Shown here: piece after piece, positions 1-64,000 of the stretch
Layout of the letters: the number at the start of each line of letters is the position of its first letter
How positions within the stretch are numbered: the first letter of the stretch is position 1
Assembly (NCBI RefSeq): GCF_029227855.1
Contig: NZ_CP074356.1
Source: Escherichia coli
Lineage (GTDB): Bacteria > Pseudomonadota > Gammaproteobacteria > Enterobacterales > Enterobacteriaceae
Length of the DNA: 64,000 nt
Reading direction: 5' to 3' (one strand)
Program-made: the position numbers and the translations under genes
Notes under the pieces: generated by a model
What the model saw: only the letters and a program-made list of their open reading frames with translations
What the model was told of the DNA's origin: nothing
The model's database searches: none

Positions 1-1499
1 TCCAGCTGTTGTTCTGCTTTAGTGTACAGAGCTGTGCGCTGCGCCTCGTCAGTCACTTTCAGCGTTTCCGCCATAATGCTGTCAAAGGCCGGGCTCTTAT
101 AATGCGCGGTATTCATCGAGCTGTTCGACAGCATGGTGTTCAGGAAGGAAGTTGGTTCGTTGTAGTCTGCACACCAGCCTGCACGGGCCACATCAAAAGT
201 GCCCTGGTGACGGGTGTCGAGGAACGTTTTCCACTCCTGGTTAACCAGTTTGACGTTTACACCAATGTTTTTCTTCCACAATGAAGAGGCTGCAATCGCC
301 AGCTTTTTATGCAGATCGGAGGTGTTATACAACAGGTTGATGGTTAACGGTTTGTCTGCGGTATAACCCGCTTCAGCCAGCAGTTTTTTCGCTTCTTCGT
401 TACGTTTTTCCTGGCTCCAGCCAAACCATTCCGGCTGAGTCAATTTTGCGCCATCAGTATACGGTGGAGTGTAACCATAGGCGGGCATGTCGCCCTGCGC
501 TTTCACTTTATTAACAATGATATCGCGGTCCATACCCAGTTTCAGTGCGGTACGCACACGTACATCGTTAAATGGCGGTTTCTGGTTGTTAATTTCGTAA
601 TAATAAGTGCACAGGTATGGATCAACGTGAACTTCGTCCGGGATCTCTTTTTTCAGCTTCTGGAACAATTCGATCGGCATGTTGTTATACGTCATGTCGA
701 TTTCACCACTACGGTAGCGGTTGACATCGGTAACTTCAGAAGCAATAGGCAAATAGGTTACCTGGTTAATAACGGTTTTCGCGTTGTTCCAGTAAGTCGG
801 GCTGCGTTCAAGAACGATTCGCTCGTTTACGACCCAATCTTTTAAGGTATAGGCACCGTTGGTGACGATATTTCCAGGCTGGGTCCATTTTTCGCCGAAT
901 TTCTCGATAGCGGCTTTTGGCACCGGTGAAGTTGATGGGTGAACAAGTAATTTATAGAAGTACGGAACAGGTTCACTTAAGGTGACTTCTAATGTGTGAT
1001 CATCAATAGCTTTCACGCCGAGATCGGTAATCGGTTTTTTCCCTTCAAGAATTTCATCAATACCGGCGATATGCCCATATTGCAGATAACTGGCATACGG
1101 AGAAGCGGTGTTCGGATCAACAGAACGTTGCCAGCTATACACAAAGTCTTGGGCTGTGACTGGCGTGCCATCAGACCATTTCGCATCTTTACGCAAATGG
1201 AAGGTCCAGACTTTCGCGTCTTTATTATCCCAGGATTCAGCGACGCCAGGTGCCGGATGGCCGTCAAGATCGCTGACCAGTAAGCCTTCAAACAGGTCTC
1301 GGCTGATATTAGACTCCGGAACACCTTCAATTTTGTGCGGATCTAATGACTGAACTTCTGAACCATTGTTACGTACCAGCGTTTGTTTTTCCGCCAGTGT
1401 GACGCCTGCGGGTACATCAGCTGCCAGCGCGACATTCCCTGCCATTAGCGCAGCCAGAACGCCAGCTGCTACTAAACTTCTCTTGGTGATGTTGGTCAT
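1..1499 (-). CDS. oppA: Oligopeptide ABC transporter periplasmic binding protein OppA, partial (N-terminal ~500 codons; 3' end lies beyond window start)
   Basis: Reverse complement of 1440-1499 translates MTNITKRSLVAAGVLAALMA (OppA signal peptide); ATG at 1497-1499 on minus strand; open frame continues to window edge. Confidence 0.88.
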   Translation of the reverse strand, partial: MTNITKRSLVAAGVLAALMAGNVALAADVPAGVTLAEKQTLVRNNGSEVQSLDPHKIEGVPESNISRDLFEGLLVSDLDGHPAPGVAESWDNKDAKVWTFHLRKDAKWSDGTPVTAQDFVYSWQRSVDPNTASPYASYLQYGHIAGIDEILEGKKPITDLGVKAIDDHTLEVTLSEPVPYFYKLLVHPSTSPVPKAAIEKFGEKWTQPGNIVTNGAYTLKDWVVNERIVLERSPTYWNNAKTVINQVTYLPIASEVTDVNRYRSGEIDMTYNNMPIELFQKLKKEIPDEVHVDPYLCTYYYEINNQKPPFNDVRVRTALKLGMDRDIIVNKVKAQGDMPAYGYTPPYTDGAKLTQPEWFGWSQEKRNEEAKKLLAEAGYTADKPLTINLLYNTSDLHKKLAIAASSLWKKNIGVNVKLVNQEWKTFLDTRHQGTFDVARAGWCADYNEPTSFLNTMLSNSSMNTAHYKSPAFDSIMAETLKVTDEAQRTALYTKAEQQL

Positions 1500-2236
1500 T
1501 GTTTTTTGGACTCCCTCATTATAATTACTGGTATTAACCAGCATGTGTAATCCCGGATTGGGACCCTGCACAGGCTCGGAGACTTTCTGCTGTCAGGTTA
1601 CTTTATCGTTACGTATTACTATCACCGACTTTATTTATTCTGGTGATTCAGACGATCACCTTATGTCGATTCGTACTGTGTCTCCCCTGTCGAGACACAT
1701 TATTCTTTCGCGACGCTCTTAAATTGTTAATTATTCTCATTACCAATAAAGAATCGTCTGGCGGTTGCCCGGAAAGTACCAAATGCGCTTCTTACTCGCC
1801 AATACATTTTGCAAAATTGTTAAGCAATTCTCTTTTATTGACCGTATCAGAATCTATAGCTTGCATCCATGTCTTAACAAACATCTTTCAATTCAATCAA
1901 ATAGAGATTGGTTAAGCATGTCTATCTTTTCTGATTACAGTTCCAGTAGTGAAATGCACAATAATTTAACAATTGATTATTATTTAGCACTTTCCTCTAC
2001 CAAAGGCAGTGGAATTACTAATATCATTTCAATTATTCTTCAGCAAGCCCAGGATTATGATGTGGCGAAAATAACATGATGGTGAGGAGAAGCAGTTAAG
2101 GAAATCCTTATAACCAACTGTAATTTGAGAAGAATATTTTCACCCATTCCTTTTGCTTTTGATAACTGCGCGGTAACAAAGTAAAAATAATGACGAAGTA
2201 AACGGAGCATGGCAGCTCCGTTTCATTTGAAAGGAA

Positions 2237-2884
2237 TTAATTAAGCAAGCCGGGGAAAATCCCCTTAACACCAGTAACGATAAATTCAATCCCCAATGCC
2301 ATCAGCAATAGCCCCATAATACGCGTGATCACGTTGATGCCGGTTTGGCGTAAAACCCGTACCAGCCACGGTGCCATGCGGAACAATCCCCAGCAACATA
2401 AAGCGAACAATGCAATAGCCACAAAGAAACCAAACAGATAGCTAATGCTGTGATAACGCGTACCCCAGACGATGGTAGAACTGATCGCCCCTGGCCCCGC
2501 CATCAACGGCAACGCCAACGGCACCACACCAATGCTTTCACGTACCGCGGTTTCTGATTTTTCTTGCTTATTCTGTTTATCCTCGCCAAGCTTGCCGCTG
2601 ATCATCGACATCGCTATTGTCACCACCAGGATGCCACCGGCGATACGGAATGAATCAATTGATATACCAAAAAGTTGTAGAATCGTGTCGCCGAGAAAAA
2701 GCGAGATCCACAAGATAATGGCCACAGACAGGTTGGCTGTAAGGTTCGTTTTGTTTCGCGCTGCCGCTGTCTGATAACTGGTCATGCTGATAAAGACGGG
2801 AATAATCCCTACCGGGTTGACCAGCGCAAATAACCCGATGAAAAATTTGAAGTAAACGGGAAAATCAAAAAGGATCTGAATCAC
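2237..2884 (-). CDS. ychE: MarC-family inner membrane protein YchE
   Basis: 215 aa ORF, multi-pass hydrophobic protein; sequence recognised as E. coli YchE; conserved position next to adhE. Confidence 0.9.
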   Translation of the reverse strand: MIQILFDFPVYFKFFIGLFALVNPVGIIPVFISMTSYQTAAARNKTNLTANLSVAIILWISLFLGDTILQLFGISIDSFRIAGGILVVTIAMSMISGKLGEDKQNKQEKSETAVRESIGVVPLALPLMAGPGAISSTIVWGTRYHSISYLFGFFVAIALFALCCWGLFRMAPWLVRVLRQTGINVITRIMGLLLMALGIEFIVTGVKGIFPGLLN

Positions 2885-3360
2885 GGTTAGCTCCGAAGCA
2901 AAAGCCGGATAATGTTAGCCATAAATAAGGTTGAAAAGACGCGCTGACAATACGCCTTTTGACAGCATTTTTCACCTCCTAACTACTTAAAATTGCTATC
3001 ATTCGTTATTGTTATCTGGTTGTGCAAAACATGCTAATGTAGCCACCAAATCATACTACAATTTATTAACTGTTAGCTATAATGGCGAAAAGCGATGCTG
3101 AAAGGTGTCAGCTTTGCAAAAATTTGATTTGGATCACGTAATCAGTACCCAGAAGTGAGTAATCTTGCTTACGCCACCTGGAAGTGACGCATTAGAGATA
3201 ATAACTCTAATGTTTAAACTCTTTTAGTAAATCACAGTGAGTGTGAGCGCGAGTAAGCTTTTGATTTTCATCGGTTAAGCAAATCATCACCGCACTGACT
3301 ATACTCTCGTATTCGAGCAGATGATTTACTAAAAAAGTTTAACATTATCAGGAGAGCATT

Positions 3361-6036
3361 ATGGCTGTTACTAATGTCGCTGAACTTAACGCACTCGTAG
3401 AGCGTGTAAAAAAAGCCCAGCGTGAATATGCCAGTTTCACTCAAGAGCAAGTAGACAAAATCTTCCGCGCCGCCGCTCTGGCTGCTGCAGATGCTCGAAT
3501 CCCACTCGCGAAAATGGCCGTTGCCGAATCCGGCATGGGTATCGTCGAAGATAAAGTGATCAAAAACCACTTTGCTTCTGAATATATCTACAACGCCTAT
3601 AAAGATGAAAAAACCTGTGGTGTTCTGTCTGAAGACGACACTTTTGGTACCATCACTATCGCTGAACCAATCGGTATTATTTGCGGTATCGTTCCGACCA
3701 CTAACCCGACTTCAACTGCTATCTTCAAATCGCTGATCAGCCTGAAGACCCGTAACGCCATTATCTTCTCCCCGCACCCGCGTGCAAAAGATGCAACCAA
3801 CAAAGCAGCTGATATCGTTCTGCAGGCTGCTATCGCTGCCGGTGCTCCGAAAGATCTGATCGGCTGGATCGATCAACCTTCTGTTGAACTGTCTAACGCA
3901 CTGATGCACCACCCAGACATCAACCTGATCCTCGCGACTGGTGGTCCGGGCATGGTTAAAGCCGCATACAGCTCCGGTAAACCAGCTATCGGCGTAGGCG
4001 CGGGCAACACTCCAGTTGTTATCGATGAAACTGCTGATATCAAACGTGCAGTTGCATCTGTACTGATGTCCAAAACCTTCGACAACGGCGTAATCTGTGC
4101 TTCTGAACAGTCTGTTGTTGTTGTTGACTCTGTTTATGACGCAGTACGTGAACGTTTCGCAACCCACGGCGGCTATCTGTTGCAGGGTAAAGAGCTGAAA
4201 GCTGTTCAGGACGTTATCCTGAAAAACGGTGCGCTGAACGCGGCTATCGTTGGTCAGCCAGCCTATAAAATTGCTGAACTGGCAGGCTTCTCTGTACCAG
4301 AAAACACCAAGATTCTGATCGGTGAAGTGACCGTTGTTGATGAAAGCGAACCGTTCGCACATGAAAAACTGTCCCCGACTCTGGCAATGTACCGCGCTAA
4401 AGATTTCGAAGACGCGGTAGAAAAAGCAGAGAAACTGGTTGCTATGGGCGGTATCGGTCATACCTCTTGCCTGTACACTGACCAGGATAACCAACCGGCT
4501 CGCGTTTCTTACTTCGGTCAGAAAATGAAAACGGCTCGTATCCTGATTAACACCCCGGCTTCTCAGGGTGGTATCGGTGACCTGTATAACTTCAAACTCG
4601 CACCTTCCCTGACTCTGGGTTGTGGTTCCTGGGGTGGTAACTCCATCTCTGAAAACGTTGGTCCGAAACACCTGATCAACAAGAAAACAGTTGCTAAGCG
4701 AGCTGAAAACATGTTGTGGCACAAACTTCCGAAATCTATCTACTTCCGCCGTGGCTCCCTGCCAATCGCGCTGGATGAAGTGATTACTGATGGCCACAAA
4801 CGTGCGCTCATCGTGACTGACCGCTTCCTGTTCAACAATGGTTATGCTGATCAGATCACTTCCGTACTGAAAGCAGCAGGCGTTGAAACTGAAGTCTTCT
4901 TCGAAGTAGAAGCTGACCCGACCCTGAGCATCGTTCGTAAAGGTGCAGAACTGGCAAACTCCTTCAAACCAGACGTGATTATCGCGCTGGGTGGTGGTTC
5001 CCCGATGGACGCCGCGAAGATCATGTGGGTCATGTACGAACATCCGGAAACTCACTTCGAAGAACTGGCGCTGCGCTTTATGGATATCCGTAAACGTATC
5101 TACAAGTTCCCGAAAATGGGCGTGAAAGCGAAAATGATCGCTGTCACCACCACTTCTGGTACAGGTTCTGAAGTCACTCCGTTTGCGGTTGTAACTGACG
5201 ACGCTACTGGTCAGAAATATCCGCTGGCAGACTATGCGCTGACCCCGGATATGGCGATTGTCGATGCCAACCTGGTTATGGACATGCCGAAGTCCCTGTG
5301 TGCTTTCGGTGGTCTGGACGCAGTAACTCACGCCATGGAAGCTTATGTTTCTGTACTGGCATCTGAGTTCTCTGATGGTCAGGCCCTGCAGGCGCTGAAA
5401 CTGCTGAAAGAATATCTGCCAGCGTCCTACCACGAAGGATCTAAAAATCCGGTAGCGCGTGAACGTGTTCACAGTGCAGCAACTATCGCGGGTATCGCGT
5501 TTGCGAACGCCTTCCTGGGTGTATGTCACTCAATGGCGCACAAACTGGGTTCCCAGTTCCATATTCCGCACGGTCTGGCAAACGCCCTGCTGATTTGTAA
5601 CGTTATTCGCTACAACGCGAACGACAACCCGACCAAGCAGACTGCATTCAGCCAGTATGACCGTCCGCAGGCTCGCCGTCGTTATGCTGAAATTGCTGAC
5701 CACCTGGGTCTGAGCGCACCGGGCGACCGTACTGCTGCTAAGATCGAGAAACTGCTGGCATGGCTGGAAACGCTGAAAGCTGAACTGGGTATTCCGAAAT
5801 CTATCCGTGAAGCTGGCGTTCAGGAAGCAGACTTCCTGGCGAATGTGGATAAACTGTCTGAAGATGCATTCGATGACCAGTGCACCGGCGCTAACCCGCG
5901 TTACCCGCTGATCTCCGAGCTGAAACAGATTCTGCTGGATACCTACTACGGTCGTGATTATGTAGAAGGTGAAACTGCAGCGAAAAAGGAAGCCGCTCCG
6001 GCTAAAGCTGAGAAAAAAGCGAAGAAATCCGCTTAA
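3361..6036 (+). CDS. adhE: Bifunctional acetaldehyde-CoA/alcohol dehydrogenase AdhE
   Basis: 891 aa ORF beginning [27 protein letters not shown]-terminal aldehyde dehydrogenase plus C-terminal iron-containing alcohol dehydrogenase domains. Confidence 0.97.
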
Positions 6037-6061
6037 TCAGTAGCGCTGTCTGGCAACATAA

Positions 6062-6087
6062 ACGGTCCCTTCTGGGGCCGTTTTTTT
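6062..6087 (+). terminator. Rho-independent terminator downstream of adhE
   Basis: Hairpin ACGGTCCC-TTCT-GGGGCCGT followed by T7 run, 26 bp after adhE stop. Confidence 0.6.
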
Positions 6088-6338
6088 GTTTTACCCAAAG
6101 CAACTTTCCCATAAACCGACAGCATTTGCCTTCATCATATTTACGGCGATGTATAACGCCTACACACAGCGATATTGTACTTTACAGGTCACAAGTCAAC
6201 GTCACTGTAAAAGCGCTCTGTGAGGGGTATAGTGGCGTTAAAGAACTGTCGAGAAGGGTATATACACCGGATGAAGTGAGTAAAACGAACTGACAGGATA
6301 AAAGCGCCCTGCTCACCCTGTCAGTAAAGAAATTCTTA

Positions 6339-6956
6339 TTAATCGTGGCGATGCCTTTCCTGAATAGCCGTTAATGAGCCGACTTCTAACGCTTCTTTAT
6401 AGTGTTTACGGCATACAGAAACGTAGCGTTCATTACCACCAATAACCACCTGCTCACCTTCGTTATAAGGTCTGCCTGCTTGATCAAGACGCAGCACCAT
6501 GCTTGCTTTGCGGCCACAAAAACAGATGGTTTTTAATTCAACCAGTTTGTCGGACCATGCCAGTAAGTATTGGCTGCCAATAAATAACTCACCTCGAAAA
6601 TCGGTACGTAAACCATAACAAAGTACGGGTATATCGAGTTGATCGACAACCTCCGATAATTCATATACTTGTTGTCTGGTTAAAAACTGGCATTCATCAA
6701 CCAGTACGCAATGAATTGCCTGCTGTTCATGTTCCGCACGAATCTCATCAAATAATGATGAATTTTGGTTAAATAATTTTGCAGGCGATGACAAACCTAT
6801 ACGCGAGCTGACTTTCCCGGCACCAAAGCGATCATCAATTTCTGCCGTATATACGACAGTGCGCATGCCGCGTTCCTGGTAATTGTATGAAGATTGCAAC
6901 AATGCTGTAGACTTACCCGCATTCATTGCGGAATAGTAGAAATATAGCTGTGCCAT
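6339..6956 (-). CDS. tdk: Thymidine kinase
   Basis: 205 aa [29 protein letters not shown] with P-loop; recognised as E. coli Tdk. Confidence 0.95.
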
Positions 6957-7559
6957 CAGCCACAGGCCCTCAATGATATGAATTAAAGTTGGCTGGAGTT
7001 TATCATAATTCGTCAGTTTTTCAGCTCAACAGTATGCACAGAAGTGGTATATGCGTTCTCCCTTACGAAGCCTTGCATAATCCTTCTGAGCTATCATTAC
7101 AACTGCCTCGCTTGTTATAAGCGGGTAAATGACTGCTGGTAACTATTCACAATCTTTAACCTGTTGCGCAAGTAATAGCCCTCTGTTGACCTCCTGGAGA
7201 TAGTGCAATACTAAGTCCCTGCTCTTATTGCGACTGTTCTACTTTTCATCATTCGCTTAATAGGGAATTCTCGTAAACACGACTAATACAGAAGACTGAA
7301 AGGTCGTCAGCCTACGATAATCTCCCCATAAAATGTGACATGAATCAGGAAGTTTTAACCTCACGTGCTGCGAAATCATCGGCGCAAATAGGGCTATATG
7401 CCGCGTCTTTTCTGGCTAATTTTATGAAAAGATATTTATTGGCGGCACAAAATAAAGAACAATTTTGAATTCCTTACATTCCTGGCTATTGCACAACTGA
7501 ATTTAAGGCTCTATTATTACCTCAACAAACCACCCCAATATAAGTTTGAGATTACTACA

Positions 7560-7973
7560 ATGAGCGAAGCACTTAAAATTCTGAACAACATCCGTACTCT
7601 TCGTGCGCAGGCAAGAGAATGTACACTTGAAACGCTGGAAGAAATGCTGGAAAAATTAGAAGTTGTTGTTAACGAACGTCGCGAAGAAGAAAGCGCGGCT
7701 GCTGCTGAAGTTGAAGAGCGCACTCGTAAACTGCAGCAATATCGCGAAATGCTGATCGCTGACGGTATTGACCCGAACGAACTGCTGAATAGCCTTGCTG
7801 CCGTTAAATCTGGCACCAAAGCTAAACGTGCTCAGCGTCCGGCAAAATATAGCTACGTTGACGAAAACGGCGAAACTAAAACCTGGACTGGCCAGGGCCG
7901 TACTCCAGCTGTAATCAAAAAAGCAATGGATGAGCAAGGTAAATCCCTCGACGATTTCCTGATCAAGCAATAA
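7560..7973 (+). CDS. hns: Nucleoid-associated DNA-binding protein H-NS
   Basis: 137 aa [44 protein letters not shown] ... TWTGQGRTP; matches E. coli H-NS. Confidence 0.97.
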
Positions 7974-8000
7974 TCTTTTGTAGATTGCACTTGCTTAAAA

Positions 8001-8026
8001 ATCCCGCCATCGGCGGGATTTTTTAT
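8001..8026 (+). terminator. hns rho-independent terminator
   Basis: Perfect hairpin ATCCCGCC-atc-GGCGGGAT followed by TTTTTT. Confidence 0.7.
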
Positions 8027-8064
8027 TGTCCGGTTTAAGACAATTTAATAAGAATAAGCTATAA

Positions 8065-8776
8065 TAAATATCCTCCGGCATAGCCGGAGGTTTTTCAAAT
8101 GCGCCTATAAGGCTCTCTTACCAGCCGCGCCCTAACAGGCGCACACGATCTGACATTTGCATCCAACTTCGTTACTTACGGCCCGTAAACGGGCTGCCCG
8201 GATAGGGAATCGATAACTGCTCTCCCATTTTATCCTCTTCAAGCTGGTGCTTTATGTAATCCTGTATCTTCGCCGTGTTCTTACCCACCGTATCGACGTA
8301 GTACCCTCTGCACCAGAACTCCCTGTTCCTGTATTTGAATTTCAAATCACCAAACTGCTCGTAAAGCATCAGACTGCTTTTCCCTTTCAGATATCCCATA
8401 AAGCCGGATACGCTCATTTTGGGCGGGATCTCCACAAGCATATGGATATGATCTGCACAGCATTCAGCTTCCAGAATCCGTACACTTTTCCACTCACACA
8501 GCTTTCTCAAAATACTGCCTATTGCTCTACGCTTCTCTCTGTAGAACACCTGTCTTCGGTATTTTGGCGCAAAAACTATGTGATATTTACAGTTCCATCG
8601 GGTGTGCGCTAAGCTCTTTTCGTTCCCCATTGGGACCCCCTTTTGATTTCTTGTTTGACACTTGCAGTTGCCAGACCGCAAGGTGTTTTAACAAATCAAA
8701 AGGGGTTTTAATAACTGGCTTAAAGCTGAAAGCTTTCCGGAACCCCCAGCCTAGCTGGGGGTTTTCTGTGCACAAA
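8065..8776 (-). mobile_element. IS200 (IS200/IS605 family) copy 1, tnpA oriented on minus strand
   Basis: 712 bp unit repeated in direct tandem; contains Y1 HuH transposase ORF and terminal palindromes TCCTCCGGCatagCCGGAGG (8071-8090) and CCCCCAGCctaGCTGGGGG (8743-8761); boundaries ambiguous by +/-2 bp. Confidence 0.85.
8172..8630 (-). CDS. tnpA: IS200 transposase TnpA (Y1 HuH single-strand transposase), 152 aa from the internal ATG
   Basis: MGNEKSLAHTRWNCKYHIVFAPKYRRQVFY...HIHMLVEIPP (HxH motif) ...IQDYIKHQ (catalytic Tyr); ORF track's longer 169 aa version (8172..8681) starts at an upstream TTG. Confidence 0.88.
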   Translation of the reverse strand: MGNEKSLAHTRWNCKYHIVFAPKYRRQVFYREKRRAIGSILRKLCEWKSVRILEAECCADHIHMLVEIPPKMSVSGFMGYLKGKSSLMLYEQFGDLKFKYRNREFWCRGYYVDTVGKNTAKIQDYIKHQLEEDKMGEQLSIPYPGSPFTGRK

Positions 8777-9488
8777 TAAATATCCTCCGGCATAGCCGGA
8801 GGTTTTTCAAATGCGCCTATAAGGCTCTCTTACCAGCCGCGCCCTAACAGGCGCACACGATCTGACATTTGCATCCAACTTCGTTACTTACGGCCCGTAA
8901 ACGGGCTGCCCGGATAGGGAATCGATAACTGCTCTCCCATTTTATCCTCTTCAAGCTGGTGCTTTATGTAATCCTGTATCTTCGCCGTGTTCTTACCCAC
9001 TGTATCGACGTAGTACCCTCTGCACCAGAACTCCCTGTTCCTGTATTTGAATTTCAAATCACCAAACTGCTCGTAAAGCATCAGACTGCTTTTCCCTTTC
9101 AGATATCCCATAAACCCGGATACGCTCATTTTGGGCGGGATCTCCACAAGCATATGGATATGATCTGCACAGCATTCAGCTTCCAGAATCCGTACGCTTT
9201 TCCACTCACACAGCTTTCTCAAAATACTGCCTATTGCTCTACGCTTCTCTCTGTAGAACACCTGTCTTCGGTATTTTGGCGCAAAAACTATGTGATATTT
9301 ACAGTTCCATCGGGTGTGCGCTAAGCTCTTTTCGTTCCCCATTGGGACCCCCTTTTGATTTCTTGTTTGACACTTGCAGTTGCCAGACCGCAAAGTGTTT
9401 TAACAAATCAAAAGGGGTTTTAATAACTGGCTCAAAGCTGAAAGCTTTCCGGAACCCCCAGCCTAGCTGGGGGTTTTCTGTGCACAAA
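8777..9488 (-). mobile_element. IS200 copy 2, head-to-tail with copy 1
   Basis: Second 712 bp unit, about 99% identical to copy 1 with at least five substitutions (e.g. 8290 vs 9002, 8403 vs 9115, 8474 vs 9186); same terminal palindromes at 8783-8802 and 9455-9473. Confidence 0.85.
8884..9342 (-). CDS. tnpA: IS200 transposase TnpA, copy 2
   Basis: Protein identical to copy 1 TnpA; the nucleotide differences between copies are synonymous or outside the ORF. Confidence 0.88.
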   Translation of the reverse strand: MGNEKSLAHTRWNCKYHIVFAPKYRRQVFYREKRRAIGSILRKLCEWKSVRILEAECCADHIHMLVEIPPKMSVSGFMGYLKGKSSLMLYEQFGDLKFKYRNREFWCRGYYVDTVGKNTAKIQDYIKHQLEEDKMGEQLSIPYPGSPFTGRK

Positions 9489-9517
9489 AAAACGGCGTCG
9501 ATTGCTCAACGCCGTTT
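9486..9517 (-). terminator. galU rho-independent terminator
   Basis: On the minus strand: ACGGCGT-tgagcaatcg-ACGCCGT then U-run; the U-run abuts the IS200 copy 2 boundary. Confidence 0.6.
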
Positions 9518-9540
9518 CGTGGATAACACCGATACGGATG

Positions 9541-10449
9541 TTACTTCTTAATGCCCATCTCTTCTTCAAGCCAGGCTTTAAATTCCGTGCCAAGGGTGTT
9601 ATGACGAATACCGTATTCAACGAAGGCCTGCATGTAACCTAATTTATTACCGCAGTCATGGCTCTTCCCTTTCATATGATAGGCTTCCACCGTTTCTTTT
9701 TCGATCAGCATATCAATTGCGTCGGTGAGCTGAATTTCATCACCAGCTCCCGGAGGGGTTTTTGCCAGCAACGGCCAAATATCCGCGCTAAGTACGTAAC
9801 GACCCACAATAGCGAGATTAGACGGCGCAACATCCGCTTTCGGTTTTTCTACCACACCAACCATCGGTACGCTTTCACCCGGCGCTAATTCAACGCCTTT
9901 ACAATCCACAACGCCATATGCGGTAACATCAGCAACCGGTTCAACCATGATCTGGCTATGACCCGTTTCATCAAAGCGGCGGATCATCTCTGCCAGGTTA
10001 TCCTGTGACAAATCGGATTCATATTCATCCAGAATAACGTCAGGCAAAATAACAGCCACAGGTTCATCACCCACTACCGGGTGAGCACACAATACCGCAT
10101 GTCCCAGGCCTTTCGCCAGCCCCTGACGAACTTGCATAATAGTCACGTGCGGCGGACAAATAGACTGCACTTCATCAAGCAGTTGACGTTTTACACGTTT
10201 TTCCAGCATTGCTTCCAGTTCAAAACTGGTATCAAAGTGGTTTTCAATCGAGTTTTTAGATGAGTGAGTAACCAGCACAATTTCAGTAATGCCAGCCGCA
10301 ATACATTCATTCACGACGTATTGAATTAATGGCTTATCGACAAGTGGCAGCATCTCTTTCGGGATGGCTTTCGTCGCCGGCAACATCCTGGTTCCTAATC
10401 CCGCAACGGGGATAACGGCTTTTTTGACTTTCGTATTAATGGCAGCCAT
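9541..10449 (-). CDS. galU: UTP-glucose-1-phosphate uridylyltransferase GalU
   Basis: 302 aa [49 protein letters not shown]. Confidence 0.96.
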
Positions 10450-10650
10450 TTAAATTCTCCTGGACTGTTCGTGTTTTGAACGTGTTCATATTTCTGTATC
10501 GCATCCCAGTATATCAGCACCCCGAAGGGGCTAAGTTCTGAAAAGGAGGCGAGTTAGCATAATTAAGACAATTACTTATACGAATGGCGACGATAGTAAC
10601 ACCAGCCGACATGAGCAGGTAATGCAAATTTAGCCCGCGTTATCGTTTGC

Positions 10651-11664
10651 TCATTCTGCAGACAACATCAAGCGAAGCCGACCACCGGTTCCCCATATTT
10701 GGCATTGCCAGGCATCGCATCGCTGGCTCAATTGATTCAAATAAGCGTTACCTAAAGTGCCTAACGGAACACCATTACTGATTTGCACCTGGTGTTCGCC
10801 AGTATTTAATGTCGCATTCAGACCCGCAGAAACCAGAATGAGATTTTTCAGTTCGCGATGATAATAGCCAACTAATAGCGGAAACAGCCCCGGTAGATTG
10901 GCCTGACGGAGTAAATGGTTTACCTGCTTCAATAACGCGCCCAACTCTGGCAACCGTTGATTTTGATGTGCAAGCTGTTCCTGTAATAATCCGTTAAACA
11001 ATGCGCGTAATAACAAGGCAGCAAGTACGCCATTATGTCCAGCTCGGGTGACATCAAGGCAATAAAATGCCAGATCGTTTTCCGAAAGTGCGGCAATATC
11101 AAGCACCAGGCCGGGTTTGTCCGCGGCAACCAATTGACGATAATTAACCCGGCAATGGGAAATCACCTGCTGAACCGGCGGTTGCAATTCCTGTAATAAT
11201 TTCGCCGCTGCGGCAGGGTTATCAACCATTGCATCCCAGTCGCGAAAAAGCCTCTCCTCTTCCTCAACGCGGGAATTAAACATGCTGGGATAGAGACAGG
11301 CAAAAACCATCTCGCGCAAGCGATTCAGATCTTTAACTGGTTTCAGCAAAACATCTTCAACGCCCAGACGTAACGCTTTGGCAATATCTGCCATATTTTC
11401 AGTGGCAGATATCACCAGAACAGGTGTCTGGTCGCCTCTGTTACGTATATGCTCCAGCAGTTTAAGCCCGTTCATTCGTGGCATCGCGATATCACATATC
11501 ATCAGGTCTGGAGTGAAACCTCCCAGCAACTCAAGGGCATCCACCCCATCAGCCGCCAGTACCGTTGTCGCTCCCAATGAGGAAAACCACGAATCCAGAA
11601 GCGAGCGAAATACCTGCTCATCTTCAACAATGAGAATCTGTTTTCCGACCAATGGCTGCGTCAT
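10651..11664 (-). CDS. rssB: RpoS-degradation adaptor response regulator RssB
   Basis: 337 aa ORF with N-terminal receiver domain (ILIVEDEQVFRSLL...MICDIAMPRMNGL); matches RssB. Confidence 0.95.
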   Translation of the reverse strand: MTQPLVGKQILIVEDEQVFRSLLDSWFSSLGATTVLAADGVDALELLGGFTPDLMICDIAMPRMNGLKLLEHIRNRGDQTPVLVISATENMADIAKALRLGVEDVLLKPVKDLNRLREMVFACLYPSMFNSRVEEEERLFRDWDAMVDNPAAAAKLLQELQPPVQQVISHCRVNYRQLVAADKPGLVLDIAALSENDLAFYCLDVTRAGHNGVLAALLLRALFNGLLQEQLAHQNQRLPELGALLKQVNHLLRQANLPGLFPLLVGYYHRELKNLILVSAGLNATLNTGEHQVQISNGVPLGTLGNAYLNQLSQRCDAWQCQIWGTGGRLRLMLSAE

Positions 11665-11755
11665 GTTCTCTCCCCTGACTGGCTTTACTCAATAGTGGCA
11701 TGCTATTGCCACCTGCGCCTGTCAGAATTAACTTAAGTGTAGATAAAAATTCTGG

Positions 11756-12661
11756 TCAAATGTTGGTGCGTACCAACGGCAAAAGTTCATCCATTTTCTT
11801 TTCCACTGCCAGCTGCCCAGCCGCAATGGCAGCGTGCGCGCGATGGAAATCAAGCGTAGATATTTGCGGGCAAACAGGTTGAATCAGAATATCGGGCGGA
11901 TCACCTGCCATGCGGTTCCTTTTAAGGCGGTTCTCCAGCACCTGGATAGAAGTGGTCATAATCTCTGTTGCCGTTGGCGCTGTCACCGCCCGACGTGTCG
12001 TTATGCTGCCCAACCTTTCTTTCAGACGCGCATGCCACGGCAGAGAATCACCATTCTCGCTATTTTCTTCACTAACATTAAAGGAGAGCAGATCTTGTTG
12101 CATCAAATGAGCATCGTGCTGCAGGTCGACCGCTATCACAATATCAGCACCCAATGCACGCGTGAGCGAAATAGGAATTGGGTTAACTACAGCGCCATCA
12201 ACCAGCCAGTAGCCGTTATGCGCAACGGGTGCCATTAGTCCTGGAATACTGCATGATGCACGAATAGCAAGATGGAGATCGCCTTCAGTAAACCATAATT
12301 CGCGCCCAGTACTTAAATTGGTGGCAACAGCCGCGAAGCGACGGGAACAATTTTCGATCTCTGTTTCCGGCATTATTTCGCGATATTGATTGAAGACACG
12401 CTCGCCGCGCAGTAACCCACCGCGCTGCCAGGAGAGATCCATCAGGCGTAAAACATCCCAATAACTGAAAGAGGTCACCCAATCTTCCAGCGCAGATAGT
12501 CGATCGCATGCATAGGCAGCGCCCACCAGCGAACCAATTGAACATCCTGCAACGATATCAATTTCAATACCCACTTTTTTTAGCGCATTAATAACGCCAA
12601 TATGCGACCAACCTCTCGCCGCGCCAGATCCCAGCGCCAGCCCTATTTTTATCTTTCTCAT
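11756..12661 (-). CDS. rssA: Patatin-like phospholipase RssA
   Basis: 301 aa ORF with GSGAARG oxyanion motif and GCSIG lipase serine motif. Confidence 0.93.
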   Translation of the reverse strand: MRKIKIGLALGSGAARGWSHIGVINALKKVGIEIDIVAGCSIGSLVGAAYACDRLSALEDWVTSFSYWDVLRLMDLSWQRGGLLRGERVFNQYREIMPETEIENCSRRFAAVATNLSTGRELWFTEGDLHLAIRASCSIPGLMAPVAHNGYWLVDGAVVNPIPISLTRALGADIVIAVDLQHDAHLMQQDLLSFNVSEENSENGDSLPWHARLKERLGSITTRRAVTAPTATEIMTTSIQVLENRLKRNRMAGDPPDILIQPVCPQISTLDFHRAHAAIAAGQLAVEKKMDELLPLVRTNI

Positions 12662-12773
12662 TATTCCCGCAAGATTCCCCTGGAATGCAATCGTAGCAAC
12701 ATCGCTACCGCTCGGTTAACATAGTGCTACTCAGGCGGTTAATACGCCGTTATTGTTTCCAGGGAGATTATTT

Positions 12774-13232
12774 GTGTCTCAGCTTTGTCCCTGTGGTAGT
12801 GCTGTCGAGTATAGCCTATGTTGCCACCCTTATGTGTCTGGTGAAAAGGTTGCACCTGATCCAGAACATCTCATGCGTTCGCGTTACTGCGCTTTTGTGA
12901 TGAAAGACGCAGATTATTTAATAAAGACCTGGCATCCATCTTGTGGAGCGGCGGCGTTACGTGCCGAATTGATTGCCGGATTTGCGCATACTGAATGGTT
13001 AGGATTGACCGTATTTGAACATTGTTGGCAGGACGTCGACAATATCGGATTTGTCAGTTTTGTTGCGCGATATACCGAAGGTGGCAAAACAGGTGCAATC
13101 ATTGAACGTTCGCGATTTTTGAAAGAAAACGGTCAATGGTACTATATTGACGGTACACGTCCGCAGTTTGGCCGCAACGATCCCTGCCCTTGTGGTTCAG
13201 GTAAAAAATTTAAAAAGTGCTGCGGCCAATAA
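12774..13232 (+). CDS. ychJ: SEC-C motif protein YchJ
   Basis: GTG start preceded by AGGGAGA; N- and C-terminal CPCGS...C motifs; 152 aa. Confidence 0.88.
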
Positions 13233-13281
13233 TGGTTGACGGTACGGTTTAGCAAACACTCTCAACAAGGTTTTTCCAGCA

Positions 13282-14124
13282 ATGCATTCACTCCAACGTA
13301 AAGTTCTGCGTACTATTTGTCCGGACCAAAAAGGTCTGATCGCACGTATTACCAATATTTGCTACAAGCACGAGTTAAATATCGTACAGAACAATGAATT
13401 TGTTGATCACCGTACCGGGCGCTTTTTTATGCGCACGGAACTGGAAGGGATTTTTAATGATTCCACCCTGCTGGCGGATCTCGATAGCGCATTGCCAGAA
13501 GGCTCCGTGCGTGAGCTGAATCCTGCCGGTCGTCGCCGGATAGTGATTCTGGTCACTAAAGAAGCGCATTGCCTTGGCGATTTGTTGATGAAAGCCAATT
13601 ACGGCGGCCTGGATGTCGAAATCGCGGCAGTTATTGGTAACCACGATACTTTACGTTCTCTGGTTGAGCGTTTTGATATTCCGTTTGAGCTGGTAAGTCA
13701 TGAAGGATTAAGCCGCAACGAGCACGATCAAAAGATGGCGGATGCCATTGATGCTTATCAGCCTGACTACGTGGTGCTGGCGAAGTATATGCGGGTATTA
13801 ACGCCAGAATTTGTGGCACGCTTCCCGAATAAGATCATCAATATTCACCATTCATTCCTGCCAGCGTTTATCGGCGCACGTCCTTATCACCAGGCCTATG
13901 AACGTGGCGTGAAGATTATTGGCGCAACCGCTCACTATGTGAATGACAATCTGGACGAAGGTCCAATCATCATGCAGGACGTTATTCATGTCGATCATAC
14001 CTACACAGCTGAAGATATGATGCGCGCAGGTCGTGACGTCGAGAAAAACGTCTTAAGTCGCGCACTCTACAAAGTACTGGCGCAGCGCGTCTTTGTTTAC
14101 GGTAATCGGACGATTATTCTTTAA
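13282..14124 (+). CDS. purU: Formyltetrahydrofolate deformylase PurU
   Basis: 280 aa ORF with N-terminal ACT domain and formyl-transferase fold; matches PurU. Confidence 0.95.
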   Translation: MHSLQRKVLRTICPDQKGLIARITNICYKHELNIVQNNEFVDHRTGRFFMRTELEGIFNDSTLLADLDSALPEGSVRELNPAGRRRIVILVTKEAHCLGDLLMKANYGGLDVEIAAVIGNHDTLRSLVERFDIPFELVSHEGLSRNEHDQKMADAIDAYQPDYVVLAKYMRVLTPEFVARFPNKIINIHHSFLPAFIGARPYHQAYERGVKIIGATAHYVNDNLDEGPIIMQDVIHVDHTYTAEDMMRAGRDVEKNVLSRALYKVLAQRVFVYGNRTIIL

Positions 14125-14205
14125 TCGCCAGCAAAAATAACTGGTTACCTTTAATCCGTTACGGATGAAAATTACCCAACCAGTTCATTTTTCTCAACGT
14201 AACAC

Positions 14206-14233
14206 TTTACAGCGGCGCGTCATTTGATATGAT
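14206..14233 (+). promoter_or_regulatory. tyrT promoter (-35 TTTACA, -10 TATGAT, GC-rich discriminator)
   Basis: TTTACAGCGGCGCGTCATTTGATATGATGCGCCCCGCTTCCC is the classic stringently controlled tyrT promoter, ~50 bp upstream of the mature tRNA 5' end. Confidence 0.85.
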
Positions 14234-14282
14234 GCGCCCCGCTTCCCGATAAGGGAGCAGGCCAGTAAAAGCATTACCCCGT

Positions 14283-14367
<85 letters not shown>

Positions 14368-14401
14368 TCTCAAGCATTACCTCAAAATTTGAATTACCCC
14401 T

Positions 14402-14486
<85 letters not shown>

Positions 14487-14542
14487 TCACTTTTCAAAAG
14501 TCCGTGAACTCTCAAACGAATCCGCAATTAAATATTCTGCCC

Positions 14543-14629
14543 ATGCGGGGAAGGATGAGAAGCTTCGACCAAGGTGCGACTCGGGCGCCAGCGAGAAAGC
14601 GTTGCCGCAGGCAACGACCCGAAGGGTGA
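14543..14629 (+). CDS. tpr: Protamine-like small protein Tpr encoded in the tyrT operon 3' repeat region
   Basis: Short arginine-rich [31 protein letters not shown] downstream of tyrV, followed by a partial repeat of the tRNA 3' end (TCCTTCCCCCACCACCATCACTT at ~14650). Confidence 0.5.
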
Positions 14630-14751
14630 AGCGCGCAGCGCTGAGTAATCCTTCCCCCACCACCATCACTTCCTGTAAATACTCAAAACCTGTTACTCCG
14701 AGCTAATTCTACCCAATGGCACCGCGTTTACCGGACCTACAATATCCTCCC

Positions 14752-14783
14752 CTGTAGGTCGGATAAGCGAAGCGCATCCGACA
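14752..14783. repeat. REP (repetitive extragenic palindrome) element
   Basis: TGTAGGTCGGATAAGCGAAGCGCATCCGACA resembles the canonical REP consensus. Confidence 0.5.
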
Positions 14784-14803
14784 ACTCACCCCGTACCGTG
14801 CCC

Positions 14804-14828
14804 ATAAAAAAACCCCGCCGAAGCGGGG
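14804..14828 (-). terminator. narGHJI operon rho-independent terminator
   Basis: CCCCGCCG-aa-GCGGGG hairpin followed on the minus strand by a U-run (A-run on plus). Confidence 0.6.
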
Positions 14829-14849
14829 TCTATGCAAACTAAAATTCGC

Positions 14850-15527
14850 TTAGTGACGAGCGCGCACCAGCTGATACTTACGTGTCAGATACTCCACCGG
14901 TACGCTCCAGATGTGCACCAGACGTGAGAACGGGAACAGCAAGAATAACGTCATCCCCAGCACCAGGTGCAGACGGAAGATAAACGCCACACCATCAAGG
15001 TGTTGAGAAGCGCCACCGTGGAAGGTCACTACCGACTGCGCCCAGCCAACCAGTTTCATCATCTCGCTACCGTCCATATGCTGGGCGGAGAACGGAATGG
15101 TCAGCAAGCCCAGAGCGCACTGGATAACCAGCAGAGACAGGATCAGGATATCCGCTCCGGTAGTCGTTGCACGCACGCGTGGGCTGAACAGACGACGTTT
15201 CAGCAACAGCACGCCGCCAATCAGACACAGCACGCCGCTGGCACCACCAGCAAACATCGCCATTTTCTGTTTCACTTCAATCGGCAGCCAGGCTTCATAC
15301 ATCCAGTGCGGCGTCAGCATACCGAAGAAGTGACCGACAAAAATCCCCAGAATACCGATATGGAACAGGTTCGACGCCAGGTTCATCCCTTTGCGATCCA
15401 GCATCTGGCTGGACGCCGCGCGCCAGGTGTACTGCCCGTAGTCATAACGCAGCCAGCTACCAATCAGGAAGACCGCCCCGGTTATGTACGGGTAGATATC
15501 AAAGAAGAACATATTCAGGAATTGCAT
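14850..15527 (-). CDS. narI: Respiratory nitrate reductase gamma (cytochrome b) subunit NarI
   Basis: 225 aa hydrophobic [33 protein letters not shown]. Confidence 0.96.
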
Positions 15528-16237
15528 TAGTGCTGTCCTCCGGTGGTGATATTCAGATATTGCGGCGCGACGGCACCAGCAAAGCGACGCTGATGAGCAG
15601 TGATTGCTGAATCACCGCAGCCTTTGTCAGCAAAGAATTTAACCTGCTCTTCTTCCCAGACAGCATCCAGCGCCTGCGGCGTATCGTCGCGCGCTTCGTC
15701 GGCAATTTTTTCCGCCACTTTGTCGCTGTCGATTGCGGTATTCGCCAGTTTCAGCAGCAGATCAAACAGCACGGCATAACGGCTTTCACGCTGTTGCAGA
15801 CGCGCACTCAGCAATGCCAGAATCGGCGCAATATCTTTCAAACCCTCCACGGCTTCGCTTTGCGGCAGCTGCGCCAGGTACTCCAGATACAGCGGCAGAT
15901 GGTCGGGCAATTCGCGGCTGTTTAACTGCAAACCGTGCTGCTCATACTGCGCCAGCAGGTCTACCATCGCCTGACCGCGGTCGCGGGATTCACCGTGCAC
16001 ATGTTCAAACAGCAACAGTGACGTGGCACGACCACGGTCGAACAGTTCGCTGTACTGGGCCTGAGCATCGAGCGGATCCATCGCCGTTAAATCGCGCAGG
16101 AAAATGCCCAGCGCATGGGCATCTTCTTTCGACAGATTTTTCGACGCAGCAATCGCCTCAAACATCTCTTGTTGATGCTGCCATAAGGCAGCATCCGGAT
16201 ATTCAAGGAGACGCGATACAATCACGAGTTCGATCAT
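15527..16237 (-). CDS. narJ: Nitrate reductase assembly chaperone NarJ
   Basis: 236 aa ORF, overlaps narI start and narH stop; matches NarJ. Confidence 0.95.
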
Positions 16238-17772
16238 GGGTGCGACTCCGTTTTGCTCGTTACGTCGATGGCATCGATACGGCGGCTGTTGAACAGATTG
16301 AATTTGGTATCTGAACCGTGGCAGCCATCACCAAAGGTAAAGCCGCAGCCATTTTTCTCCGGGAAGGCTTCCCGCGCCAGTTCACGATGACTGCTCGGCA
16401 CCACAAAGCGATCTTCGTAGTTAGCAATCGCCAGATAACGGTACATCTCCTGTGCCTGGGCTTCGGTCAGACCGACCTCTTCCAGCGCACGGGTATCGAC
16501 TTTACCGTCAACGGTTTCAGCACGTTTGTAATGACGCATCGCCAGCATACGTTTCAGCGCGCGCAGTACTGGTTTGGTATCACCGGCGGTCAGCAGATTC
16601 GCCAGATACTGTACCGGAATACGCAGACTTTCGACGTCTGGCAGAATGCCGTTGCTGCCCAGTTCACCCGCATCTGCCGCAGACTGAATCGGCGACAGAG
16701 GCGGCACGTACCAGACCATCGGCAGTGTGCGATATTCCGGATGCAGCGGCAGCGCCAGTTTCCATTCCATCGCCATTTTATAAACCGGCGACTGCTGTGC
16801 GGCTTCAATAACGCTCAGCGGAATACCGTCTTTAATTGCCTGCTCGATGACTTTCGGATCGTTCGGATCGAGGAACACCTCCAGCTGACGCTGGTAGAGA
16901 TCTTTCTCGTTCTCGGTGCTGGCTGCACGTTCAATGGCGTCGGCATCGTACAGCAGCACGCCGAGATAACGGATACGACCGACACAGGTTTCAGAGCACA
17001 CCGTCGGCTGACCGGCTTCAATACGCGGATAGCAGAAGATGCACTTCTCAGACTTACCGCTCTTCCAGTTGAAGTAGATTTTTTTGTACGGGCATCCGGT
17101 GATGCACATACGCCAGCCACGGCATTTATCCTGGTCGATCAGGACGATGCCATCTTCTTCACGCTTGTAAATCGCACCGCTCGGGCAGGTCGCCACACAT
17201 GCCGGGTTCAGGCAGTGTTCGCACAGGCGCGGCAAATACATCATGAAGGTGTTTTCGAACTGGCTATACATCGCCTTCTGGATGTTGTCGAAGTTCTTGT
17301 CTTTCGCCAGCTTGTCAAACTCACCGCCCAGGTCATCTTCCCAGTTCGGCCCTTTTTCGATTTTCGCCATCCGTTCGCCGGTAATCAGCGAACGCGGACG
17401 GGCAATCGGCTGCGATTTGCTGCCTTCCGGCGCGGTATGCAGGTTCTGATAATCAAAATCGAACGGCTCGTAATAATCGTCGATACCCGGCAGATGCGGG
17501 TTAGCAAAGATTTTACCCAGCAGCATGGCGCGGTTACCCATGCGCGGCTGCAGTTTGCCGTTGATTTTACGGATCCAGCCGCCTTTGTATTTTTCCTGGT
17601 TTTCCCAGTCAGTCGGGAAGCCCTGGCCCGGCTTGGTTTCCACGTTGTTGAACCACGCGTATTCCACACCTTCGCGGCTGGTCCAGACGTTTTTACAGGT
17701 AACTGAACAGGTGTGGCAGCCGATGCACTTATCGAGATTCAGCACCATGCCGACTTGTGAACGAATTTTCAT
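16234..17772 (-). CDS. narH: Respiratory nitrate reductase beta (Fe-S) subunit NarH
   Basis: 512 aa ORF with multiple CxxCxxCxxxCP ferredoxin-type cysteine clusters. Confidence 0.97.
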   Translation of the reverse strand: MKIRSQVGMVLNLDKCIGCHTCSVTCKNVWTSREGVEYAWFNNVETKPGQGFPTDWENQEKYKGGWIRKINGKLQPRMGNRAMLLGKIFANPHLPGIDDYYEPFDFDYQNLHTAPEGSKSQPIARPRSLITGERMAKIEKGPNWEDDLGGEFDKLAKDKNFDNIQKAMYSQFENTFMMYLPRLCEHCLNPACVATCPSGAIYKREEDGIVLIDQDKCRGWRMCITGCPYKKIYFNWKSGKSEKCIFCYPRIEAGQPTVCSETCVGRIRYLGVLLYDADAIERAASTENEKDLYQRQLEVFLDPNDPKVIEQAIKDGIPLSVIEAAQQSPVYKMAMEWKLALPLHPEYRTLPMVWYVPPLSPIQSAADAGELGSNGILPDVESLRIPVQYLANLLTAGDTKPVLRALKRMLAMRHYKRAETVDGKVDTRALEEVGLTEAQAQEMYRYLAIANYEDRFVVPSSHRELAREAFPEKNGCGFTFGDGCHGSDTKFNLFNSRRIDAIDVTSKTESHP

Positions 17773-20700
17773 TTTACGCTCTCCTGTACCTGGTCATTGC
17801 CTTCGCCATCTAACCAGTCAATGTTCTTCATCTTACGCACTACAACAAACTCATCGCGGTTAGAACCTACGGTGCCGTAGTAGTTAAAGCCGTATGCCAG
17901 ATGGGCATAGCCGCCGATCATATGCGTCGGTTTCGGCGTGATACGGGTGACCGAGTTATGGATACCACCACGCTGTTGGGTAATTTCCGAACCAGGCAGG
18001 TTAACGATACGTTCCTGCGCGTGGTACATCATGGTCATCCCTGCCGGAACACGCTGGCTGACAACCGCACGGGCAGTCAGAGCACCGTTGCTGTTGAAGA
18101 CTTCAATCCAGTCGTTATCGGCGATACCCAGCTCTTTGGCATCGGCTTCACTCAGCCAGACCACCGGACCACCGCGACCTAAAGTCAGCATCAGCAGGTT
18201 GTCGCTGTAGGTGGAGTGGATACCCCACTTCTGGTGCGGCGTCAGGAAGTTGAGCGCTTTTTCCGGGTTGCCATTGGATTTCTGGCCCATCACTTCTTTC
18301 ACCGAACGGGTGTCGATCGGCGGACGATAAACCAGCAGGCTTTCACCGAAATCACGCATCCATTGGTGATCCTGATACAGTTGCTGACGGCCAGAGAGCG
18401 TACGCCACGGGATCAGCTCGTGAATGTTGGTGTAACCGGCGTTGTAAGAAACGTGTTCATCTTCAAGGCCAGACCAGGTTGGGCTGGAGATGATTTTGCG
18501 CGGCTGTGCCTGAATATCGCGGAAGCGAATCTTCTCGTCTTCTTTATTCAGCGCCAGATGCGTATGGTCACGACCGGTAAACTCGCTCAGGGCAGCCCAG
18601 GCTTTCACGGCTACCTGACCGTTGGTTTCCGGTGCCAGCGTCAGGATCATCTCTGCCGCATCAATGGCGGTGTTCAGCATCGGCTGGCCTTTTGCCGGAC
18701 CTTCCGCTTTGGTGTAGTTGAGCTTACGCAGCAGATCCATCTCGCTCTGGGTGTTCCAGGCAATCCCTTTACCGCCGTTACCGATTTTCTCCATCAACGG
18801 GCCGATAGAGGTAAAGCGTTCGTAAGTTGCCGGATAATCGCGCTCTACGACCATAATGTGCGGTGCAGTTTTACCTGGGATCAGGTCGCATTCGCCTTTT
18901 TTCCAGTCTTTCACATCCAGCGGTTGCGCCAGTTCAGCGGCAGAGTCGTGCTGGATAGGCAGCGTGACGATGTCGGTTTCTTTACCCAGGTGGCCGACGC
19001 ACACTTCGGAGAATTTCTTCGCGATGGCTTTGTAGATTTCCCAGTCGCTTTTCGCTTCCCAGGCCGGATCGACCGCCGCAGACAGCGGGTGAATAAACGG
19101 ATGCATATCCGAAGTATTCATGTCGTCTTTTTCGTACCAGGTCGCCGTCGGCAAAATGATGTCGGAATAGAGACAGGTGCTCGACAGACGGAAGTCCAGC
19201 GTAACCACCAGATCCAGCTTGCCTTCCAGACCATTGTCCTGCCAGTCCACTTCTTCCGGCTTCACGCCGCCCTGCTGCCCCAGATCTTTACCCTGGATAC
19301 CGTGCTCCGTCCCCAGCAGGTACTTGAGCATAAACTCATGACCTTTACCGGAAGAACCGAGCAGGTTAGAACGCCAGATGAACAGGTTGCGCGGGTGGTT
19401 TTTACCGTTTTCCGGCTGTTCCGCAGCGAAACGGATAGAACCCTCTTTCAGGGATTTCACCGTATAGTCCACCGGATTCATCCCGGCTTTTTCTGCTTCG
19501 CGAGCGATAGTCAGCGGGTTAGTGCCTAACTGCGGCGCAGACGGCAGCCAGCCCATGCGTTCTGCACGGACGTTAAAGTCGATCAAGTGTCCGGTATAGC
19601 GAGATTTATCCGCCATCGGCGACAGCAGTTCTGCCGCAGTCACGGTTTCATAACGCCACTGGCTGGAGTGGTTATAGAAATAAGAGGTACTGTTCATGTG
19701 ACGCGCCGGACGCTGCCAGTCGAGGGCAAACGCCAGCGGCTGCCAGCCGGTTTGCGGACGCAGTTTTTCCTGACCTACATAGTGCGCCCAGCCCCCCCCG
19801 CTCTGACCGACACAGCCGCAGAAAATCAGCATGTTGATCAGACCACGATAGTTCATATCGAGGTGATACCAGTGGTTCAGCCCCGCACCGACGATAATCA
19901 TCGAACGACCGTGCGTCTTGTCAGCGTTATCGGCAAATTCACGGGCAATACGGATAATCTGGCTACGAGAAACGCCAGTGATTTGCTCGGCCCAGGCAGG
20001 GGTGTAAGCTTTCACGTCGTCATAGCTGGTTGCACAATTAACGTCGTTCAGGCCACGTTCCAGACCGTAGTTTGCCAGCGTCAGATCATAAACGGTGGTC
20101 ACCAGGGCGGTGCTGCCATCAGCCAGTTGCAAGCGTTTCACCGGCAGCTTGTGCAGCAGCACGTTTTCCAGTTCCACTTTGTTGAAGTGTTCCGTGCCGT
20201 CGCCACCAAAGTACGGGAAGCCCACCTCAGCGATCTCATCCTGGCTACCCAGCAGGCTCAGTTGCAGCTCGGTTTCTTCGCCAGTTTTGCCGTCGCGCTG
20301 TTCAAGATTCCATTTGCCCTTCTCGCCCCAGCGGAAGCCGATAGAACCGTTCGGCGCAACCATTTCGCCATTGGTATTAAAGGCGACAGTTTTCCATTCC
20401 GGATTGTTTTCCTGGCCCAGCGCATCCACCAGATCAGCAGCGCGCAGCATACGACCCGCAGCGTAGTAACCGTCGCGTTCTTCCAGCATCACCAGCATCG
20501 GCATGTCGGTGTAGCGACGCACATAGTCGGTGAAATACTGGCTTGGGTTGTCGAGGTGGAATTCACGCAGCATTACGTGGCCCATCGCCAGCGCCATTGC
20601 TGCGTCGGTGCCCTGTTTCGGTGCCAGCCACAGATCGCACAGTTTGGCGATTTCAGCGTAGTCCGGTGTGACGGCAACAGTTTTGGTGCCTTTGTAACGC

Positions 20701-21512
20701 ACTTCAGTAAAGAAGTGAGCATCCGGGGTACGCGTCTGCGGCACGTTTGAACCCCAGGCGATGATGTAGCTGGAGTTGTACCAGTCAGCAGATTCCGGTA
20801 CGTCAGTCTGCTCGCCCCAGGTTTGCGGAGATGCAGGAGGCAGGTCGCAGTACCAGTCGTAGAAGCTTAAGCAAGTACCGCCAAGCAGCGAGAGATAGCG
20901 CGCGCCGGAAGCGTAAGAAACCATCGACATTGCCGGAATTGGCGAGAAGCCAGCGACGCGGTCCGGGCCGTAGTTTTTGATGGTGTAAACGTTAGAGGCG
21001 GCGATCATTTCATTCACTTCCTGCCAGGAAGAACGAACAAAACCACCGCGTCCACGCGCCTGCTTAAAGCTTTTCGCTTTATCGGCGTCTTCAATGATAG
21101 AAGCCCATGCCTCAACCGGATCGCTATGCAGCGCCTTCGCTTCACGCCACATTTTCATCAGGCGTTTGCGCATCATCGGGTATTTCAGACGGTTGGCGCT
21201 GTAAAGATACCAGGAGTAGCTGGCACCACGCGGGCAGCCGCGAGGTTCATGGTTTGGCAGGTCCGGGCGAGTACGCGGATAGTCAGTCTGCTGGGTTTCC
21301 CAGGTCACCAGACCGTTTTTAACGTAGATTTTCCAGCTGCAGGAGCCGGTGCAGTTTACCCCGTGGGTAGAGCGGACGATTTTGTCATGCTGCCAACGCT
21401 GGCGATATCCATCCTCCCAGTCACGGTTGGTATTGAGAAGCTGGCCATGCCCATCGGCAAAGGTTTCACCCTTCTGTTTGAAGTAGCGAAACCGGTCCAG
21501 GAATTTACTCAT
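17769..21512 (-). CDS. narG: Respiratory nitrate reductase alpha (molybdopterin) subunit NarG
   Basis: 1247 aa ORF MSKFLDRFRYFKQKGETFADGHGQLLNTNRDWEDGYRQRWQHDKIVRSTHGVNCTGSCSW. Confidence 0.97.
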   Translation of the reverse strand: MSKFLDRFRYFKQKGETFADGHGQLLNTNRDWEDGYRQRWQHDKIVRSTHGVNCTGSCSWKIYVKNGLVTWETQQTDYPRTRPDLPNHEPRGCPRGASYSWYLYSANRLKYPMMRKRLMKMWREAKALHSDPVEAWASIIEDADKAKSFKQARGRGGFVRSSWQEVNEMIAASNVYTIKNYGPDRVAGFSPIPAMSMVSYASGARYLSLLGGTCLSFYDWYCDLPPASPQTWGEQTDVPESADWYNSSYIIAWGSNVPQTRTPDAHFFTEVRYKGTKTVAVTPDYAEIAKLCDLWLAPKQGTDAAMALAMGHVMLREFHLDNPSQYFTDYVRRYTDMPMLVMLEERDGYYAAGRMLRAADLVDALGQENNPEWKTVAFNTNGEMVAPNGSIGFRWGEKGKWNLEQRDGKTGEETELQLSLLGSQDEIAEVGFPYFGGDGTEHFNKVELENVLLHKLPVKRLQLADGSTALVTTVYDLTLANYGLERGLNDVNCATSYDDVKAYTPAWAEQITGVSRSQIIRIAREFADNADKTHGRSMIIVGAGLNHWYHLDMNYRGLINMLIFCGCVGQSGGGWAHYVGQEKLRPQTGWQPLAFALDWQRPARHMNSTSYFYNHSSQWRYETVTAAELLSPMADKSRYTGHLIDFNVRAERMGWLPSAPQLGTNPLTIAREAEKAGMNPVDYTVKSLKEGSIRFAAEQPENGKNHPRNLFIWRSNLLGSSGKGHEFMLKYLLGTEHGIQGKDLGQQGGVKPEEVDWQDNGLEGKLDLVVTLDFRLSSTCLYSDIILPTATWYEKDDMNTSDMHPFIHPLSAAVDPAWEAKSDWEIYKAIAKKFSEVCVGHLGKETDIVTLPIQHDSAAELAQPLDVKDWKKGECDLIPGKTAPHIMVVERDYPATYERFTSIGPLMEKIGNGGKGIAWNTQSEMDLLRKLNYTKAEGPAKGQPMLNTAIDAAEMILTLAPETNGQVAVKAWAALSEFTGRDHTHLALNKEDEKIRFRDIQAQPRKIISSPTWSGLEDEHVSYNAGYTNIHELIPWRTLSGRQQLYQDHQWMRDFGESLLVYRPPIDTRSVKEVMGQKSNGNPEKALNFLTPHQKWGIHSTYSDNLLMLTLGRGGPVVWLSEADAKELGIADNDWIEVFNSNGALTARAVVSQRVPAGMTMMYHAQERIVNLPGSEITQQRGGIHNSVTRITPKPTHMIGGYAHLAYGFNYYGTVGSNRDEFVVVRKMKNIDWLDGEGNDQVQESVK

Positions 21513-21603
21513 CGGTTTTCTCCTGTGGGAGCCTGTCGGCCCTCTGATAAATCGACATTGCTAATGTTTAAGGGCAAGGTAACGCTCTGAAACAGCGTGG
21601 GAA

Positions 21604-21617
21604 TTGATAACGATCAA
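21604..21617. promoter_or_regulatory. FNR box in the narG promoter (TTGATaacgATCAA)
   Basis: Perfect TTGAT-N4-ATCAA about 95 bp upstream of the narG ATG. Confidence 0.7.
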
Positions 21618-21654
21618 GAGTGATGGGGATGAAAAATAAAGTAAATTCCTAAGA

Positions 21655-21767
21655 TACCCCTTTAGGATAATTAACAGCCACAACATAACAGACTGTAAAT
21701 TAAGACGTTTTATACCTGTAGTTATTTAAACTATTAAGATTTTTATGCAGATGGGTATTAAGGAGTA
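21655..21767. promoter_or_regulatory. narG upstream control region with NarL heptamers
   Basis: TACCCCT at 21655-21661 and TACTCCT (reverse complement) at 21761-21767 match the NarL heptamer consensus TACYYMT. Confidence 0.5.
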
Positions 21768-21856
21768 TTCCCCATGGGTAACATATTAATGGCTCTTAAT
21801 GAAATCCGGCGAAATAAGCCACTCACACATGAGTATGTTGTAACTAAACGACAGAT

Positions 21857-21882
21857 AAAAAAAGCGCGACATCATGCCGCGC
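21857..21882 (-). terminator. narK rho-independent terminator
   Basis: On the minus strand GCGCGGCATGATGTCGCGC followed by UUUUUUU, ~25 nt after the narK stop. Confidence 0.6.
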
Positions 21883-21905
21883 AAAGGATAATCAAATATT
21901 AAGAT

Positions 21906-23297
21906 TTATTTTTTAGAATGCCGACCATATACCGCCCAAGTAATCACTACACAGGCGATATAGAAAATCAAAAATACTTTCATTGCGCCGACTGGCGAAC
22001 CCGTTAATGCCAGCGAGCTACCGAACGCTTTCGGGATAAAGAAGCCACCAATCGCGCCAATCGCAGAGATGAAACCCAGCGCCGCCGCCGTGTCGGTTGC
22101 TGCTTCACGCATCGCACGTTCGTCAGAACCCCCTTCTGCTTTCACGCGATCCATTGTCAGTTTACGGAAGATCACGGAAATCATCTGGAAAGTGGAACCA
22201 CTACCCAGCCCAGCTGTCAGGAACAGCGCCAGGAAGACTGCGAAGAACGCCATGAAGCTTCCGCCCTGTCCGTCAGTCGGTAAGGTCAGGAACAGCAGGC
22301 CGCTGAAAATTGCCATCAGAATAAAGTTCACCAGCGTGACACGAGTTCCGCCAAGACGGTCAGATAATGCACCACCTGCAGAACGCGCCAGCGCACCAAT
22401 AAACGGCCCGAAGAAAGCGTATTGCAGAATCTGAACATCCGGGAACTGCGTTTTTGACAGCATCGCAAAGCCCGCGGAGAAGCCGATGAAGGAGCCGAAG
22501 GTTGCCAGATACAGCAGGCTCATAATCCACAGATGACCCCGTTTGAGTACCGGCAACTGCTCCTTGATGGAGGCTTTCGAGGTAGCAAGATCGTTCATGC
22601 CAAACCACGCCGCAATGGTGAAGATGGCAAGGAACGGCACCCATACCCAGGACGCATTCGCCAGATACAGCTCAGTCCCATCCGGCTGTTTGACACCCTG
22701 GCTACCAAATACTGCGAAAATCGACAGTGATACCACCAGCGGAGCAACCAACTGCATGACGCTGACGCCCATGTTGCCCAGACCACCATTCAGACCCAGC
22801 GCGCCACCCTGCTTCTGTTTCGGAAAGAAGAAGCTGATGTTTGCCATACTGGAAGCGAAGTTCGCGCCAGCAAAGCCGCACAGTAGAGAGATGATGATGA
22901 AGACGCTATAAGGCGTGGAGGTATCCTGCACGGCAAAACCCAGCCAGACGCAAGGAATAATCAGAATACCGGTGCTGAACGCCGTCCAGCGACGACCACC
23001 GAAGATAGGAACCATAAAGGAGTATGGAACACGTAATAACGCGCCAGAAACCGAAGGCAGCGCAGTCAACATAAATAGCTGATCGGTCGTAAAATTAAAA
23101 CCGACTTTCGGTAAGTTCACCGCAACAGCGCTGAACAACATCCATACGCAAAACGCCAGCAGCAGACAGGGAACGGAAATCCACAGGTTGCGGCTGGCAA
23201 TACGTTGACCGCGTTGTTGCCAGAACGCAGGATCTTCCGGTCGCCAATCTGTAATGACAGCTCCAGTAGCCCTTTCGGGGGCGGATGAGTGACTCAT
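21906..23297 (-). CDS. narK: Nitrate/nitrite antiporter NarK (MFS)
   Basis: 463 aa from the second Met, MSHSSAPERATGAVITDWRPEDPAFW; ORF track version starts two codons earlier. Confidence 0.95.
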   Translation of the reverse strand: MSHSSAPERATGAVITDWRPEDPAFWQQRGQRIASRNLWISVPCLLLAFCVWMLFSAVAVNLPKVGFNFTTDQLFMLTALPSVSGALLRVPYSFMVPIFGGRRWTAFSTGILIIPCVWLGFAVQDTSTPYSVFIIISLLCGFAGANFASSMANISFFFPKQKQGGALGLNGGLGNMGVSVMQLVAPLVVSLSIFAVFGSQGVKQPDGTELYLANASWVWVPFLAIFTIAAWFGMNDLATSKASIKEQLPVLKRGHLWIMSLLYLATFGSFIGFSAGFAMLSKTQFPDVQILQYAFFGPFIGALARSAGGALSDRLGGTRVTLVNFILMAIFSGLLFLTLPTDGQGGSFMAFFAVFLALFLTAGLGSGSTFQMISVIFRKLTMDRVKAEGGSDERAMREAATDTAAALGFISAIGAIGGFFIPKAFGSSLALTGSPVGAMKVFLIFYIACVVITWAVYGRHSKK

Positions 23298-23356
23298 AGA
23301 CACCTCTGATACTCGTTTCGATGTCTGCCACCTTAGTGTCTGTAGCTAAAGGCAAT

Positions 23357-23370
23357 TTGATGTAAATCAA
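23357..23370. promoter_or_regulatory. FNR box in the narK promoter (TTGATgtaaATCAA)
   Basis: Perfect TTGAT-N4-ATCAA about 60 bp upstream of the narK start codon. Confidence 0.7.
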
Positions 23371-23635
23371 ACGATAAGATAACTTTATCTATCATTGATA
23401 TTTATCATTACCCATAGTGAGTACAGTGATTTCATAAAAATTATGAGATTTTTCACGGTGCTGTAAAATCCCTACCCTTACCGATGTAAAGCGACTAACC
23501 ACGCGGCAAATAAGGAGTAACTCTTTCCGGGTATGGGTATACTTCAGCCAATAGCCGAGAATACTGCCATTCCAGAATGTATCGCCACATTCATTAAGGT
23601 TATTGCTCATTTAAAGCCTGAAGGAAGAGGTTTAC

Positions 23636-25432
23636 ATGCTTAAACGTTGTCTCTCTCCGCTCACCCTGGTTAATCAGGTTGCGCTTATTGTGTTGCTTTC
23701 TACTGCTATTGGACTGGCAGGGATGGCAGTTTCTGGCTGGCTAGTGCAAGGCGTTCAGGGCAGCGCCCATGCGATCAACAAAGCGGGATCGCTGCGCATG
23801 CAAAGTTACCGTCTGTTGGCGGCAGTGCCATTAAGCGAGAAAGACAAGTCCTTAATTAAAGAGATGGAACAAACAGCATTTAGCGCCGAATTAACCCGAG
23901 CAGCAGAACGAGACGGACAACTGGCGCAATTACAGGGTTTACAAGATTACTGGCGTAATGAACTGATCCCTGCGCTGATGCGTGCACAAAACCGCGAAAC
24001 GGTGTCAGCGGATGTCAGCCAGTTTGTTGCCGGGCTTGATCAGCTGGTATCTGGTTTTGACCGCACCACGGAAATGCGTATTGAGACAGTGGTGCTGGTC
24101 CATCGGGTAATGGCGGTATTTATGGCACTTTTACTGGTGTTCACTATTATCTGGTTGCGGGCGCGATTGCTACAACCGTGGCGGCAACTGCTGGCAATGG
24201 CGAGTGCCGTCAGCCATCGCGATTTTACCCAACGCGCGAACATCAGCGGGCGCAACGAAATGGCGATGCTTGGAACTGCGTTGAACAATATGTCTGCAGA
24301 ACTGGCCGAAAGTTATGCCATACTTGAGCAGCGGGTTCAGGAGAAAACCGCCGGGCTGGAGCATAAAAATCAGATCCTCTCTTTTTTATGGCAGGCCAAC
24401 CGCCGATTGCATTCCCGCGCCCCGCTGTGTGAACGCCTGTCACCTGTACTCAACGGCTTACAGAATTTGACCCTGCTACGTGATATTGAACTGCGGGTGT
24501 ATGACACTGATGATGAAGAGAATCATCAGGAGTTTACCTGCCAGCCAGATATGACTTGTGATGATAAAGGCTGCCAGCTCTGCCCGCGCGGCGTATTACC
24601 CGTTGGCGATCGCGGCACAACCCTGAAGTGGCGGCTGGCTGACTCTCATACGCAGTACGGTATTTTGCTGGCGACCCTGCCGCAGGGGCGTCATCTTAGC
24701 CATGATCAACAACAACTGGTGGATACCCTGGTTGAACAACTCACCGCCACGCTGGCGTTGGATCGCCATCAGGAACGTCAGCAACAGTTGATCGTGATGG
24801 AAGAGCGTGCCACCATTGCGCGCGAACTGCATGATTCTATTGCCCAATCTCTCTCTTGCATGAAGATGCAGGTGAGTTGTTTACAGATGCAGGGCGATGC
24901 GCTGCCAGAAAGCAGTCGCGAACTGTTAAGTCAGATCCGTAACGAACTGAATGCATCCTGGGCGCAGTTGCGTGAATTGCTCACCACATTCCGTTTGCAG
25001 CTCACCGAGCCTGGATTACGTCCGGCGCTGGAGGCGAGTTGCGAAGAGTACAGCGCCAAATTTGGCTTCCCGGTGAAGCTGAATTATCAATTGCCGCCTC
25101 GTCTGGTGCCTTCGCATCAGGCAATCCACTTGTTGCAAATTGCCCGTGAGGCATTAAGTAACGCCCTCAAACATTCGCAAGCGAGTGAAGTCGTGGTGAC
25201 GGTGGCGCAAAACGATAATCAGGTCAAACTGACCGTCCAGGATAACGGCTGCGGCGTGCCTGAAAATGCCATCCGCAGCAATCACTACGGCATGATAATA
25301 ATGCGCGACCGTGCGCAAAGTTTACGAGGCGATTGCCGCGTCCGCCGTCGTGAATCAGGTGGCACCGAAGTGGTGGTCACCTTTATTCCCGAAAAAACTT
25401 TCACAGACGTCCAAGGAGATACCCATGAGTAA
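23636..25432 (+). CDS. narX: Nitrate/nitrite sensor histidine kinase NarX
   Basis: 598 aa ORF with two TM segments, P-box, and a histidine kinase core ([11 protein letters not shown]). Confidence 0.96.
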
Positions 25433-26075
25433 TCAGGAACCGGCTACTATCCTGCTGATCGACGATCACCCGATGCTGCGAACTGGCGTAAAACAGCTTA
25501 TCAGTATGGCACCAGATATCACCGTGGTTGGCGAAGCGAGTAATGGCGAACAGGGTATTGAACTGGCGGAATCTCTTGATCCCGATTTGATCCTGTTAGA
25601 TCTCAATATGCCCGGCATGAACGGTCTGGAAACGCTGGATAAACTGCGCGAAAAGTCCCTCTCCGGGCGCATTGTGGTATTCAGCGTTTCTAACCATGAA
25701 GAAGATGTGGTCACCGCACTGAAACGCGGCGCGGATGGCTATCTGTTAAAAGATATGGAACCGGAAGATCTGCTGAAAGCGTTACATCAGGCAGCTGCTG
25801 GCGAAATGGTATTAAGCGAAGCATTAACGCCTGTTCTGGCCGCCAGCTTGCGTGCTAACCGTGCCACTACTGAGCGCGATGTTAACCAGTTAACCCCACG
25901 CGAGCGCGATATTCTCAAGCTGATTGCCCAGGGTTTGCCGAACAAGATGATTGCCCGCCGCCTGGACATCACCGAAAGCACAGTAAAAGTGCACGTCAAG
26001 CACATGCTGAAGAAAATGAAGCTCAAGTCTCGCGTGGAAGCAGCGGTATGGGTGCATCAGGAGCGCATTTTCTGA
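25425..26075 (+). CDS. narL: Nitrate/nitrite response regulator NarL
   Basis: 216 aa from ATG at 25425 ([21 protein letters not shown]...), overlaps narX stop; LuxR-type HTH C-terminus. Confidence 0.96.
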
Positions 26076-27506
26076 TTACGGTTCCCAGCGCAGTTCGTCG
26101 TTTGACAATGCATCGAACGGTTCGACAAGCGTTAGCGTGATCTCATTGGAGGAGACACGCTGCCCCTGGTTATCTTCCACCACCACCGACAATCGCCAGT
26201 GATTGCTCGCCCCTTCCCCGTTCTGCCAGTCAGGCATGATCAGCGTCCAGCCCTCCACGCTGTTGGCTTGTGCGCCCGGCGTCAAACTTAATATCTGCGT
26301 ATCGCCCTGCCAAATCAGTTGCCGAATACCGTAACGACTGCGGATTTGTAATTTCAGCGGCACTGTTTCGCCAGGTTTTAGATCCCACGGAGGTGTCGCC
26401 AGAAACACCGTTAACGTTTTTCGCTGTCGGTACTCAAGAGTCGGTAGATTATTTCGCTGCGGATTGTCATAGCGACTACCACGTAACGACTGACTTTCGG
26501 CAACCTCGCCCGCAGAAAGTTGTTTTTTGAGCGGTACACCAAAGCGGTAATTAAGACTCAGCCCGAGGTTATTTTGATTTTCGCCACTTTCACCCTGTTT
26601 ATGCTGGGCCGTCACAGTGACTAATGGCACTGGGGTGTAATTTAATCCCAGACTCAACGCGACGGGATTGTGATAACCCGTACCAGAGTTAAACAAATCA
26701 ACACGATCACCAAAATACTGTTCTACGCTGACACTGGTATTGAGGTGTTGATAGAACGGCATGCGCATCCGGGCTGTCAGGTCGTACCCGCGCGCCATCC
26801 GTTGTTCCTGCGTGGCTGTCTGTTCGTGCCATGCAGCAAACGGCTGGTAAAAGTTTGCCGATAGTCGCAAATATTCGCCCCACGCTTCGGCACCAAAGCC
26901 CGCTCGCTGAAGATTTTCGTCCAGCAAGTAGTCATAAAAAGTGTTATAACCCACCAGCCAGCTGCCGCGCGCCCAGCGTTGCCCAACGCCCACATTGCTC
27001 ACCAACCCATCATCCTGCTGAGTAAGACCCAGCTGGCTCCAGGTGAGATAACGATCATTATCTTGTAACGGCACAAACCAGCTTCCACGACTGCCGGTGA
27101 AATGTCCTTCGTTATCCAGTTTGACGTCAACACTGGCATTTCCCCACGGTGATAGCCAGGATTCTACGTGCTGATTAACCTGTTGACTAAGCGCATCGCG
27201 GACTTTTCCCAATGCGAAAGCTTTTGCCTGCTCGCCAGTATCCAGCCCGTTATCATTCATACTGGTTTCGCCGAAATCTTTCACAATTTCAGCAAAGTGT
27301 TTTTCCCCATCATGATTTTCAGGTGCCATGCCTAAATCCGGCAGACCATCATTGTTATTATCAAAGGGATTTGCCGCTTTTTGCTCGAAGGTAGATTGTG
27401 CGTTAGCTGTACCGCCTGCCGCCAGTAAGAGTAAATAAAACGGAATAATGCGAGGAACGAAACGGCTCAAAACGTCGGTAACTTCCGGTAAAAAATGAAA
27501 AACCAT
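26076..27506 (-). CDS. ychO: Invasin/intimin-family (inverse autotransporter-like) protein YchO
   Basis: 476 aa ORF in the conserved position after narL; N-terminal start uncertain. Confidence 0.8.
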   Translation of the reverse strand: MVFHFLPEVTDVLSRFVPRIIPFYLLLLAAGGTANAQSTFEQKAANPFDNNNDGLPDLGMAPENHDGEKHFAEIVKDFGETSMNDNGLDTGEQAKAFALGKVRDALSQQVNQHVESWLSPWGNASVDVKLDNEGHFTGSRGSWFVPLQDNDRYLTWSQLGLTQQDDGLVSNVGVGQRWARGSWLVGYNTFYDYLLDENLQRAGFGAEAWGEYLRLSANFYQPFAAWHEQTATQEQRMARGYDLTARMRMPFYQHLNTSVSVEQYFGDRVDLFNSGTGYHNPVALSLGLNYTPVPLVTVTAQHKQGESGENQNNLGLSLNYRFGVPLKKQLSAGEVAESQSLRGSRYDNPQRNNLPTLEYRQRKTLTVFLATPPWDLKPGETVPLKLQIRSRYGIRQLIWQGDTQILSLTPGAQANSVEGWTLIMPDWQNGEGASNHWRLSVVVEDNQGQRVSSNEITLTLVEPFDALSNDELRWEP

Positions 27507-27534
27507 AGCCCTAAAGAATAACGATTACTGGCAA

Positions 27535-27638
<104 letters not shown>

Positions 27639-27655
27639 GAATACAGGAGTAAATA

Positions 27656-28009
27656 ATGCAAAAAATCGTGATCGTTGCCAATGGCGCACCTTACGGGAGC
27701 GAATCCTTGTTTAACAGCTTGCGGCTGGCCATTGCGTTACGAGAGCAGGAGAACAATCTGGATCTGCGTCTGTTCCTGATGTCTGATGCGGTCACAGCCG
27801 GGTTGCGCGGGCAAAAACCAGGGGAAGGCTACAACATTCAGCAAATGCTGGAGATCCTTACCGCTCAGAATGTACCGGTGAAATTGTGCAAAACCTGTAC
27901 CGACGGGCGCGGGATTAGCACACTTCCTCTGATTGATGGGGTGGAAATCGGTACTCTTGTGGAACTGGCGCAATGGACGCTGTCAGCCGATAAAGTGCTC
28001 ACATTTTAA
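27656..28009 (+). CDS. ychN: DsrE/DsrF-like protein YchN
   Basis: 117 aa ORF MQKIVIVANGAPYGSESLFNSLRLAIAL. Confidence 0.92.
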   Translation: MQKIVIVANGAPYGSESLFNSLRLAIALREQENNLDLRLFLMSDAVTAGLRGQKPGEGYNIQQMLEILTAQNVPVKLCKTCTDGRGISTLPLIDGVEIGTLVELAQWTLSADKVLTF

Positions 28010-28052
28010 TGTTTGAGGGGGCGTCTGACGCCCCACTATGAGGGAAGTTTAC

Positions 28053-28748
28053 TCAGGCGAATCCCGGCCGTAACACACCATCCGGATAATTCTCCGCCAG
28101 CAGTTTTTTTACCGATACCAGCAAATCATTCAGCCCATCGTCCTGCATTCCCAGTTTGATAAGCTCCTGTTCCAGTGAAAACAGGTATTGTGCGTTGGTT
28201 CCCAGTGGACCGCTCGCCGCCGCAATCAACGGCGCGATGACCTGAGCGCGAGTGTCAGATTCATATTCTGGATGTCGCGGGTCCATAATAAACACAATGG
28301 CGTTTACTGTGCGTCCATCATCAAGATCAAGCTGACACCAGGTTGGCAGATAACAGCCGGTAATCATCTCGCGCTTCCACAACAGGGTTAGTTCCTGCTC
28401 CAGCGTCTCTTCTGGCAGTCGATAGGCGACGCCTGAGGTGCGTCCGCCCTCTTTCAGTGCAAGCATCCGTCCCGGCTGGTGCGCAGTCCCGCGCCCGGCG
28501 GTCAGGCGCAGGCAAAACGCGCGATGCCATCCAACCAGTGTACCGGTGCACGACTCGGTAAACTCCAGTGCCGGATTCCACATCAACGATCCATAACCGA
28601 AGATCCACACCGGTCCCTCATCAGGTCGACAAGCCAGCGTCGCCGCCAGCGAAGCCGCCCGTTGCTCTGCTGACCATAAGAGTGATTCTTCAATGGCACC
28701 AAATGCCGTTTTACAATCGGCATTCATCAAGAAATCACGCGTTATCAC
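28053..28748 (-). CDS. chaC: Glutathione-specific gamma-glutamylcyclotransferase ChaC
   Basis: 231 aa from GTG at 28746-28748 (MITRDFLMNADCK...) with GGAGG SD; ORF track version has a 12-codon N-terminal extension. Confidence 0.9.
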   Translation of the reverse strand: MITRDFLMNADCKTAFGAIEESLLWSAEQRAASLAATLACRPDEGPVWIFGYGSLMWNPALEFTESCTGTLVGWHRAFCLRLTAGRGTAHQPGRMLALKEGGRTSGVAYRLPEETLEQELTLLWKREMITGCYLPTWCQLDLDDGRTVNAIVFIMDPRHPEYESDTRAQVIAPLIAAASGPLGTNAQYLFSLEQELIKLGMQDDGLNDLLVSVKKLLAENYPDGVLRPGFA

Positions 28749-28905
28749 CTTACACCTCCGCCACTGCATACTTCCCTGCGACAACTTTTTGGTGTCTTCC
28801 GGACATTTTTACTGCTCATTTTGAAACCACTAACGGGACAATATGCAATCCACGGACCACTTGCAAGGCAACACCGCACGAATAGCTTTAACTAAGCTAC
28901 CGGTT

Positions 28906-29136
28906 TTACGATTTTTTATGCCATTTATCATCATCCCCTTTGGCATATTCATGCTTCACAGCAGCCCAGGCCACTTTATGCGCGGTTTCTTCGCGACTGG
29001 CGTCATCACGCCGATCTTCTTTATCTTTATATTGATCCCATGCGCTGTTGAACGCTTCTTTATAGATATCCTGAGCATGAGACGGTAGCACGTGCTTTAC
29101 GCTTTCCGGCAGATCGCTTTTCGTTTTATACGGCAT
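28906..29136 (-). CDS. chaB: Cation transport regulator ChaB
   Basis: 76 aa ORF MPYKTKSDLPESVKHVLPSHAQDIYKEAFNSAWDQYKDK. Confidence 0.93.
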   Translation of the reverse strand: MPYKTKSDLPESVKHVLPSHAQDIYKEAFNSAWDQYKDKEDRRDDASREETAHKVAWAAVKHEYAKGDDDKWHKKS

Positions 29137-29405
29137 CGTTGACTCCTTTTACAAAGTTGAACATTAAGTGTGGTCAACAATATCCACTCTTGCCAAAACA
29201 TAAGAATTTTCATGTCAGACTCTTCTTAAGAAACGCTAAAACAAACATTGTCTAAACGCATTGCTTATTTTTATGGCCCGATGAGTAAAAAATCGACAGC
29301 GGGGTAAAAATTCGTAAAATGTTACCGATATCCAGACACTTTCTGTTATTTTTCCTACCTATTTTTTACATTTTCGATAAATTCATCTGCAAAGGGATAA
29401 CCATA

Positions 29406-30506
29406 ATGTCAAATGCTCAAGAGGCGGTAAAAACCCGCCACAAGGAGACTTCGCTTATTTTCCCGGTTCTGGCGCTGGTAGTGCTGTTCCTGTGGGGAAG
29501 CAGCCAGACACTACCAGTGGTCATTGGCATCAATCTTCTTGCTCTTATTGGTATTTTAAGTAGCGCCTTTAGTGTTGTCCGTCATGCGGACGTATTAGCC
29601 CATCGCCTGGGAGAACCTTACGGTTCGCTTATTCTTAGCCTTTCAGTGGTTATTCTTGAAGTCAGTTTGATTTCAGCTTTAATGGCAACCGGCGATGCAG
29701 CGCCAACGCTAATGCGTGATACGCTCTATTCAATCATTATGATTGTTACCGGTGGGCTGGTTGGCTTTTCATTATTGTTGGGCGGACGCAAGTTTGCCAC
29801 CCAATATATGAATCTGTTTGGTATCAAGCAGTATTTAATTGCGCTGTTCCCCCTGGCGATAATCGTACTGGTATTTCCAATGGCTCTGCCTGCGGCGAAT
29901 TTTTCAACCGGTCAGGCGTTACTGGTAGCATTAATTTCTGCGGCAATGTATGGCGTATTTTTGCTGATCCAGACCAAAACGCATCAAAGTTTATTTGTCT
30001 ACGAGCACGAAGATGACAGTGATGATGACGACCCGCACCACGGTAAACCGTCTGCCCATAGCAGCCTTTGGCATGCTATCTGGTTGATTGTCCATCTGAT
30101 TGCCGTTATTGCAGTCACCAAAATGAACGCCAGCCCGCTGGAGACATTGCTCGACAGCATGAATGCCCCTGTCGCCTTTACTGGCTTCCTGGTGGCTCTG
30201 TTGATTCTGTCGCCGGAAGGTTTAGGTGCGTTAAAAGCAGTGTTGAACAACCAGGTCCAGCGCGCGATGAATCTGTTCTTTGGTTCAGTGTTAGCAACCA
30301 TTTCGCTTACCGTACCTGTCGTCACGCTAATTGCCTTTATGACGGGTAACGAATTGCAGTTTGCACTTGGTGCGCCAGAAATGGTAGTGATGGTGGCCTC
30401 TTTAGTGCTGTGCCATATCTCCTTCTCCACCGGACGTACTAACGTGCTCAATGGCGCAGCGCATCTGGCACTGTTTGCCGCCTATTTGATGACGATATTT
30501 GCCTGA
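29406..30506 (+). CDS. chaA: Ca2+/H+ (Na+/H+) antiporter ChaA
   Basis: 366 aa from ATG at 29406 (MSNAQEAVKTRHKETSLIFPVLALVVLFLWG); acidic DDSDDDD loop. Confidence 0.94.
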   Translation: MSNAQEAVKTRHKETSLIFPVLALVVLFLWGSSQTLPVVIGINLLALIGILSSAFSVVRHADVLAHRLGEPYGSLILSLSVVILEVSLISALMATGDAAPTLMRDTLYSIIMIVTGGLVGFSLLLGGRKFATQYMNLFGIKQYLIALFPLAIIVLVFPMALPAANFSTGQALLVALISAAMYGVFLLIQTKTHQSLFVYEHEDDSDDDDPHHGKPSAHSSLWHAIWLIVHLIAVIAVTKMNASPLETLLDSMNAPVAFTGFLVALLILSPEGLGALKAVLNNQVQRAMNLFFGSVLATISLTVPVVTLIAFMTGNELQFALGAPEMVVMVASLVLCHISFSTGRTNVLNGAAHLALFAAYLMTIFA

Positions 30507-30796
30507 CAGTTATATCTCCTCCGATGACAGAAATCGGGGGAGATAATATAAATTCCTGCTTATTGTATTTCTTCATACTACCTGAACAGGTTGTTAATCA
30601 GAATTGCGAGCCTGTACCAGAACCTGCACGAAACCACTGCAACAGCTGTTGAAAAGCCGGAATGTACTCTTTATTGCAAACATTTCAGGGATGAAGTGAA
30701 GATGAATTGAGACGTAGTATCCACACCAAGCCGGCGTTATCCGGTGAGGCGCAATGTTGCGGGGGCTTTATCCCTGGTGGCATTGGTTGCTGGAAA

Positions 30797-30862
30797 GAGA
30801 AAACCCCCGCACGTTGAGAGGTAAAACCTGACAACAGAACGGGGGCTAATCTTGAACCATCA
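30797..30862 (-). ncRNA. rdl: Rdl antisense RNA (type I antitoxin), approximate coordinates
   Basis: Minus-strand hairpin-rich segment ending in CGGGGGUUUUCUCUUU terminator, antisense to the ldr 5' leader; position by analogy with known LDR architecture. Confidence 0.45.
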
Positions 30863-30911
30863 ACAATTCAAGAATAGCCGCAAAATGTTGTCATTACAAC
30901 AAGGCGGCTAT

Positions 30912-31019
30912 ATGACGCTCGCGCAGTTTGCCATGATTTTCTGGCACGACCTGGCAGCACCGATCCTGGCGGGAATTATTACCGCAGCGATTGTCAGCTG
31001 GTGGCGTAACCGGAAGTAA
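30912..31019 (+). CDS. ldr: Ldr type I toxin peptide (35 aa)
   Basis: MTLAQFAMIFWHDLAAPILAGIITAAIVSWWRNRK. Confidence 0.9.
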   Translation: MTLAQFAMIFWHDLAAPILAGIITAAIVSWWRNRK

Positions 31020-31332
31020 GGTGAAAACGGGCGTCAGGCTGCCGTGATGGCAATATGCGCCCGAAACCGGCCGCAGGTGTAACAGCCTGCGGCCTTTTTT
31101 GTCTTTATCTCTTCCACAAGTAAATATTGGCAACCCGAGCTGGAAGCATCATCCAGAGCACTCATGAAACGACTGTAACAGCTGTTGAAAAACCGGAATG
31201 CACTCTTCATTGCATACATTTCAGGGATGAAGTGAAGATGAATTGAGTCGTAGTATCCACACCAAGCCGGCGTTATCCGGTGAGGCGCAATGTTGCGGGG
31301 GCTCTATCCCTGGTGGCATTGGTTGCTGGAAA

Positions 31333-31398
31333 GAGAAAACCCCCGCACGTTGAGAGGTATAACCTGACAACAGAACGGGGGCTAATCTTGAACCAGAA
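31333..31398 (-). ncRNA. rdl: Rdl antisense RNA copy 2, approximate coordinates
   Basis: Same segment as in unit 1, ~535 bp downstream. Confidence 0.45.
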
Positions 31399-31445
31399 CA
31401 ATTCAAAATAGCCGCAAAATGTTGTCATTACAACAAGGCGGCTAT

Positions 31446-31553
31446 ATGACGCTCACGCAGTTTGCCATGACTTTCTGGCACGACCTGGCAGCACCGATCC
31501 TGGCGGGAATTATTACCGCAGCGATTGTCAGCTGGTGGCGTAACCGGAAGTAA
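31446..31553 (+). CDS. ldr: Ldr type I toxin peptide (35 aa), variant copy
   Basis: MTLTQFAMTFWHDLAAPILAGIITAAIVSWWRNRK (A4T and I9T relative to copy 1). Confidence 0.9.
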   Translation: MTLTQFAMTFWHDLAAPILAGIITAAIVSWWRNRK

Positions 31554-31700
31554 GGTGAAAACGGGCGTCAGGCTGCCGTGATGGCAATATGCGCCCGAAA
31601 CCGGCCGCAGGAGTAACAGCCTGCGGCCTTTTTTGTATCCGGCCCCATGAAAAAAGCCTTAACGCAGAACGCTAAGGCTTTAGTTTTCAAGCAAAAAAGA

Positions 31701-32564
<864 letters not shown>

Positions 32565-32590
32565 TTAATCTTGAGTAAAATGTCGATTAA

Positions 32591-33400
32591 TTAATGCAGC
32601 ACAATATGTTTATGCGCGATGTTATTTATTTGCGCACGGATCATTTCGCTGATCGGGTCTTCCGGACACTGTTCAACGAAATAACTTAAATCGTTCAACG
32701 CAACGTGTTCGCAATCCAGTTGCGCATAAATCAACCCGCGATCGCGAATTTCATAGGGATCTTCCGGGTTGAATTGTAATAAAGCTTCGCTGGTGCGTAA
32801 CGCCAGCTCCATCTGATTTTCTTCCATCAACGAAGCTTTGAGTGTATCCAGCAATTTGCGGATTACCTCAATGTTATCAGCTTCATCAAGGTCTTCATAA
32901 AACAGTTCCGCCGACGGGCTGATATTTCCCTTTAACCATACATCCAGCATATGTTCGCTTAACGATTCACCGTTAAAAGGATTAATCAGCCAAATTTCGC
33001 CATCCGGACATTCAATGCGCAATATCAGCTGCGTCGGGAAAATCACCGGCAATAGCGGCAAATCGAGACGATTCGCGACCCATAATAAAACGGCACCTAA
33101 TGATACCGCACTGCCCTGTCGATTCTTTAACACCTGGTCCAGCCATAATGCATCGGAAAGGCGATAAACGCCGCGTGAGGCTTTAAATCCCCAGTCGCCG
33201 TAAAACAGCGCGATCAGTTTTTCCAACTGCTCTTCTAAAGGCAGAAGCTGGCTGATTTCTTCCTTCGCCAGACTAACGAGACGCTCCAGTTCGTCGTAAA
33301 CATTTTGCGAGGGAAAATCGCGGCGGATTGCTTCGCAAGCCAGGATCATGCCTTCGCACAATGGCGCTTTATTAAATTCGAAATCAGCTAACGATCTCAT
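32591..33400 (-). CDS. sirB1: Transglutaminase-like/TPR protein SirB1 (YchA)
   Basis: 269 aa ORF in the conserved kdsA-sirB-prmC-prfA-hemA order. Confidence 0.85.
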   Translation of the reverse strand: MRSLADFEFNKAPLCEGMILACEAIRRDFPSQNVYDELERLVSLAKEEISQLLPLEEQLEKLIALFYGDWGFKASRGVYRLSDALWLDQVLKNRQGSAVSLGAVLLWVANRLDLPLLPVIFPTQLILRIECPDGEIWLINPFNGESLSEHMLDVWLKGNISPSAELFYEDLDEADNIEVIRKLLDTLKASLMEENQMELALRTSEALLQFNPEDPYEIRDRGLIYAQLDCEHVALNDLSYFVEQCPEDPISEMIRAQINNIAHKHIVLH

Positions 33401-33403
33401 GAC

Positions 33404-47824: not shown

Positions 47825-49744
47825 TCATACCCGGCGCTTAAACTGCCCTGCATCAATGCCATGTTGCTTCATTTTCCGCCACAGCGTAGTGCGGCCGATT
47901 CCAAGTAAAGCCGACATTTCCTGAATGCGACCGCCTGTGACCTGGGCTGCGTTAATAATTGCCTCTTTTTCAACTTCCGCAAATGACAGACTGGTGGAAA
48001 GGCGGGTGGCGCTGACATCATCTGTCGCCTGCTCGGTAAACAGATGTTCAGGTAAATCACTGACGCGAATGCGCCCGTTATCACTACTCAGAGCAAGATT
48101 CTCGATGACGCTGTAAAGTTCAAAATCGTTGCCAGGCCATGCACAGGAAACCAGGCGAGCGAGGGCATCGTCATCAATTTTCAGCCGCGTAGAGAAGCGT
48201 TTTTCAAGACTGTGTAATTTGTTATTCACCAGCGCCGGAATGCTGCCACGCCGCATACGCAGAGGCGGGATGGTAATTTCAAATGCATGCAGCGCGTAAT
48301 ACAGCTGGCGACTAAAGCGATTTTGTTCCACCAGCATTGCCAGGTCCGCGGTCGTTGTGGCAATCACTTTGACATCAATGGGTATTAAACGCCGCGCATC
48401 CAGTCGCGTGATAACACCCTGCTTGATAACCTGAAGCAAAGCAGACTGTAACTCCACCGCCAGATATTCAATCTTTTCAAGAAACAGCGTGCCGCCGTGC
48501 GCCAGTTCCAGTCGACTCAAACGACCATTTTCATTATCCGTGCGATCGCCACCAATAAATTCTTCCGCCAGCGCCGCATCACCATATAACTCACAATTGA
48601 CGGCGATATAAGGCCCCGCTGCACGCTCGCTTTCATTATGAATTGCCTGACTTAGCAGTGCCTTACCCACGCCCTCTTCTCCACAAAGCAGGACAGGAAA
48701 GCTACTGCGCGCCGCCTGGCGACCAAAATGAATCAAGCGGCGGGTTTGCGGATCCTCTTGTGGCATATGAGCGAAAGTATGGCTGACTTTTCCTAATTGA
48801 CTGGTCATTAACTGCCGCATCTGTTCCACAGGATGGAGCAACAAAATAAAGCTGGTTCCCTCCGTTTCTATTATCGGTTTAAGGGTTATCACCGCATCAA
48901 TAAACTGGTGCTGACTTTCAAAGGTTGCTTCTACGTGTTTGAGCGGATGTGCCTGTTTTATTGCTTGTTGCAATACGGCGGGTAACGTTAAGAGTTCAGT
49001 GATCGCCCTTCCCTGACTTGCCGTCGCGTCAAGGCGCAAGACCCGCGCCGCCTGGGCATTGATAAATTGCAAATGACCCTGCTCGTCCCAGCTAATCACG
49101 CCATCATCCATACTTTCTAACAGGGCATTAAGTTGATTTAAATGACGGTTAGTTTCAGCGAGCAAACTGTCCGTCAGCAGTAAATTACCGACCTCTCGGG
49201 CGATTGCCAACGTCAACGGCAAATCAGCTGCGGTAGTTTGCTCAACCGGACACGCCAGCGCTATTGTTCCCGTCAATCGGCCCTTGCTGTCAAACAACGG
49301 CGTTGCACAAAAGGCCCAGTTCCAGAGTGCCTGTTTGAAATGTTGATCGGCCATCGTTTTCACGGCCTGACCAGAGATAGCCGCTAACGATAGCGCACAA
49401 GTACCAATAATTCCCTCGGCGCAATACGTGCCGTCATTGAATCCCAGTGCACTTAGCTGCTGCAAGGTTTGCGGATCGCCATTACGGCTGAGAATGCAGG
49501 CGGTTTCATCGAGGATAAACAGCGCACACTCTCGCGGTGCCATATATTCCCAGGCATCTTCAAGCGCAGCCTGCCCGAGCGTCAGCATCGCTTTCTTACG
49601 CCGATAAATAGACGCAAATGTCACGCCCTGGGCCTGGTGTGGTACGTTCCATGTCTCCCGTTTCATCAGCTTATTGCATCTCTCCCAGGAGGTTGCAATT
49701 AAGGGAGATATGCCCCGACCATCGTTGTTAAAAGCGCCACTCAT
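47825..49744 (-). CDS. dhaR: Sigma-54-independent AAA+ transcription activator DhaR of the dha operon
   Basis: 639 aa from ATG at 49742-49744 (MSGAFNNDGRGISPLIATSWERC...), GAF/PAS plus AAA+ plus C-terminal HTH. Confidence 0.93.
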   Translation of the reverse strand: MSGAFNNDGRGISPLIATSWERCNKLMKRETWNVPHQAQGVTFASIYRRKKAMLTLGQAALEDAWEYMAPRECALFILDETACILSRNGDPQTLQQLSALGFNDGTYCAEGIIGTCALSLAAISGQAVKTMADQHFKQALWNWAFCATPLFDSKGRLTGTIALACPVEQTTAADLPLTLAIAREVGNLLLTDSLLAETNRHLNQLNALLESMDDGVISWDEQGHLQFINAQAARVLRLDATASQGRAITELLTLPAVLQQAIKQAHPLKHVEATFESQHQFIDAVITLKPIIETEGTSFILLLHPVEQMRQLMTSQLGKVSHTFAHMPQEDPQTRRLIHFGRQAARSSFPVLLCGEEGVGKALLSQAIHNESERAAGPYIAVNCELYGDAALAEEFIGGDRTDNENGRLSRLELAHGGTLFLEKIEYLAVELQSALLQVIKQGVITRLDARRLIPIDVKVIATTTADLAMLVEQNRFSRQLYYALHAFEITIPPLRMRRGSIPALVNNKLHSLEKRFSTRLKIDDDALARLVSCAWPGNDFELYSVIENLALSSDNGRIRVSDLPEHLFTEQATDDVSATRLSTSLSFAEVEKEAIINAAQVTGGRIQEMSALLGIGRTTLWRKMKQHGIDAGQFKRRV

Positions 49745-49971
49745 ATCCCGCATCCCTTATGACAAAAGGTGTTCCGGCTCGCAATTTTAAATATTAATAC
49801 ACGTAAAAGTTTCAATATGGAACATTCATTAAAGAATATGTTTCACTATGAAACATAATTTGGGCTAATTTTCTTTTCCCTTGCCTGATGCACAATGGAT
49901 TCATCGGCAGTCAGTGGTCGCCGTGTCGTTGAACATCATCCATGCCCTACCGTAATTGCTGGAGCAAAATA

Positions 49972-51042
49972 ATGAAAAAATTGATCAATGATGTGCAAGA
50001 CGTACTGGACGAACAACTGGCAGGACTAGCGAAAGCGCATCCATCGCTGACACTGCATCAGGATCCGGTGTATGTCACCCGAGCTGATGCCCCCGTGGCA
50101 GGAAAAGTCGCCCTGCTGTCGGGTGGCGGTAGCGGACACGAGCCGATGCACTGCGGTTATATCGGTCAGGGGATGCTTTCGGGGGCCTGTCCGGGCGAAA
50201 TTTTCACCTCACCGACGCCCGATAAAATCTTTGAATGCGCCATGCAAATTGATGGCGGCGAAGGTGTACTGTTGATTATCAAAAATTACACCGGCGATAT
50301 TCTTAACTTTGAAACAGCGACCGAGTTACTGCACGATAGCGGCGTAAAAGTGACCACTGTGGTGATTGATGACGACGTTGCAGTAAAAGACAGTCTTTAT
50401 ACCGCCGGGCGGCGCGGCGTTGCCAACACCGTATTAATTGAAAAACTCGTAGGCGCAGCGGCGGAGCGTGGCGACTCACTGGACGCCTGTGCGGAACTGG
50501 GGCGTAAGTTGAATAATCAAGGCCACTCAATAGGTATCGCTCTCGGTGCCTGTACCGTTCCTGCCGCGGGCAAACCTTCTTTTACCCTGGCGGACAATGA
50601 GATGGAGTTTGGCGTCGGCATTCATGGTGAGCCAGGTATTGACCGCCGTCCCTTCTCTTCCCTTGATCAAACCGTCGATGAAATGTTCGACACCCTGCTG
50701 GAAAATGGCTCATACCATCGCACTTTGCGTTTCTGGGATTATCAACAAGGCAGCTGGCAGGAAGAACCACAAACCAAACAACCGCTCCAGTCTGGCGATC
50801 GGGTGATTGCGCTGGTTAACAATCTTGGCGCAACTCCGCTTTCTGAGCTATACGGCGTCTATAACCGCCTGACCACACGTTGCCAACAAGCGGGATTGAC
50901 TATCGAGCGTAATTTAATTGGCGCGTACTGTACCTCACTGGATATGACCGGTTTCTCAATCACCTTACTGAAAGTTGATGACGAAACGCTGGCACTCTGG
51001 GACGCCCCGGTCCACACCCCGGCCCTTAACTGGGGTAAATAA
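49972..51042 (+). CDS. dhaK: PTS-dependent dihydroxyacetone kinase, DHA-binding subunit DhaK
   Basis: 356 aa from ATG at 49972 (MKKLINDVQDVLDEQLAGLAKAHP). Confidence 0.95.
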   Translation: MKKLINDVQDVLDEQLAGLAKAHPSLTLHQDPVYVTRADAPVAGKVALLSGGGSGHEPMHCGYIGQGMLSGACPGEIFTSPTPDKIFECAMQIDGGEGVLLIIKNYTGDILNFETATELLHDSGVKVTTVVIDDDVAVKDSLYTAGRRGVANTVLIEKLVGAAAERGDSLDACAELGRKLNNQGHSIGIALGACTVPAAGKPSFTLADNEMEFGVGIHGEPGIDRRPFSSLDQTVDEMFDTLLENGSYHRTLRFWDYQQGSWQEEPQTKQPLQSGDRVIALVNNLGATPLSELYGVYNRLTTRCQQAGLTIERNLIGAYCTSLDMTGFSITLLKVDDETLALWDAPVHTPALNWGK

Positions 51043-51052
51043 GGAGAAAGCA

Positions 51053-51685
51053 ATGTCACTGAGCAGAACTCAAATTGTTAACTGGCTCACTCGTTGTGGC
51101 GATATTTTCAACACCGAGAGCGAGTATCTTACCGGACTGGATCGCGAAATTGGCGACGCTGACCACGGGCTAAATATGAACCGAGGCTTTAGCAAAGTGG
51201 TGGAAAAACTCCCTGCTATCGCAGATAAAGATATCGGTTTCATTCTCAAGAATACCGGTATGACGCTACTTTCCAGCGTCGGTGGTGCCAGTGGTCCGCT
51301 TTTCGGTACCTTCTTTATCCGCGCCGCACAGGCGACCCAGGCACGGCAAAGCCTGACGCTGGAAGAGCTTTATCAGATGTTCCGCGATGGCGCGGACGGC
51401 GTAATCAGTCGCGGTAAAGCCGAACCTGGCGATAAAACCATGTGTGATGTGTGGGTGCCGGTGGTGGAATCGTTACGTCAGTCCAGCGAGCAAAATCTCT
51501 CTGTTCCGGCGGCGCTCGAAGCTGCCAGTAGCATCGCCGAGTCCACTGCACAAAGTACGATTACGATGCAAGCCCGCAAAGGCCGCGCCAGTTATCTCGG
51601 TGAACGCAGTATTGGTCACCAGGACCCCGGTGCGACCTCGGTGATGTTTATGATGCAAATGTTGGCGTTAGCCGCAAAAGAGTAA
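51053..51685 (+). CDS. dhaL: PTS-dependent dihydroxyacetone kinase, ADP-binding subunit DhaL
   Basis: 210 aa from ATG at 51053 (MSLSRTQIVNWLTRCGDIFNTESEYL). Confidence 0.95.
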   Translation: MSLSRTQIVNWLTRCGDIFNTESEYLTGLDREIGDADHGLNMNRGFSKVVEKLPAIADKDIGFILKNTGMTLLSSVGGASGPLFGTFFIRAAQATQARQSLTLEELYQMFRDGADGVISRGKAEPGDKTMCDVWVPVVESLRQSSEQNLSVPAALEAASSIAESTAQSTITMQARKGRASYLGERSIGHQDPGATSVMFMMQMLALAAKE

Positions 51686-51695
51686 GGAATTGGTG

Positions 51696-53114
51696 ATGGT
51701 AAACCTGGTCATAGTTTCACATAGCAGCCGACTGGGAGAAGGTGTCGGTGAACTAGCCCGTCAGATGTTAATGAGTGATAGTTGTAAAATCGCCATTGCC
51801 GCGGGAATTGACGATCCACAAAATCCCATTGGTACCGATGCCGTCAAAGTGATGGAGGCCATCGAATCTGTTGCCAATACCGACCATGTGCTGGTCATGA
51901 TGGATATGGGTAGCGCATTATTGAGTGCTGAAACTGCGCTGGAATTGCTGGCTCCCGAGATCGCCGCAAAAGTACGTTTGTGTGCTGCACCGTTGGTCGA
52001 AGGTACACTGGCAGCAACGGTCAGCGCGGCCTCGGGGGCGGAGATCGACAAAGTTATCTTTGACGCCATGCATGCGCTGGAAGCCAAACGTGAACAACTG
52101 GGTTTACCCTCCTCCGACACTGGAATCTCTGACACATGTCCTCCGTACGATGAAGAAGCCCGTTCTCTGGCGGTAGTCATAAAAAACCGTAACGGCCTGC
52201 ATGTACGTCCGGCCTCCCGGCTGGTTTATACCTTATCGACATTTAATGCCGATATGTTGCTGGAGAAAAACGGCAAATGCGTCACACCGGAGAGTATTAA
52301 CCAGATTGCGTTACTACAAGTTCGCTATAACGATACGCTGCGCCTGATTGCGAAAGGGCCAGAAGCTGAAGAGGCACTGATCGCTTTCCGTCAGCTGGCT
52401 GAAGATAACTTTGGTGAAACGGAGGAAGTTGCTCCACCTATTCTGCGTCCCGTTCCGCCTGTTTCGGGTAAAGCCTTTTATTATCAACCGGTTTTATGTA
52501 CGGTACAGGCAAAATCAACCCTGACCGTGGATGAAGAACAAGAACGATTACGCCAGGCCATTGACTTCACGTTATTAGATCTGATGACGTTAACAGCGAA
52601 AGCAGAAGCCAGCGGGCTTGACGATATTGCCGCAATCTTTTCTGGTCACCATACACTGTTAGATGATCCGGAACTGCTGGCGGCGGCAAGCGAACTCCTT
52701 CAGCATGAACATTGCACGGCAGAATATGCCTGGCAGCAAGTTCTTAAAGAACTTAGCCAGCAATACCAGCAACTGGATGATGAATATCTACAGGCTCGCT
52801 ATATTGATGTGGACGATCTTCTGCATCGCACCCTGGTCCACCTGACCCAAACGAAAGAAGAACTCCCGCAGTTTAACTCGCCAACTATTCTACTGGCGGA
52901 GAACATCTATCCCTCCACAATACTGCAACTGGATCCGGCGGTTGTAAAAGGTATCTGCCTTAGCGCCGGAAGTCCGCTATCCCACAGCGCCCTGATCGCC
53001 CGTGAACTGGGGATTGGCTGGATTTGCCAGCAGGGTGAGAAACTGTATGCGATACAACCAGAAGAAACGCTAACGCTGGACGTTAAAACGCAACGTTTCA
53101 GCCGTCAGGGTTAA
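51696..53114 (+). CDS. dhaM: PTS-dependent dihydroxyacetone kinase phosphotransferase subunit DhaM
   Basis: 472 aa from ATG at 51696 (MVNLVIVSHSSRLGEGVGELARQ), EIIA-Man-like, HPr-like and EI-like domains. Confidence 0.94.
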   Translation: MVNLVIVSHSSRLGEGVGELARQMLMSDSCKIAIAAGIDDPQNPIGTDAVKVMEAIESVANTDHVLVMMDMGSALLSAETALELLAPEIAAKVRLCAAPLVEGTLAATVSAASGAEIDKVIFDAMHALEAKREQLGLPSSDTGISDTCPPYDEEARSLAVVIKNRNGLHVRPASRLVYTLSTFNADMLLEKNGKCVTPESINQIALLQVRYNDTLRLIAKGPEAEEALIAFRQLAEDNFGETEEVAPPILRPVPPVSGKAFYYQPVLCTVQAKSTLTVDEEQERLRQAIDFTLLDLMTLTAKAEASGLDDIAAIFSGHHTLLDDPELLAAASELLQHEHCTAEYAWQQVLKELSQQYQQLDDEYLQARYIDVDDLLHRTLVHLTQTKEELPQFNSPTILLAENIYPSTILQLDPAVVKGICLSAGSPLSHSALIARELGIGWICQQGEKLYAIQPEETLTLDVKTQRFSRQG

Positions 53115-53123
53115 ACCACCGTT

Positions 53124-53156
53124 CGGATGGCATCGTTCTGATGCCATCCGGCTATT
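53124..53156 (+). terminator. dhaM rho-independent terminator
   Basis: CGGATGGCATC-gttctg-ATGCCATCCG hairpin with T-rich tail. Confidence 0.6.
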
Positions 53157-53434
53157 TACTCTGCACGGATGATTTTTAACTACCTGTTATATTTTTCACC
53201 AAATCATGATGATTTTTTCTGCGCTAATCGCGAACCCAACGCCGCTGGCTGGCTAACAAACAGACGTTATTTGATCACTCTATTTCGCCGTTATTTATCC
53301 CTTTAATTCCCTTTTCTAAAATGCCTGACCGTTCGCAGAATGAGATTTCGATCATGCAGCTAGTGCGATCCTGAACTAAGGTTTTCTGATACTTGAATAC
53401 CGTTTTATTCGGTTTCGCCAAAGGAGAATGATTG

Positions 53435-55132
53435 ATGAAATCCCCCGCAGCTTCTCGCCCGCTAAAAATGGCGTTAATTCCAGCCTGCATTTTTTTGTGT
53501 TTCGCTGCGCTATCGGTGCAGGCAGAAGAAACACCGGTAACGCCACAGCCGCCTGATATTTTATTAGGGCCGCTGTTTAATGATGTGCAAAACGCCAAAC
53601 TTTTTCCGGACCAAAAAACCTTTGCCGATGCCGTGCCGAACAGCGATCCGCTGATGATCCTTGCTGATTATCGGATGCAGCAAAACCAGAGCGGATTTGA
53701 TCTGCGCCATTTCGTTAACGTCAATTTCACCCTGCCGAAAGAGGGCGAGAAATATGTTCCGCCAGAGGGGCAATCACTACGCGAACATATTGACGGACTT
53801 TGGCCGGTATTAACGCGTTCTACCGAAAATACCGAAAAATGGGATTCTCTGTTACCGCTGCCGGAACCTTATGTCGTGCCGGGCGGACGTTTTCGCGAGG
53901 TATATTACTGGGACAGTTACTTCACCATGTTAGGACTTGCCGAAAGCGGTCACTGGGATAAAGTCGCGGATATGGTGGCCAATTTTGCTCATGAAATAGA
54001 CACTTACGGTCATATTCCCAACGGCAACCGCAGTTACTATTTAAGTCGCTCGCAGCCGCCCTTCTTTGCCCTGATGGTAGAGTTACTGGCGCAGCATGAA
54101 GGTGATGCCGCGTTGAAGCAATACCTGCCGCAAATGCAAAAAGAATATGCTTACTGGATGGACGGTGTTGAAAACCTGCAAGCCGGACAACAGGAAAAAC
54201 GCGTTGTAAAACTTCAGGATGGTACCCTTCTCAACCGCTACTGGGACGATCGCGATACGCCACGACCAGAGTCATGGGTGGAAGATATTGCCACCGCCAA
54301 AAGCAATCCGAATCGACCTGCCACTGAAATTTACCGCGACCTGCGCTCTGCCGCTGCGTCTGGCTGGGATTTCAGCTCGCGCTGGATGGACAACCCGCAG
54401 CAGTTAAATACCTTACGCACCACCAGCATCGTACCGGTCGATCTGAACAGCCTGATGTTTAAAATGGAAAAAATCCTCGCCCGCGCCAGCAAAGCTGCCG
54501 GAGATAACGCGATGGCAAACCAGTACGAAACGCTGGCGAATGCCCGTCAAAAAGGGATCGAAAAATACCTGTGGAACGATCAACAAGGCTGGTATGCCGA
54601 TTACGACCTGAAAAGTCATAAAGTGCGCAATCAGTTAACCGCGGCCGCCCTGTTCCCGCTGTACGTCAATGCGGCAGCGAAAGATCGCGCCAGCAAAATG
54701 GCGACGGCGACGAAAACACATCTGCTGCAACCAGGCGGCCTGAACACCACGTCGGTGAAAAGTGGGCAACAATGGGATGCGCCAAACGGCTGGGCACCGT
54801 TGCAGTGGGTCGCGACAGAAGGGTTACAAAACTACGGGCAAAAAGAGGTGGCGATGGACATTAGCTGGCACTTCCTGACCAATGTTCAGCACACCTATGA
54901 CCGGGAGAAAAAGCTGGTGGAAAAATATGATGTCAGCACCACCGGAACAGGGGGCGGCGGTGGCGAATATCCATTACAGGATGGCTTTGGCTGGACCAAT
55001 GGCGTGACGCTGAAAATGCTGGATTTGATCTGCCCGAAAGAGCAACCGTGTGACAATGTTCCGGCGACGCGTCCACTCAGTGAATCAACAACACAGCCGC
55101 TAAAACAAAAAGAGGCGGAACCTACGCCTTAA
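53435..55132 (+). CDS. treA: Periplasmic trehalase TreA
   Basis: 565 aa from ATG at 53435 with AAGGAGA SD; signal peptide then glycoside hydrolase family 37 core. Confidence 0.95.
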
Positions 55133-55146
55133 CTTTACTGTATATC

Positions 55147-55189
55147 GAGCAATGCCATTACGTGCATAAAATTGGCATTGCTCTTTCTT
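55147..55189 (+). terminator. treA rho-independent terminator
   Basis: 11 bp stem GAGCAATGCCA / TGGCATTGCTC followed by TTTCTT. Confidence 0.65.
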
Positions 55190-55397
55190 CATCACGAAAT
55201 ACCAAATACCACTCTTTCTACGGTCTATGCCTTTATTTTCTTTTATTAGAGAAGATTTTAATTTTATTTTATCAACTTGTTAATCATTACACCTCTATTT
55301 ATATTTTCCCCCACTCCCCATTCTCCCTGACAATTTTCTTGTGGAACAAAGTGTTATTTAAGAAACAAGCAAATCATTCTGTCTCTTTAGACAAATT

Positions 55398-55444
55398 TTG
55401 ACATCAAACATGATCTTTTTCGCTATATGTGTAAGTATATAGCG
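55398..55444 (+). promoter_or_regulatory. Candidate promoter (-35 TTGACA at 55398-55403) with overlapping ModE-type operator palindrome CGCTATAT-N8-ATATAGCG (55421-55444)
   Basis: Palindrome fits the ModE consensus as I recall it (CGnTATATA-N6-TATATAnCG) at 17 of 18 specified positions; lies 25 bp upstream of the ATG of the first island gene. Confidence 0.6.
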
Positions 55445-55468
55445 GTTTTAATTATCAGGATATTACTT

Positions 55469-56491
55469 ATGTCACTAACCAGACGGAGGTTTACACAGAT
55501 TCTTGCGTCGACATTGTTCCTGCATCATCTGCCGTCCTTTGCACTATCAGTCAAATTCTGGGCCTCACTGACGCTTCCCGAAGCCCAAAACATTACACGC
55601 ATCGTCAGCGCAGGCGCGCCCGCCGATTTACTATTGCTGGCTGTCGCGCCAGAAAAAATGGTCGGTTTTTCCTCTTTTGATTTTGCCCGTCAGGCATTAA
55701 TTCCATTGCCAAAGCACATTCGCCAGTTCCCCAGGCTGGGACGACTCGCCGGGCGCGCCAGCACACTCTCGCTGGAAGGGCTTATGGCGTTACATCCCGA
55801 TTTGGTCGTTGATTGCGGCAATACGGATGAAACCTGGATCTCCCAGGCACGGCAGGTTAGCGAACAGACACAAATACCCTGGTTATTGCTTAACGGGAAA
55901 CTGGAACAATCAGCAGAACAGTTAACAACGCTTGGCAAAACGTTAGGCGAAGAGCACCGCACCGCAGAACAAGCCAATCTCGCCAGCCGCTTCGTTGGTG
56001 AAGCTCAGGCATTCGCCACCTCACCCGCCGCTAACCTCAGCTTTTATGCTGCGCGCGGTCCTCGAGGGCTGGAAACGGGCTTACAGGGTTCGTTGCATAC
56101 CGAGGCGGCGGAATTATTAGGTTTGCACAACGTCGCGCAAATAGCCGATCGCCACGGTCTGACACAGGTTTCCATGGAAAATCTCCTGCGCTGGCAGCCG
56201 GATATTATTCTGGTTCAGGAGGCCGTTACTGCAGATTTTATTCGTCGTGATCCTCTCTGGCAGGGCGTGAAAGCGGTTGCGGAACAACGCATCTTATTTT
56301 TAAGTGGCCTGCCCTTTGGCTGGCTGGATGCCCCGCCGGGAATCAACCGTCTTCTGGGATTACGCAGACTTCACGCCTGGCTGGATCCCGCCATCAATCG
56401 CCAGTTTAAAAGTGACATGCAGCATTACGCCCAACTGTTCTGGCATTGCCTATTAAGTGACGCCGACTATCAAAAATTGGTGGCGAGCTAA
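55469..56491 (+). CDS. Periplasmic substrate-binding protein, TroA/FecB/BtuF-like (class III), with twin-arginine signal
   Basis: MSLTRRRFTQILASTLF... signal with RRRF motif; ~340 aa; architecture of metal-chelate/cobalamin binding proteins; ORF track version starts 14 codons upstream. Confidence 0.8.
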   Translation: MSLTRRRFTQILASTLFLHHLPSFALSVKFWASLTLPEAQNITRIVSAGAPADLLLLAVAPEKMVGFSSFDFARQALIPLPKHIRQFPRLGRLAGRASTLSLEGLMALHPDLVVDCGNTDETWISQARQVSEQTQIPWLLLNGKLEQSAEQLTTLGKTLGEEHRTAEQANLASRFVGEAQAFATSPAANLSFYAARGPRGLETGLQGSLHTEAAELLGLHNVAQIADRHGLTQVSMENLLRWQPDIILVQEAVTADFIRRDPLWQGVKAVAEQRILFLSGLPFGWLDAPPGINRLLGLRRLHAWLDPAINRQFKSDMQHYAQLFWHCLLSDADYQKLVAS

Positions 56492-57471
56492 TGAGAACCG
56501 TAAACGGATGTATTTTGCTGCTGGCAGCTATCAGTATCACTTTTGCCGCCGTAAGTGGGGCTTATCATCTCGATATACAGCAACTGCTGGCGCTCATTCT
56601 TCGTCAAGAAAATGTTCCTGTGCAGGAACAAATTGTCTTCTGGCAAATCCGCGTGCCGCGTATTCTTGCTGCGCTGTTTCTGGGCGCGGCGCTGGCAGGG
56701 GCCGGAACCACCTATCAGGGAATGTTCCGTAATCCCTTAGTGTCACCGGATATTTTAGGCGTCTCCGCCGGTGCCGGACTTGGTGCCTGCGCGGCAATCC
56801 TGTGGGGATTATCCATTGTTTACATCCAGCTGTACGCATTTTGCGGCGGGCTGATGGTGGTCGCGGGCGTCTGGTTGATTACGCGTCGGGTGACCCGCCA
56901 CGATCCGATCTTAACCCTGGTGCTGGTAGGCATTGCGTTAGGAACGTTGTGCGGAGCGGGGATATCGCTAATAAAAACGCTGGCCGATCCTTACACCCAG
57001 TTACCGTCAATTACCTTCTGGTTGCTGGGGGGGCTGTCCACCGTGACCTTACGCGATCTCTGCTATGCTGCACCGATCATTCTCATAGGCTCCTTGCCCC
57101 TGTTTTTTCTCCGCTGGCGTATGAATTTACTCACGCTTTCCGACGACGAAGCCCGTTCGCTGGGACTGAACGTGACACGTCTGCGCTTTGGATTAATTGT
57201 CTGCGCCACACTAATCACCGCCAGCACGGTAGCAATAGCGGGCATAATTGGTTGGGTCGGCCTGGTCGTTCCGCACATTGCCCGCTTGTTGACCGGTCAT
57301 AACCATCAGCAGCTGTTGCCCATGGCAATGTGTACTGGCGCGATTCTGCTCCTGCTTACCGATACGCTGGCACGCAGCATTGGAACAACAGAAATCCCAC
57401 TTGGCATTCTGACCGCTTTTGTTGGTGCACCGTTTTTCCTGTTTTTGTTGTTACGCGGAGGTCGCCAGTGA
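56491..57471 (+). CDS. ABC transporter permease, FecCD/BtuC family
   Basis: 326 aa polytopic membrane ORF whose start overlaps the upstream stop; glycine-rich TM segments typical of FecCD permeases. Confidence 0.82.
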   Translation: MRTVNGCILLLAAISITFAAVSGAYHLDIQQLLALILRQENVPVQEQIVFWQIRVPRILAALFLGAALAGAGTTYQGMFRNPLVSPDILGVSAGAGLGACAAILWGLSIVYIQLYAFCGGLMVVAGVWLITRRVTRHDPILTLVLVGIALGTLCGAGISLIKTLADPYTQLPSITFWLLGGLSTVTLRDLCYAAPIILIGSLPLFFLRWRMNLLTLSDDEARSLGLNVTRLRFGLIVCATLITASTVAIAGIIGWVGLVVPHIARLLTGHNHQQLLPMAMCTGAILLLLTDTLARSIGTTEIPLGILTAFVGAPFFLFLLLRGGRQ

Positions 57472-58226
57472 CTTTGCTTGCCGTCCGTCATGCGTCTCTG
57501 GGTTACTCCCGCCATCCGGTGCTACGCGACGTGTCCTTCACCCTGTCGCAAGGAACAATTTGTTGTCTGTTAGGAGCCAATGGTTGCGGCAAAACCACAC
57601 TCATGCGCTCCATTCTTGGCGTTATACCGTTATTAAAAGGCGAGATCTTACTGGATAGCCTCCCTGTGCAGACACTCAGCCATCGCCAGCGCGCGCAGGC
57701 TATTGCCTGGGTGCCGCAGGCGCACGACGGCATTTTTGCTTTTAGTGTGCTGGATATGGTGTTGATGGGCCTGGCCCCCACCATAGGCGCTTTTTCCGTT
57801 CCCGGTAAGCAAGAACGCCTGAAAGCAACGGAGCAACTGGAAAAGCTGGGCATTTTGCATCTGGCGACACGACGCTGGAATACACTTAGCGGCGGTGAAC
57901 GTCAGCTGGCTTTAATCGCCCGTGCACTCGTCCAGCAACCGCGCTTGTTATTACTGGATGAGCCTGCCTCCAGCCTCGATTTCGGTCATCAGATCCAACT
58001 ACTGGACACGCTGGCGCAGCTCAAAAATAACGGCATGACAATGCTAATGTCGACTCATCATCCGCTCCATGCCAACGCCATTGCCGACAGCATTATCCAG
58101 GTAGAGCCAGATGGACGAGTAACACAAGGCTTACCGACCGAACAGTTAACAACGAACAAACTGGCTGCCCTGTACCGGGTTTCTGCCGACCAGATTCATC
58201 ATCACCTCTCTGCAATTAGCCACTAA
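57468..58226 (+). CDS. ABC transporter ATP-binding protein (FepC/FecE/BtuD-like)
   Basis: GTG start overlapping the permease stop (GTGA); Walker A GANGCGKTT, ABC signature LSGGERQ, Walker B LLLLDEP; 252 aa. Confidence 0.85.
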   Translation: MTLLAVRHASLGYSRHPVLRDVSFTLSQGTICCLLGANGCGKTTLMRSILGVIPLLKGEILLDSLPVQTLSHRQRAQAIAWVPQAHDGIFAFSVLDMVLMGLAPTIGAFSVPGKQERLKATEQLEKLGILHLATRRWNTLSGGERQLALIARALVQQPRLLLLDEPASSLDFGHQIQLLDTLAQLKNNGMTMLMSTHHPLHANAIADSIIQVEPDGRVTQGLPTEQLTTNKLAALYRVSADQIHHHLSAISH

Positions 58227-58235
58227 GGAACAATC

Positions 58236-64000: not shown

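Follow-up and report, generated by a model that had tools for sequence, protein, structure and literature searches.

The main question raised by this locus is why the convergent genes adhE and tdk stand close together in one E. coli strain and far apart in another, and which of the two arrangements is the older one. We addressed it in a 64,000-nucleotide stretch of E. coli DNA (contig NZ_CP074356.1 of assembly GCF_029227855.1), referred to in its entirety as the window. An earlier note on this DNA had placed about 300 bp between the adhE and tdk stop codons and had put the K-12 spacer at some 1.3 kb, with an IS4-like insZ remnant in it. By ORF coordinates the distance in the window is exactly 302 bp (Table 1). 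The ends of tdk and adhE lie at 1294144 and 1295446 in MG1655 (NC_000913.3), where the spacer of 1301 bp is annotated with 'insertion sequence:ISZ' and the pseudogene insZ (b4573), so that the statement on K-12 proved accurate. The reading that we favor, and hold to be very probable, is that the 302-bp spacer is ancestral, that a hairpin within it is a preferred target of the IS4 subgroup and has been hit independently in other lineages, and that the lineage of the window has gone unhit.

Table 1. Features of the adhE-tdk region of the window, the nearby IS200 transposase genes, and the insertions found in other strains, placed at the corresponding window positions
Feature	Window position	Strand or orientation	Details
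adhE ORF	3361..6036	+	891 aa
adhE-tdk convergent intergenic spacer, no insertion sequence	6037..6338	.	302 bp; ORF coordinates and MG1655 alignment
adhE intrinsic (Rho-independent) terminator, predicted	6060..6087	+	AAACGGTCCC-TTCT-GGGGCCGTTT, then T-run
Unoccupied insertion point	6066..6077	.	bases duplicated around ISZ/IS4 in other strains
tdk terminator-like hairpin	6293..6325	-	CTGACAGG...CCTGTCAG, then TTCGTTTT
tdk ORF	6339..6956	-	205 aa
IS200 Y1 transposase ORFs	8172-8681 and 8884-9393	-	one per IS200 copy
K-12 MG1655: ISZ, 989 bp	6067-6076	co-oriented with adhE	10-bp duplication, CCCTTCTGGG
UPEC129: IS4 with 281-bp internal deletion, 1145 bp	6066-6077	left end toward adhE	12-bp duplication, CCCCTTCTGGGG
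WB61: intact IS4, 1426 bp	6067-6077	opposite orientation	11-bp duplication, CCCTTCTGGGG
Strain 20: intact IS4, 1426 bp	6066-6077	opposite orientation	12-bp duplication, TCCCTTCTGGGG

Pairwise alignment with the MG1655 tdk-adhE region bears out the claimed difference, since the K-12 spacer is not one of ~300 bp. The two spacers are collinear and ~93% identical apart from a single insertion in K-12, and the junctions, read directly, account for the difference in length as a 989-bp ISZ element plus a 10-bp target duplication. ISZ ends in imperfect terminal inverted repeats of 18 bp (CAATGCCGATCAGTTAAG / CAATGCCGTTCACTTAAG), which place it at 1294417-1295405 of NC_000913.3. The annotated ISZ of MG1655 (980 bp, from 1294426) is 9 bp short of the end set by the inverted repeat and the 10-bp duplication. 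In K-12 the element is flanked by the direct repeat CCCTTCTGGG, of which the window has one copy, at 6067..6076. A single copy in the window and two around ISZ are the signature of transposition into a site like that of the window.

The spacer of the window is thus not of the K-12 type, with ISZ between tdk and adhE, and blastn searches with ISZ and IS4 against the whole window returned no DNA of either element. The same spacer, 100% identical, is present in E. coli CFSAN018748. An Rfam scan of window positions 5900-7600 gave no known RNA family, only three sub-threshold chance matches, all over the terminator hairpin, and a promoter scan of the spacer gave one weak match that did not rise above the shuffled background. 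Spacer ORFs of 45, 55, and 44 aa, starting with TTG or GTG, were taken as chance.

What, then, does the insertion point look like when it is empty? A terminator scan placed a hairpin at window positions 6060-6083, beginning 24 nt past the adhE stop codon, with a 10-pair stem (6 G-C pairs), the 4-nt loop TTCT and, after the stem, TTTTGTTTT. The RNA fold has an energy of −19.1 kcal/mol (z = −4.5), and none of 200 shuffled sequences folded as well. This element has a GC-rich stem-loop and a T-run, follows the stop codon, and keeps its position in relatives, all as expected of an intrinsic terminator, and it would be expected to terminate adhE transcripts. ISZ entered at the apex of the hairpin. 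What is duplicated is the loop together with the upper stem, and the adhE terminator is therefore split in K-12, where the left-junction sequence folds no better than its shuffles and lacks a U-run. The second hairpin, on the tdk side, folds at −20.5 kcal/mol (z = −3.6), and its inner part was found by the terminator scan as well. It lies between tdk and the insertion sequence target, so that an insertion at 6067 leaves it intact, and it is indeed kept in K-12.

At the nucleotide level only the first 35 bp are common to ISZ and IS4 (34 of 35 aligned bases), and the transposase remnant of ISZ is ~31% identical to the IS4 protein InsG. On these two values the reading of ISZ as a decayed IS4 was rejected, and ISZ stands as a separate member within the IS4 subgroup. 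It lacks ~390 bp relative to an 87%-identical copy of 1405 bp on pColV-PU1 (NZ_CP042245.1), which is the most complete relative of ISZ among the matches examined. That copy lies downstream of a TolC-family gene, is itself pseudogenized by a frameshift and an internal stop, and has its own 10-bp duplication, CGGCATAGCG, between AAATAT and TTTTTT. An intact ISZ transposase gene was not found among the matches examined, and ISZ is reported never to have transposed in mutation-accumulation lines (PMC5009759).

ISZ in K-12 is one of several elements in this hairpin. Target duplications were read directly from the junction sequences of four strains (Table 1); they measure 10, 11, 12, and 12 bp, and all fall within positions 6066-6077, a target that is unoccupied in the window. 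The first 983 bp of the shortened element of UPEC129 are 97.7% identical to intact IS4, and ATCC 11775, the type strain, has this junction too. Because the elements, their orientations, or the lengths of their duplications differ, at least four independent insertions into this one adhE hairpin have taken place in E. coli.

The states of the site were counted in 5426 complete E. coli genomes by queries that span the junctions. The empty site, with its hairpin uninterrupted, was found in 2196 genomes and the ISZ junction in 1886, while IS4 was found with its left end toward adhE in 1138 and in the opposite orientation in 190. Together the four states cover 5410 of the 5426 genomes, and genuine IS4 sits at the adhE hairpin in 1328 of them. 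It is now apparent that ~60% of complete E. coli genomes have an insertion sequence in the adhE terminator and that 40% have an empty site. The earlier note had also taken the compact spacer as consistent with a lineage other than K-12. It is consistent with that, yet with 2196 of 5426 genomes in the same state, the empty site alone is a poor lineage marker, which says 'not K-12' and little more.

Is the empty site the original one? To judge this, a degenerate C-terminal AdhE pattern, which is independent of the sequence 3' of adhE, was run over one genome per species, and 27 enterobacterial loci were obtained. A hairpin with its T-run stands intact directly after adhE in all 27. In 24 of them (among which are E. 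albertii, the cryptic Escherichia clades with Escherichia sp. E1V33 and MOD1-EC7003, Salmonella diarizonae, Citrobacter, Klebsiella, Pseudocitrobacter, and two loci labeled E. coli) tdk is convergent, at ~110-330 nt from adhE, with no insertion sequence between; the three remaining loci, from E. whittamii, S. arizonae, and a Citrobacter, have the intact hairpin, and there the sequence compared ends before tdk. The hairpin bases at window positions 6062-6087 are identical in E. whittamii (56 of 56 nt compared) and in MOD1-EC7003. Because the outgroups are empty, the hairpin is intact, and the sequence duplicated in K-12 is present in a single copy, the compact arrangement is, by this comparison, the ancestral one, as the earlier note had proposed.

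The empty site could instead be secondary, if an ancestor with ISZ or IS4 had lost its element, either in a precise excision by recombination of the flanking 10-12 bp repeats or when an empty allele of another lineage replaced the occupied one homologously. Occupancy of the site in 60% of genomes would suit such a history. E. coli recombines, so alleles at the locus can be exchanged, and the spacer is 93% identical to that of K-12 against ~98% for the flanking genes, which allows for a different local ancestry. We nevertheless regard a secondary empty site as improbable. The hairpin bears no scar and at positions 6062-6087 matches E. whittamii and MOD1-EC7003 base for base, every outgroup is empty, and precise excision of insertion sequences is rare. 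No occupied ancestor is required, allele replacement would merely restore the ancestral sequence, and the extra steps that are needed would have left no trace.

The preference behind these repeated insertions was examined in 12 intact IS4 copies at 10 other loci, on chromosomes and plasmids, for which empty targets were reconstructed; the sample is small, it consists of resident copies and not of de novo events, and it may thus be biased by selection toward intergenic terminators. The duplications at these ten loci are 11-14 bp long. A centered AAA-N18-22-TTT is present at 5 of the 10, and the other 5 have an A-run or a T-run on one arm. Seven of the ten target stretches fold at −14.8 kcal/mol or lower, and in six of those the duplication caps the hairpin (rraA/zapB, pdxK/crr, the 3' end of ogrK, the 3' end of finO, pCUPSTF6, and the terminal hairpin of IS200). 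At ygeA, the seventh, the duplication is not capped by predicted helices. Two of the ten sites are intragenic and weakly palindromic. The sampled targets agree with the IS4 consensus AAA-N20-TTT, which was reportedly proposed by Mayaux and coworkers in 1984; galT and the pheST attenuator are the classical sites. The adhE hairpin fits this consensus, with AAA at 6060-6062, N20 at 6063-6082, and TTT at 6083-6085.

Within the 64 kb of the window only about four loci combine AAAN20TTT with a strong hairpin, and this scarcity helps to explain why one site has been used repeatedly. One more AAAN20TTT hairpin is the hns terminator, at window positions 7997-8024. IS200 has the terminal hairpin AACCCCCAGCCTAGCTGGGGGTT, which lies at 8741-8763 and at 9453-9475, and in CFT073, strain 124, and NQ3 an intact IS4 lies within the same sequence, with the duplication CAGCTAGGCTG. 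Since the two IS200 hairpins match a sequence that is occupied by IS4 elsewhere, they are further unoccupied IS4 targets in the window. In the literature searched, no description of the adhE-tdk site as an IS4 hot spot was found.

That ISZ and IS4 share the site through one ancient insertion, its interior later swapped by recombination with IS4-family copies and no target preference involved, is a reading for which the near-identical 35-bp left end of the two elements would offer a recombination anchor, and we reject it as very improbable because the four duplications differ in length and boundaries and the elements lie in both orientations, which is not expected from end-anchored replacement, because this 35-bp end is also found on the pColV-PU1 copy, whose site is unrelated, and is therefore native to the element, and because ten unrelated loci show the same preference of IS4 for hairpins.

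Independent insertion into an ancestral hairpin would then proceed as follows. The left end of the ancestral spacer is the predicted adhE terminator, a GC-rich hairpin between an A-run and a T-run, and sites of this shape are the preferred target of IS4-subgroup transposases. We infer that the transposase reads the A/T arms together with the palindrome; its cuts lie ~10-13 bp from each other, one on either side of the hairpin apex. Separate lineages of E. coli have had this hairpin hit independently, by ISZ (in K-12, now a deleted pseudogene element of 989 bp) or, in either orientation, by IS4. The lineage of the window was probably never hit or, less likely, lost its insert precisely, and its terminator is intact in either case.

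What might the insertions do to adhE? ISZ and the deleted IS4 run in the direction of adhE and leave the residual hairpin with no U-run after it, so adhE transcripts would be expected to read into the transposase pseudogene. Co-oriented insertions would, in this case, abolish termination of adhE. The right end of IS4 in reverse orientation has an 11-bp hairpin followed by CUCUUUUUC, and it resembles a replacement terminator. The two widespread copies, both co-oriented, are dead; the reverse copies examined (WB61 and strain 20) are intact. This difference may reflect age alone, or also selection against read-through. With three lineage-wide insertions, recent ones in addition, and 60% of genomes affected, the adhE terminator may be among the most heavily used IS4-subgroup targets of E. 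coli, with an occupancy that is perhaps not neutral; we put this forward as a doubtful proposal. If it were true, the anaerobic adhE transcript, which is strongly expressed, would enter the transposase gene; this would explain why the two widespread copies are dead, and the 3' end of adhE mRNA, its stability, or convergent transcription into tdk could differ between occupied and empty strains.

The empty site of the window is an ordinary and already understood presence/absence polymorphism of insertion sequences, and both ISZ and the target selectivity of IS4 were known before. What the present analysis adds is that the insertion point is the adhE terminator, that this terminator is a recurrent target of the IS4 subgroup, and how frequent the four states are. 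Since the hot spot follows directly from known IS4 behavior, its interest is low. For the window itself, the record is that the strain is not K-12 and that its adhE terminator is intact. K-12 is atypical with respect to the ancestral state, so statements drawn from it on the adhE 3' end or the spacer cannot be carried over to the 40% of E. coli that have no insert here. As a lineage marker the four states (empty, ISZ, old IS4, and recent IS4) are cheap and could be scored by PCR, and the locus is a clean natural case of two IS4-subgroup elements that reuse one terminator hairpin independently.

Compared with K-12 1232001-1304000, the whole window is 97-99% identical and shows several differences in mobile elements. 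The expectation that such content would differ from K-12, with no insZ and a gain of IS200, was borne out: the window lacks ISZ and IS5U and has IS200 in two tandem copies. IS5U (K-12 1299499-1300693, between ychE and oppA) has its empty site at window positions 1984-1987, where the alignment blocks show the 4-bp overlap that an empty IS5 site should give. The two IS200 copies, at 8063-9486 between hns and galU, are 100% identical, lie head to tail with a period of 712 bp, and are absent from K-12. A perfect tandem dimer of this kind is unusual and could be either a real duplication or an effect of assembly.

The remaining differences concern other loci. A 6.7-kb segment at 55134-61871 has no K-12 counterpart, and K-12 has instead ~620 bp on the ycgY/ymgE side; the segment codes for a periplasmic binding protein, a FecCD-type permease, an ABC ATPase, a methyltransferase, a QRPTase (ModD-like) protein, and a TonB-dependent receptor. 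The ldr/rdl toxin-antisense array at 30617-31636 lacks ~534 bp relative to K-12, which would fit two units in place of three. In the narK-narG intergenic region, at 21900-21905, the window lacks 127 bp of K-12 (1279350-1279476) that lie inside the annotated narS sRNA. The tyrT/tyrV/rttR repeats at 14349-14671 align with K-12 in several registers, so that their number or arrangement differs.

Three known systems can be set beside this locus. The first is ISZ/insZ of K-12 MG1655, which occupies the same locus; the window is its exact empty-site counterpart, with one copy of CCCTTCTGGG, and differs in that ISZ DNA is present there and absent here. The second is the class of Rho-independent terminators between convergent genes, which the adhE hairpin resembles in its GC-rich 10-bp stem, 4-nt loop, and U-run, and the A-run upstream of the hairpin gives it the shape of a bidirectional terminator. 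It differs from that class, as far as sequence describes it, in that tdk has a hairpin of its own, so that the adhE hairpin need not serve both genes. The third is IS4 itself (insG; 1426 bp) and its target sites. Members of the IS4 subgroup are described as having -AATR- ends, direct repeats of 10-13 bp, and a strong specificity for the arms of the target (PMC2266710). The adhE site matches these properties and, in other strains, holds real IS4 copies with duplications of 11-12 bp; unlike in those strains, it stands empty in the window.

What the first reader, a model, noticed from the sequence alone, without database searches (positions are those of the whole stretch)
8065..9488. Head-to-tail tandem pair of IS200 elements inserted at the galU terminator, between convergent hns and galU
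Two 712 bp IS200 units lie in direct tandem with no spacer. They are about 99% identical but differ at five or more positions (for example 8290/9002, 8403/9115, 8474/9186), so this is not an assembly duplication. The right boundary of copy 2 abuts the T-run of the galU rho-independent terminator. IS200/IS605-family elements insert as single-stranded DNA 3' of a short target motif that remains at the left-end flank and do not make target duplications. A second insertion at the same motif would land between the motif and the first copy, which produces exactly this direct dimer. The alternative of a duplication followed by divergence is less parsimonious for such a small unit.
Basis: partly seen in the sequence, partly recalled or inferred. 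Interest (0 to 1): 0.7.

Follow-up and report, generated by a model that had tools for sequence, protein, structure and literature searches.

The report
Tandem IS200C pair at galU terminator
Two slightly different copies of the small mobile element IS200C sit head-to-tail right after the T-run of the galU terminator in an E. coli clinical isolate, most likely because a second copy inserted at a target the first had left intact; this is real but ordinary.

Summary
Two 711-bp IS200C elements lie in direct tandem on the minus strand (8063-8773 and 8775-9485), separated by one extra A/T at 8774, so the period is 712. They differ at exactly five positions. The three differences inside tnpA are synonymous. 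The window is E. coli JNEC-KY178, and both tnpA genes are already annotated in RefSeq.

The left end of the proximal copy abuts the T7 run of the galU terminator, and K-12 shows the empty site with no target duplication. About 120 of 5,426 complete E. coli genomes carry a single IS200C at this site, in several registers and haplotypes, so it is a hot spot. Only JNEC-KY178 has the dimer here, but the same right-end/left-end junction occurs in 51 genomes. All eight dimers I read sit directly after a terminator T-run.

Duplication followed by divergence is rejected: both haplotypes exist as independent elements elsewhere, and copy 2 has an identical twin in the same genome. At galU the order is inferred only by analogy, because no close relative exists and the single-copy alleles are mosaics. 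This is a known element and mechanism of modest interest.

The parts
7560..7973 (+). hns coding sequence, the left neighbour, convergent with galU
   Evidence: ORF of 137 aa; annotated as hns in the identical RefSeq record
8001..8025 (+). hns terminator hairpin (ATCCCGCC-ATC-GGCGGGAT) plus its T-run, left intact 37 bp upstream of the insertion
   Evidence: Read directly from the sequence. The same element is present in the K-12 empty site, with a slightly different hairpin sequence.
8063..8773 (-). IS200C copy 1, the distal copy (D), 711 bp. Haplotype C,G,A,G,T at element offsets 226, 340, 421, 619, 658.
   Evidence: Boundaries come from the K-12 empty site and from single-copy alleles. The boundary can slide by 0-2 nt because of flanking A/T. 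An exact 711-bp match is common in other E. coli genomes.
8072..8090 (-). Right-end subterminal hairpin of copy 1 (CCTCCGGC-TAT-GCCGGAGG), followed by the tip ATATTTATT and preceded by TTGAAAAA
   Evidence: Fold; flagged as terminator-like on both strands
8172..8630 (-). tnpA of copy 1: 152 aa, Y1/HUH transposase with the HIH motif and YY near the C-terminus
   Evidence: ORF; NF033573 at 147.7 bits; RefSeq product WP_000526135.1 at homologous loci
8640..8763 (-). Left-end RNA region of copy 1: the terminator hairpin at 8741-8763 plus the 5'UTR stem-loop
   Evidence: Rfam RF01405 STnc490, 146.1 bits against a gathering score of 56; inverted repeats I2 and I5
8774..8774 (.). A single extra A (a T on the transposon strand) between the two 711-bp elements
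   Evidence: The same extra T is present at the kdsA dimer relative to its single-copy state.
8775..9485 (-). IS200C copy 2, the terminator-proximal copy (U), 711 bp. Haplotype T,C,G,A,C.
   Evidence: It is 711/711 identical to the aaeB-yhcO copy of the same genome.
8784..8802 (-). Right-end hairpin of copy 2. Its tip ATATTTATT, followed by a T, abuts the left end of copy 1.
8884..9342 (-). tnpA of copy 2, encoding the same protein as copy 1
9352..9475 (-). Left-end RNA region of copy 2, with the terminator hairpin at 9453-9475. On the transposon strand the sequence GTGCACAG-AAAA lies immediately 5' of the hairpin.
   Evidence: Rfam RF01405, 144.6 bits; fold; sequence
9486..9492 (-). T7 run (A7 on the + strand) of the galU terminator, the target that directly abuts the left end of copy 2
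9493..9516 (-). galU terminator hairpin (ACGGCGTTGA-GCAA-TCGACGCCGT)
   Evidence: Fold of 9440-9530 on the minus strand: -25.3 kcal/mol, z = -5.4
9541..10449 (-). galU coding sequence, co-directional with both tnpA genes
   Evidence: ORF of 302 aa; RefSeq annotation

Best explanation
Two separate IS200C elements entered the same target one after the other. That target is the 3' end of the T-run of the galU rho-independent terminator.

IS200C is an IS200/IS605-family element moved by a Y1/HUH transposase as single-stranded DNA. It integrates immediately 3' of a T-run, with its left end next to the run, and it does not duplicate the target. The T-run therefore survives the first insertion and can be used again. 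A second element that integrates there lands between the T-run and the left end of the resident copy, giving a head-to-tail dimer.

On this reading copy 2 (8775-9485), which has an identical twin at aaeB-yhcO in the same genome, is the newcomer, and copy 1 (8063-8773) is the older resident.

What is shown:
- the anatomy of the dimer;
- the absence of a target duplication;
- the terminator T-run target at every site examined;
- the independent origin of the two copies;
- the 'newcomer is terminator-proximal' order at two other loci.

What is inferred:
- the order at galU;
- that an AAAA tract 5' of the left-end hairpin pairs with the T-run, as the guide sequence does in IS608;
- that slippage of this homopolymer pairing, or plain homopolymer slippage, accounts for the extra T at the junction.

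The dimer has no evident function. Both host terminators stay intact.
For: Family and anatomy.

Empty versus occupied sites show a 711-bp insert with no duplication at galU and at aaeB-yhcO.

Hot spot: about 120 genomes carry a single IS200C at hns-galU. Among them are at least three boundary configurations (T7|X, T6|X|T, T7|X|T) and at least six haplotypes, several of them on identical flanks.

Recurrence of dimers: the right-end/left-end junction is found whole in 51 genomes. Eight dimers at eight loci all have a GC hairpin plus T5-7 directly abutting the left end GTGCACAGA. In most of them the upstream gene runs in the same direction.

Independent origin of the two copies:
- the copies differ by 5 positions at galU, 4 at icd and 29 at kdsA;
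- both galU haplotypes exist as free-standing elements;
- copy 2 has an identical copy in JNEC-KY178 itself.

Order of arrival:
- at kdsA, the single allele in RIVM_C037794 equals the distal copy exactly, and about 256 genomes have the single state against 3 with the dimer;
- in WP5-S18-ESBL-07, the proximal copy at icd equals that genome's own kdsA element at 711/711, including its rare tip.

Orientation: GC skew of the window's + strand is -0.031, so tnpA on the minus strand is co-oriented with replication. This fits the reported IS200 bias (PMC3971601).
Against: At galU itself neither copy matches any single-copy allele read elsewhere. The best match to copy 1 among 119 genomes is 2 mismatches, and none of the 11 alleles I read equals copy 1 or copy 2.

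Every single allele read at this locus has C at offset 658, as copy 2 does. Copy 1, the supposed resident, has T there.

The EC16 allele equals copy 1 on its hns side joined to copy 2 on its galU side. That is what a recombination-based origin, or a collapse of the dimer, would give.

The dimer contains one T more than the empty site plus 2 x 711 bp, which a strictly precise insertion does not predict.

The right end is itself a hairpin followed by a T-rich tip, so insertion 3' of the resident's right end, the mirror order, is mechanistically conceivable.

Read-level support for the assembly was not available.
Confidence: 0.58

Rival explanations
1. Mirror order. Copy 2 (with one extra T after its right end, as in FDAARGOS_448, Survcare321 and 118UI) was the resident. 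Copy 1, the commonest IS200C haplotype, then integrated immediately 3' of the resident's right end. That end is a hairpin followed by a T-rich tip and so resembles the terminator target.
For: The right-end hairpin plus ATATTTATT(T) is scored as terminator-like. Single-copy alleles in the configuration T7|X|T exist at this site. All single alleles at the locus share C at offset 658 with copy 2, and the majority allele TCGGC differs from copy 2 at one site only. This model needs no extra nucleotide.
Against: In the two dimers where the order can be read (kdsA, icd), the newcomer is the terminator-proximal copy. The T7|X|T alleles sit on different flank haplotypes from JNEC-KY178. No exact copy 2 single allele was seen among the 11 alleles read.
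Confidence: 0.17
2. Recombination origin. An excised, circularised IS200C with haplotype T,C,G,G,T recombined homologously with a resident single copy of haplotype C,G,A,A,C, with the crossover between offsets 421 and 619. This is a Campbell-type integration, and it would leave two reciprocally chimeric copies around a circle junction.
For: The outer parts of the dimer equal the EC16 single-copy allele, which sits on a near-identical flank haplotype (identical over 1.7 kb on the hns side; 3 differences in 1.5 kb on the galU side, shared by EC16, EC581 and 3059). The inner parts form a permuted element whose reconstructed sequence exists exactly in 6 other genomes. This model needs no ad hoc mutations.
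Against: Both actual copies are also natural haplotypes that exist elsewhere intact, so chimerism is not required. The reconstructed donor is not present in JNEC-KY178. Family intermediates are single-stranded circles, and no known route converts them to recombining duplexes. Junction length varies among dimers (0, T, TT, ATT). The same relation arises if EC16-type alleles are collapse products of a copy 1/copy 2 dimer.
Confidence: 0.12
3. Local duplication of one resident copy, by slippage or unequal exchange at the 2-bp AA microhomology, followed by divergence or by gene conversion from other copies.
For: Five of the eight dimers examined have two identical copies. For those, duplication cannot be excluded.
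Against: The copies here differ at 5 of 711 positions. Each haplotype exists intact elsewhere, and copy 2 is identical to another copy in the same genome. Only 1 of about 120 occupied genomes has the dimer at this site. At kdsA the two copies differ at 29 positions.
Confidence: 0.05
4. Assembly artefact: a single IS200C was assembled twice, with reads from other copies mis-polished into it.
For: None directly. JNEC-KY178 holds about 24 IS200C copies, which makes mis-assignment of short reads possible.
Against: The record is a complete genome. Each copy is an intact natural haplotype rather than a random mix. The same kind of dimer recurs in 51 genomes, including the identical dimer in three independent isolates at kdsA.
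Confidence: 0.05

Closest known systems
IS200C / IS200 of Enterobacteriaceae (IS200 group of the IS200/IS605 family)
   Same: It has the same transposase (NF033573; RefSeq WP_000526135.1). It has the same left-end organisation: a terminator hairpin followed by a 5'UTR stem-loop, matching Rfam STnc490/art200 as described in PMC4513863. There are no terminal inverted repeats and no target duplication, and the element is about 0.7 kb long.
   Different: Nothing differs in the element itself. The head-to-tail dimer arrangement is the only unusual aspect. I found no description of IS200 dimers in the held literature.
IS608 / ISDra2 'peel and paste' single-strand transposition (PMC5027513, PMC3597680, PMC3201880)
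   Same: Integration occurs 3' of a short target that remains next to the left end. There are subterminal hairpins at both ends. A short tract 5' of the left-end hairpin, here AAAA, could pair with the target, here a T-run. Orientation is co-directional with replication.
   Different: The target is a homopolymer T-run at the end of an intrinsic terminator rather than TTAC or TTGAT. Boundaries are fuzzy by 0-3 nt, with 711-714-nt units. There is no tnpB. Guide-target pairing for IS200C is inferred from sequence only.
Tandem (IS)2 dimers of DDE elements (IS21, IS30, IS911, IS256), from my own knowledge
   Same: Two copies lie head-to-tail with abutted ends.
   Different: Those dimers are transposase-made reactive intermediates with a fixed short spacer between inverted repeats, and often a junction promoter. 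Here the enzyme is HUH/Y1, there are no inverted repeats, the spacer varies (0, T, TT, ATT), and two different haplotypes are joined.
Terminator-like sequences upstream of IS200/IS605 elements (bioRxiv 10.1101/2025.07.22.666184)
   Same: That survey reports a strong excess of hairpin-plus-T-tract sequences immediately upstream of IS200/IS605-family elements.
   Different: The survey reads this as a limit on transposase expression. The empty/occupied comparisons here show that the host terminator's T-run is the integration point itself.

Membership tests
IS200/IS605 family, IS200 group | Encodes a Y1 (HUH) transposase TnpA of about 150 aa | tested here: met
   NF033573 transpos_IS200 equivalog, 147.7 bits against a cut-off of 55. 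The HIH motif and the YY pair are visible in the ORF.
IS200/IS605 family, IS200 group | No terminal inverted repeats; subterminal hairpins at both ends | tested here: met
   The left-end hairpin (AACCCCCAGC..GCTGGGGGTT) and the right-end hairpin (CCTCCGGC..GCCGGAGG) fold with z about -5. The ends GTGCAC... and ...ATTTATT are not inverted repeats of each other.
IS200/IS605 family, IS200 group | No target-site duplication | tested here: met
   The K-12 empty sites at galU and at aaeB-yhcO, compared with the occupied sites, show exactly 711 bp added. Some alleles carry one extra T, which I read as T-run length variation rather than a duplication.
IS200/IS605 family, IS200 group | Oriented insertion 3' of a specific short target that stays next to the left end | tested here: met
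   All 10 or more independent sites read have a T5-7 run preceded by a GC hairpin directly 5' of the left end.
IS200/IS605 family, IS200 group | Active (top) strand on the lagging-strand template, that is, tnpA co-oriented with replication | tested here: met
   GC skew of the + strand is -0.031 over 64 kb and negative in 7 of 8 sub-windows, and tnpA is on the minus strand. This is a single locus only.
IS200/IS605 family, IS200 group | Single-stranded circular intermediate; target chosen by guide-target base pairing | not testable with these tools
   Only the AAAA tract 5' of the left-end hairpin and the GAAAAA tract 5' of the right-end hairpin were seen. Whether they pair with the T-run or with the right-end tip is inference.
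IS200 (Salmonella/E. coli type) | Left-end terminator hairpin plus 5'UTR stem-loop and art200/STnc490 RNA region | tested here: met
   Rfam RF01405 full-length hits of 146.1 and 144.6 bits against a gathering score of 56. The architecture is as described in PMC4513863.
(IS)2 reactive tandem dimers of DDE elements | Inverted-repeat ends abutted with a fixed spacer and made by a DDE transposase | tested here: not met
   The transposase is HUH, there are no inverted-repeat ends, and the junction spacer varies between 0 and 3 nt among dimers.

The most novel reading that the evidence does not exclude
The dimer was made not by a second transposase-catalysed integration but by homologous (Campbell-type) recombination of an excised IS200C circle with the resident copy. 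That would mean IS200 circles can become double-stranded and persist long enough to recombine. It would also explain why single-copy alleles at IS200C hot spots are mosaics. The galU dimer fits this exactly: its outer parts equal the EC16 allele, and its inner parts form a permuted element that exists elsewhere. The same data also fit a simple double insertion followed, in other lineages, by collapse.
Probability: 0.12. Interest if true: 0.55.

Novelty: already known. Interest (0 to 1): 0.27.

Why it matters
For the host it matters little. Both the hns and the galU terminators stay intact, and the two elements sit in a neutral intergenic spot.

For students of mobile DNA, the comparative data gathered here give a clean natural picture of an element that hardly moves in the laboratory:
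- IS200C integrates exactly at the end of terminator T-runs, co-directionally with the terminated gene.
- The same terminators are hit again and again in different lineages.
- Occupied targets stay usable, so head-to-tail dimers arise in about 1% of complete E. coli genomes.
- Alleles at hot spots are mosaics, as expected if dimers form and then collapse by recombination.

None of this contradicts the known IS200/IS605 mechanism.

Tried and rejected
I used the repeat finder and a direct comparison instead.

2. I first read the chimeric relation to the EC16 allele as proof of Campbell-type integration of a circle. I downgraded this when both actual copies proved to be natural, intact haplotypes found elsewhere.

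3. I looked for a sister strain to read the order of insertion. Two 24-kb queries gave at best 99.1% and 99.5% identity, so none exists in the collection.

4. I looked for a single-copy copy 1 allele at hns-galU and found none. The best was 2 mismatches. Candidate alleles with 5 mismatches were not copy 2 either.

5. I asked whether the aaeB-yhcO twin is an old, widespread insertion, which would make it the donor. Only 4 genomes carry it, so the direction stays open.

6. I tried to explain the junction T as a split of the target T-run. This was rejected because the upstream run is not shortened at kdsA or at galU.

7. Literature searches for IS200 or IS1541 tandem dimers found nothing relevant.

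8. (IS)2-type reactive dimers were rejected on the membership test.
Full report
**What is in the window**

A direct repeat with a start-to-start distance of 712 bp runs from 8063 to 9488. Each unit holds one minus-strand ORF. Read from its ATG, each ORF encodes the same 152-aa protein (8172-8630 and 8884-9342). That protein is an IS200-type Y1/HUH transposase: NCBIfam NF033573 scores 147.7 bits against a cut-off of 55. Each unit also gives a full-length Rfam match to the IS200 left-end RNA region, STnc490 (146 and 145 bits against a gathering score of 56). Each has a GC-rich subterminal hairpin at both ends.

To the left lies hns (7560-7973, +) with its terminator. To the right lies galU (9541-10449, -), whose terminator hairpin and T7 run (9486-9516) directly abut the left end of the right-hand unit.

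The window is 100% identical to E. coli JNEC-KY178, a human clinical isolate from Japan (NZ_AP045174.1). RefSeq already annotates both genes there as IS200C family transposase.

**Exact anatomy**

The K-12 empty site reads GCTAT-AAAAAAA-CGGCGTC in window orientation. Strains with a single IS200C at this site read GCTAT-[AATAAAT...GTGCAC]-AAAAAAA-CGGC. The element is therefore 711 bp and makes no target duplication. Its boundary is ambiguous by 0-2 nt because of the flanking A/T.

On the transposon strand the dimer reads: galU hairpin - T7 - [copy 2] - T - [copy 1] - ATAGC. The two elements are thus separated by one extra T (window 8774), and 'no spacer' is almost but not quite right.

The copies differ at exactly five positions: 8289/9001, 8403/9115, 8484/9196, 8682/9394 and 8721/9433. 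The three differences inside tnpA are synonymous.

**The site is a hot spot, and the target is the terminator T-run**

Of 5,426 complete E. coli genomes, about 120 have one IS200C at this position, and only JNEC-KY178 has two. I read 11 single-copy alleles. They fall into at least three boundary configurations (T7|X, T6|X|T, T7|X|T) and at least six haplotypes. Several of these lie on near-identical flanking sequence (identical on the hns side, with only a few shared differences from JNEC-KY178 on the galU side). This means repeated insertion, exchange among copies, or both.

A second IS200C in JNEC-KY178, at aaeB-yhcO, also sits exactly after the T6 of a terminator, again with no duplication relative to K-12.

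The right-end/left-end junction of the dimer occurs whole in 51 genomes. I read eight dimers at eight different loci, one of them on an IncI1 plasmid. In every one the upstream flank is a GC hairpin plus T5-7 that runs straight into GTGCACAGA. In most the upstream gene is co-directional.

On the transposon strand the left end reads T-run|GTGCACAG-AAAA-hairpin, and the right end reads TTGAAAAA-hairpin-ATATTTATT|. By analogy with the guide/cleavage-site pairing of IS608 (PMC3201880, PMC3597680), the A-tracts next to the hairpins could pair with the T-run target and with the T-rich right-end tip. This is inference.

A recent survey reports an excess of terminator-like sequences just upstream of IS200/IS605 elements (bioRxiv 10.1101/2025.07.22.666184).

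**Duplication or two insertions?**

- The copy 1 haplotype (C,G,A,G,T at offsets 226, 340, 421, 619, 658) is a very common IS200C sequence. Exact 711-bp matches occur on many chromosomes and plasmids.
- The copy 2 haplotype (T,C,G,A,C) is exact in 14 records, including the aaeB-yhcO copy of JNEC-KY178 itself.
- Among the other dimers, the two copies differ by 4 positions at icd and by 29 at kdsA, where they are two different IS200 subtypes.

A local duplication followed by divergence therefore does not explain this dimer. An assembly artefact is unlikely, but it could not be tested on reads.

**Which copy came second?**

Two natural experiments support this.

1. At ldr-kdsA, about 256 genomes have a single IS200C and 3 have a dimer. 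The single allele of RIVM_C037794, on identical flanks, equals the distal copy at 705/705 positions and differs from the proximal copy at 29.

2. In WP5-S18-ESBL-07, the proximal copy of the icd dimer is 711/711 identical to that genome's own kdsA element, including the rare right-end tip ATATTTTTT. That tip marks the widespread kdsA insertion. The distal copy differs from the kdsA element at five positions.

For galU I could not repeat the test, because no genome in the collection is close to JNEC-KY178. The best matches are 99.1% and 99.5% over 24 kb.

**What does not fit neatly**

- No genome carries copy 1 as its single allele at hns-galU. The best match to copy 1 among 119 genomes is 2 mismatches, and none of the 11 alleles I read equals copy 1 or copy 2.
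- All single alleles read have C at offset 658, like copy 2. Copy 1 has T there.
- The EC16 allele (C,G,A,A,C) equals copy 1 on its hns side joined to copy 2 on its galU side. This could be the resident allele before a Campbell-type recombination with a circular T,C,G,G,T element. That sequence does exist, in 6 other genomes. It could equally be the product of collapse of a copy 1/copy 2 dimer by recombination between the copies. I cannot separate these two readings.
- The right end is itself scored as terminator-like, so the mirror order is conceivable.
- The second insertion adds 712 nt rather than 711 nt, both at kdsA and at galU. Other dimers have 0, TT or ATT at the junction. I attribute this to register slippage in homopolymer pairing or to plain T-run slippage, without proof.

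**Comparison with what is known**

The element is IS200C and passes every testable membership criterion of the IS200 group of the IS200/IS605 family. It has an HUH/Y1 TnpA, subterminal hairpins without inverted repeats, no target duplication, and oriented insertion 3' of a target that stays next to the left end. Its orientation is co-directional with replication: GC skew is -0.031 on the + strand, in line with PMC3971601.

It is not comparable to the reactive (IS)2 dimers of DDE elements. The enzyme class differs, there are no inverted repeats, and the spacer varies.

I found no paper in the held library that describes IS200 dimers. Re-use of a retained target is nevertheless a direct consequence of the family mechanism. 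With 10-30 occupied terminators per genome among a presumably large number of available terminators (my own rough guess, not counted here), a dimer frequency of about 1% of genomes needs no special explanation.

**Verdict**

The specific order at this locus is inferred by analogy, and a minority recombination scenario remains open. The feature is a known element behaving as its family predicts, in a neutral spot, and is of modest interest. The by-products may be useful to specialists: terminator T-run targeting, recurrent hot spots, mosaic alleles and variable junctions.

Noticed in passing
window 8063-9485, compared with loci L002, L005-L010, L025-L027: Single-copy IS200C alleles at the same hns-galU site differ between genomes whose flanks are identical (CGAAC, TCGGC, CGGGC, CCGAC and others). 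One allele is shifted by one nucleotide within the T-run. This suggests repeated insertion, and/or cycles of dimer formation and collapse that shuffle alleles.
   Followed up: partly
window 8774; loci L003, L012-L017: The junction between the two copies of IS200C dimers varies: nothing, T, TT or ATT. At kdsA and at galU the second insertion adds 712 nt rather than 711 nt, while the upstream T-run keeps its length.
   Followed up: partly
L016/L018/L023 (kdsA terminator in other strains); corresponds to window about 31.5-32 kb, which is empty in JNEC-KY178: The kdsA terminator next to the ldr/rdl toxin-antitoxin repeats is another IS200C hot spot, occupied in about 256 complete genomes. The element there has a right-end tip variant, ATATTTTTT instead of ATATTTATT.
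   Followed up: partly
window 30798-30863 and 31334-31399 (minus strand): Two rdlD antitoxin RNA matches (Rfam RF01813, 84 and 87 bits), which are the Ldr/Rdl type I toxin-antitoxin repeats.
   Followed up: no
window 14283-14665: Two tRNA genes followed by an RtT RNA element (RF00391, 128 bits), which is the arrangement of a tyrT-type locus.
   Followed up: no
window 9489-34000 and 40000-64000: These stretches are at most 99.1% and 99.5% identical to any other complete E. coli genome. By contrast, the 1.7 kb on the hns side of the insertion is identical to several strains. JNEC-KY178 has no close relative in the collection, and the region looks mosaic.
   Followed up: partly
hits H122-H124 (TUM14771, OX030728, GN02461) against window 9489-34000: In these genomes the matching region is about 712 bp longer than in JNEC-KY178 (25,224 against 24,512 bp, in two pieces). 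This may be a further IS200C insertion somewhere in the nar-ych region.
   Followed up: no
window 8037-8065 (+ strand): A promoter-like site (AAGACA, 17-nt spacer, TATAAT; 10 of 12 matches) has its -10 hexamer spanning the host flank and the IS right-end tip. It points into the element, antisense to tnpA. It is a consensus match only, and such sites are no more frequent here than in shuffled sequence.
   Followed up: no
L004 and L024 (aaeB-yhcO): The aaeB-yhcO terminator is occupied by IS200C in only four complete genomes: JNEC-KY178 and three Japanese pig isolates. In EC581 and in JNEC-KY178 that copy is identical to the genome's own hns-galU copy, which in JNEC-KY178 is the terminator-proximal one. 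The two genomes differ from each other at offset 619.
   Followed up: partly

What the first reader, a model, noticed from the sequence alone, without database searches (positions are those of the whole stretch)
8682..8776. IS200 left-end structured region sits ~40 bp downstream of the hns terminator in antisense orientation
The IS200 ends carry strong palindromes (CCCCCAGCctaGCTGGGGG at the transposase-proximal end; TCCTCCGGCatagCCGGAGG at the distal end). In Salmonella, as I recall, the IS200 left end acts as a transcription terminator and the tnpA 5' region yields regulatory RNAs. Here these structures are stacked between two convergent terminators, so read-through from hns or galU would be blocked repeatedly, and any IS200-derived RNA would be expressed next to the gene for the global silencer H-NS.
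Basis: inference. Interest (0 to 1): 0.4.

Follow-up and report, generated by a model that had tools for sequence, protein, structure and literature searches.

The report
Tandem IS200C behind the galU terminator
The flagged stretch is the well-known structured left end of an ordinary IS200C insertion sequence, present as a head-to-tail pair inserted exactly after the galU transcription terminator, so its position next to hns most likely reflects where this transposon family inserts and not any link to H-NS.

Summary
The palindromes are real and non-random. The window is E. coli, 100% identical to strain JNEC-KY178. Two RefSeq-annotated IS200C copies (711 and 712 bp, 5 SNPs apart) lie head-to-tail between the convergent hns and galU genes.

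The title mislabels the ends. Coordinates 8682-8776 are the transposase-proximal left end (LE) of the hns-proximal copy, about 715 bp from the hns terminator and abutting the second copy. The end about 37-40 bp from that terminator is the right end (RE).

The LE matches Rfam STnc490 at 146 bits. [quoted passage not shown] All of this is published biology.

Nothing ties the element to hns. It abuts the T-run of galU's terminator and leaves both native terminators intact. The same pattern holds at 11 other E. coli IS200C loci sampled, and in 101 of 118 LE flanks from Yersinia, Vibrio, Mailhella and others. Only 1 of 51 RE flanks show it.

The site is occupied in 121 of 5,426 complete E. coli genomes, and the tandem at this site occurs in this strain only. 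Tandem junctions elsewhere occur in 50 genomes.

Verdict: ordinary known element and low interest. The side observation of apparent terminator targeting is worth a note.

The parts
7560..7973 (+). hns coding sequence
   Evidence: 137-aa ORF; annotated as hns WP_001287378.1 in the identical RefSeq record.
7997..8026 (+). hns intrinsic terminator (12-bp stem, 3-nt loop, T-run), intact
   Evidence: Inverted repeat I6; DNA fold -12.9 kcal/mol, z -6.4; same sequence in genomes with an empty site.
8063..8773 (-). IS200C copy 1 (hns-proximal), 711 bp; ends ambiguous by up to 2 nt because of flanking T/A runs
   Evidence: Comparison with the K-12 and TUM14771 empty sites shows a 711-bp insertion; RefSeq annotates an IS200C family transposase here.
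8072..8090 (-). Copy 1 RE subterminal hairpin (CCTCCGGC-TAT-GCCGGAGG) followed by a 9-nt tail ATATTTATT; this is the IS end nearest the hns terminator
   Evidence: DNA fold -10 kcal/mol, z -5.1.
8172..8630 (-). Copy 1 tnpA, 152-aa Y1 (HUH) transposase
   Evidence: Pfam PF01797 Y1_Tnp, E 3.8e-38; annotated as WP_000526135.1.
8621..8711 (+). Copy 1 region homologous to the art200 antisense sRNA (Salmonella IS200 nt 153/154 to about 64), mapped by homology only
   Evidence: Coordinates transferred from PMC4513863 using the LE hairpin as anchor (nt 12-34 = 8763-8741); fold z -5.9; upstream TTTACA-18-TAAGCT conserved with IS1541.
8637..8705 (-). [quoted passage not shown]
   Evidence: Inverted repeat I2; Rfam structure alignment; MFE and centroid folds; corresponds to nt 69-138 in PMC4513863.
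8741..8763 (-). Copy 1 LE subterminal hairpin (AACCCCCAGC-TAG-GCTGGGGGTT): the published bidirectional terminator and the presumed TnpA-binding hairpin. This is the core of the flagged region
   Evidence: corresponds to nt 12-34 in PMC4513863.
8774..9485 (-). IS200C copy 2 (galU-proximal), 712 bp, with the canonical 10-nt RE tail ATATTTATTT at the junction with copy 1
   Evidence: 712-bp period and 5 SNPs against copy 1 (8289, 8403, 8484, 8682, 8721).
8784..8802 (-). Copy 2 RE hairpin
8884..9342 (-). Copy 2 tnpA (same protein as copy 1)
9352..9475 (-). Copy 2 LE structured region (terminator hairpin 9453-9475, small hairpin, SD-sequestering stem-loop 9349-9417)
   Evidence: Rfam RF01405 at 144.6 bits; inverted repeats I1 and I4.
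9486..9517 (-). galU intrinsic terminator (hairpin plus T7). The T7 run directly abuts the LE of copy 2 and is the inferred insertion target
   Evidence: Inverted repeat I7; DNA fold -13.4 kcal/mol; T7 is present unchanged at empty sites.
9541..10449 (-). galU coding sequence, co-oriented with both tnpA genes

Best explanation
The flagged region is the left end of one of two head-to-tail copies of IS200C, a known insertion sequence of the IS200/IS605 family that transposes as single-stranded DNA.

The hairpins have two roles. In single-stranded DNA they are the subterminal hairpins through which the Y1/HUH transposase TnpA recognises the ends (inferred from the IS608 paradigm). In RNA, the LE hairpin is the published bidirectional terminator that shields tnpA. 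[quoted passage not shown] Together these keep transposase expression very low.

The element lies where it does because IS200-group elements insert immediately 3' of the T-run of an intrinsic terminator, on the strand where the terminator reads hairpin then T-run. Here that is galU's terminator on the lagging-strand template. The insertion leaves the terminator intact. hns is simply the convergent neighbour.

The target T-run is retained 5' of the LE, and the element's own RE (a GC hairpin followed by ATATTTATT(T)) resembles such a target. A second copy can therefore land at the same place and produce the tandem. I favour copy 2 (galU-proximal) as the newcomer.

Shown here: element identity, structures, insertion point, intact terminators, the association of LE flanks with terminators, and the recurrence of tandems. 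Inferred: that the association reflects target choice, the recognition mechanism, the order of the two insertions, and all RNA expression.
For: Identity. The window is 100% identical to E. coli JNEC-KY178, where two IS200C tnpA genes are annotated. Both proteins match Pfam Y1_Tnp at 3.8e-38. Rfam RF01405 scores 146 and 145 bits on the two LEs. IS200C is 87.8% identical to Yersinia IS1541.

Insertion point. The empty site reads CCG-T7-ATAGC. The occupied site reads CCG-T7-[GTGCAC...ATATTTATT]-ATAGC. The insert is 711 bp with no target duplication.

Terminator association. Of 118 unique LE flanks from a genome-contig scan, 101 have a strict hairpin plus T-run abutting the IS. The controls give 44 of 5,000 at random positions and 859 of 9,715 after TTTT. 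Position -1 is T in 118 of 118 flanks, and -2 is T in 117 of 118. The distance from the last G/C of the hairpin to the IS peaks at 6-7 nt. Only 1 of 51 RE flanks has an abutting terminator. Six single-copy E. coli loci and six further tandem loci show the same arrangement; five of the six tandems have a co-oriented annotated gene on the LE side.

Strand. GC skew of the + strand is negative in 7 of 8 bins, so the tnpA (top) strand is the G-rich strand, which is the lagging-strand template. This fits the family's bias for the lagging-strand template (PMC5027513).

Geometry. In IS608 the RE cleavage site lies 10 nt 3' of the RE hairpin, and 4-nt guide sequences lie 5' of each hairpin foot (PMC3201880). 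Here the canonical RE tail is 10 nt, and AAAA precedes both hairpins.

Tandems recur. An RE-LE junction is found in 50 of 5,426 E. coli genomes. The six sampled lie at six different loci, with periods of 711-713 bp. Tandems also occur in Y. pestis.

Published RNA roles: PMC4513863 and PMC5435999.
Against: No transcript or transposition data exist for this strain.

The terminator association could partly reflect which insertions survive rather than where the element inserts. A 2025-26 preprint reads the same association as regulation of transposase expression (10.1101/2025.07.22.666184).

IS608, the mechanistic paradigm, needs only a tetranucleotide target and no hairpin.

From my own memory, IS200 and IS1541 insertions inside coding genes are documented (hisD984, inv). 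Targeting is therefore a preference, not an absolute rule.

Which copy is newer is not resolved. The IS ends are ambiguous by up to 2 nt, and single-copy alleles at this site carry mosaic SNP haplotypes.

The closest relatives of this strain have an empty site, so the dimer could have been imported as a whole.
Confidence: 0.75

Rival explanations
1. The stacked IS200 hairpins act as a host-relevant insulator between hns and galU, and IS200-derived small RNAs made here matter because they are expressed next to the gene for H-NS.
For: Each copy supplies terminator-like hairpins in both directions. The LE hairpin is a published bidirectional terminator (PMC5435999). The art200 and 5'tnpA sequences and structures are conserved.
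Against: Both native terminators are unchanged relative to empty-site genomes. 5,142 of 5,426 genomes have the empty site and only 121 are occupied. The closest relatives of this strain have the empty site. The same element sits behind many unrelated terminators. The known RNAs act on tnpA or in trans, and this genome carries many more IS200C copies (23-24 matching places). No paper in the searchable library links IS200 with hns and galU.
Confidence: 0.08
2. Terminator adjacency is survival bias, not target choice. IS200 inserts at T-rich sites in general. Only copies that land just behind a terminator persist, because those sites are neutral for the host and shielded from read-through.
For: The preprint 10.1101/2025.07.22.666184 reports terminator-like sequences over-represented upstream of ISs, most strongly for IS200/IS605, and interprets this as limiting transposase expression. 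IS608 recognises only a 4-nt target.
Against: The association is strictly one-sided: 86% of LE flanks against 2% of RE flanks. The spacing is fixed at 5-8 nt from the hairpin. The abutment is exact at the nucleotide level, with T at -1 in 118 of 118 flanks. Only 8.8% of TTTT sites in the same loci follow a hairpin. The element already carries its own terminator, which makes an external one redundant.
Confidence: 0.17
3. The tandem arose by homologous recombination rather than by a second transposition into the same target. Possible routes are integration of a double-stranded IS circle into the resident copy, unequal exchange, or import of a pre-formed dimer.
For: Compared with the single-copy allele of strain EC16, copy 1 and copy 2 look like reciprocal chimeras. 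SNP haplotypes at this site are mosaic across strains, which suggests frequent conversion. The closest relatives have an empty site.
Against: The chimera pattern disappears when other alleles are considered: strain MEW carries the copy-1 haplotype, and WP2-W18 and FDAARGOS_448 are one SNP from copy 2. A lone IS offers no flanking repeat for unequal exchange. The intermediate of this family is single-stranded. Junction T-counts vary (periods 711, 712 and 713) across seven tandems at seven loci, as expected for separate insertion events.
Confidence: 0.2
4. The tandem is an assembly artefact and only one copy exists.
For: It is the only one of 5,426 genomes with a tandem at this site.
Against: The copies differ at five sites, and all five are polymorphic among the six single-copy alleles compared at this site. 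Forty-nine other genomes carry tandems at other loci. The period and junction match those other cases.
Confidence: 0.03

Closest known systems
IS200 of Salmonella enterica (archetype of the IS200 group; PMC4513863, PMC5435999)
   Same: About 0.7 kb with a single tnpA. LE hairpin terminator at nt 12-34, SD-sequestering stem-loop at nt 69-138, and antisense art200. The LE matches the Rfam STnc490 model over its full length (positions 1-124 of 124) at 146 bits.
   Different: This is the E. coli variant IS200C (711/712 bp against 707 bp), present as a tandem dimer. No expression or trans-target data exist for E. coli. The Salmonella target invF is, to my knowledge, absent from E. coli.
IS1541 of Yersinia pestis / Y. 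pseudotuberculosis
   Same: 87.8% nucleotide identity. The LE hairpin is identical apart from one base in the 5' leader. The antisense promoter-like region is identical. The same terminator-abutting insertion pattern and tandem dimers are seen.
   Different: 710 bp, far higher copy number, different host.
IS608 of Helicobacter pylori (mechanistic paradigm of IS200/IS605; PMC3201880, PMC5027513)
   Same: Y1/HUH TnpA. Subterminal hairpins at both ends, no terminal inverted repeats and no target duplication. The target is retained 5' of the LE. The RE cleavage site lies 10 nt 3' of the RE hairpin, matching the 10-nt canonical tail here. Bias for the lagging-strand template.
   Different: IS608 also carries tnpB. 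Its target is the tetranucleotide TTAC, 19 nt from the LE hairpin, with no hairpin requirement. Here the distance is 12-14 nt, and the apparent target is a T-run preceded by a GC hairpin.
Group IIC (bacterial class C) introns and other hairpin-seeking mobile elements (IS that insert into REP/BIME sequences, integron attC)
   Same: Insertion just downstream of an intrinsic-terminator stem-loop or other single-strand hairpin (background in PMC7923331). This works like what is seen here for site choice.
   Different: Unrelated machinery: a retroelement ribozyme with reverse transcriptase, or DDE or tyrosine recombinases, against an HUH single-strand transposase here. The resemblance concerns target type only, not family membership.

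Membership tests
IS200/IS605 family, IS200 group (IS200C) | Encodes a Y1 (HUH) transposase TnpA of about 150 aa | tested here: met
   Both ORFs match Pfam PF01797 Y1_Tnp at E 3.8e-38, 130.7 bits against a cut-off of 23. H61-I62-H63 and Y125 (IQDYIKHQ) can be read in the translation; assigning them as catalytic residues is inference from IS608. RefSeq names the protein an IS200C family transposase.
IS200/IS605 family, IS200 group (IS200C) | No terminal inverted repeats; distinct subterminal hairpins at LE and RE | tested here: met
   The LE hairpin (CCCCCAGC/GCTGGGGG) and RE hairpin (CCTCCGGC/GCCGGAGG) differ from each other. Both are stable in single-stranded DNA.
IS200/IS605 family, IS200 group (IS200C) | Insertion without target-site duplication, with the target sequence retained 5' of the LE | tested here: met
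   The empty site CCG-T7-ATAGC becomes CCG-T7-[IS, 711 bp]-ATAGC. Only a T/A-run ambiguity of up to 2 nt remains.
IS200/IS605 family, IS200 group (IS200C) | Small size (about 0.7 kb) with tnpA only and no tnpB | tested here: met
   711 and 712 bp, each with a single 152-aa ORF.
IS200/IS605 family, IS200 group (IS200C) | Active (top) strand on the lagging-strand template | tested here: met
   GC skew of the + strand is negative in 7 of 8 bins, so the tnpA strand is the G-rich strand. The replication direction itself is inferred from the skew.
IS200/IS605 family, IS200 group (IS200C) | TnpA-dependent single-strand excision and integration | not testable with these tools
   Requires transposition assays. 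The variable occupancy (121 of 5,426 genomes) and the tandems are only indirect signs of mobility.
IS200 LE regulatory RNA module (Rfam RF01405 STnc490 / art200 / 5'tnpA) | Sequence and structure match above the family's gathering score | tested here: met
   146.1 and 144.6 bits against a gathering score of 56, with full model coverage. The match is on the tnpA-sense strand.
IS200 LE regulatory RNA module (Rfam RF01405 STnc490 / art200 / 5'tnpA) | Stem-loop that sequesters the tnpA Shine-Dalgarno sequence | tested here: met
   CCCCUUUUGAUUU pairs with AAAUCAAAAGGGG, which covers the AAGGGGG sequence 8 nt upstream of the ATG. The pairing appears in both the MFE and centroid folds, z -4.4.
IS200 LE regulatory RNA module (Rfam RF01405 STnc490 / art200 / 5'tnpA) | Antisense promoter and expression of art200; processing of tnpA to 110-nt and 90-nt species | tested here: inconclusive
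   TTTACA-18-TAAGCT upstream of the mapped start site is identical to IS1541, which expresses STnc490 according to PMC4513863. It falls below the generic promoter scan threshold. No expression data are available.
Intrinsic (Rho-independent) terminator, for the LE hairpin | GC-rich stem-loop followed by a U-run | tested here: inconclusive
   The 10-bp stem is strong. In the hns (+) direction it is followed by TTTTCTGT. In the galU/tnpA (-) direction it is followed by only UUCCGG. The generic scan reported the RE hairpins but not the LE hairpins. Terminator activity is known only from Salmonella experiments.

The most novel reading that the evidence does not exclude
IS200-group elements (IS200, IS200C, IS1541 and relatives in Vibrio, Mailhella, Bacillota and others) are dedicated terminator-seekers. 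Their single-strand transposase complex would recognise an extruded intrinsic-terminator hairpin plus T-run on the lagging-strand template as a pseudo right end, and would insert 6-7 nt 3' of the hairpin. This would explain their harmless intergenic 'dormant' distribution, their co-orientation with the upstream gene, and the recurrent head-to-tail dimers. It would be a mode of target recognition beyond the 4-5-nt guide rule established for IS608 and ISDra2. In the searchable literature I found it described only as a statistical association, read there as regulation of expression.
Probability: 0.35. Interest if true: 0.5.

Novelty: already known. Interest (0 to 1): 0.25.

Why it matters
For the finding as written, it matters little. 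It is an annotated IS200C with the textbook IS200 left-end structures, and there is no evidence that it affects hns or galU.

Two by-products may be useful. First, IS200-group left ends abut an intrinsic terminator in about 86% of flanks, against 2% for right ends. If this reflects target choice, it extends the target-recognition rules of single-strand HUH transposons. It would also give a simple explanation for why these elements are tolerated and appear dormant. Second, head-to-tail IS200C dimers recur in about 1% of complete E. coli genomes. They create RE-LE junctions identical to the junction of the transposition intermediate, which could be substrates for further TnpA activity or for recombination.

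A practical point for annotation: short hairpins with T-runs flanking IS200 copies should not be read as locus-specific regulatory features.

Tried and rejected
1. A 171-nt query across the RE-LE junction, meant to count tandems, was uninformative. The tool joins the LE and RE pieces of a single IS into one place. I replaced it with an 80-nt junction query at E <= 1e-20.

2. I first read the '1,938-1,949 genomes with at least 80% coverage' as occupancy of the hns-galU site. I rejected this because the IS alone satisfies the coverage criterion. Junction-specific queries give 121 occupied and 5,142 empty genomes.

3. A Campbell-type origin (a circular IS recombining into the resident copy) was suggested by comparison with EC16 alone. 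I dropped it as the preferred model after five more alleles showed that the five SNPs segregate as mosaics.

4. I tried to tell import from de novo insertion using flanking SNPs. The flanks are too conserved to decide.

5. I looked for close relatives to identify the ancestral allele. The best are only 99.0-99.1% identical over 25 kb, and they have the empty site.

6. Literature. No relevant paper links IS200, hns and galU; the single hit is an unrelated RNA-interference paper. Searches for IS1541 or IS200 plus terminator targeting found only the 2025-26 preprint. Odaert et al. 1998 on IS1541 insertion sites is not held, so earlier descriptions of the target cannot be excluded.

7. The weak third Rfam hit at 7990-8092 (E 0.034, 25.6 bits) is the RE hairpin and the hns terminator aligned by chance to the model's hairpins. 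I rejected it.

8. The promoter scan found no more sites than shuffled sequence gives (3 found against 3.6 expected).

Full report
WHAT IS THERE

The window is Escherichia coli. Positions 7900-9600 are 100% identical to strain JNEC-KY178 (NZ_AP045174.1). RefSeq annotates the region as adhE, tdk, hns, two IS200C tnpA genes, galU and rssB.

hns (7560-7973, + strand) and galU (9541-10449, - strand) converge. Between them lie two head-to-tail copies of IS200C with a 712-bp period.

Comparison with the empty site of K-12 and of three closer relatives fixes the insertion. The empty site CCG-T7-ATAGC, read on the galU strand, becomes CCG-T7-[GTGCAC...GGAGGATATTTATTT][GTGCAC...GGAGGATATTTATT]-ATAGC.
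- Copy 2 (8774-9485, galU-proximal) is 712 bp.
- Copy 1 (8063-8773, hns-proximal) is 711 bp.
- There is no target duplication, and the ends are ambiguous by at most 2 nt.

The copies differ at five positions (8289, 8403, 8484, 8682, 8721). Both encode the same 152-aa protein (WP_000526135.1), which matches Pfam Y1_Tnp at 3.8e-38.

CHECK OF THE OBSERVATION

Both palindromes are present exactly twice and are far from chance. All of them fold as stable hairpins in either strand.

The title, however, merges two different ends. Region 8682-8776 is IS nt 1-92 of the transposase-proximal left end (LE) of copy 1, plus 3 nt of copy 2's right-end (RE) tail. Its hairpin (8741-8763) is about 715 bp from the hns terminator (7997-8026) and abuts copy 2. 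The end that lies 37-40 bp from the hns terminator is the transposase-distal RE (hairpin 8072-8090). The antisense orientation of tnpA relative to hns and the two flanking convergent terminators are correct.

THE LE IS THE PUBLISHED IS200 REGULATORY MODULE

Rfam RF01405 (STnc490) matches 8640-8763 and 9352-9475 over its full length, at 146 and 145 bits against a gathering score of 56.

The sense RNA folds into three elements: the 10-bp terminal hairpin, a small hairpin, and a long stem-loop that pairs CCCCUUUUGAUUU with AAAUCAAAAGGGG and so covers the Shine-Dalgarno sequence. The fold scores z -4.4. The antisense 92 nt folds at z -5.9.

Ellis et al. (PMC4513863) place the following in Salmonella IS200:
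- terminator at nt 12-34;
- tnpA start near nt 40;
- stem-loop at nt 69-138;
- start of the 90-nt antisense art200 at nt 153/154.

Anchoring on the hairpin, these map to 8763-8741, about 8735, 8706-8637 and 8622/8621 for copy 1. Add 712 for copy 2.

The sequence upstream of the mapped art200 start (TTTACA-18-TAAGCT) is identical in IS200C and in Yersinia IS1541. IS1541 expresses this RNA according to the same paper. PMC5435999 states that the LE repeat is a strong bidirectional terminator stopping about 85% of upstream transcripts, and that tnpA is processed to 110- and 90-nt regulatory RNAs. Expression in E. coli at this locus was not, and could not be, tested.

WHY IT SITS HERE

The LE of copy 2 abuts the T7 run of galU's own intrinsic terminator (AAACGGCGTTGAGCAATCGACGCCG-TTTTTTT|GTGCAC), which is left intact. 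The hns terminator is also untouched.

This arrangement is not peculiar to the locus. Six single-copy IS200C loci taken from other E. coli genomes represent five distinct sites (the sodA site was sampled in two strains). At all of them the LE abuts the T-run of the terminator of the co-oriented upstream gene: sodA, fadR, bhsA, exbD, htpG.

They came from Yersinia pestis, Vibrio, Brenneria, Dickeya, Edwardsiella, Mailhella/Desulfovibrio, Oxalobacter, Bacillota and Saccharibacteria MAGs. The results:
- 101 of 118 unique LE flanks carry a strict GC hairpin plus T-run directly against the element.
- Controls give 0.9% at random positions and 8.8% after any TTTT in the same loci.
- Position -1 is T in 118 of 118 flanks, -2 in 117 of 118, and -5 in 114 of 118.
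- The distance from the last G/C of the hairpin to the IS peaks at 6-7 nt; 90 of 110 flanks fall within 5-8 nt.
- On the RE side only 1 of 51 flanks has an abutting terminator.

The + strand of the window has negative GC skew in 7 of 8 bins. The tnpA (top) strand and the hairpin-then-T-run reading of the galU terminator are therefore on the G-rich strand, which is the lagging-strand template. This is where the family is known to excise and integrate (PMC5027513). The hns terminator also reads hairpin-TTTTTTATT, but on the other strand.

I infer that IS200-group elements choose the T-run behind a terminator hairpin as their target. In IS608 the target tetranucleotide is read by a 4-nt guide located 5' of the LE hairpin, and the RE is cleaved 10 nt 3' of its hairpin (PMC3201880). 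Here AAAA precedes both hairpins, the target and the RE tail are T-rich, and the canonical RE tail is 10 nt. That fits the guide rule, and it makes the element's RE look like a terminator. These mechanistic steps are inference.

[quoted passage not shown] I could not access the older IS1541 insertion-site paper.

THE TANDEM

Junction-specific 80-nt queries give the following counts in 5,426 complete E. coli genomes:
- hns-galU site occupied: 121 genomes (both junction queries agree).
- hns-galU site empty: 5,142 genomes.
- Tandem at this site: only JNEC-KY178 aligned over the full 1,701-nt query as one piece, among the top-ranked rows listed.
- RE-LE junction anywhere: 50 genomes.

The six tandems I opened lie at six other loci: behind fdnI, ydcL, icd and prc, between nifJ and ompN, and on an IncI1 plasmid. 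In every case the outermost LE abuts a terminator T-run. The periods are 711-713 bp, and the two copies differ at 0, 0, 0, 0, 2 and 2 positions. IS1541 dimers with a 710-bp period occur in Y. pestis.

Tandems are thus a recurrent by-product. The target T-run survives 5' of the LE and can be reused, or the RE can itself serve as a target. In the window, the junction carries the canonical 10-nt tail while the outer RE has the 9-nt tail seen in most single-copy alleles at this site. This mildly favours copy 2 as the newcomer at the reused galU target.

The history is not resolved. Single-copy alleles at this site carry mosaic combinations of the same five SNPs. The nearest relatives (99.0-99.1% identical over 25 kb) have the empty site.

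VERDICT

The features are real, but they are the standard anatomy of a known, annotated insertion sequence. The coordinates and the title disagree about which end is meant. Nothing links the element functionally to hns. Repeated blocking of read-through is plausible but redundant with two intact native terminators.

I rate the finding as already known and of low interest (0.25). The side result, one-sided nucleotide-precise association of IS200-group left ends with intrinsic terminators and about 1% tandem dimers in E. coli, is the only part that might repay follow-up. I give 0.35 probability that it represents a target-recognition mode not yet described as such.

Noticed in passing
window 9486-9517 with 9475-9485; loci L009-L128, L132-L143: IS200-group left ends abut an intrinsic-terminator-like hairpin plus T-run in 101 of 118 unique flanks across many phyla. 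The spacing is fixed at 6-7 nt and T at position -1 is invariant. Right-end flanks show this in 1 of 51 cases. This suggests that terminators are the insertion target.
   Followed up: yes
window 8734-8813 (RE-LE junction); L138-L143; L074, L075, L077, L091, L121: Head-to-tail IS200C dimers occur in 50 of 5,426 complete E. coli genomes. At least 7 different loci are involved, one of them on an IncI1 plasmid. IS1541 dimers occur in Y. pestis. Junction T-counts vary (periods 710-713 bp), and the two copies are identical in 4 of the 7 E. coli dimers compared (six opened plus the window).
   Followed up: yes
window 8640-8763 and 9352-9475, minus strand: Rfam RF01405 'STnc490' matches the tnpA-sense strand and includes the LE terminator hairpin. 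Ellis et al. 2015 define STnc490/art200 as the antisense RNA spanning IS nt 153 to about 64. As matched here, the model describes the tnpA 5' region rather than art200.
   Followed up: partly
window 8037-8065, plus strand: The junction of the hns-side flank with the IS right end turns the TATAAA of the empty site into a consensus TATAAT, with AAGACA 17 nt upstream (10 of 12 matches). Any transcript would run directly into the RE hairpin plus T5 at 8072-8095. The scan found no more promoter-like sites than in shuffled sequence.
   Followed up: no
window 8063-9485 compared with L003-L008 and L129-L131: Single-copy IS200C alleles at the hns-galU site in six other strains carry mosaic combinations of the same five SNPs and two length forms (711 and 712 bp). 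The three closest relatives of this strain have an empty site. This points to repeated insertion, gene conversion or recombinational import at this site.
   Followed up: partly
window 8682 and 8721 (IS nt 92 and 53); L141: The two LE polymorphisms co-vary as A-C or G-T, both in this tandem and in the EC16 icd tandem. The nt-92 change is C/U opposite a G in the SD-sequestering stem, so pairing is kept. The three SNPs inside tnpA must be synonymous, because both copies encode WP_000526135.1.
   Followed up: no
window 7997-8026: The hns terminator differs from K-12 by one extra A in the 5' A-run and a G-to-T change in the loop. All ten non-K-12 strains compared share this form, whether or not the IS is present.
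   Followed up: no
window 7990-8092, minus strand: A weak sub-threshold Rfam STnc490 hit (25.6 bits, E 0.034) is formed by the RE hairpin and the hns terminator aligning to the model's two outer hairpins. I judged it a chance resemblance between hairpins.
   Followed up: yes

Follow-up and report, generated by a model that had tools for sequence, protein, structure and literature searches.

We estimate at about 90% the probability that the tyrosine-tRNA operon in the window, a stretch of 64,000 nucleotides from the Escherichia coli contig NZ_CP074356.1, is an ordinary E. coli tyrT operon in a short and common allelic form, with 2 adjacent tRNA genes followed by a single repeat unit. What was found is a common short allele of a known polymorphic repeat locus, that is, ordinary copy-number variation of a kind already known. 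A preliminary description of this region had placed 1 repeat after tyrV, against about three 178-bp repeats in strain K-12, and this count was borne out by parsing the locus into modules, by alignment, and by the number of Rfam matches; when aligned with the K-12 region, the 2 operons differ in repeat number. The interval delimited in that description, 14487-14700, is confirmed as spanning the single unit and approximately 30 nt of the unique tail.

The operon lies between purU (13282-14124, plus strand) and the convergent narI (14850-15527, minus strand), genes that are 725 bp apart in the window (14125-14849) versus 1,255 bp in K-12. From purU toward narI, the order is promoter, tyrT, a 34-nt spacer, tyrV, 1 RtT unit, and a unique C-rich tail. 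The tyrT promoter (14206-14233, plus strand; 10 of 12 matches in the promoter scan) comprises the −35 element TTTACA, a 16-nt spacer, and the −10 element TATGAT, followed by a GC-rich discriminator, and its sequence aligns with that upstream of tyrT in K-12 without a difference. This promoter is common to tyrT and tyrV (PMC2887954). Both genes, tyrT (14283-14367) and tyrV (14402-14486), were predicted on the plus strand by ARAGORN as tRNA-Tyr(GTA) and are identical to each other; tyrT scored 53.4 bits against the Rfam tRNA model, and the repeat search recovered the pair as a direct repeat of 92 nt with 99% identity and a spacing of 119. The plus-strand spacer between them (14368-14401) equals the last 34 nt of the 209-nt spacer of K-12, as seen in the module parse and in the alignment, where columns 226-400 are a gap in the window. 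Downstream of tyrV, the module parse identified a single 179-bp unit on the plus strand (14488-14666), which has a 19-nt tRNA 3′-end motif on both sides. The unique tail contains a REP-like inverted repeat (14725-14769, without strand assignment), detected in the repeat search and present in the alignment in K-12 too, and is followed by the intrinsic terminator of the convergent narGHJI operon (14810-14831, minus strand; terminator scan).

For the comparison with K-12 MG1655, positions 1285300-1287800 of NC_000913.3 were read on the tRNA strand (in this segment, rttR is annotated at positions 1767-1937 and the 1,255-bp stretch between purU and narI occupies 1228-2482), and both sequences were split at the 19-nt tRNA-Tyr 3′-end motif ATCCTTCCCCCACCACCAT, yielding modules that we denote T (119-bp tRNA), S (175-bp spacer RtT unit), and R (178/179-bp downstream RtT unit). 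K-12 was parsed as T, S(175), T(119), R(178), R(178), R(178), and tail, whereas the window was parsed as T, T(119), R(179), and tail. All spacings between copies of the motif were 119, 175, 178, or 179, and in a four-way alignment the length differences between K-12 and the window consisted only of gaps of 175 bp (S) and 356 bp (2 R modules). Consistent with these results, Rfam matches to RtT numbered 4 in K-12 (1 in the spacer and 3 after tyrV) versus 1 in the window. Thus, the 2 operons share the purU-narI locus, the promoter, identical tRNAs, the 19-nt motif at the module junctions, and the unique tail, but differ in the number of repeats (3.14 in K-12 versus 1.14 in the window), in the spacer (209 nt with a divergent 175-bp RtT-like unit versus 34 nt devoid of it), in the length of the unit (178 bp versus 179 bp, with 1 extra T), and in the tpr frame (29 versus 24 codons). 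The K-12 arrangement is reportedly that of Egan and Landy, who in 1978 are said to have described a 178-bp sequence repeated 3.14 times in the tyrT operon. No second unit is present in the window, where the 120 nt past 14671 align to the unique tail that follows the array in K-12. The R unit of the window is 95.0%, 93.9%, and 93.3% identical to K-12 units 1, 2, and 3, respectively, and 73% identical to the spacer unit.

The same comparison qualifies the proposal, made in the preliminary description, that variation in repeat number changes the 3′ processing context of the tRNA precursor. The surroundings of tyrT and the distal trailer do differ from those in K-12, and the spacer difference (34 versus 209 bp), which lies outside the interval considered there, had been overlooked; by contrast, the 179 nt immediately following tyrV are 95% identical to K-12 unit 1. 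Because this proximal stretch is conserved, an altered context would chiefly concern tyrT, with 34 instead of 209 nt behind it, and the distal trailer.

The repeat itself can be delineated precisely. The stretch 14468-14492 (AATCCTTCCCCCACCACCATCACTT), which holds the 3′ end of tyrV and the first bases of the trailer, recurs exactly once downstream, at 14647-14671 (plus strand) with a spacing of 179 nt, in agreement with the earlier statement that the tRNA 3′ end is repeated once after tyrV. For an exact 25-nt repeat found beside its source within an 800-bp region, chance is excluded. The downstream copy constitutes the “0.14” of the 1.14-repeat array and supplies the tRNA-like 3′ end to RtT. 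The Rfam model of this RNA, RF00391, matched the plus strand at 14534-14665 over its full length (model positions 1-130 of 130) with a score of 127.7 bits versus a gathering threshold of 45 (E = 1e-27), and no other copy of RtT occurs in the 64-kb window. The match begins 48 nt 3′ of tyrV, that is, in the trailer of the tRNA-Tyr operon, its 3′ end repeats that of tRNA-Tyr (…AUCCUUCCCCCACCACCA), and it retains the consensus structure; hence, the score, the placement in the operon, the tRNA-like 3′ end, and the structure all agree with membership in RF00391. The full RNA (14494-14665) is the positional equivalent of K-12 rttR (b4425, 171 nt), and its equivalents in near-identical genomes are annotated as “RtT sRNA” by PGAP. 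As to the 178-bp array, the unit has the characteristic length and end (179 bp, with the 19-nt tRNA 3′ end), but it stands alone, whereas an array proper has at least 2 units in tandem. Likewise, the unit shares with the RtT family its position in the tRNA-Tyr trailer and the tRNA-like CCACCACCA 3′ end, but is present in a single copy, whereas K-12 carries a multi-copy family, and it departs from the consensus structure in 1 broken pair (G14576-A14622) and in 1 pair that is G-U instead of G-C. The rttR RNA has been described as deriving from 1 repeat of the tyrT operon and as possibly taking part in the stringent response (PMC3318445; bioRxiv 10.1101/2024.07.17.603846), the RNA being traced in the first of these sources to Bösl and Kersten 1991 (as cited in PMC3318445).

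To place the window allele among E. coli genomes, we queried complete genomes with the locus. A direct 801-nt query matched 5,425 of 5,426 complete genomes, 1,665 of which aligned with at least 80% of its length at a single site, although query coverage cannot separate repeat numbers because BLAST joins pieces from repeated units. Locus length was taken from the span of the joined match, using queries composed of the 2 flanks only. Two samples were analyzed, both of them spread by rank, neither random nor a full census, and with some classes inflated by clonal and laboratory strains: in the first (1,501 + 1,501 nt flanks; 60 rows at even rank steps through the 5,425 records, of which 48 were joined), the total number of RtT units was 0 in 1 row, 1 in 13, 2 in 8, 3 in 10, 4 in 11, 5 in 3, 6 in 1, and 7 in 1, with 11 rows having the span of the window (3,759-3,761 nt) and 11 that of K-12, and in the second (2,000 + 2,000 nt flanks; 60 rows), there were 11 T-T-R rows, 5 further T-T-R rows in which an IS4-family element had inserted before narI, 12 rows of the K-12 type, and 8 rows that were still split. 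The T-T-R allele of the window is one of the 2 forms seen most often, and K-12 does not represent the norm. The K-12 layout of 3.14 repeats and a 209-bp spacer is accordingly best regarded as one allele among many, and not the most frequent one, and is unsuitable as a reference expectation.

Annotated complete genomes illustrate the range of layouts. Among those with the short spacer, we found T-T in EC476, T-T-R in NY1601, JNE151685, and S88 (the last with an added IS4), T-T-RR in FDAARGOS_1290 and EC581, T-T-RRR in 190693, and T-T followed by 5 R modules in 43905; JNEC-KY178, which has a single tRNA gene, is T-R. Genomes with the S module include E. coli C (T-S-T-R), O157:H7 (T-S-T-RR), KTa005 (T-S-T with 5 R modules), and C10 (T-S-T with 6 R modules). 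Some strains carry foreign DNA at this locus. In B2 strains such as S88 and APEC IMT5155, which are otherwise T-T-R and in which the tpr frame is frameshifted, an IS4-family transposase lies between the single RtT unit and narI. In the ST131 strain 5392, a 7-gene cluster of approximately 7 kb, encoding a fatty-acid desaturase, a sterol desaturase, a PAP2 phosphatase, an F390-synthetase-related protein, an MBL hydrolase, an epimerase, and a KAS III-like protein, extends from 17 nt after tyrV to narI in place of the RtT unit, and the annotation of this locus includes no RtT. The laboratory strain OV2 (NZ_CP195020.1) has K-12-like flanks and a locus 650 bp shorter than that of K-12, a difference equal to S+T+2R; the implied layout, T-R, could be due to either spontaneous collapse or engineered deletion.

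The same modules occur outside E. coli. In a scan with 1 genome per species, the RtT-specific junction TAATCCTTCCCCCACCACCA was found in 105 stretches across Enterobacterales, among them stretches from Escherichia, Citrobacter, Enterobacter, Klebsiella, Raoultella, Serratia, and Yersinia. When 14 of these loci were scanned with Rfam, the matches placed RtT in the tRNA-Tyr operon in all 14 and revealed the layouts T-T-R (Citrobacter amalonaticus and Enterobacter cloacae), T-T-RR (C. sedlakii and C. braakii), T-T-RRR (Superficieibacter electus), T-S-T-R (E. albertii, Escherichia sp. ESNIH1, and E. coli E69), T-S-T-RR (C. youngae and Raoultella sp.), and T-RR (Klebsiella oxytoca and Yersinia pestis). 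Judging from these layouts, both spacer types and a variable number of units are evidently old and widespread, and a single downstream unit is frequent.

Module number changes between very close relatives. Over 3.7 kb (12600-16360 of the window), JNEC-KY178 differs from the window by 1 SNP (G14584 in the window versus A) and by 1 fewer 119-bp tRNA module. The R unit of the window has 1 difference from that of JNEC-KY178, which is also the last unit of 2 longer arrays. The best match over 25 kb among complete E. coli genomes, EC581 (99.2%), has 2 R units, and EC476, which shares with EC581 its origin from pig-faeces sampling in Iwate, Japan, has none. That all length differences correspond to whole modules ending in ATCCTTCCCCCACCACCAT fits unequal homologous recombination, and differences in module number between close relatives are as expected from unequal recombination or slippage between direct repeats of 19 nt to 178 bp. 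Unequal homologous recombination or replication slippage between the repeats would gain or lose whole modules, and such gains and losses would leave strains with 1 or 2 tRNA-Tyr genes and with 0 to 7 RtT units. A doublet-to-singlet change of tRNA-Tyr genes by unequal recombination was reportedly observed by Russell et al. in 1970 in the su3 system. The window and JNEC-KY178 form a natural doublet-to-singlet pair of the same kind, separated by exactly one 119-bp tRNA module, but they represent standing variation between isolates rather than segregants of a transducing phage or laboratory strain.

Conservation of the unit as an RNA was assessed by aligning 121 distinct units with MAFFT and projecting onto them the Rfam structure of the window's unit. 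Canonical pairing reached 94% over the 121 units, a figure that carries the caveat that the 3′ strand of the outer helix is fixed by the search pattern, versus 45-55% after displacement of the 3′ partners by 1-3 columns. Covariation was modest, with compensatory double changes confined to the inner hairpin (14600-14616), and the thermodynamic (MFE) fold of the 172-nt RNA, uninformative when taken by itself, was no more stable than that of shuffled sequence (z = −0.76). In the window, 23 of the 24 consensus pairs are standard. The pair bearing on the reading frame discussed below is that of T14627 with G14567, which is a G-U pair; this is the majority state across units (GT in 68, GC in 45), and the alternative found in K-12, a CGA codon with which the frame extends to 29 codons, is in the minority.

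The short array could, in principle, have been produced by assembly, if at least two 178-bp units, or the 209-bp spacer, had been collapsed from short reads. Tandem 178-bp repeats that are 93-100% identical to one another are a classic target for such collapse, and EC581, the closest relative over 25 kb, has 2 units; moreover, the complete E. coli genomes do not include that of the window (99.2% for the best match over 25 kb), which may hence be a draft. Nevertheless, T-T-R was found in approximately 18% of the sampled complete genomes, the unit of the window is of a clean terminal type free of a chimeric junction, and the complete genome of JNEC-KY178 has exactly 1 R unit, 1 base away from that of the window; since a near-identical complete genome has a single unit too, we consider collapse very unlikely. 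It may also be asked whether the repeated tRNA 3′ ends are att scars left by integrative elements targeting tRNA-Tyr genes, with the units being their decayed remnants. Duplicated tRNA 3′ ends are a hallmark of tRNA-targeting islands; in addition, the ST131 cluster starts 17 nt after tyrV, and an IS4 lies just past the unit in other B2 strains. However, there is no integrase, the units differ from island scars in their tandem arrangement and uniform length, and each corresponds to a conserved structured RNA whose range extends from Escherichia to Yersinia and Serratia and which invariably lies in the tRNA-Tyr operon, which makes an origin from att scars highly improbable.

A further alternative concerns the content of the unit rather than its number, namely, that the plus-strand ORF at 14555-14629 is a functional gene for Tpr, a protamine-like small protein. 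The preliminary description had noted a single Arg-rich Tpr-like ORF after tyrV, and such an ORF is indeed present: as read from the sequence, it starts with ATG at 14555 (a further in-frame ATG lies upstream, at 14543) and consists of 24 codons, including 7 for Arg and 1 for Lys, followed by TGA at 14627-14629, where K-12 has CGA. In favor of a gene, K-12 annotates tpr (b1229, 29 aa), the window retains the start codon and 22 of the 24 leading residues (the substitutions being S8A and E15K) as well as the Arg-rich composition, and the Tpr peptide was reportedly synthesized in vitro by Altman et al. in 1981. Against it, the product in the window is 5 residues shorter than the 29-codon K-12 frame, and the base that creates the stop preserves an RNA pair. 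Across E. coli units, the frame has 5, 9, 22 (frameshifted), 24, or 29 codons. An intact copy is missing from O157:H7, whose units have 5 and 9 codons, from E. coli C and JNE151685, with 9 codons each, and from S88, which has a frameshift, whereas EC476 and the ST131 strain lack any R unit. Most units, in E. coli and other Enterobacterales alike, end this frame after 5 or 9 codons; a set of 116 distinct units from other species includes 63 with a stop in the first 5 codons and only 19 that have an ATG and at least 24 codons, many of them specifying unrelated peptides, so that the frame is not conserved among relatives. NCBIfam searches with the 24-aa and 29-aa peptides returned no family, and in other genomes PGAP calls only “RtT sRNA” at this site, leaving the ORF uncalled. 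With the ORF truncated and its frame unconserved across units, strains, and genera, it is not to be read as a gene; it is probably neither conserved nor functional as such, and we regard the existence of a genuine Tpr protein gene here as improbable. Most likely, the Arg-rich frame is a by-product of the GC-rich helices of RtT rather than a conserved protein. Another ORF annotated in the K-12 repeats is ychS (b1228; putative uncharacterized protein YchS), which is antisense and lies wholly within units 2 and 3 (positions 1410-1685 of the K-12 segment). It cannot exist in single-unit strains such as that of the window and therefore has the look of an annotation artefact; both the tpr and ychS annotations of K-12 look like accidents of repeat sequence.

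For the short tyrT allele, a scheme of expression can be proposed by extension from work on K-12. Transcription from the tyrT promoter would yield a single precursor, both tRNAs would be freed from it by RNase P and 3′ nucleases, and the trailer at approximately 14494-14665 would be released as an RtT RNA of approximately 172 nt, with its tRNA-like 3′ end trimmed like that of a tRNA; Rho would terminate transcription in the C-rich stretch that follows the unit. In K-12, Rho termination is said to occur approximately 225 nt past the tRNA. The plus-strand trailer at 14637-14800 is C-rich and G-poor (C/G of 1.5-5.5), constituting a candidate Rho loading region; the ratio reaches up to 5.5 in 14637-14711, a peak that matches the one at the junction of K-12 units 1 and 2 and recurs at every unit junction of K-12, and the C-rich stretch runs to approximately 14800 in the window. 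Given that the peak is retained and extended in the unique tail, the Rho loading region is plausibly kept, its role being a candidate one predicted from base composition. The terminator scan detected no intrinsic terminator on the plus strand after the unit. The only strong hairpin (14810-14831) serves the convergent nar operon and, when read on the plus strand, presents an A-run followed by the stem, devoid of a T-run.

As for function, RtT reportedly has an effect in relA strains. The absence of RtT from the ST131 strain and EC476 suggests that the unit is dispensable, and the functional effect of the short allele is probably small. We considered whether the array of tRNA-Tyr genes and 0 to 7 RtT units, which varies between near-identical strains, might not be neutral but act as a fast, recombination-driven dosage switch for tRNA-Tyr and/or RtT, tuning translation or the stringent response, with the short T-T-R and the long K-12 forms favored in different niches, but hold this to be unlikely.

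Knowledge of the repeats of the tyrT operon, of the RtT RNA, and of unequal recombination at this locus dates back to the 1970s-1990s, and the RtT units of every genome are already covered by the NCBI annotation pipeline, such that the variant described here is of little biological weight. The length of the purU-narI interval changes quickly and could serve as a marker to tell very close strains apart, with the proviso that short-read assemblies may misreport it. Elsewhere in the window, 2 adjacent copies of IS200 lie between hns and galU (8063-9488), with a period of 712 bp and 5 mismatches between them, each containing a minus-strand transposase ORF of 169 codons and a match to the STnc490 RNA; EC581 has 1 IS200 copy at this site. 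Finally, matches to the rdlD antitoxin RNA of ldr/rdl type I toxin-antitoxin modules were found at 30798-30863 and 31334-31399; such modules near chaA are usual in E. coli.

What the first reader, a model, noticed from the sequence alone, without database searches (positions are those of the whole stretch)
21800..21905. narK 3' UTR with strong terminator: candidate 3'UTR-derived sRNA
The ~50 nt between the narK stop and its rho-independent terminator forms the type of 3' UTR from which a processed sRNA (NarS, described in Salmonella as I recall) is generated. Conservation of this segment in this strain would predict the same mRNA cross-regulation during nitrate respiration.
Basis: established knowledge. 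Interest (0 to 1): 0.2.

Follow-up and report, generated by a model that had tools for sequence, protein, structure and literature searches.

The report
NarS small RNA at narK's end
The tail of the nitrate-transporter gene narK in this E. coli window encodes the already-described small RNA NarS, which should silence the nitrite importer gene nirC, so the finding is correct but ordinary.

Summary
The window is E. coli. narK lies on the minus strand, with its stop codon at 21908-21906. It is followed by a 49-nt 3' UTR: a 23-nt spacer, an 8-bp GC-rich hairpin (21882-21864) and a U7 tract (21863-21857).

A 21-nt block covering the NarS seed (UUUGAUUAUCCUUU, 21896-21883) and the 5' arm of the hairpin is identical to Salmonella enterica. 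The RNase E site context CAU|UC inside the narK coding sequence is also kept. The seed is a perfect 14-nt complement of the E. coli nirC ribosome-binding site and start codon.

MG1655 already carries an annotated narS gene (b4813, 184 nt). By homology, NarS-S in the window is 21917-21857 (61 nt).

Three corrections to the finding:
- The feature is on the minus strand.
- The RNA starts 9 nt inside the coding sequence.
- 21800-21856 lies beyond the terminator and is not RNA. It holds the Tus-binding replication terminator TerD (21828-21850).

One new detail: the window lacks the 123-nt ERIC repeat that splits the K-12 narK 3' UTR. That repeat is present in 2457 of 5416 complete E. coli genomes. 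The window's NarS is therefore the short, Salmonella-like form.

Expression, processing and Hfq binding were not testable here.

The parts
21857..21917 (-). Predicted NarS-S, the mature 61-nt sRNA: UCUAAAAAAUAAAUCUUAAUAUUUGAUUAUCCUUUGCGCGGCAUGAUGUCGCGCUUUUUUU
   Evidence: Both ends are set by homology to MG1655 ncRNA narS b4813 (1279337-1279520, and the table in PMC8175672) with the 123-nt K-12 insertion removed. It shares 50 of 62 aligned columns with Salmonella NarS-S.
21857..21968 (-). Predicted NarS-L precursor, 112 nt
   Evidence: The K-12 NarS-L 5' end is given as 1279286 in PMC8175672, 51 nt upstream of the NarS-S end. Transferred to the window this gives 112 nt, matching the ~110-nt Salmonella NarS-L. 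This is inferred from homology only.
21916..21921 (-). Putative RNase E processing site GCAU|UC, with the cut between 21918 and 21917, inside narK codons His-Ser
   Evidence: The Salmonella site is UCAUUC, and mutating UUC to CAG abolishes NarS-S. The window keeps CAUUC, and the K-12 annotated 5' end falls at the same base. Cleavage itself was not testable.
21883..21896 (-). Seed UUUGAUUAUCCUUU (nt 22-35 of NarS-S)
   Evidence: It is identical to Salmonella. The core UGAUUAUCC is at least 90% conserved across 31 sequences. It is a perfect 14-nt complement of E. coli nirC AAAGGAUAAUCAAA. The duplex energy is -21.2 kcal/mol, reached by 0 of 1000 shuffles. Mean unpaired probability over the seed is 0.71.
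21864..21882 (-). Rho-independent terminator hairpin GCGCGGCA-UGA-UGUCGCGC
   Evidence: Supported by the terminator scan, the fold and covariation across 31 sequences.
21857..21863 (-). U7 tail, the expected Hfq-binding 3' end
   Evidence: Read directly from the sequence. [quoted passage not shown] Binding was not testable here.
21906..23297 (-). narK coding sequence, the parent mRNA (463 aa)
   Evidence: Supported by the ORF list, the RefSeq annotation of an identical locus and protein matches of 94-100% to NarK.
23357..23408 (.). narK promoter region with two FNR-type boxes: TTGATGTAAATCAA at 23357-23370 (perfect) and TTGATATTTATCAT at 23395-23408 (one mismatch)
   Evidence: Found by pattern search. 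NarS expression in Salmonella depends on the narK promoter, FNR and NarL.
21828..21850 (+). Neighbouring element that is not part of the RNA: the Tus-binding replication terminator TerD, CATGAGTATGTTGTAACTAAACG
   Evidence: The 17-nt core AGTATGTTGTAACTAAA is identical to the TerB sequence printed in PMC4499146. The block is invariant in 31 narK-narG spacers. It starts 6 nt after the U tract. The name TerD rests on my recollection of the K-12 TerD sequence, which matches L089 2528-2550.

Best explanation
[quoted passage not shown] The proposed mechanism has four steps:

1. Under anaerobic nitrate conditions, FNR and NarL switch on narK.
2. Transcription stops at the hairpin plus U7 terminator (21882-21857).
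3. RNase E cuts inside the last narK codons (GCAU|UC, 21918/21917) and releases a 61-nt RNA, probably via a 112-nt intermediate.
4. The single-stranded seed UUUGAUUAUCCUUU pairs with the Shine-Dalgarno sequence and start codon of nirC in the nirBDC-cysG mRNA. This blocks translation of the nitrite importer while NarK is being made.

What was shown here: the anatomy, the identity of the seed and terminator with Salmonella, the conserved cut-site context, and perfect complementarity to a conserved E. coli nirC site.

What is inferred from published Salmonella and K-12 work: expression, RNase E cleavage, Hfq binding and repression of nirC.
For: Anatomy and conservation:
- The sequence anatomy is set out.
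- The segment aligns with Salmonella at 50 of 62 columns, with a 21-nt identical block over the seed and stem.
- MG1655 annotates narS b4813 at the homologous position, and PMC8175672 gives matching K-12 coordinates.
- The segment is present in 5410 of 5426 E. coli genomes at 95% identity or better in all but one record.
- The terminator shows covariation across genera.
- FNR boxes are intact in the narK promoter.

Target pairing:
- The seed forms a 14-nt perfect duplex with E. coli nirC. The energy is -21.2 kcal/mol against a shuffle mean of -7.7, and 0 of 1000 shuffles reach it. Among 2556 background windows only the RNA's own antisense scores better.
- The nirC site is identical in Salmonella. 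A 10-nt core is kept in an Enterobacter-type locus. The site is absent in a Klebsiella oxytoca-type locus, and that genus also lacks the seed.
- The seed is predicted to be mostly unpaired.

Published experiments (PMC7038943):
- NarS depends on RNase E and Hfq, represses nirC, and loses that activity when the seed is mutated.
- E. coli RIL-seq detected the NarS-nirC pair.
Against:
- The base before the cut-site motif differs from Salmonella (G instead of U).
- The 5' 21 nt of the RNA are only loosely conserved.
- Functional tests were done in Salmonella. The E. coli evidence comes from K-12, whose NarS carries a 123-nt ERIC insert that this window lacks.
- No Rfam 15 family matches the segment. 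The best hits are far below their gathering scores and align mainly the terminator hairpin and U-tract, with A/U-rich sequence upstream.
- nirC of this exact strain was not retrieved. Only species-wide conservation was checked.
Confidence: 0.9

Rival explanations
1. The segment is only the narK transcription terminator. Any 3' fragment is a decay by-product with no regulatory role in E. coli.
For: A strong terminator is expected after narK regardless of any sRNA. Genera without the seed (Klebsiella, Kluyvera, Raoultella terrigena) have an equivalent terminator at the same place. No RNA data were available for this strain.
Against: The 14-nt spacer just 5' of the hairpin is identical to Salmonella and is a perfect complement of nirC, which 0 of 1000 shuffles reach. 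The seed and the target site occur together across genera. The NarS paper states that published E. coli RIL-seq data support the NarS-nirC pair.
Confidence: 0.07
2. Conservation of the interval reflects DNA-level elements, namely the TerD Tus-binding site and narG upstream regulatory DNA, rather than an RNA.
Against: The Ter site lies beyond the U tract and explains only 21828-21850. The seed block is separate, lies on the transcribed side of the terminator, and is absent in genera that still keep Ter. Both elements are real and sit side by side.
Confidence: 0.02
3. The plus-strand ORF at 21774-21902 (42 aa, preceded by AAGGAG) encodes a small protein antisense to the narK terminator.
For: The ORF is listed, and a Shine-Dalgarno-like AAGGAG lies 8 nt before its ATG.
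Against: A 1-nt indel truncates it to 22 aa in MG1655, and its start could not be found in three other Escherichia loci. It is not annotated in the identical RefSeq locus. The AAGGAG is the reverse complement of TACTCCT, which I recall as a NarL heptamer of the narG upstream region (from memory, not tested).
Confidence: 0.01

Closest known systems
Salmonella enterica NarS (STnc2040; Wang, Chao, Matera, Gao, Vogel, NAR 2020, PMC7038943)
   Same: Both sit at the narK 3' end on the same strand. They share the seed UUUGAUUAUCCUUU, the lower terminator stem GCGCGG/CGCGC (the sixth pair is G-U in the window and G-C in Salmonella), the CAUUCU cut-site context, nearly the same distance from the 5' end to the seed (nt 22 versus 21), and the identical nirC target site.
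   Different: NarK is two residues shorter here, so the stop codon sits at a different position within the RNA. The 5' 21 nt and the hairpin loop differ. The tail is U7 here and U8 in Salmonella. No experiments exist for this allele.
E. coli K-12 narS (b4813, 184 nt; NarS-L 235 nt)
   Same: It is the same gene, with the same 5' and 3' ends, seed and terminator.
   Different: K-12 carries a 123-nt ERIC-type repeat between the stop codon and the seed, and the window does not. 2457 of 5416 genomes have the K-12 form and the rest have the short form seen here.
Other RNase E-processed, Hfq-dependent 3' UTR sRNAs (CpxQ, SdhX, SroC, MalH; review PMC9438474)
   Same: They share the architecture: the parent mRNA's terminator serves as the Hfq module, the seed lies just upstream of it, the 5' end is made by RNase E near the stop codon, and the function is cross-regulation within the parent gene's pathway.
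   Different: They have different parent genes, seeds and targets, and no sequence relationship to NarS.

Membership tests
NarS (narK 3' UTR-derived sRNA) | Encoded at the 3' end of narK on the sense strand, ending at the narK Rho-independent terminator | tested here: met
   narK is 21906-23297 on the minus strand, and the hairpin plus U7 lie at 21882-21857 on the same strand.
NarS (narK 3' UTR-derived sRNA) | A conserved single-stranded seed just upstream of the terminator hairpin | tested here: met
   UUUGAUUAUCCUUU at 21896-21883 is identical to Salmonella. Its mean unpaired probability is 0.71 and its opening energy is 1.3 kcal/mol.
NarS (narK 3' UTR-derived sRNA) | The seed is complementary to the Shine-Dalgarno and start-codon region of nirC (a 14-bp duplex in Salmonella) | tested here: met
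   E. coli nirC reads aaaggataatcaaATG, giving 14 perfect pairs. The duplex energy is -21.2 kcal/mol, reached by 0 of 1000 shuffles. The 101-nt nirC stretch containing the site is found in 5425 of 5426 genomes. nirC of this exact strain was not retrieved.
NarS (narK 3' UTR-derived sRNA) | The 5' end is generated by RNase E at UCAU|UC inside the last narK codons | tested here: inconclusive
   The sequence context is kept (GCAU|UC at 21921-21916), and the K-12 annotated 5' end maps to the same base. Cleavage itself cannot be tested with these tools.
NarS (narK 3' UTR-derived sRNA) | Hfq-dependent stability and binding at the poly-U tail | not testable with these tools
   A U7 tail and hairpin are present. 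Binding has been shown only for Salmonella and K-12.
NarS (narK 3' UTR-derived sRNA) | Expression driven solely by the FNR- and NarL-dependent narK promoter, with induction under anaerobiosis and nitrate | tested here: inconclusive
   FNR-type boxes lie upstream of narK at 23357-23370 and 23395-23408. No sigma-70-like promoter was found in 21300-22400. Expression was not measurable.
NarS (narK 3' UTR-derived sRNA) | Repression of NirC synthesis in vivo | not testable with these tools
   This has been shown in Salmonella. The NarS paper states that E. coli RIL-seq data support the NarS-nirC pairing.
Tus-Ter replication terminator (the neighbouring element TerD) | A 23-bp site with the conserved core GTATGTTGTAACTAA and G at position 6 | tested here: met
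   Window 21828-21850 reads CATGAGTATGTTGTAACTAAACG. Positions 5-21 are identical to the TerB sequence printed in PMC4499146 and G6 is present. The two differences from the K-12 allele, at positions 4 and 22, lie in the outer bases that PMC8347550 says make little contact with Tus.

The most novel reading that the evidence does not exclude
The narK terminator, and so the NarS 3' end, may form a conserved two-part module with the TerD site. The Ter core sits 9-12 nt after the U tract in 34 of 35 enterobacterial narK loci. This includes genera that never acquired the NarS seed.

narK transcription approaches Ter from its permissive face. The strong terminator may therefore shield the Tus-Ter complex from being swept off by RNA polymerase. 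Conversely, bound Tus may act as a roadblock that reinforces termination and NarS 3'-end formation.

Separately, the ERIC presence/absence polymorphism gives a 61-nt and a 184-nt NarS in about 55% and 45% of E. coli genomes, and this could change NarS dosage or processing between lineages.
Probability: 0.2. Interest if true: 0.4.

Novelty: already known. Interest (0 to 1): 0.12.

Why it matters
This adds little new biology. NarS was characterised in Salmonella in 2020 and is annotated in E. coli K-12. The result confirms that this strain should run the same narK-to-nirC cross-regulation, which limits nitrite uptake during nitrate respiration.

Two points have some practical use. First, roughly half of complete E. 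coli genomes, including this one, the O157:H7 ATCC 43890 row and the UPEC 536 row, carry the short Salmonella-like NarS rather than the ERIC-interrupted K-12 form. That matters for anyone extrapolating K-12 sRNA maps to other strains. Second, conservation just downstream of the terminator is due to TerD and should not be counted as evidence for the sRNA.

Tried and rejected
- **Rfam 15 scan of 21300-22400 at E-value up to 10.** There is no NarS family. The only hits are sub-threshold matches (L20 leader, RyhB, rseX, PrrF) far below their gathering scores, which align mainly the terminator hairpin and U-tract with A/U-rich sequence upstream. I rejected them as chance.
- **Genome-contig scan with NarK.** I obtained Salmonella through the protein search and the contig look-up instead.
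- **Full-text searches for the seed sequence and for the exact TerD 23-mer.** Neither found anything relevant. The name TerD therefore rests on my memory of the published K-12 Ter table plus the TerB core match.
- **Supplementary files of the NarS paper.** They are not held, so the published alignment could not be read.
- **The plus-strand 42-aa ORF.** Rejected because it is frameshifted in K-12.
- **A transcription-factor site as the explanation for the conserved block after the terminator.** I considered NarL, ArcA and ModE motifs from memory and dropped the idea once the literature search identified the block as Ter.
- **nirC of the exact strain (CFSAN018748-like).** I did not fetch it because its coordinates were unknown, and used species-wide conservation instead.

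Full report
**What is at the coordinates**

The window is E. coli. A 601-nt stretch around the finding is 100% identical to strain CFSAN018748 and matches 5415 of 5426 complete genomes. narK is on the minus strand at 21906-23297, and narG follows on the same strand at 17769-21512.

Reading the minus strand after the narK stop codon (TAA, 21908-21906) gives three parts:
- AUCUUAAUAUUUGAUUAUCCUUU, a 23-nt spacer;
- the hairpin GCGCGGCAUGAUGUCGCGC at 21882-21864, with 8 pairs, 6 of them G-C;
- U7 at 21863-21857.

The 3' UTR is therefore 49 nt.

The hairpin is better than chance. It folds at -13.6 kcal/mol with z = -2.49. Across 31 enterobacterial sequences it is 89.8% paired. Four of its pairs show compensatory changes, which 3 of 500 shuffles reach, and the slid controls are far lower.

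**Comparison with Salmonella NarS**

The NarS paper (PMC7038943) describes a 63-nt NarS-S and a ~110-nt NarS-L. Both are released by RNase E, and the NarS-S site is UCAUUC inside the narK coding sequence. The RNA is Hfq-dependent, and its seed forms a 14-bp duplex over the nirC Shine-Dalgarno sequence. The seed mutant is U26U27 to CC.

I retrieved a Salmonella enterica narK locus (L084). Its sequence reads cgt cat tct aaa aat aaa aag TAA cttttgattatcctttgcgcggcgttagaccgcgctttttttt. Numbering from the U of UCU puts the UU of GAUUA at positions 26-27 and the seed at 21-34, which matches the paper.

The window keeps CAUUCU and places the seed at nt 22-35. It shares 50 of 62 aligned columns with Salmonella NarS-S. 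This includes a 21-nt identical run, UUUGAUUAUCCUUUGCGCGGC.

**NarS is already annotated in E. coli**

The MG1655 RefSeq record carries ncRNA narS (b4813) at 1279337-1279520, 184 nt. Its first base is the U of the UCU codon and its last base is the last U of the U7 tract. A table in PMC8175672 gives the same NarS-S coordinates and places the NarS-L 5' end at 1279286.

Transferring these ends to the window gives NarS-S at 21917-21857 (61 nt) and NarS-L at 21968-21857 (112 nt).

**The target**

The E. coli nirC 5' region reads ...uuuuuuaaaggauaaucaaAUGuuu. AAAGGAUAAUCAAA is the exact complement of the seed.

- The duplex energy of the unstructured 5' 37 nt of NarS with nirC positions -60 to +40 is -21.2 kcal/mol.
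- The shuffle mean is -7.7 with sd 2.2, and 0 of 1000 shuffles reach the observed value.
- Among 2556 background 100-nt windows, only the RNA's own antisense scores better.

The 101-nt stretch containing the nirC site is found in 5425 of 5426 E. coli genomes, and 4848 records are at least 99% identical.

The site is identical in a Salmonella locus. It is kept as a 10-nt core (GGAUAAUCAA) in an Enterobacter-type locus. It is absent in a Klebsiella oxytoca-type locus.

The seed has the same distribution. It is present in Escherichia, Salmonella, Citrobacter, Enterobacter, Lelliottia, Leclercia, Kosakonia, Cedecea and others. It is absent from Klebsiella, Raoultella and Kluyvera. This agrees with the published distribution.

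The seed is predicted to be largely unpaired in both the 61-nt form and the K-12 184-nt form.

**How this window differs from K-12**

Aligning the window with a K-12-type locus shows a 123-nt insertion in K-12 immediately after the narK stop codon. The NarS paper calls this a "170-nt insertion" and gives the K-12 RNA as ~230 nt. That figure fits NarS-L (235 nt) compared with the 63-nt NarS-S.

The inserted sequence is a dispersed repeat, with a median of 10 places per E. coli genome. It contains CACCCCAGTCACTTACTT...TAAGCTCCTGGG-ATTCA. I recognise this as the ERIC/IRU core because it matches the ERIC1R and ERIC2 primer sequences. That identification is from memory and was not checked against a database.

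The insertion is present in the narK 3' UTR of 2457 of 5416 genomes. The others, including this window, O157:H7 ATCC 43890 and UPEC 536, carry the short allele. E. albertii and two other Escherichia loci also have the empty site, so the short form looks ancestral.

The most conserved block in the interval is not RNA. TAGTTACAACAT-CT (minus strand, 21846-21832) is invariant in 31 sequences. On the plus strand, 21828-21850 reads CATGAGTATGTTGTAACTAAACG. Its core is identical to TerB, the Tus-binding replication terminator, as printed in PMC4499146.

The K-12 allele, CATTAGTATGTTGTAACTAAATG, is what I recall as TerD. The window differs from it only at outer positions 4 and 22, which make little contact with Tus according to PMC8347550.

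The Ter core lies 9-12 nt after the terminator U tract in 34 of 35 loci. This includes genera that lack the NarS seed. narK transcription approaches the site from its position-23 end, which is the permissive face. Tus is a known RNA polymerase roadblock (Guajardo and Sousa 1999, cited in PMC10310618). A functional link between the terminator and Ter is possible but untested.

**Rivals**

- A plain terminator with no sRNA function does not explain a 14-nt spacer that is identical to Salmonella and perfectly complementary to nirC.
- DNA-level conservation explains only the Ter block, not the seed.
- The plus-strand 42-aa ORF at 21774-21902 is truncated to 22 aa in MG1655 and is not annotated in the identical RefSeq locus.
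- No Rfam 15 family matches the segment.

**Verdict**

The feature is the known sRNA NarS in its short, ERIC-free allele. Expression, RNase E cleavage, Hfq binding and nirC repression in this strain are inferred from published Salmonella and K-12 work and were not tested here. Interest is low.

Noticed in passing
Its core is invariant in 31 enterobacterial narK-narG spacers. That makes it syntenic in Salmonella, Citrobacter, Enterobacter, Klebsiella oxytoca, Kluyvera and Cedecea.
   Followed up: partly
L001 399-521 / L089 2352-2476, against window 21900-21905: K-12 has a 123-nt ERIC-type dispersed repeat inserted between the narK stop codon and the NarS seed, and the window does not. 2457 of 5416 complete E. 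coli genomes carry it. The repeat family has a median of 10 places per genome.
   Followed up: yes
L008, L010, L011 and L077, about 2893-3020: Four Citrobacter freundii-complex genomes carry a ~119-nt ERIC-type element at the same place (between the narK stop codon and the seed) but in the opposite orientation to K-12. This suggests independent insertions into the same 3' UTR.
   Followed up: partly
L085 380-480 and L088 400-480: The nirD-nirC spacers of the Salmonella locus and the Kluyvera-type locus also contain an ERIC-like element (ccccaggagcatag...gtgactgggg) just upstream of the NarS target site. The E. coli spacer has a T-rich tract there instead.
   Followed up: no
window 21774-21902 (+): A 42-aa ORF antisense to the terminator and Ter site has AAGGAG 8 nt before its ATG. 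It is truncated to 22 aa in MG1655 and is not annotated. The AAGGAG is the complement of TACTCCT, which I recall as a NarL heptamer of the narG upstream region.
   Followed up: yes
PMC7038943 compared with L089: The NarS paper describes a '170-nt insertion' and a ~230-nt K-12 NarS. The measured insertion is 123 nt, the annotated NarS-S is 184 nt and NarS-L is 235 nt. The published figure appears to compare K-12 NarS-L with Salmonella NarS-S.
   Followed up: yes
window 21604-21617, 23357-23370 and 23395-23408: Perfect FNR-type boxes (TTGAT-N4-ATCAA) lie upstream of narG and narK, and a one-mismatch box lies upstream of narK. The window has 7 such matches against 2.65 expected by chance.
   Followed up: no

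Follow-up and report, generated by a model that had tools for sequence, protein, structure and literature searches.

Between chaA and kdsA, the Escherichia coli DNA analysed here (64,000 nucleotides of contig NZ_CP074356.1, assembly GCF_029227855.1; hereafter the window) carries two LDR (ldr/rdl) toxin–antisense units, and the toxin peptides that these units encode are not identical. This raises the question whether the array departs from the known chromosomal LDR locus, either in its number of units or in the specificity with which the antisense RNAs pair with the toxin mRNAs, or whether it represents one of the usual forms of that locus. The feature between chaA and kdsA is the known LDR type I toxin–antitoxin repeat, present in two copies as an ordinary haplotype. 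The two units were assigned to the LDR family because both scored above the gathering threshold of the Rfam rdlD model, both encode peptides matching the Ldr_toxin profile, the locus is syntenic with that of K-12, and the units are 96-98% identical to their K-12 counterparts. We therefore hold with high confidence that the array is a two-unit haplotype of the E. coli array represented in K-12 by LDR-A, LDR-B, and LDR-C, and that its units would function as independent type I modules.

A repeat search resolved the chaA–kdsA gap into two tandem direct LDR repeats with a period of 534-536 bp. The search returned two repeat families, one covering the 5' segments of the units (30560-30859 and 31096-31395; 87% identity, 536 bp from start to start) and one covering their 3' segments (30873-31102 and 31407-31636; 99% identity, 534 bp from start to start). 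When the two units were aligned with MAFFT, the mean column identity was 96%, and nearly all of the divergence fell within the first ~70 alignment columns, where unit 1 adjoins chaA and unit 2 adjoins the terminator of unit 1. Each unit has the same order of parts: a leader, Rdl on the opposite strand, the 35-aa ORF, and a terminator (Table 1). A first-pass annotation of this DNA had already placed two LDR units in the chaA–kdsA interval, and this assignment was borne out by Pfam, Rfam, synteny, and the repeat search. Its unit length of ~480 bp describes the highly similar core of the units well but not the period of the repeat, and its start of the array at 30620 has to be moved, as unit 1 begins ~60 bp earlier. 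The small indels that it mentioned could be located at two places, namely at the Rdl 5' end (30860-30861) and after 31406. Tandem Repeats Finder reported nothing between 30000 and 32000, which is no argument against the repeat because the LDR period of 535 bp exceeds the 500 bp maximum period of that program and the repeat search shows the repeat.

Table 1. Features of the chaA–kdsA interval and its flanks, in window coordinates.
Feature	Position	Strand	Evidence and remarks
chaA (Na+/K+:H+ antiporter), left flank	29406..30506	+	ORF; chaA annotation in the 100% identical JNEC-KY178 record
LDR unit 1, chaA-proximal	30560..31102	+	repeat families, unit alignment, comparison with K-12 units
rdl-1 antisense RNA	30798..30863	-	Rfam rdlD RF01813, 83.6 bits, full length (1-66)
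Predicted hairpin enclosing the ldr-1 Shine-Dalgarno region (AAGGCGG), directly 5' of ATG	30874..30911	+	ViennaRNA local fold, -19.6 kcal/mol
ldr-1 toxin ORF, 35 aa	30912..31019	+	MTLAQFAMIFWHDLAAPILAGIITAAIVSWWRNRK; WP_000170955.1; Pfam PF13940 Ldr_toxin, 86 bits
Intrinsic terminator, ldr-1 mRNA	31069..31100	+	terminator scan: 10-bp stem, 8 GC pairs, then T run
LDR unit 2, kdsA-proximal	31096..31636	+	repeat families, unit alignment, comparison with K-12 units
rdl-2 antisense RNA	31334..31399	-	Rfam rdlD RF01813, 87 bits, full length
Private 1-nt deletion, G missing (TTCAAGAATAG to TTCAAAATAG)	31406..31407	.	45-nt probe; closest relatives carry the G
Predicted hairpin enclosing the ldr-2 Shine-Dalgarno region, directly 5' of ATG	31408..31445	+	ViennaRNA, -19.6 kcal/mol
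ldr-2 toxin ORF, 35 aa, T4/T9 allele	31446..31553	+	MTLTQFAMTFWHDLAAPILAGIITAAIVSWWRNRK; WP_000176713.1; Pfam PF13940 Ldr_toxin, 87.2 bits
Intrinsic terminator, ldr-2 mRNA	31603..31634	+	terminator scan: 9-bp stem, 8 GC pairs, then T run
kdsA, right flank of the array	31701..32555	-	ORF and annotation

Both peptides matched the Pfam Ldr_toxin profile end to end (positions 1-35 of 35, with a cut-off of 27 bits), and none of the NCBIfam HMMs matched either of them. Just as the first-pass annotation had stated, the translated ORFs differ only at residues 4 (A in Ldr-1, T in Ldr-2) and 9 (I in Ldr-1, T in Ldr-2), and the underlying nucleotide changes are at 30921 and 30937. Ldr-1 is identical to LdrA and LdrC of K-12. 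Ldr-2 carries A4T and I9T when compared with these two, and A4T and G29S when compared with LdrB; T4 is thus absent from the K-12 peptides, while T9 is shared with LdrB. As a protein, Ldr-2 is a multispecies RefSeq entry present on 995 contigs, and its distinguishing N-terminal coding sequence, queried with a 45-nt probe over both variant codons, had exact matches in 332 (~6%) of the 5,426 complete E. coli genomes searched. The two ORFs are also annotated by PGAP as Ldr family toxins in JNEC-KY178, a complete genome that is identical to the window at this locus. The Ldr alleles of the window are therefore catalogued and not unusual. Further Ldr alleles encountered along the way show variation at residues 5, 7, 8, 20, and 29.

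We also considered membership of the hok/sok family, since the Rfam sok model (RF01794) gave hits of 27 and 25.3 bits on the ldr leaders. This candidate was rejected: the scores are below half of the sok gathering score of 59, the hits lie on the ldr sense strand, and the peptides belong to Ldr_toxin, with no match of either peptide to the Hok family in the Pfam scan. The proposed regulatory logic is nonetheless one that hok/mok/sok shares with ldr/rdl, in that both have a long structured leader and an antisense RNA that acts upstream of the toxin RBS, possibly via a leader ORF (PMC4147584).

For the comparison with K-12, the window units and LDR-A, LDR-B, LDR-C, and LDR-D were cut in register and then aligned. 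The gene order in MG1655 is kdsA, ldrA/rdlA, ldrB/rdlB, ldrC/rdlC, chaA, in agreement with the three K-12 units that the first-pass annotation had given for this interval. The K-12 array shares with that of the window its locus, its orientation relative to chaA and kdsA, the ~535-bp unit, and the order of parts, and differs from it in having three units instead of two. Unit 1 and LDR-C, both chaA-proximal, are 96.6% identical, and unit 2 is 97.9% identical to its closest K-12 unit, LDR-A, both being kdsA-proximal. The fourth K-12 unit, ldrD/rdlD, is the experimentally characterized member of the family. It has the conserved FWHDLAAP peptide core, the Rdl stem-loop, and the antisense overlap with only the 5' UTR in common with the window units, but it sits between bcsG and yhjV, its peptide differs at many positions, and its DNA is only 66-68% identical to theirs.

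The alignment also carries a trace of how unit 2 may have arisen. At the 20 columns that discriminate LDR-A from LDR-B, unit 2 is A-like at 15, B-like at 4, and unique at 1, and the B-like sites are the three most 5' columns (10, 48, and 70) plus codon 9. This pattern fits an unequal crossover near column 70 that joined a B-type to an A-type unit, together with some gene conversion. The scenario is only suggestive because K-12 is not an ancestor of the window strain. In general, the most likely route to a changed number of units would be unequal homologous recombination among the repeats, along with gene conversion.

We next turn to the question whether two units are exceptional. Unit numbers among the 5,426 complete E. 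coli genomes were estimated from the record span in a spread sample of 60 records and with a 68-nt probe for the junction between units; the coverage of a two-unit query, in which BLAST pieces are joined, does not separate arrays of one, two, and three units. In the spread sample, ~18 arrays had two units (including O157:H7 and two arrays with IS200C), 13-14 had one (including ST131, APEC IMT5155, and E2348/69), and ~26 had three. The junction probe matched 4,065 of the 5,426 genomes at 6,536 places in total, and the number of places per genome had a median of 2 and reached 6 at most. The ~25% of genomes that lacked a junction match therefore have at most one unit, and the probe counts imply exactly one junction, and thus two units, in roughly 1,600-1,700 genomes (~30%), and more junctions in ~45%. 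Arrays that were checked individually had two units in O157:H7 H2495, one in E2348/69, and three each in O111:H8, JS01, B1-56, KSC64, and K-12. The unit number between chaA and kdsA is accordingly a common polymorphism, with one unit in ~25%, two in ~30%, and three or more in ~45% of genomes. This is in line with the work of Fozo et al. (2010, PMC2887945), who described lineage-specific duplications and losses of Ldr loci and counts that differ per genome. The O157:H7 array is a close parallel, as it also has two units and is colinear with the window at 97.9% identity over 5.2 kb; its peptides (...AMTFW...VG... and ...AMIFW...VG...) nevertheless represent another combination of alleles.

The first-pass annotation had left room for a third unit lost in assembly. 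Tandem 535-bp repeats with 91-99% identity can collapse in short-read assemblies, and a strain with three units, like K-12, would appear to have two if one repeat had collapsed; three or more units are present in ~45% of the genomes. However, the units of the window can be told apart by their 5' segments and meet at a clean junction, and both the 1.4-kb and the 5.2-kb regions around the array are 100% identical, as one colinear piece, to the RefSeq complete genome of JNEC-KY178 (NZ_AP045174.1). Moreover, ~29 further complete genomes of the lineage, assembled independently and 99.8% identical, have both alleles in the order of the window and differ by an IS200C element between the unit 2 terminator and kdsA. 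Considering also how frequent two-unit arrays are among complete genomes, O157:H7 included, a collapse is extremely improbable, and we rejected a collapsed third unit on the strength of the full match to a complete genome and of the ~29 two-unit sister assemblies.

With copy number explained as a haplotype difference, the question remained whether the two units differ in RNA pairing. In both units Rdl is complementary to the ldr 5' UTR and not to the RBS or start codon, and the Rdl 5' end lies 47-49 nt upstream of the ldr ATG, the distance being 49 nt in unit 1. The Rfam rdlD model has a gathering score of 50, which both Rdl RNAs clearly exceed, and their predicted stem-loop folds are similar in energy (-27.3 kcal/mol for Rdl-1 and -26.7 kcal/mol for Rdl-2). 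The two RNAs are identical at 61 of 66 positions and differ in one base of the apical loop (U in Rdl-1, A in Rdl-2) and in 4 of the first 5 bases. The base at the loop position varies among units and strains, with AAAA, ATAA, ACAA, or TTAA on the sense strand. The Rdl 5' end as found in unit 1, whose sense-strand tail is ACCATCAAC, occurs in 2,816 of the 5,426 genomes. This 5' end (UUGAU...) has no counterpart in any K-12 unit, but it recurs in unit 2 of O157:H7 and, in JS01 and B1-56, in the middle unit.

It had been proposed in the first-pass annotation that the differences in peptide sequence and copy number may change the specificity of toxin–antitoxin pairing. Our analysis does not support this. 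Both codon differences in ldr are outside the segment that is complementary to Rdl and therefore have no effect on RNA pairing. In addition, the predicted energies were -133.1 and -136.5 kcal/mol for the cognate duplexes and -123.6 and -124.0 kcal/mol for the cross-duplexes, meaning that the latter would retain ~91-93% of the cognate energy. On thermodynamic grounds the two Rdls should thus cross-react, and near-completely so. The opposite view is that the units are functionally diverged, orthogonal pairs, in which each Rdl would neutralize its own ldr mRNA only. For this view speaks the location of the differences, since the apical-loop position is a hot spot of variation, the Rdl 5' end is variable as well, and loop–loop contacts often set the specificity and kinetics of antisense RNAs. 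A precedent is provided by the Sib RNAs, which are reported to tell apart near-identical Ibs mRNAs (PMC2943612). Some degree of specificity through kinetic discrimination by the loop base is therefore conceivable. Given the position of the peptide differences, the large majority of shared Rdl positions, and the modest loss of energy in the cross-duplexes, and with no RdlA/B/C cross-talk experiment found in the searched literature, we nevertheless regard orthogonal pairs as very unlikely. The sequence differences between unit 1 and unit 2 are standing allelic variation and not a new specificity.

The remaining differences between the units concern the ldr leader. A simple sigma-70 consensus scan passed no promoter for ldr or rdl in either unit, and the transcription starts were for that reason placed with the help of the K-12 annotation and the ends of the Rfam models. 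By eye, a candidate promoter, TTGTAA-17-TATTCT, can be seen upstream of Rdl on the minus strand. Directly before each ldr ATG, a hairpin that encloses the Shine-Dalgarno region is predicted by folding of the leader (Table 1).

Leader ORFs are of interest here because Gerdes and Wagner, as cited in PMC4147584, put forward a leader ORF termed ldrX whose translation would be needed for ldr translation and would be blocked by Rdl, a model that is unproven. In LDR-B and LDR-C of K-12, a frame of 20 codons begins at a TTG within the Rdl target and stops at an ATGA that overlaps the ldr start (+4). LDR-A has a longer ORF, which starts with GTG, uses the frame of the LDR-B/C TTG, and likewise stops at the ATGA of ldr, and in LDR-D an upstream GTG frame continues in frame into ldrD. 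In window unit 1, the TTG at 30852 shares the frame of ldr, and an extended ORF of 55 aa could result. The corresponding leader frame of unit 2 is cut short by a private deletion, its stop at 31409-31411 lying 34 nt ahead of the ldr ATG. A further ORF of 25 codons that starts with ATG (30754-30831 and 31290-31367) is kept in all units examined, LDR-D included, with the exception of K-12 LDR-C, in which the loss of 1 nt puts it out of frame. The configuration of leader ORFs relative to ldr is thus not conserved across units.

The private deletion in unit 2 is the sole unusual detail of the array. A 45-nt probe that spans the missing G matched only JNEC-KY178 among the 5,426 genomes, and this G is present in the nearest relatives, 7/2 and 98205, which are otherwise identical to the window over the array as far as 31650. 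The deletion may be a real and recent mutation, or it may be an error of sequencing or base calling. Its site belongs both to the putative -10 box of rdl-2 and to the ldr-2 leader, and read from the sequence it turns the minus-strand -10 hexamer from TATTCT into TATTTT. The deletion could consequently alter the geometry of the rdl-2 promoter or the coupling of the leader ORF, and one may ask whether unit 2 is regulatorily altered or decaying, with a changed rdl-2 -10 box or start and a truncated leader ORF that could uncouple ldr-2 translation. The rarity of the deletion and its absence from the closest relatives are compatible with this, as is the contrast between the leader ORFs of LDR-A, LDR-B, and LDR-C, which end at +4 of ldr, and the unit 2 frame, which stops at -34. 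Yet the hexamer still has 4 of 6 consensus matches, and the predicted energy of the Shine-Dalgarno hairpin is -19.6 kcal/mol with or without the G. Furthermore, the ldrX coupling on which the argument depends is itself unproven, and unit 1, a common allele found in 2,816 genomes, has its TTG in frame with ldr instead of coupled to it. Taking into account that the deletion may be a base-calling error, we consider an altered or decaying unit 2 unlikely. Very unlikely, too, is a reading in which the bases that vary between units (the loop base and the initial ~5 nt of Rdl, together with the leader-ORF frame relative to ldr) are not neutral and make the units partly orthogonal or differently regulated pairs, with the G deletion in addition uncoupling or re-tuning ldr-2.

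We return to the reading of the array as an ordinary two-unit haplotype, in which each ~535-bp unit would constitute an independent type I toxin–antitoxin module. Ldr, a 35-aa membrane toxin, would be translated from a stable mRNA that has a long 5' UTR, and a cis-antisense Rdl of ~66 nt would be transcribed from the strand opposite this 5' UTR. Pairing of Rdl with the leader would then repress Ldr synthesis post-transcriptionally, the duplex being a probable substrate of RNase III, and the repression may operate through the leader ORF, as in hok/mok/sok. For the present alleles, toxicity and repression by Rdl would hold by analogy with the literature on LdrD/RdlD and LdrA. Overproduction of LdrD kills cells; RdlD, whose overlap is with the long 5' UTR and not with the RBS, counteracts this effect (PMC4147584). 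An RNase III-dependent double-stranded RNA of ~21 nt has been recovered from the region where ldrD and rdlD overlap (PMC7373196). LdrA, which has the same peptide sequence as Ldr-1, was reported to be toxic and described as a single-pass inner-membrane and presumably pore-forming toxin that blocks ATP synthesis (PMC12643268).

Altogether, the locus is a textbook type I toxin–antitoxin array that was already known, and it matters little beyond its correct annotation. The questions that it touches concern the whole family, namely cross-neutralization among tandem Rdl RNAs and the leader ORF as a mediator of repression. The frequencies of arrays with one, two, and three or more units, together with the T4/T9 allele in ~6% of genomes, provide context for those who use the three copies of K-12 as their reference.

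At the array of two tandem ldr/rdl type I toxin-antitoxin units (LDR array), a single-base deletion of a G was found in the kdsA-proximal unit (unit 2) at window position 31406/31407, where it falls in both the unit 2 leader and the putative -10 region of the antisense RNA rdl-2. This deletion was present in 1 of the 5,426 complete E. coli genomes; if it is not a sequencing error, it is a private mutation.

Array structure was also considered in strain KSC64, which carries three units. The spacing between its second and third ldr toxin ORFs was 847 bp (locus L011, 6555-7295) instead of the usual 535 bp, which suggests that the KSC64 array contains a degenerate additional unit or has gained ~310 bp by insertion.

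In ~29 complete genomes, IS200C was inserted in the stretch that separates kdsA from the terminator of unit 2, at a point that corresponds to window position ~31651. These genomes, which include strains 7/2, 98205, AR_0067, and YDC107, were 99.8% identical to the window at the LDR array. The window and JNEC-KY178, a complete genome identical to it across the array region, are without IS200C at this point.

Elsewhere in the window, the gap between hns and galU was occupied by two near-identical IS200-type elements in tandem (8063-9480), with a spacing of 712 bp. In addition, the order of two tRNA genes followed by an RtT element on the plus strand (14283-14665) presumably resembles the K-12 tyrT-tyrV/rtT arrangement, which would agree with the synteny of the window.

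Feature coordinates in the window
Feature	Position	Strand	Remark
hns	7560-7973	+	flanks IS200-type pair
tnpA ORF, first IS200-type element	8172-8681	-
STnc490, first element	8640-8763	-	Rfam match
tnpA ORF, second IS200-type element	8884-9393	-
STnc490, second element	9352-9475	-	Rfam match
galU	9541-10449	-	other flank of pair
tRNA gene	14283-14364	+
tRNA gene	14402-14483	+
RtT element	14534-14665	+	3' of the tRNA genes
sok (RF01794), sub-threshold	30761-30914	+	27 bits, E = 0.003
sok (RF01794), sub-threshold	31297-31448	+	25 bits, E = 0.008

Finally, the Rfam sok model (RF01794; gathering score 59) gave two sub-threshold matches, both of which lie on the sense strand of an ldr leader and have their 3' limit at the ldr AUG. 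These matches may be due to chance, or the ldr leader may faintly resemble the hok leader in structure.

What the first reader, a model, noticed from the sequence alone, without database searches (positions are those of the whole stretch)
55398..55444. Near-perfect ModE-type operator palindrome overlapping the promoter of the island operon
The sequence CGCTATATgtgtaagtATATAGCG (55421-55444) has outer 8-nt arms that are exact reverse complements. It fits the ModE-binding consensus as I recall it (CGnTATATA-N6-TATATAnCG) at 17 of 18 specified positions. It sits immediately downstream of a perfect TTGACA -35 hexamer and 25 bp upstream of the first ATG, the position expected for a repressor operator as in modA. 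This predicts molybdate-dependent repression of a TonB-dependent transport operon, which is an unusual regulatory logic for that transporter class.
Basis: partly seen in the sequence, partly recalled or inferred. Interest (0 to 1): 0.75.

Follow-up and report, generated by a model that had tools for sequence, protein, structure and literature searches.

The report
ModE operator on prrA-modD transport operon
The palindrome is very probably a real binding site for the molybdate sensor ModE on the promoter of a six-gene E. coli transport operon, which suggests that a cluster long labelled "possible iron uptake" responds to molybdenum instead.

Summary
CGCTATATgtgtaagtATATAGCG lies at 55421-55444, TTGACA at 55398-55403, and the start codon at 55469.

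I built a weight matrix from the four K-12 ModE operators (modA, moaA, dmsA, napF). The site scores 24.1 bits against it. The next best site in the window scores 11.7, and about 0.02 such sites are expected per genome.

Across 80 orthologous loci from gamma-, alpha- and beta-proteobacteria there are 49 hits of at least 17 bits. Forty-six sit just upstream of this system's binding-protein or TonB-receptor gene. The other three precede modABC or moeA.

The operon encodes a binding protein, a permease whose closest solved relative is the H. influenzae molybdate importer subunit MolB, an ATPase, a methyltransferase, ModD and a TonB-dependent receptor. It is O157 island OI#55, known in the literature as the prrA-modD-yc73-fepC cluster and described as "possibly iron uptake". 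It has no convincing Fur box. K-12 lacks it; 39% of complete E. coli genomes carry it.

Most likely mechanism: molybdate-bound ModE occludes the core promoter, as at modA. The TTGACA is probably not a simple -35. It is conserved as TTGAy-N4-nnCAw, which resembles an FNR box.

This is a new member of a known operator class, with a useful reassignment of the operon. No held paper links ModE to the cluster, but the key 2003 survey could not be read.

The parts
55421..55444 (.). ModE operator core, CGCTATAT-N8-ATATAGCG. The 28-mer scored by the matrix is 55419-55446.
   Evidence: Scores 24.1 bits against a matrix from the modA, moaA, dmsA and napF operators. The same box lies at the same place in the Enterobacterales and Shewanella orthologous loci, which are nearly all of those fetched from these groups. 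Column identity is 0.90 and 0.96 in the arms against about 0.5 in the flanks.
55398..55411 (+). It is a candidate FNR-type box (TTGAT-N4-ATCAA) or an unusual -35 element.
   Evidence: TTGA and CA are invariant in 17 Enterobacteriaceae sequences, at a fixed offset 23 nt before the CG of the box. The match to the FNR consensus is 7/10 here and 8-9/10 in orthologues. K-12 dmsA carries TTGATACCGAACAA. No -10 hexamer lies at 16-18 nt.
55429..55436 (+). Operator spacer, GTGTAAGT (ATGTAAAT in most relatives). It may contain an extended -10 element (TGtAAATAT, or TGtAAGTAT in this allele).
   Evidence: Spacer column identity is 0.93, although the ModE consensus leaves these positions free. That it acts as a -10 element is my inference only.
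55457..55460 (+). Shine-Dalgarno AGGA, 8 nt before the ATG.
   Evidence: Read from the sequence. It is conserved as CAGGA in the alignment.
55469..56491 (+). Periplasmic substrate-binding protein (ECs1699/Z1966), with a twin-arginine-type N-terminus (TRRRF).
   Evidence: RefSeq annotation. PF01497 family. PDB hits are 4PAG at 2e-25 and MolA (HI1472) at 1.7e-7 over 73 residues.
56491..57471 (+). FecCD/BtuC-type permease (ECs1698/Z1965).
   Evidence: The best solved relative is HI1471 (MolB), E 5.9e-65.
57468..58226 (+). ABC ATPase ('fepC', ECs1697/Z1964).
58236..59048 (+). Class I SAM-dependent methyltransferase ('yc73', ECs1696/Z1963).
   Evidence: It is conserved in the operon from Escherichia to Shewanella.
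59045..59899 (+). ModD, a quinolinate-phosphoribosyltransferase-like protein (ECs1694/Z1962).
   Evidence: TIGR01334 modD at 501.6 bits against a cutoff of 178.85. PDB relatives are QPRTases.
59925..61895 (+). TonB-dependent receptor ('prrA', ECs1693/Z1961).
   Evidence: In Shewanella fodinae, S. indica and Serratia sp. H1w this gene has its own ModE box.
55134..61871 (.). The variable segment (OI#55 / S-loop#83). In K-12 a roughly 620-bp stretch containing ycgY takes its place between treA and ymgE.
   Evidence: blastn against K-12 and PMC1890555.

Best explanation
The palindrome is a functional operator for ModE, the molybdate-sensing regulator of the E. coli core genome. It lies across the core promoter of a six-gene operon: binding protein, permease, ATPase, methyltransferase, ModD and TonB-dependent receptor. 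This operon is the prrA-modD-yc73-fepC cluster, also called OI#55.

When cytoplasmic molybdate is sufficient, the molybdate-ModE dimer binds the two CGnTATAT arms and blocks RNA polymerase, as at modABC. When molybdate is scarce, ModE leaves and the operon is expressed.

The operon is therefore best read as an outer-membrane-to-cytoplasm acquisition route for molybdenum, or possibly tungsten, perhaps as a chelate. It is probably not an iron system.

What is shown: the site, its fit to known ModE operators, its conservation, and the molybdenum-related gene context. What is inferred: ModE binding, the direction of regulation, the transcription start, and the substrate.
For: 1. Matrix score. A matrix built only from the K-12 operators, read from NC_000913.3, gives the site 24.1 bits. 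The known sites score 17.9-25.3 bits when each is left out of the matrix in turn. The next best site in the window scores 11.7 bits, and 0.016 such sites are expected per 5.1 Mb.

2. Layout. The operator ends 24 nt before the ATG. At modA, the repressed target, it ends 19 nt before the ATG. At the activated targets it lies further from the start codon: about 70 nt at dmsA, about 180 nt at moaA and about 210 nt at napF.

3. Conservation. In 1.217 Mb from 80 loci, 46 of 49 hits of at least 17 bits lie within 400 bp upstream of this system's binding-protein or receptor gene. The other three precede modABC or moeA. Chance predicts 0.1-3 hits. The taxa include Escherichia, Citrobacter, Enterobacter, Klebsiella, Raoultella, Erwinia, Pantoea, Serratia, Shewanella, Rhizobiales, Caulobacterales and Lautropia. 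Gene order differs among them, and the box follows the first gene of the operon.

4. Molybdenum context.
- ModD matches its family model far above the cutoff.
- The permease's nearest solved relative is the molybdate importer subunit MolB.
- modA(BC) lies next to the system in five alpha-proteobacterial loci, and a di-Mop gene follows it in one Lysobacteraceae assembly.

5. Regulator. modE is present in 5391 of 5426 complete E. coli genomes, and the island itself encodes no regulator.

6. Experimental parallel. H. influenzae molB is repressed by molybdate through an 'unknown factor' (PMC4031551).
Against: - There is no experimental evidence for binding or regulation at this locus.
- The matrix rests on only four sites.
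- The transcription start is unknown, so overlap with the promoter is inferred from geometry.
- This allele has G at 55429 where the consensus and most relatives have A.
- ModE activates several of its targets, so the direction of regulation is not proven.
- The binding protein resembles MolA only weakly, and the receptor has no characterised close relative, so the substrate is open.
Confidence: 0.8

Rival explanations
1. ModE binds here but activates the operon, or both represses and activates, as it does at moaA, dmsA and napF.
For: ModE is a dual regulator (annotation). dmsA and napF carry equally good boxes. If the true promoter lay downstream of the box, activation would be possible.
Against: Only 24 nt separate the box from the ATG, and those include the Shine-Dalgarno sequence, so no promoter fits downstream. 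The layout copies modA. An uptake system induced by plentiful molybdate makes little physiological sense. The related H. influenzae molB is repressed by molybdate.
Confidence: 0.07
2. The palindrome works as an RNA hairpin. With the following T-run it would act as a terminator or attenuator, for example stopping read-through from treA, rather than as a protein-binding site.
For: The consensus scan flags 55420-55445 plus TTTTAATTAT as terminator-like. The RNA folds at -10 kcal/mol.
Against: The fold is weak: z = -1.8, only 3 G-C pairs, and 7 of 200 shuffles fold as well. Conservation is of the specific ModE letters, not merely of pairing. The same box occurs upstream of receptor genes, modABC and moeA in distant taxa. 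In the O157/Nissle allele, position 3 (A) and position 22 (G) do not pair. The site lies about 290 bp past the treA stop codon (treA ends at 55132). In any plausible promoter model, at most half of the palindrome is transcribed.
Confidence: 0.03
3. The cluster is a Fur-controlled iron uptake system, as the literature assumes, and the palindrome is incidental or binds another AT-palindrome factor.
For: The FecCD-type transporter plus TonB receptor architecture is typical of siderophore systems. Published descriptions call it 'possibly mediating iron uptake' (PMC1890555, PMC12928451).
Against: The best Fur-consensus match upstream is 13/19 in a 69% A+T region, and 22 equally good matches occur elsewhere in the window. 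None lies before the receptor gene. The iron label rests on homology only. The ModE box is conserved, and the neighbours are molybdenum genes.
Confidence: 0.05
4. The palindrome is a chance AT-rich sequence with no function.
For: The intergenic region is 69% A+T, which favours TATA-like palindromes.
Against: Only 2 of 20,000 shuffles of that region reach the score. The box is conserved across three proteobacterial classes while its flanks diverge.
Confidence: 0.01

Closest known systems
The E. coli modABC operator (ModE-molybdate repression)
   Same: Both have 24-bp CGnTATAT-N8-AYATAnCG dyads. Both lie 19-24 nt upstream of the start codon of the first gene, a periplasmic binding protein of an ABC importer, and overlap the core promoter. 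The same core-genome regulator would act at both.
   Different: The site here is closer to the ideal palindrome than modA is. It controls a type II (BtuCD-like) importer plus a TonB-dependent receptor, ModD and a methyltransferase. It sits on a variable island absent from K-12, and it may be paired with an FNR-like box.
H. influenzae MolBC-A (HI1470-HI1472), a low-affinity molybdate/tungstate type II ABC importer
   Same: The permease is the closest solved relative (E 5.9e-65). The ABC architecture is the same, and the H. influenzae system is also repressed by molybdate (PMC4031551).
   Different: The binding protein matches MolA only weakly (E 1.7e-7 over 73 residues). No regulator or operator is reported for the H. 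influenzae system in the paper read. I did not examine the H. influenzae locus, so I cannot compare its gene content with the receptor, methyltransferase and ModD genes of the E. coli operon.
prrA-modD-yc73-fepC cluster of uropathogenic E. coli CFT073 / OI#55 of O157:H7
   Same: It is the same gene cluster (ECs1693-1699, Z1961-Z1966) at the same treA-ymgE position.
   Different: The literature treats it as a putative iron-uptake locus, and the held papers describe no regulation. The ModE operator and the molybdenum reading are not mentioned in them.
ModE-dependent anaerobic promoters dmsA and napF (FNR plus ModE)
   Same: A ModE box combined with an FNR-type box is known at both. The orthologue 14-mer TTGATACTGAACAA differs by one base from the TTGATACCGAACAA sequence seen in the dmsA promoter, which I recognise from memory as the FNR box.
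   Different: At those promoters ModE helps activation, and the box lies outside the core promoter. Here the box would cover the -10 region. The FNR role here is only a hypothesis.

Membership tests
ModE operators | Sequence fits the consensus atCGnTATATA-N6-TATATAnCGat and a matrix built from validated operators. | tested here: met
   17/20 consensus positions match. The score is 24.1 bits, against 17.9-25.3 for known sites left out of the matrix in turn. The consensus is from PMC545781.
ModE operators | Dyad symmetry suited to a ModE homodimer. | tested here: met
   The 8-nt arms are exact reverse complements with an 8-nt centre, the same geometry as at modA, moaA and dmsA.
ModE operators | The regulator is present in the organism. 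| tested here: met
   modE is found in 5391 of 5426 complete E. coli genomes. The window itself does not include the modE locus.
ModE operators | The site is conserved upstream of orthologous genes in other species. | tested here: met
   46 of 49 strong hits in 80 loci lie upstream of the system's first gene or its receptor gene. A footprint is visible in the 17-sequence alignment.
ModE operators | The controlled genes are linked to molybdenum metabolism. | tested here: met
   ModD, a MolB-like permease, and modABC or di-Mop neighbours in other taxa.
ModE operators | Molybdate-dependent binding by ModE and molybdate- and modE-dependent expression. | not testable with these tools
   This needs EMSA or footprinting and reporter assays. 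No held paper reports them for this locus.
MolBC-A type molybdate/tungstate importers | Permease and ATPase homologous to HI1471 and HI1470. | tested here: met
   The permease's best PDB hit is HI1471 at 5.9e-65, ahead of FhuB, HmuU and BtuC. The ATPase was not compared separately.
MolBC-A type molybdate/tungstate importers | Binding protein homologous to MolA and binding molybdate or tungstate. | tested here: inconclusive
   There is only a 73-residue match to HI1472 (E 1.7e-7). The better match is to 4PAG. Ligand binding is not testable here.
Fur-regulated iron or siderophore uptake operons | A Fur box in the promoter. | tested here: not met
   The best match upstream of the operon is 13/19. 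There are 22 matches of 13/19 in the window, and none lies before the receptor gene.
FNR class II promoters | A TTGAT-N4-ATCAA box. | tested here: inconclusive
   7/10 in this allele and 8-9/10 in orthologues, at a fixed offset. The conserved positions TTGA and CA fit the FNR half-sites.
FNR class II promoters | The box is centred near -41.5 from the transcription start, and expression depends on fnr under anaerobiosis. | not testable with these tools
   The transcription start is unknown. The geometry would place the start near 55446.

The most novel reading that the evidence does not exclude
The prrA-modD-yc73-fepC cluster, carried by 39% of complete E. coli genomes (including ST131, O157:H7 and Nissle 1917) and treated for over 25 years as a putative iron system, is instead a TonB-dependent acquisition system for molybdenum or tungsten. 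It would be repressed by ModE and perhaps switched on by FNR under anaerobiosis. It may import a metal chelate that ModD and the methyltransferase then process. That would make it the first dedicated outer-membrane molybdenum uptake route in enterobacteria. It would also identify ModE as the 'unknown factor' behind molybdate repression of the related H. influenzae mol operon.
Probability: 0.45. Interest if true: 0.75.

Novelty: new member of a known kind. Interest (0 to 1): 0.55.

Why it matters
ModE regulon studies have centred on K-12, which lacks this island, so this target would have been missed. If the prediction holds, three things follow.

1. A gene cluster used as an 'iron uptake' or virulence-associated marker in uropathogenic, avian and enterohaemorrhagic E. 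coli would need re-labelling.
2. It would point to energy-dependent outer-membrane uptake of molybdenum or tungsten. That step is usually assumed to be passive, and molybdoenzymes matter for anaerobic respiration in the inflamed gut.
3. It would give ModD, a protein family with no assigned function, a defined regulatory and genetic setting in a tractable organism.

Tried and rejected
- Literature. The survey of ModE sites by Studholme & Pau (2003) and the paper that named the cluster (Guyer et al. 1998) are not held. I therefore cannot exclude that this site was already listed. Searches joining ModE, modD and TonB found nothing relevant. Locus-tag searches gave only comparative-genomics mentions and one uninformative transcriptome note.
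- RNA elements. Rfam finds nothing in 55000-62300, even at E <= 1, so there is no Moco riboswitch.
- Terminator reading. Rejected because the hairpin is weak and conservation is sequence-specific.
- Fur box. Rejected.
- Plain sigma-70 promoter using TTGACA. No acceptable -10 hexamer lies at 16-18 nt. A TATATG hexamer would need a 20-nt spacer.
- Second-copy check. A partial second match in strain MSB1_4I turned out to be an IS1 insertion just upstream of the promoter, not a second copy.
- Foreign origin. Base composition does not mark the segment as foreign.
- Upstream in-frame ATG at 55427. Rejected as the start codon, because RefSeq and the orthologue alignment support 55469.

Full report
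**1. The observation**

The sequence is as described.
- TTGACA lies at 55398-55403.
- CGCTATATGTGTAAGTATATAGCG lies at 55421-55444, with exactly complementary 8-nt arms.
- The ATG of the first gene is at 55469, 24 nt after the palindrome.

The site matches 17 of the 20 specified positions of that consensus. The degenerate pattern occurs once in the 64-kb window, and all other hits need three mismatches.

**2. Test against validated operators**

I read the four classical K-12 operators directly from NC_000913.3:

| Gene | Operator |
|---|---|
| modA | gtCGTTATATTGTCGCCTACATAACGtt |
| moaA | gaCGCTATATACATGATTACATAGCGaa |
| dmsA | ttCGATGTATACAAGCCTATATAGCGaa |
| napF | atCGCTATATAAATATATTTATAACCat |

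A symmetrised weight matrix from these four, which excludes the candidate, gives the candidate 24.1 bits. When each known operator is left out of the matrix in turn, it scores 17.9-25.3 bits. The next best position in the window scores 11.7 bits.

The exact score distribution gives P of about 3e-9 per position. That is 0.016 expected sites per 5.1 Mb at 50% GC, and 0.15 at 35% GC. Only 2 of 20,000 shuffles of the 69% A+T intergenic region reach the score.

**3. What the operator controls**

The window is E. coli chromosome. The segment 55134-61871 lies between treA and ymgE. In K-12 a roughly 620-bp stretch holding ycgY takes its place. The full segment is present in about 2140 of 5426 complete E. 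coli genomes, including ST131, O157:H7 and Nissle 1917.

It holds six co-directional, tightly packed genes:

| Gene product | Evidence |
|---|---|
| Periplasmic binding protein | PF01497 family |
| FecCD-type permease | Closest solved relative is HI1471, the MolB subunit of the H. influenzae molybdate/tungstate importer, E 5.9e-65 |
| ABC ATPase | |
| Class I SAM methyltransferase | |
| ModD | TIGR01334, 501.6 bits against a cutoff of 178.85 |
| TonB-dependent receptor | No close characterised relative |

No regulator is encoded in the segment.

In O157:H7 Sakai the genes are ECs1693-ECs1699 (Z1961-Z1966 in EDL933), island OI#55 / S-loop#83. The literature calls them the prrA-modD-yc73-fepC cluster and describes them as possibly involved in iron uptake (PMC1890555, citing Guyer et al. 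1998; PMC12928451, 2026).

The promoter has no convincing Fur box. The best match is 13/19, and 22 equally good matches occur elsewhere in the window.

**4. Comparative evidence**

An alignment of binding-protein orthologues retrieved 80 loci, one genome per species. Scanning all 1.217 Mb with the K-12 matrix gave 49 hits of at least 17 bits.
- Forty-six lie within 400 bp upstream of the binding-protein gene or the receptor gene of this system.
- Two of the remaining three precede a modABC operon, in Rhodomicrobium.
- The last precedes a moeA-like gene, in a Hyphomicrobiaceae assembly.
- Chance predicts 0.1-3 such hits, depending on GC content.

In the Enterobacterales and in Shewanella the operon order is kept: binding protein, permease, ATPase, methyltransferase, ModD (optional), receptor. 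The box sits 30-46 nt before the first start codon. This holds for Escherichia, Citrobacter, Yokenella, Enterobacter, Klebsiella, Raoultella, Symbiopectobacterium, Serratia, Erwinia and Pantoea.

Two Shewanella species and Serratia sp. H1w carry a second box of 24-31 bits directly before the receptor gene. In Caulobacterales, Hyphomonadaceae and Lautropia the receptor gene comes first, and the box precedes it.

Five alpha-proteobacterial loci place the system beside modA(BC). One Lysobacteraceae assembly follows the methyltransferase gene with a gene for the di-Mop molybdate-binding domain, corresponding to ModE residues 123-258.

In a 17-sequence Enterobacteriaceae alignment, column identity is 0.90 and 0.96 in the two arms. 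It is 0.46-0.56 in the flanks. The box therefore tracks this transport system across three proteobacterial classes and across rearrangements of gene order. This is the strongest support available without experiments.

**5. Mechanism**

modE is a core gene, present in 5391 of 5426 genomes. The operator ends 24 nt before the ATG. At modA, the repressed target, the distance is 19 nt. At the activated targets the box lies further upstream: about 70 nt at dmsA, about 180 nt at moaA and about 210 nt at napF.

The 24 nt downstream of the box contain the Shine-Dalgarno sequence and leave no room for a promoter. The box must therefore overlap the -10 region or the start site. I infer repression by molybdate-bound ModE through promoter occlusion. 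This agrees with the molybdate-dependent repression of the homologous H. influenzae molB gene, whose regulator was reported as unknown (PMC4031551).

What is shown: the site, its quality, its conservation and the gene context. What is inferred: binding, the direction of regulation, and the substrate.

**6. The '-35' element**

TTGACA has no acceptable -10 partner at 16-18 nt. In the Enterobacteriaceae orthologues the conserved pattern is TTGAy-N4-nnCAw, at an invariant offset from the box.
- It matches the FNR consensus TTGAT-N4-ATCAA at 7/10 in this allele and 8-9/10 in the others.
- The Yokenella and C. koseri version, TTGATACTGAACAA, differs by one base from TTGATACCGAACAA in the K-12 dmsA promoter. 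I recognise that dmsA sequence as the FNR box from my own knowledge, not from a tool.
- The operator spacer is also unexpectedly conserved (0.93, ATGTAAAT). It could supply an extended -10 element (TGtAAATAT).

If so, an FNR dimer centred near -41 and a start site near 55446 would put the ModE box at about -25 to -2. This would explain the fixed spacing and the conserved spacer, but it remains a hypothesis.

In Erwinia, Pantoea, Klebsiella sp. BIGb0407 and Serratia sp. H1w the layout is different. It is a canonical TTGACn-17-CATTAT promoter in which the -10 hexamer is the left end of the box.

**7. Rival explanations**

- Terminator or attenuator hairpin. The scan flags one, but the fold is weak (-10 kcal/mol, z = -1.8), and conservation is of the ModE letters rather than of pairing.
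- Activation by ModE. This is disfavoured by the geometry and by the H. influenzae data.
- Fur and iron control. This lacks a Fur box.
- Chance. This is excluded by the conservation.
- A riboswitch. Rfam finds nothing in the segment.

**8. Novelty and limits**

The operator type is textbook, so this is a new member of a known kind. The interest lies in the target.
- The island is absent from K-12 and widespread in pathogenic and commensal lineages.
- It has been labelled an iron system by homology.
- It includes a TonB-dependent receptor and the uncharacterised ModD.

No paper in the held library links ModE to it. However, the 2003 genome-wide survey of ModE sites (Studholme & Pau) and the 1998 paper that named the cluster could not be read. 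Prior prediction therefore cannot be excluded.

Two operator alleles exist in E. coli. This window and ST131 carry CGCTATATGTGTAAGTATATAGCG. O157:H7 and Nissle 1917 carry CGATATATATGTAAATATATAGCG, which matches every specified position of the short consensus.

Noticed in passing
window 55398-55411: The 'perfect -35' is conserved as TTGAy-N4-nnCAw at a fixed distance from the ModE box in Enterobacteriaceae. This resembles an FNR box (8-9/10 in orthologues, 7/10 here) and suggests anaerobic activation combined with molybdate repression.
   Followed up: partly
window 55423, 55429, 55435; L086, L087: Two operator alleles exist in E. coli. The window/ST131 type is CGCTATATGTGTAAGTATATAGCG. The O157:H7/Nissle 1917 type is CGATATATATGTAAATATATAGCG. 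Three of the six differences in the 141-bp promoter stretch compared (55340-55480) fall inside the box.
   Followed up: partly
L034:11738, L040:11677, L032:9059; L044:5735, L074:5699, L075:5796, L050:5390: Second ModE boxes lie directly upstream of the receptor gene in two Shewanella species and in Serratia sp. H1w. In Caulobacterales, Hyphomonadaceae and Lautropia the receptor gene comes first and a ModE-like box precedes it (12.7-21.6 bits; the L075 box is below the 17-bit cutoff).
   Followed up: yes
L048, L051, L057, L058, L066; L045:11728-12141: In alpha-proteobacteria the binding-protein gene sits beside modA(BC). In one Lysobacteraceae assembly a gene for a di-Mop molybdate-binding domain follows the methyltransferase gene.
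   Followed up: yes
L041 (Lonepinella) 7937; L065 (Pasteurella langaaensis) 7960: Pasteurellaceae orthologues carry weaker ModE-like palindromes (12.8 and 16.5 bits) just upstream. ModE may therefore be the 'unknown factor' repressing H. influenzae molABC. The H. influenzae locus itself was not examined.
   Followed up: no
window 55469-55500: The binding protein starts MSLTRRRFTQ, a twin-arginine-type signal motif.
   Followed up: no
window about 55161-55361 (Sakai ECs_5716); ORF 55162-55401: The Sakai annotation places a 66-codon hypothetical gene in the intergenic region upstream of the operator, on the same strand. It is probably spurious.
   Followed up: no
L089 7288-7985 (strain MSB1_4I): In this strain homology to the window's promoter starts only at window 55392, just upstream of TTGACA, and an IS1 transposase gene lies immediately before that point. 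This leaves the box and operon intact but replaces the upstream DNA.
   Followed up: partly
L086 (O157:H7 F7349) and L088 (Sakai): In O157:H7, treA next to the island is frameshifted, and ycgR is disrupted by IS629.
   Followed up: no
window 44364-44382: GAAAATGATAACCAGTATC matches the Fur consensus at 16/19. It lies between ychF and an autotransporter-like gene (ycgV region). It is the best Fur-like site in the window.
   Followed up: no
window 60782; about +5330 from the binding-protein start in many loci: A recurrent weak matrix hit (6-17 bits, e.g. TACGCTGAAAAGCCGTCTGTATCGCGAC) lies inside the receptor coding sequence. It looks like conserved coding sequence, not an operator.
   Followed up: partly
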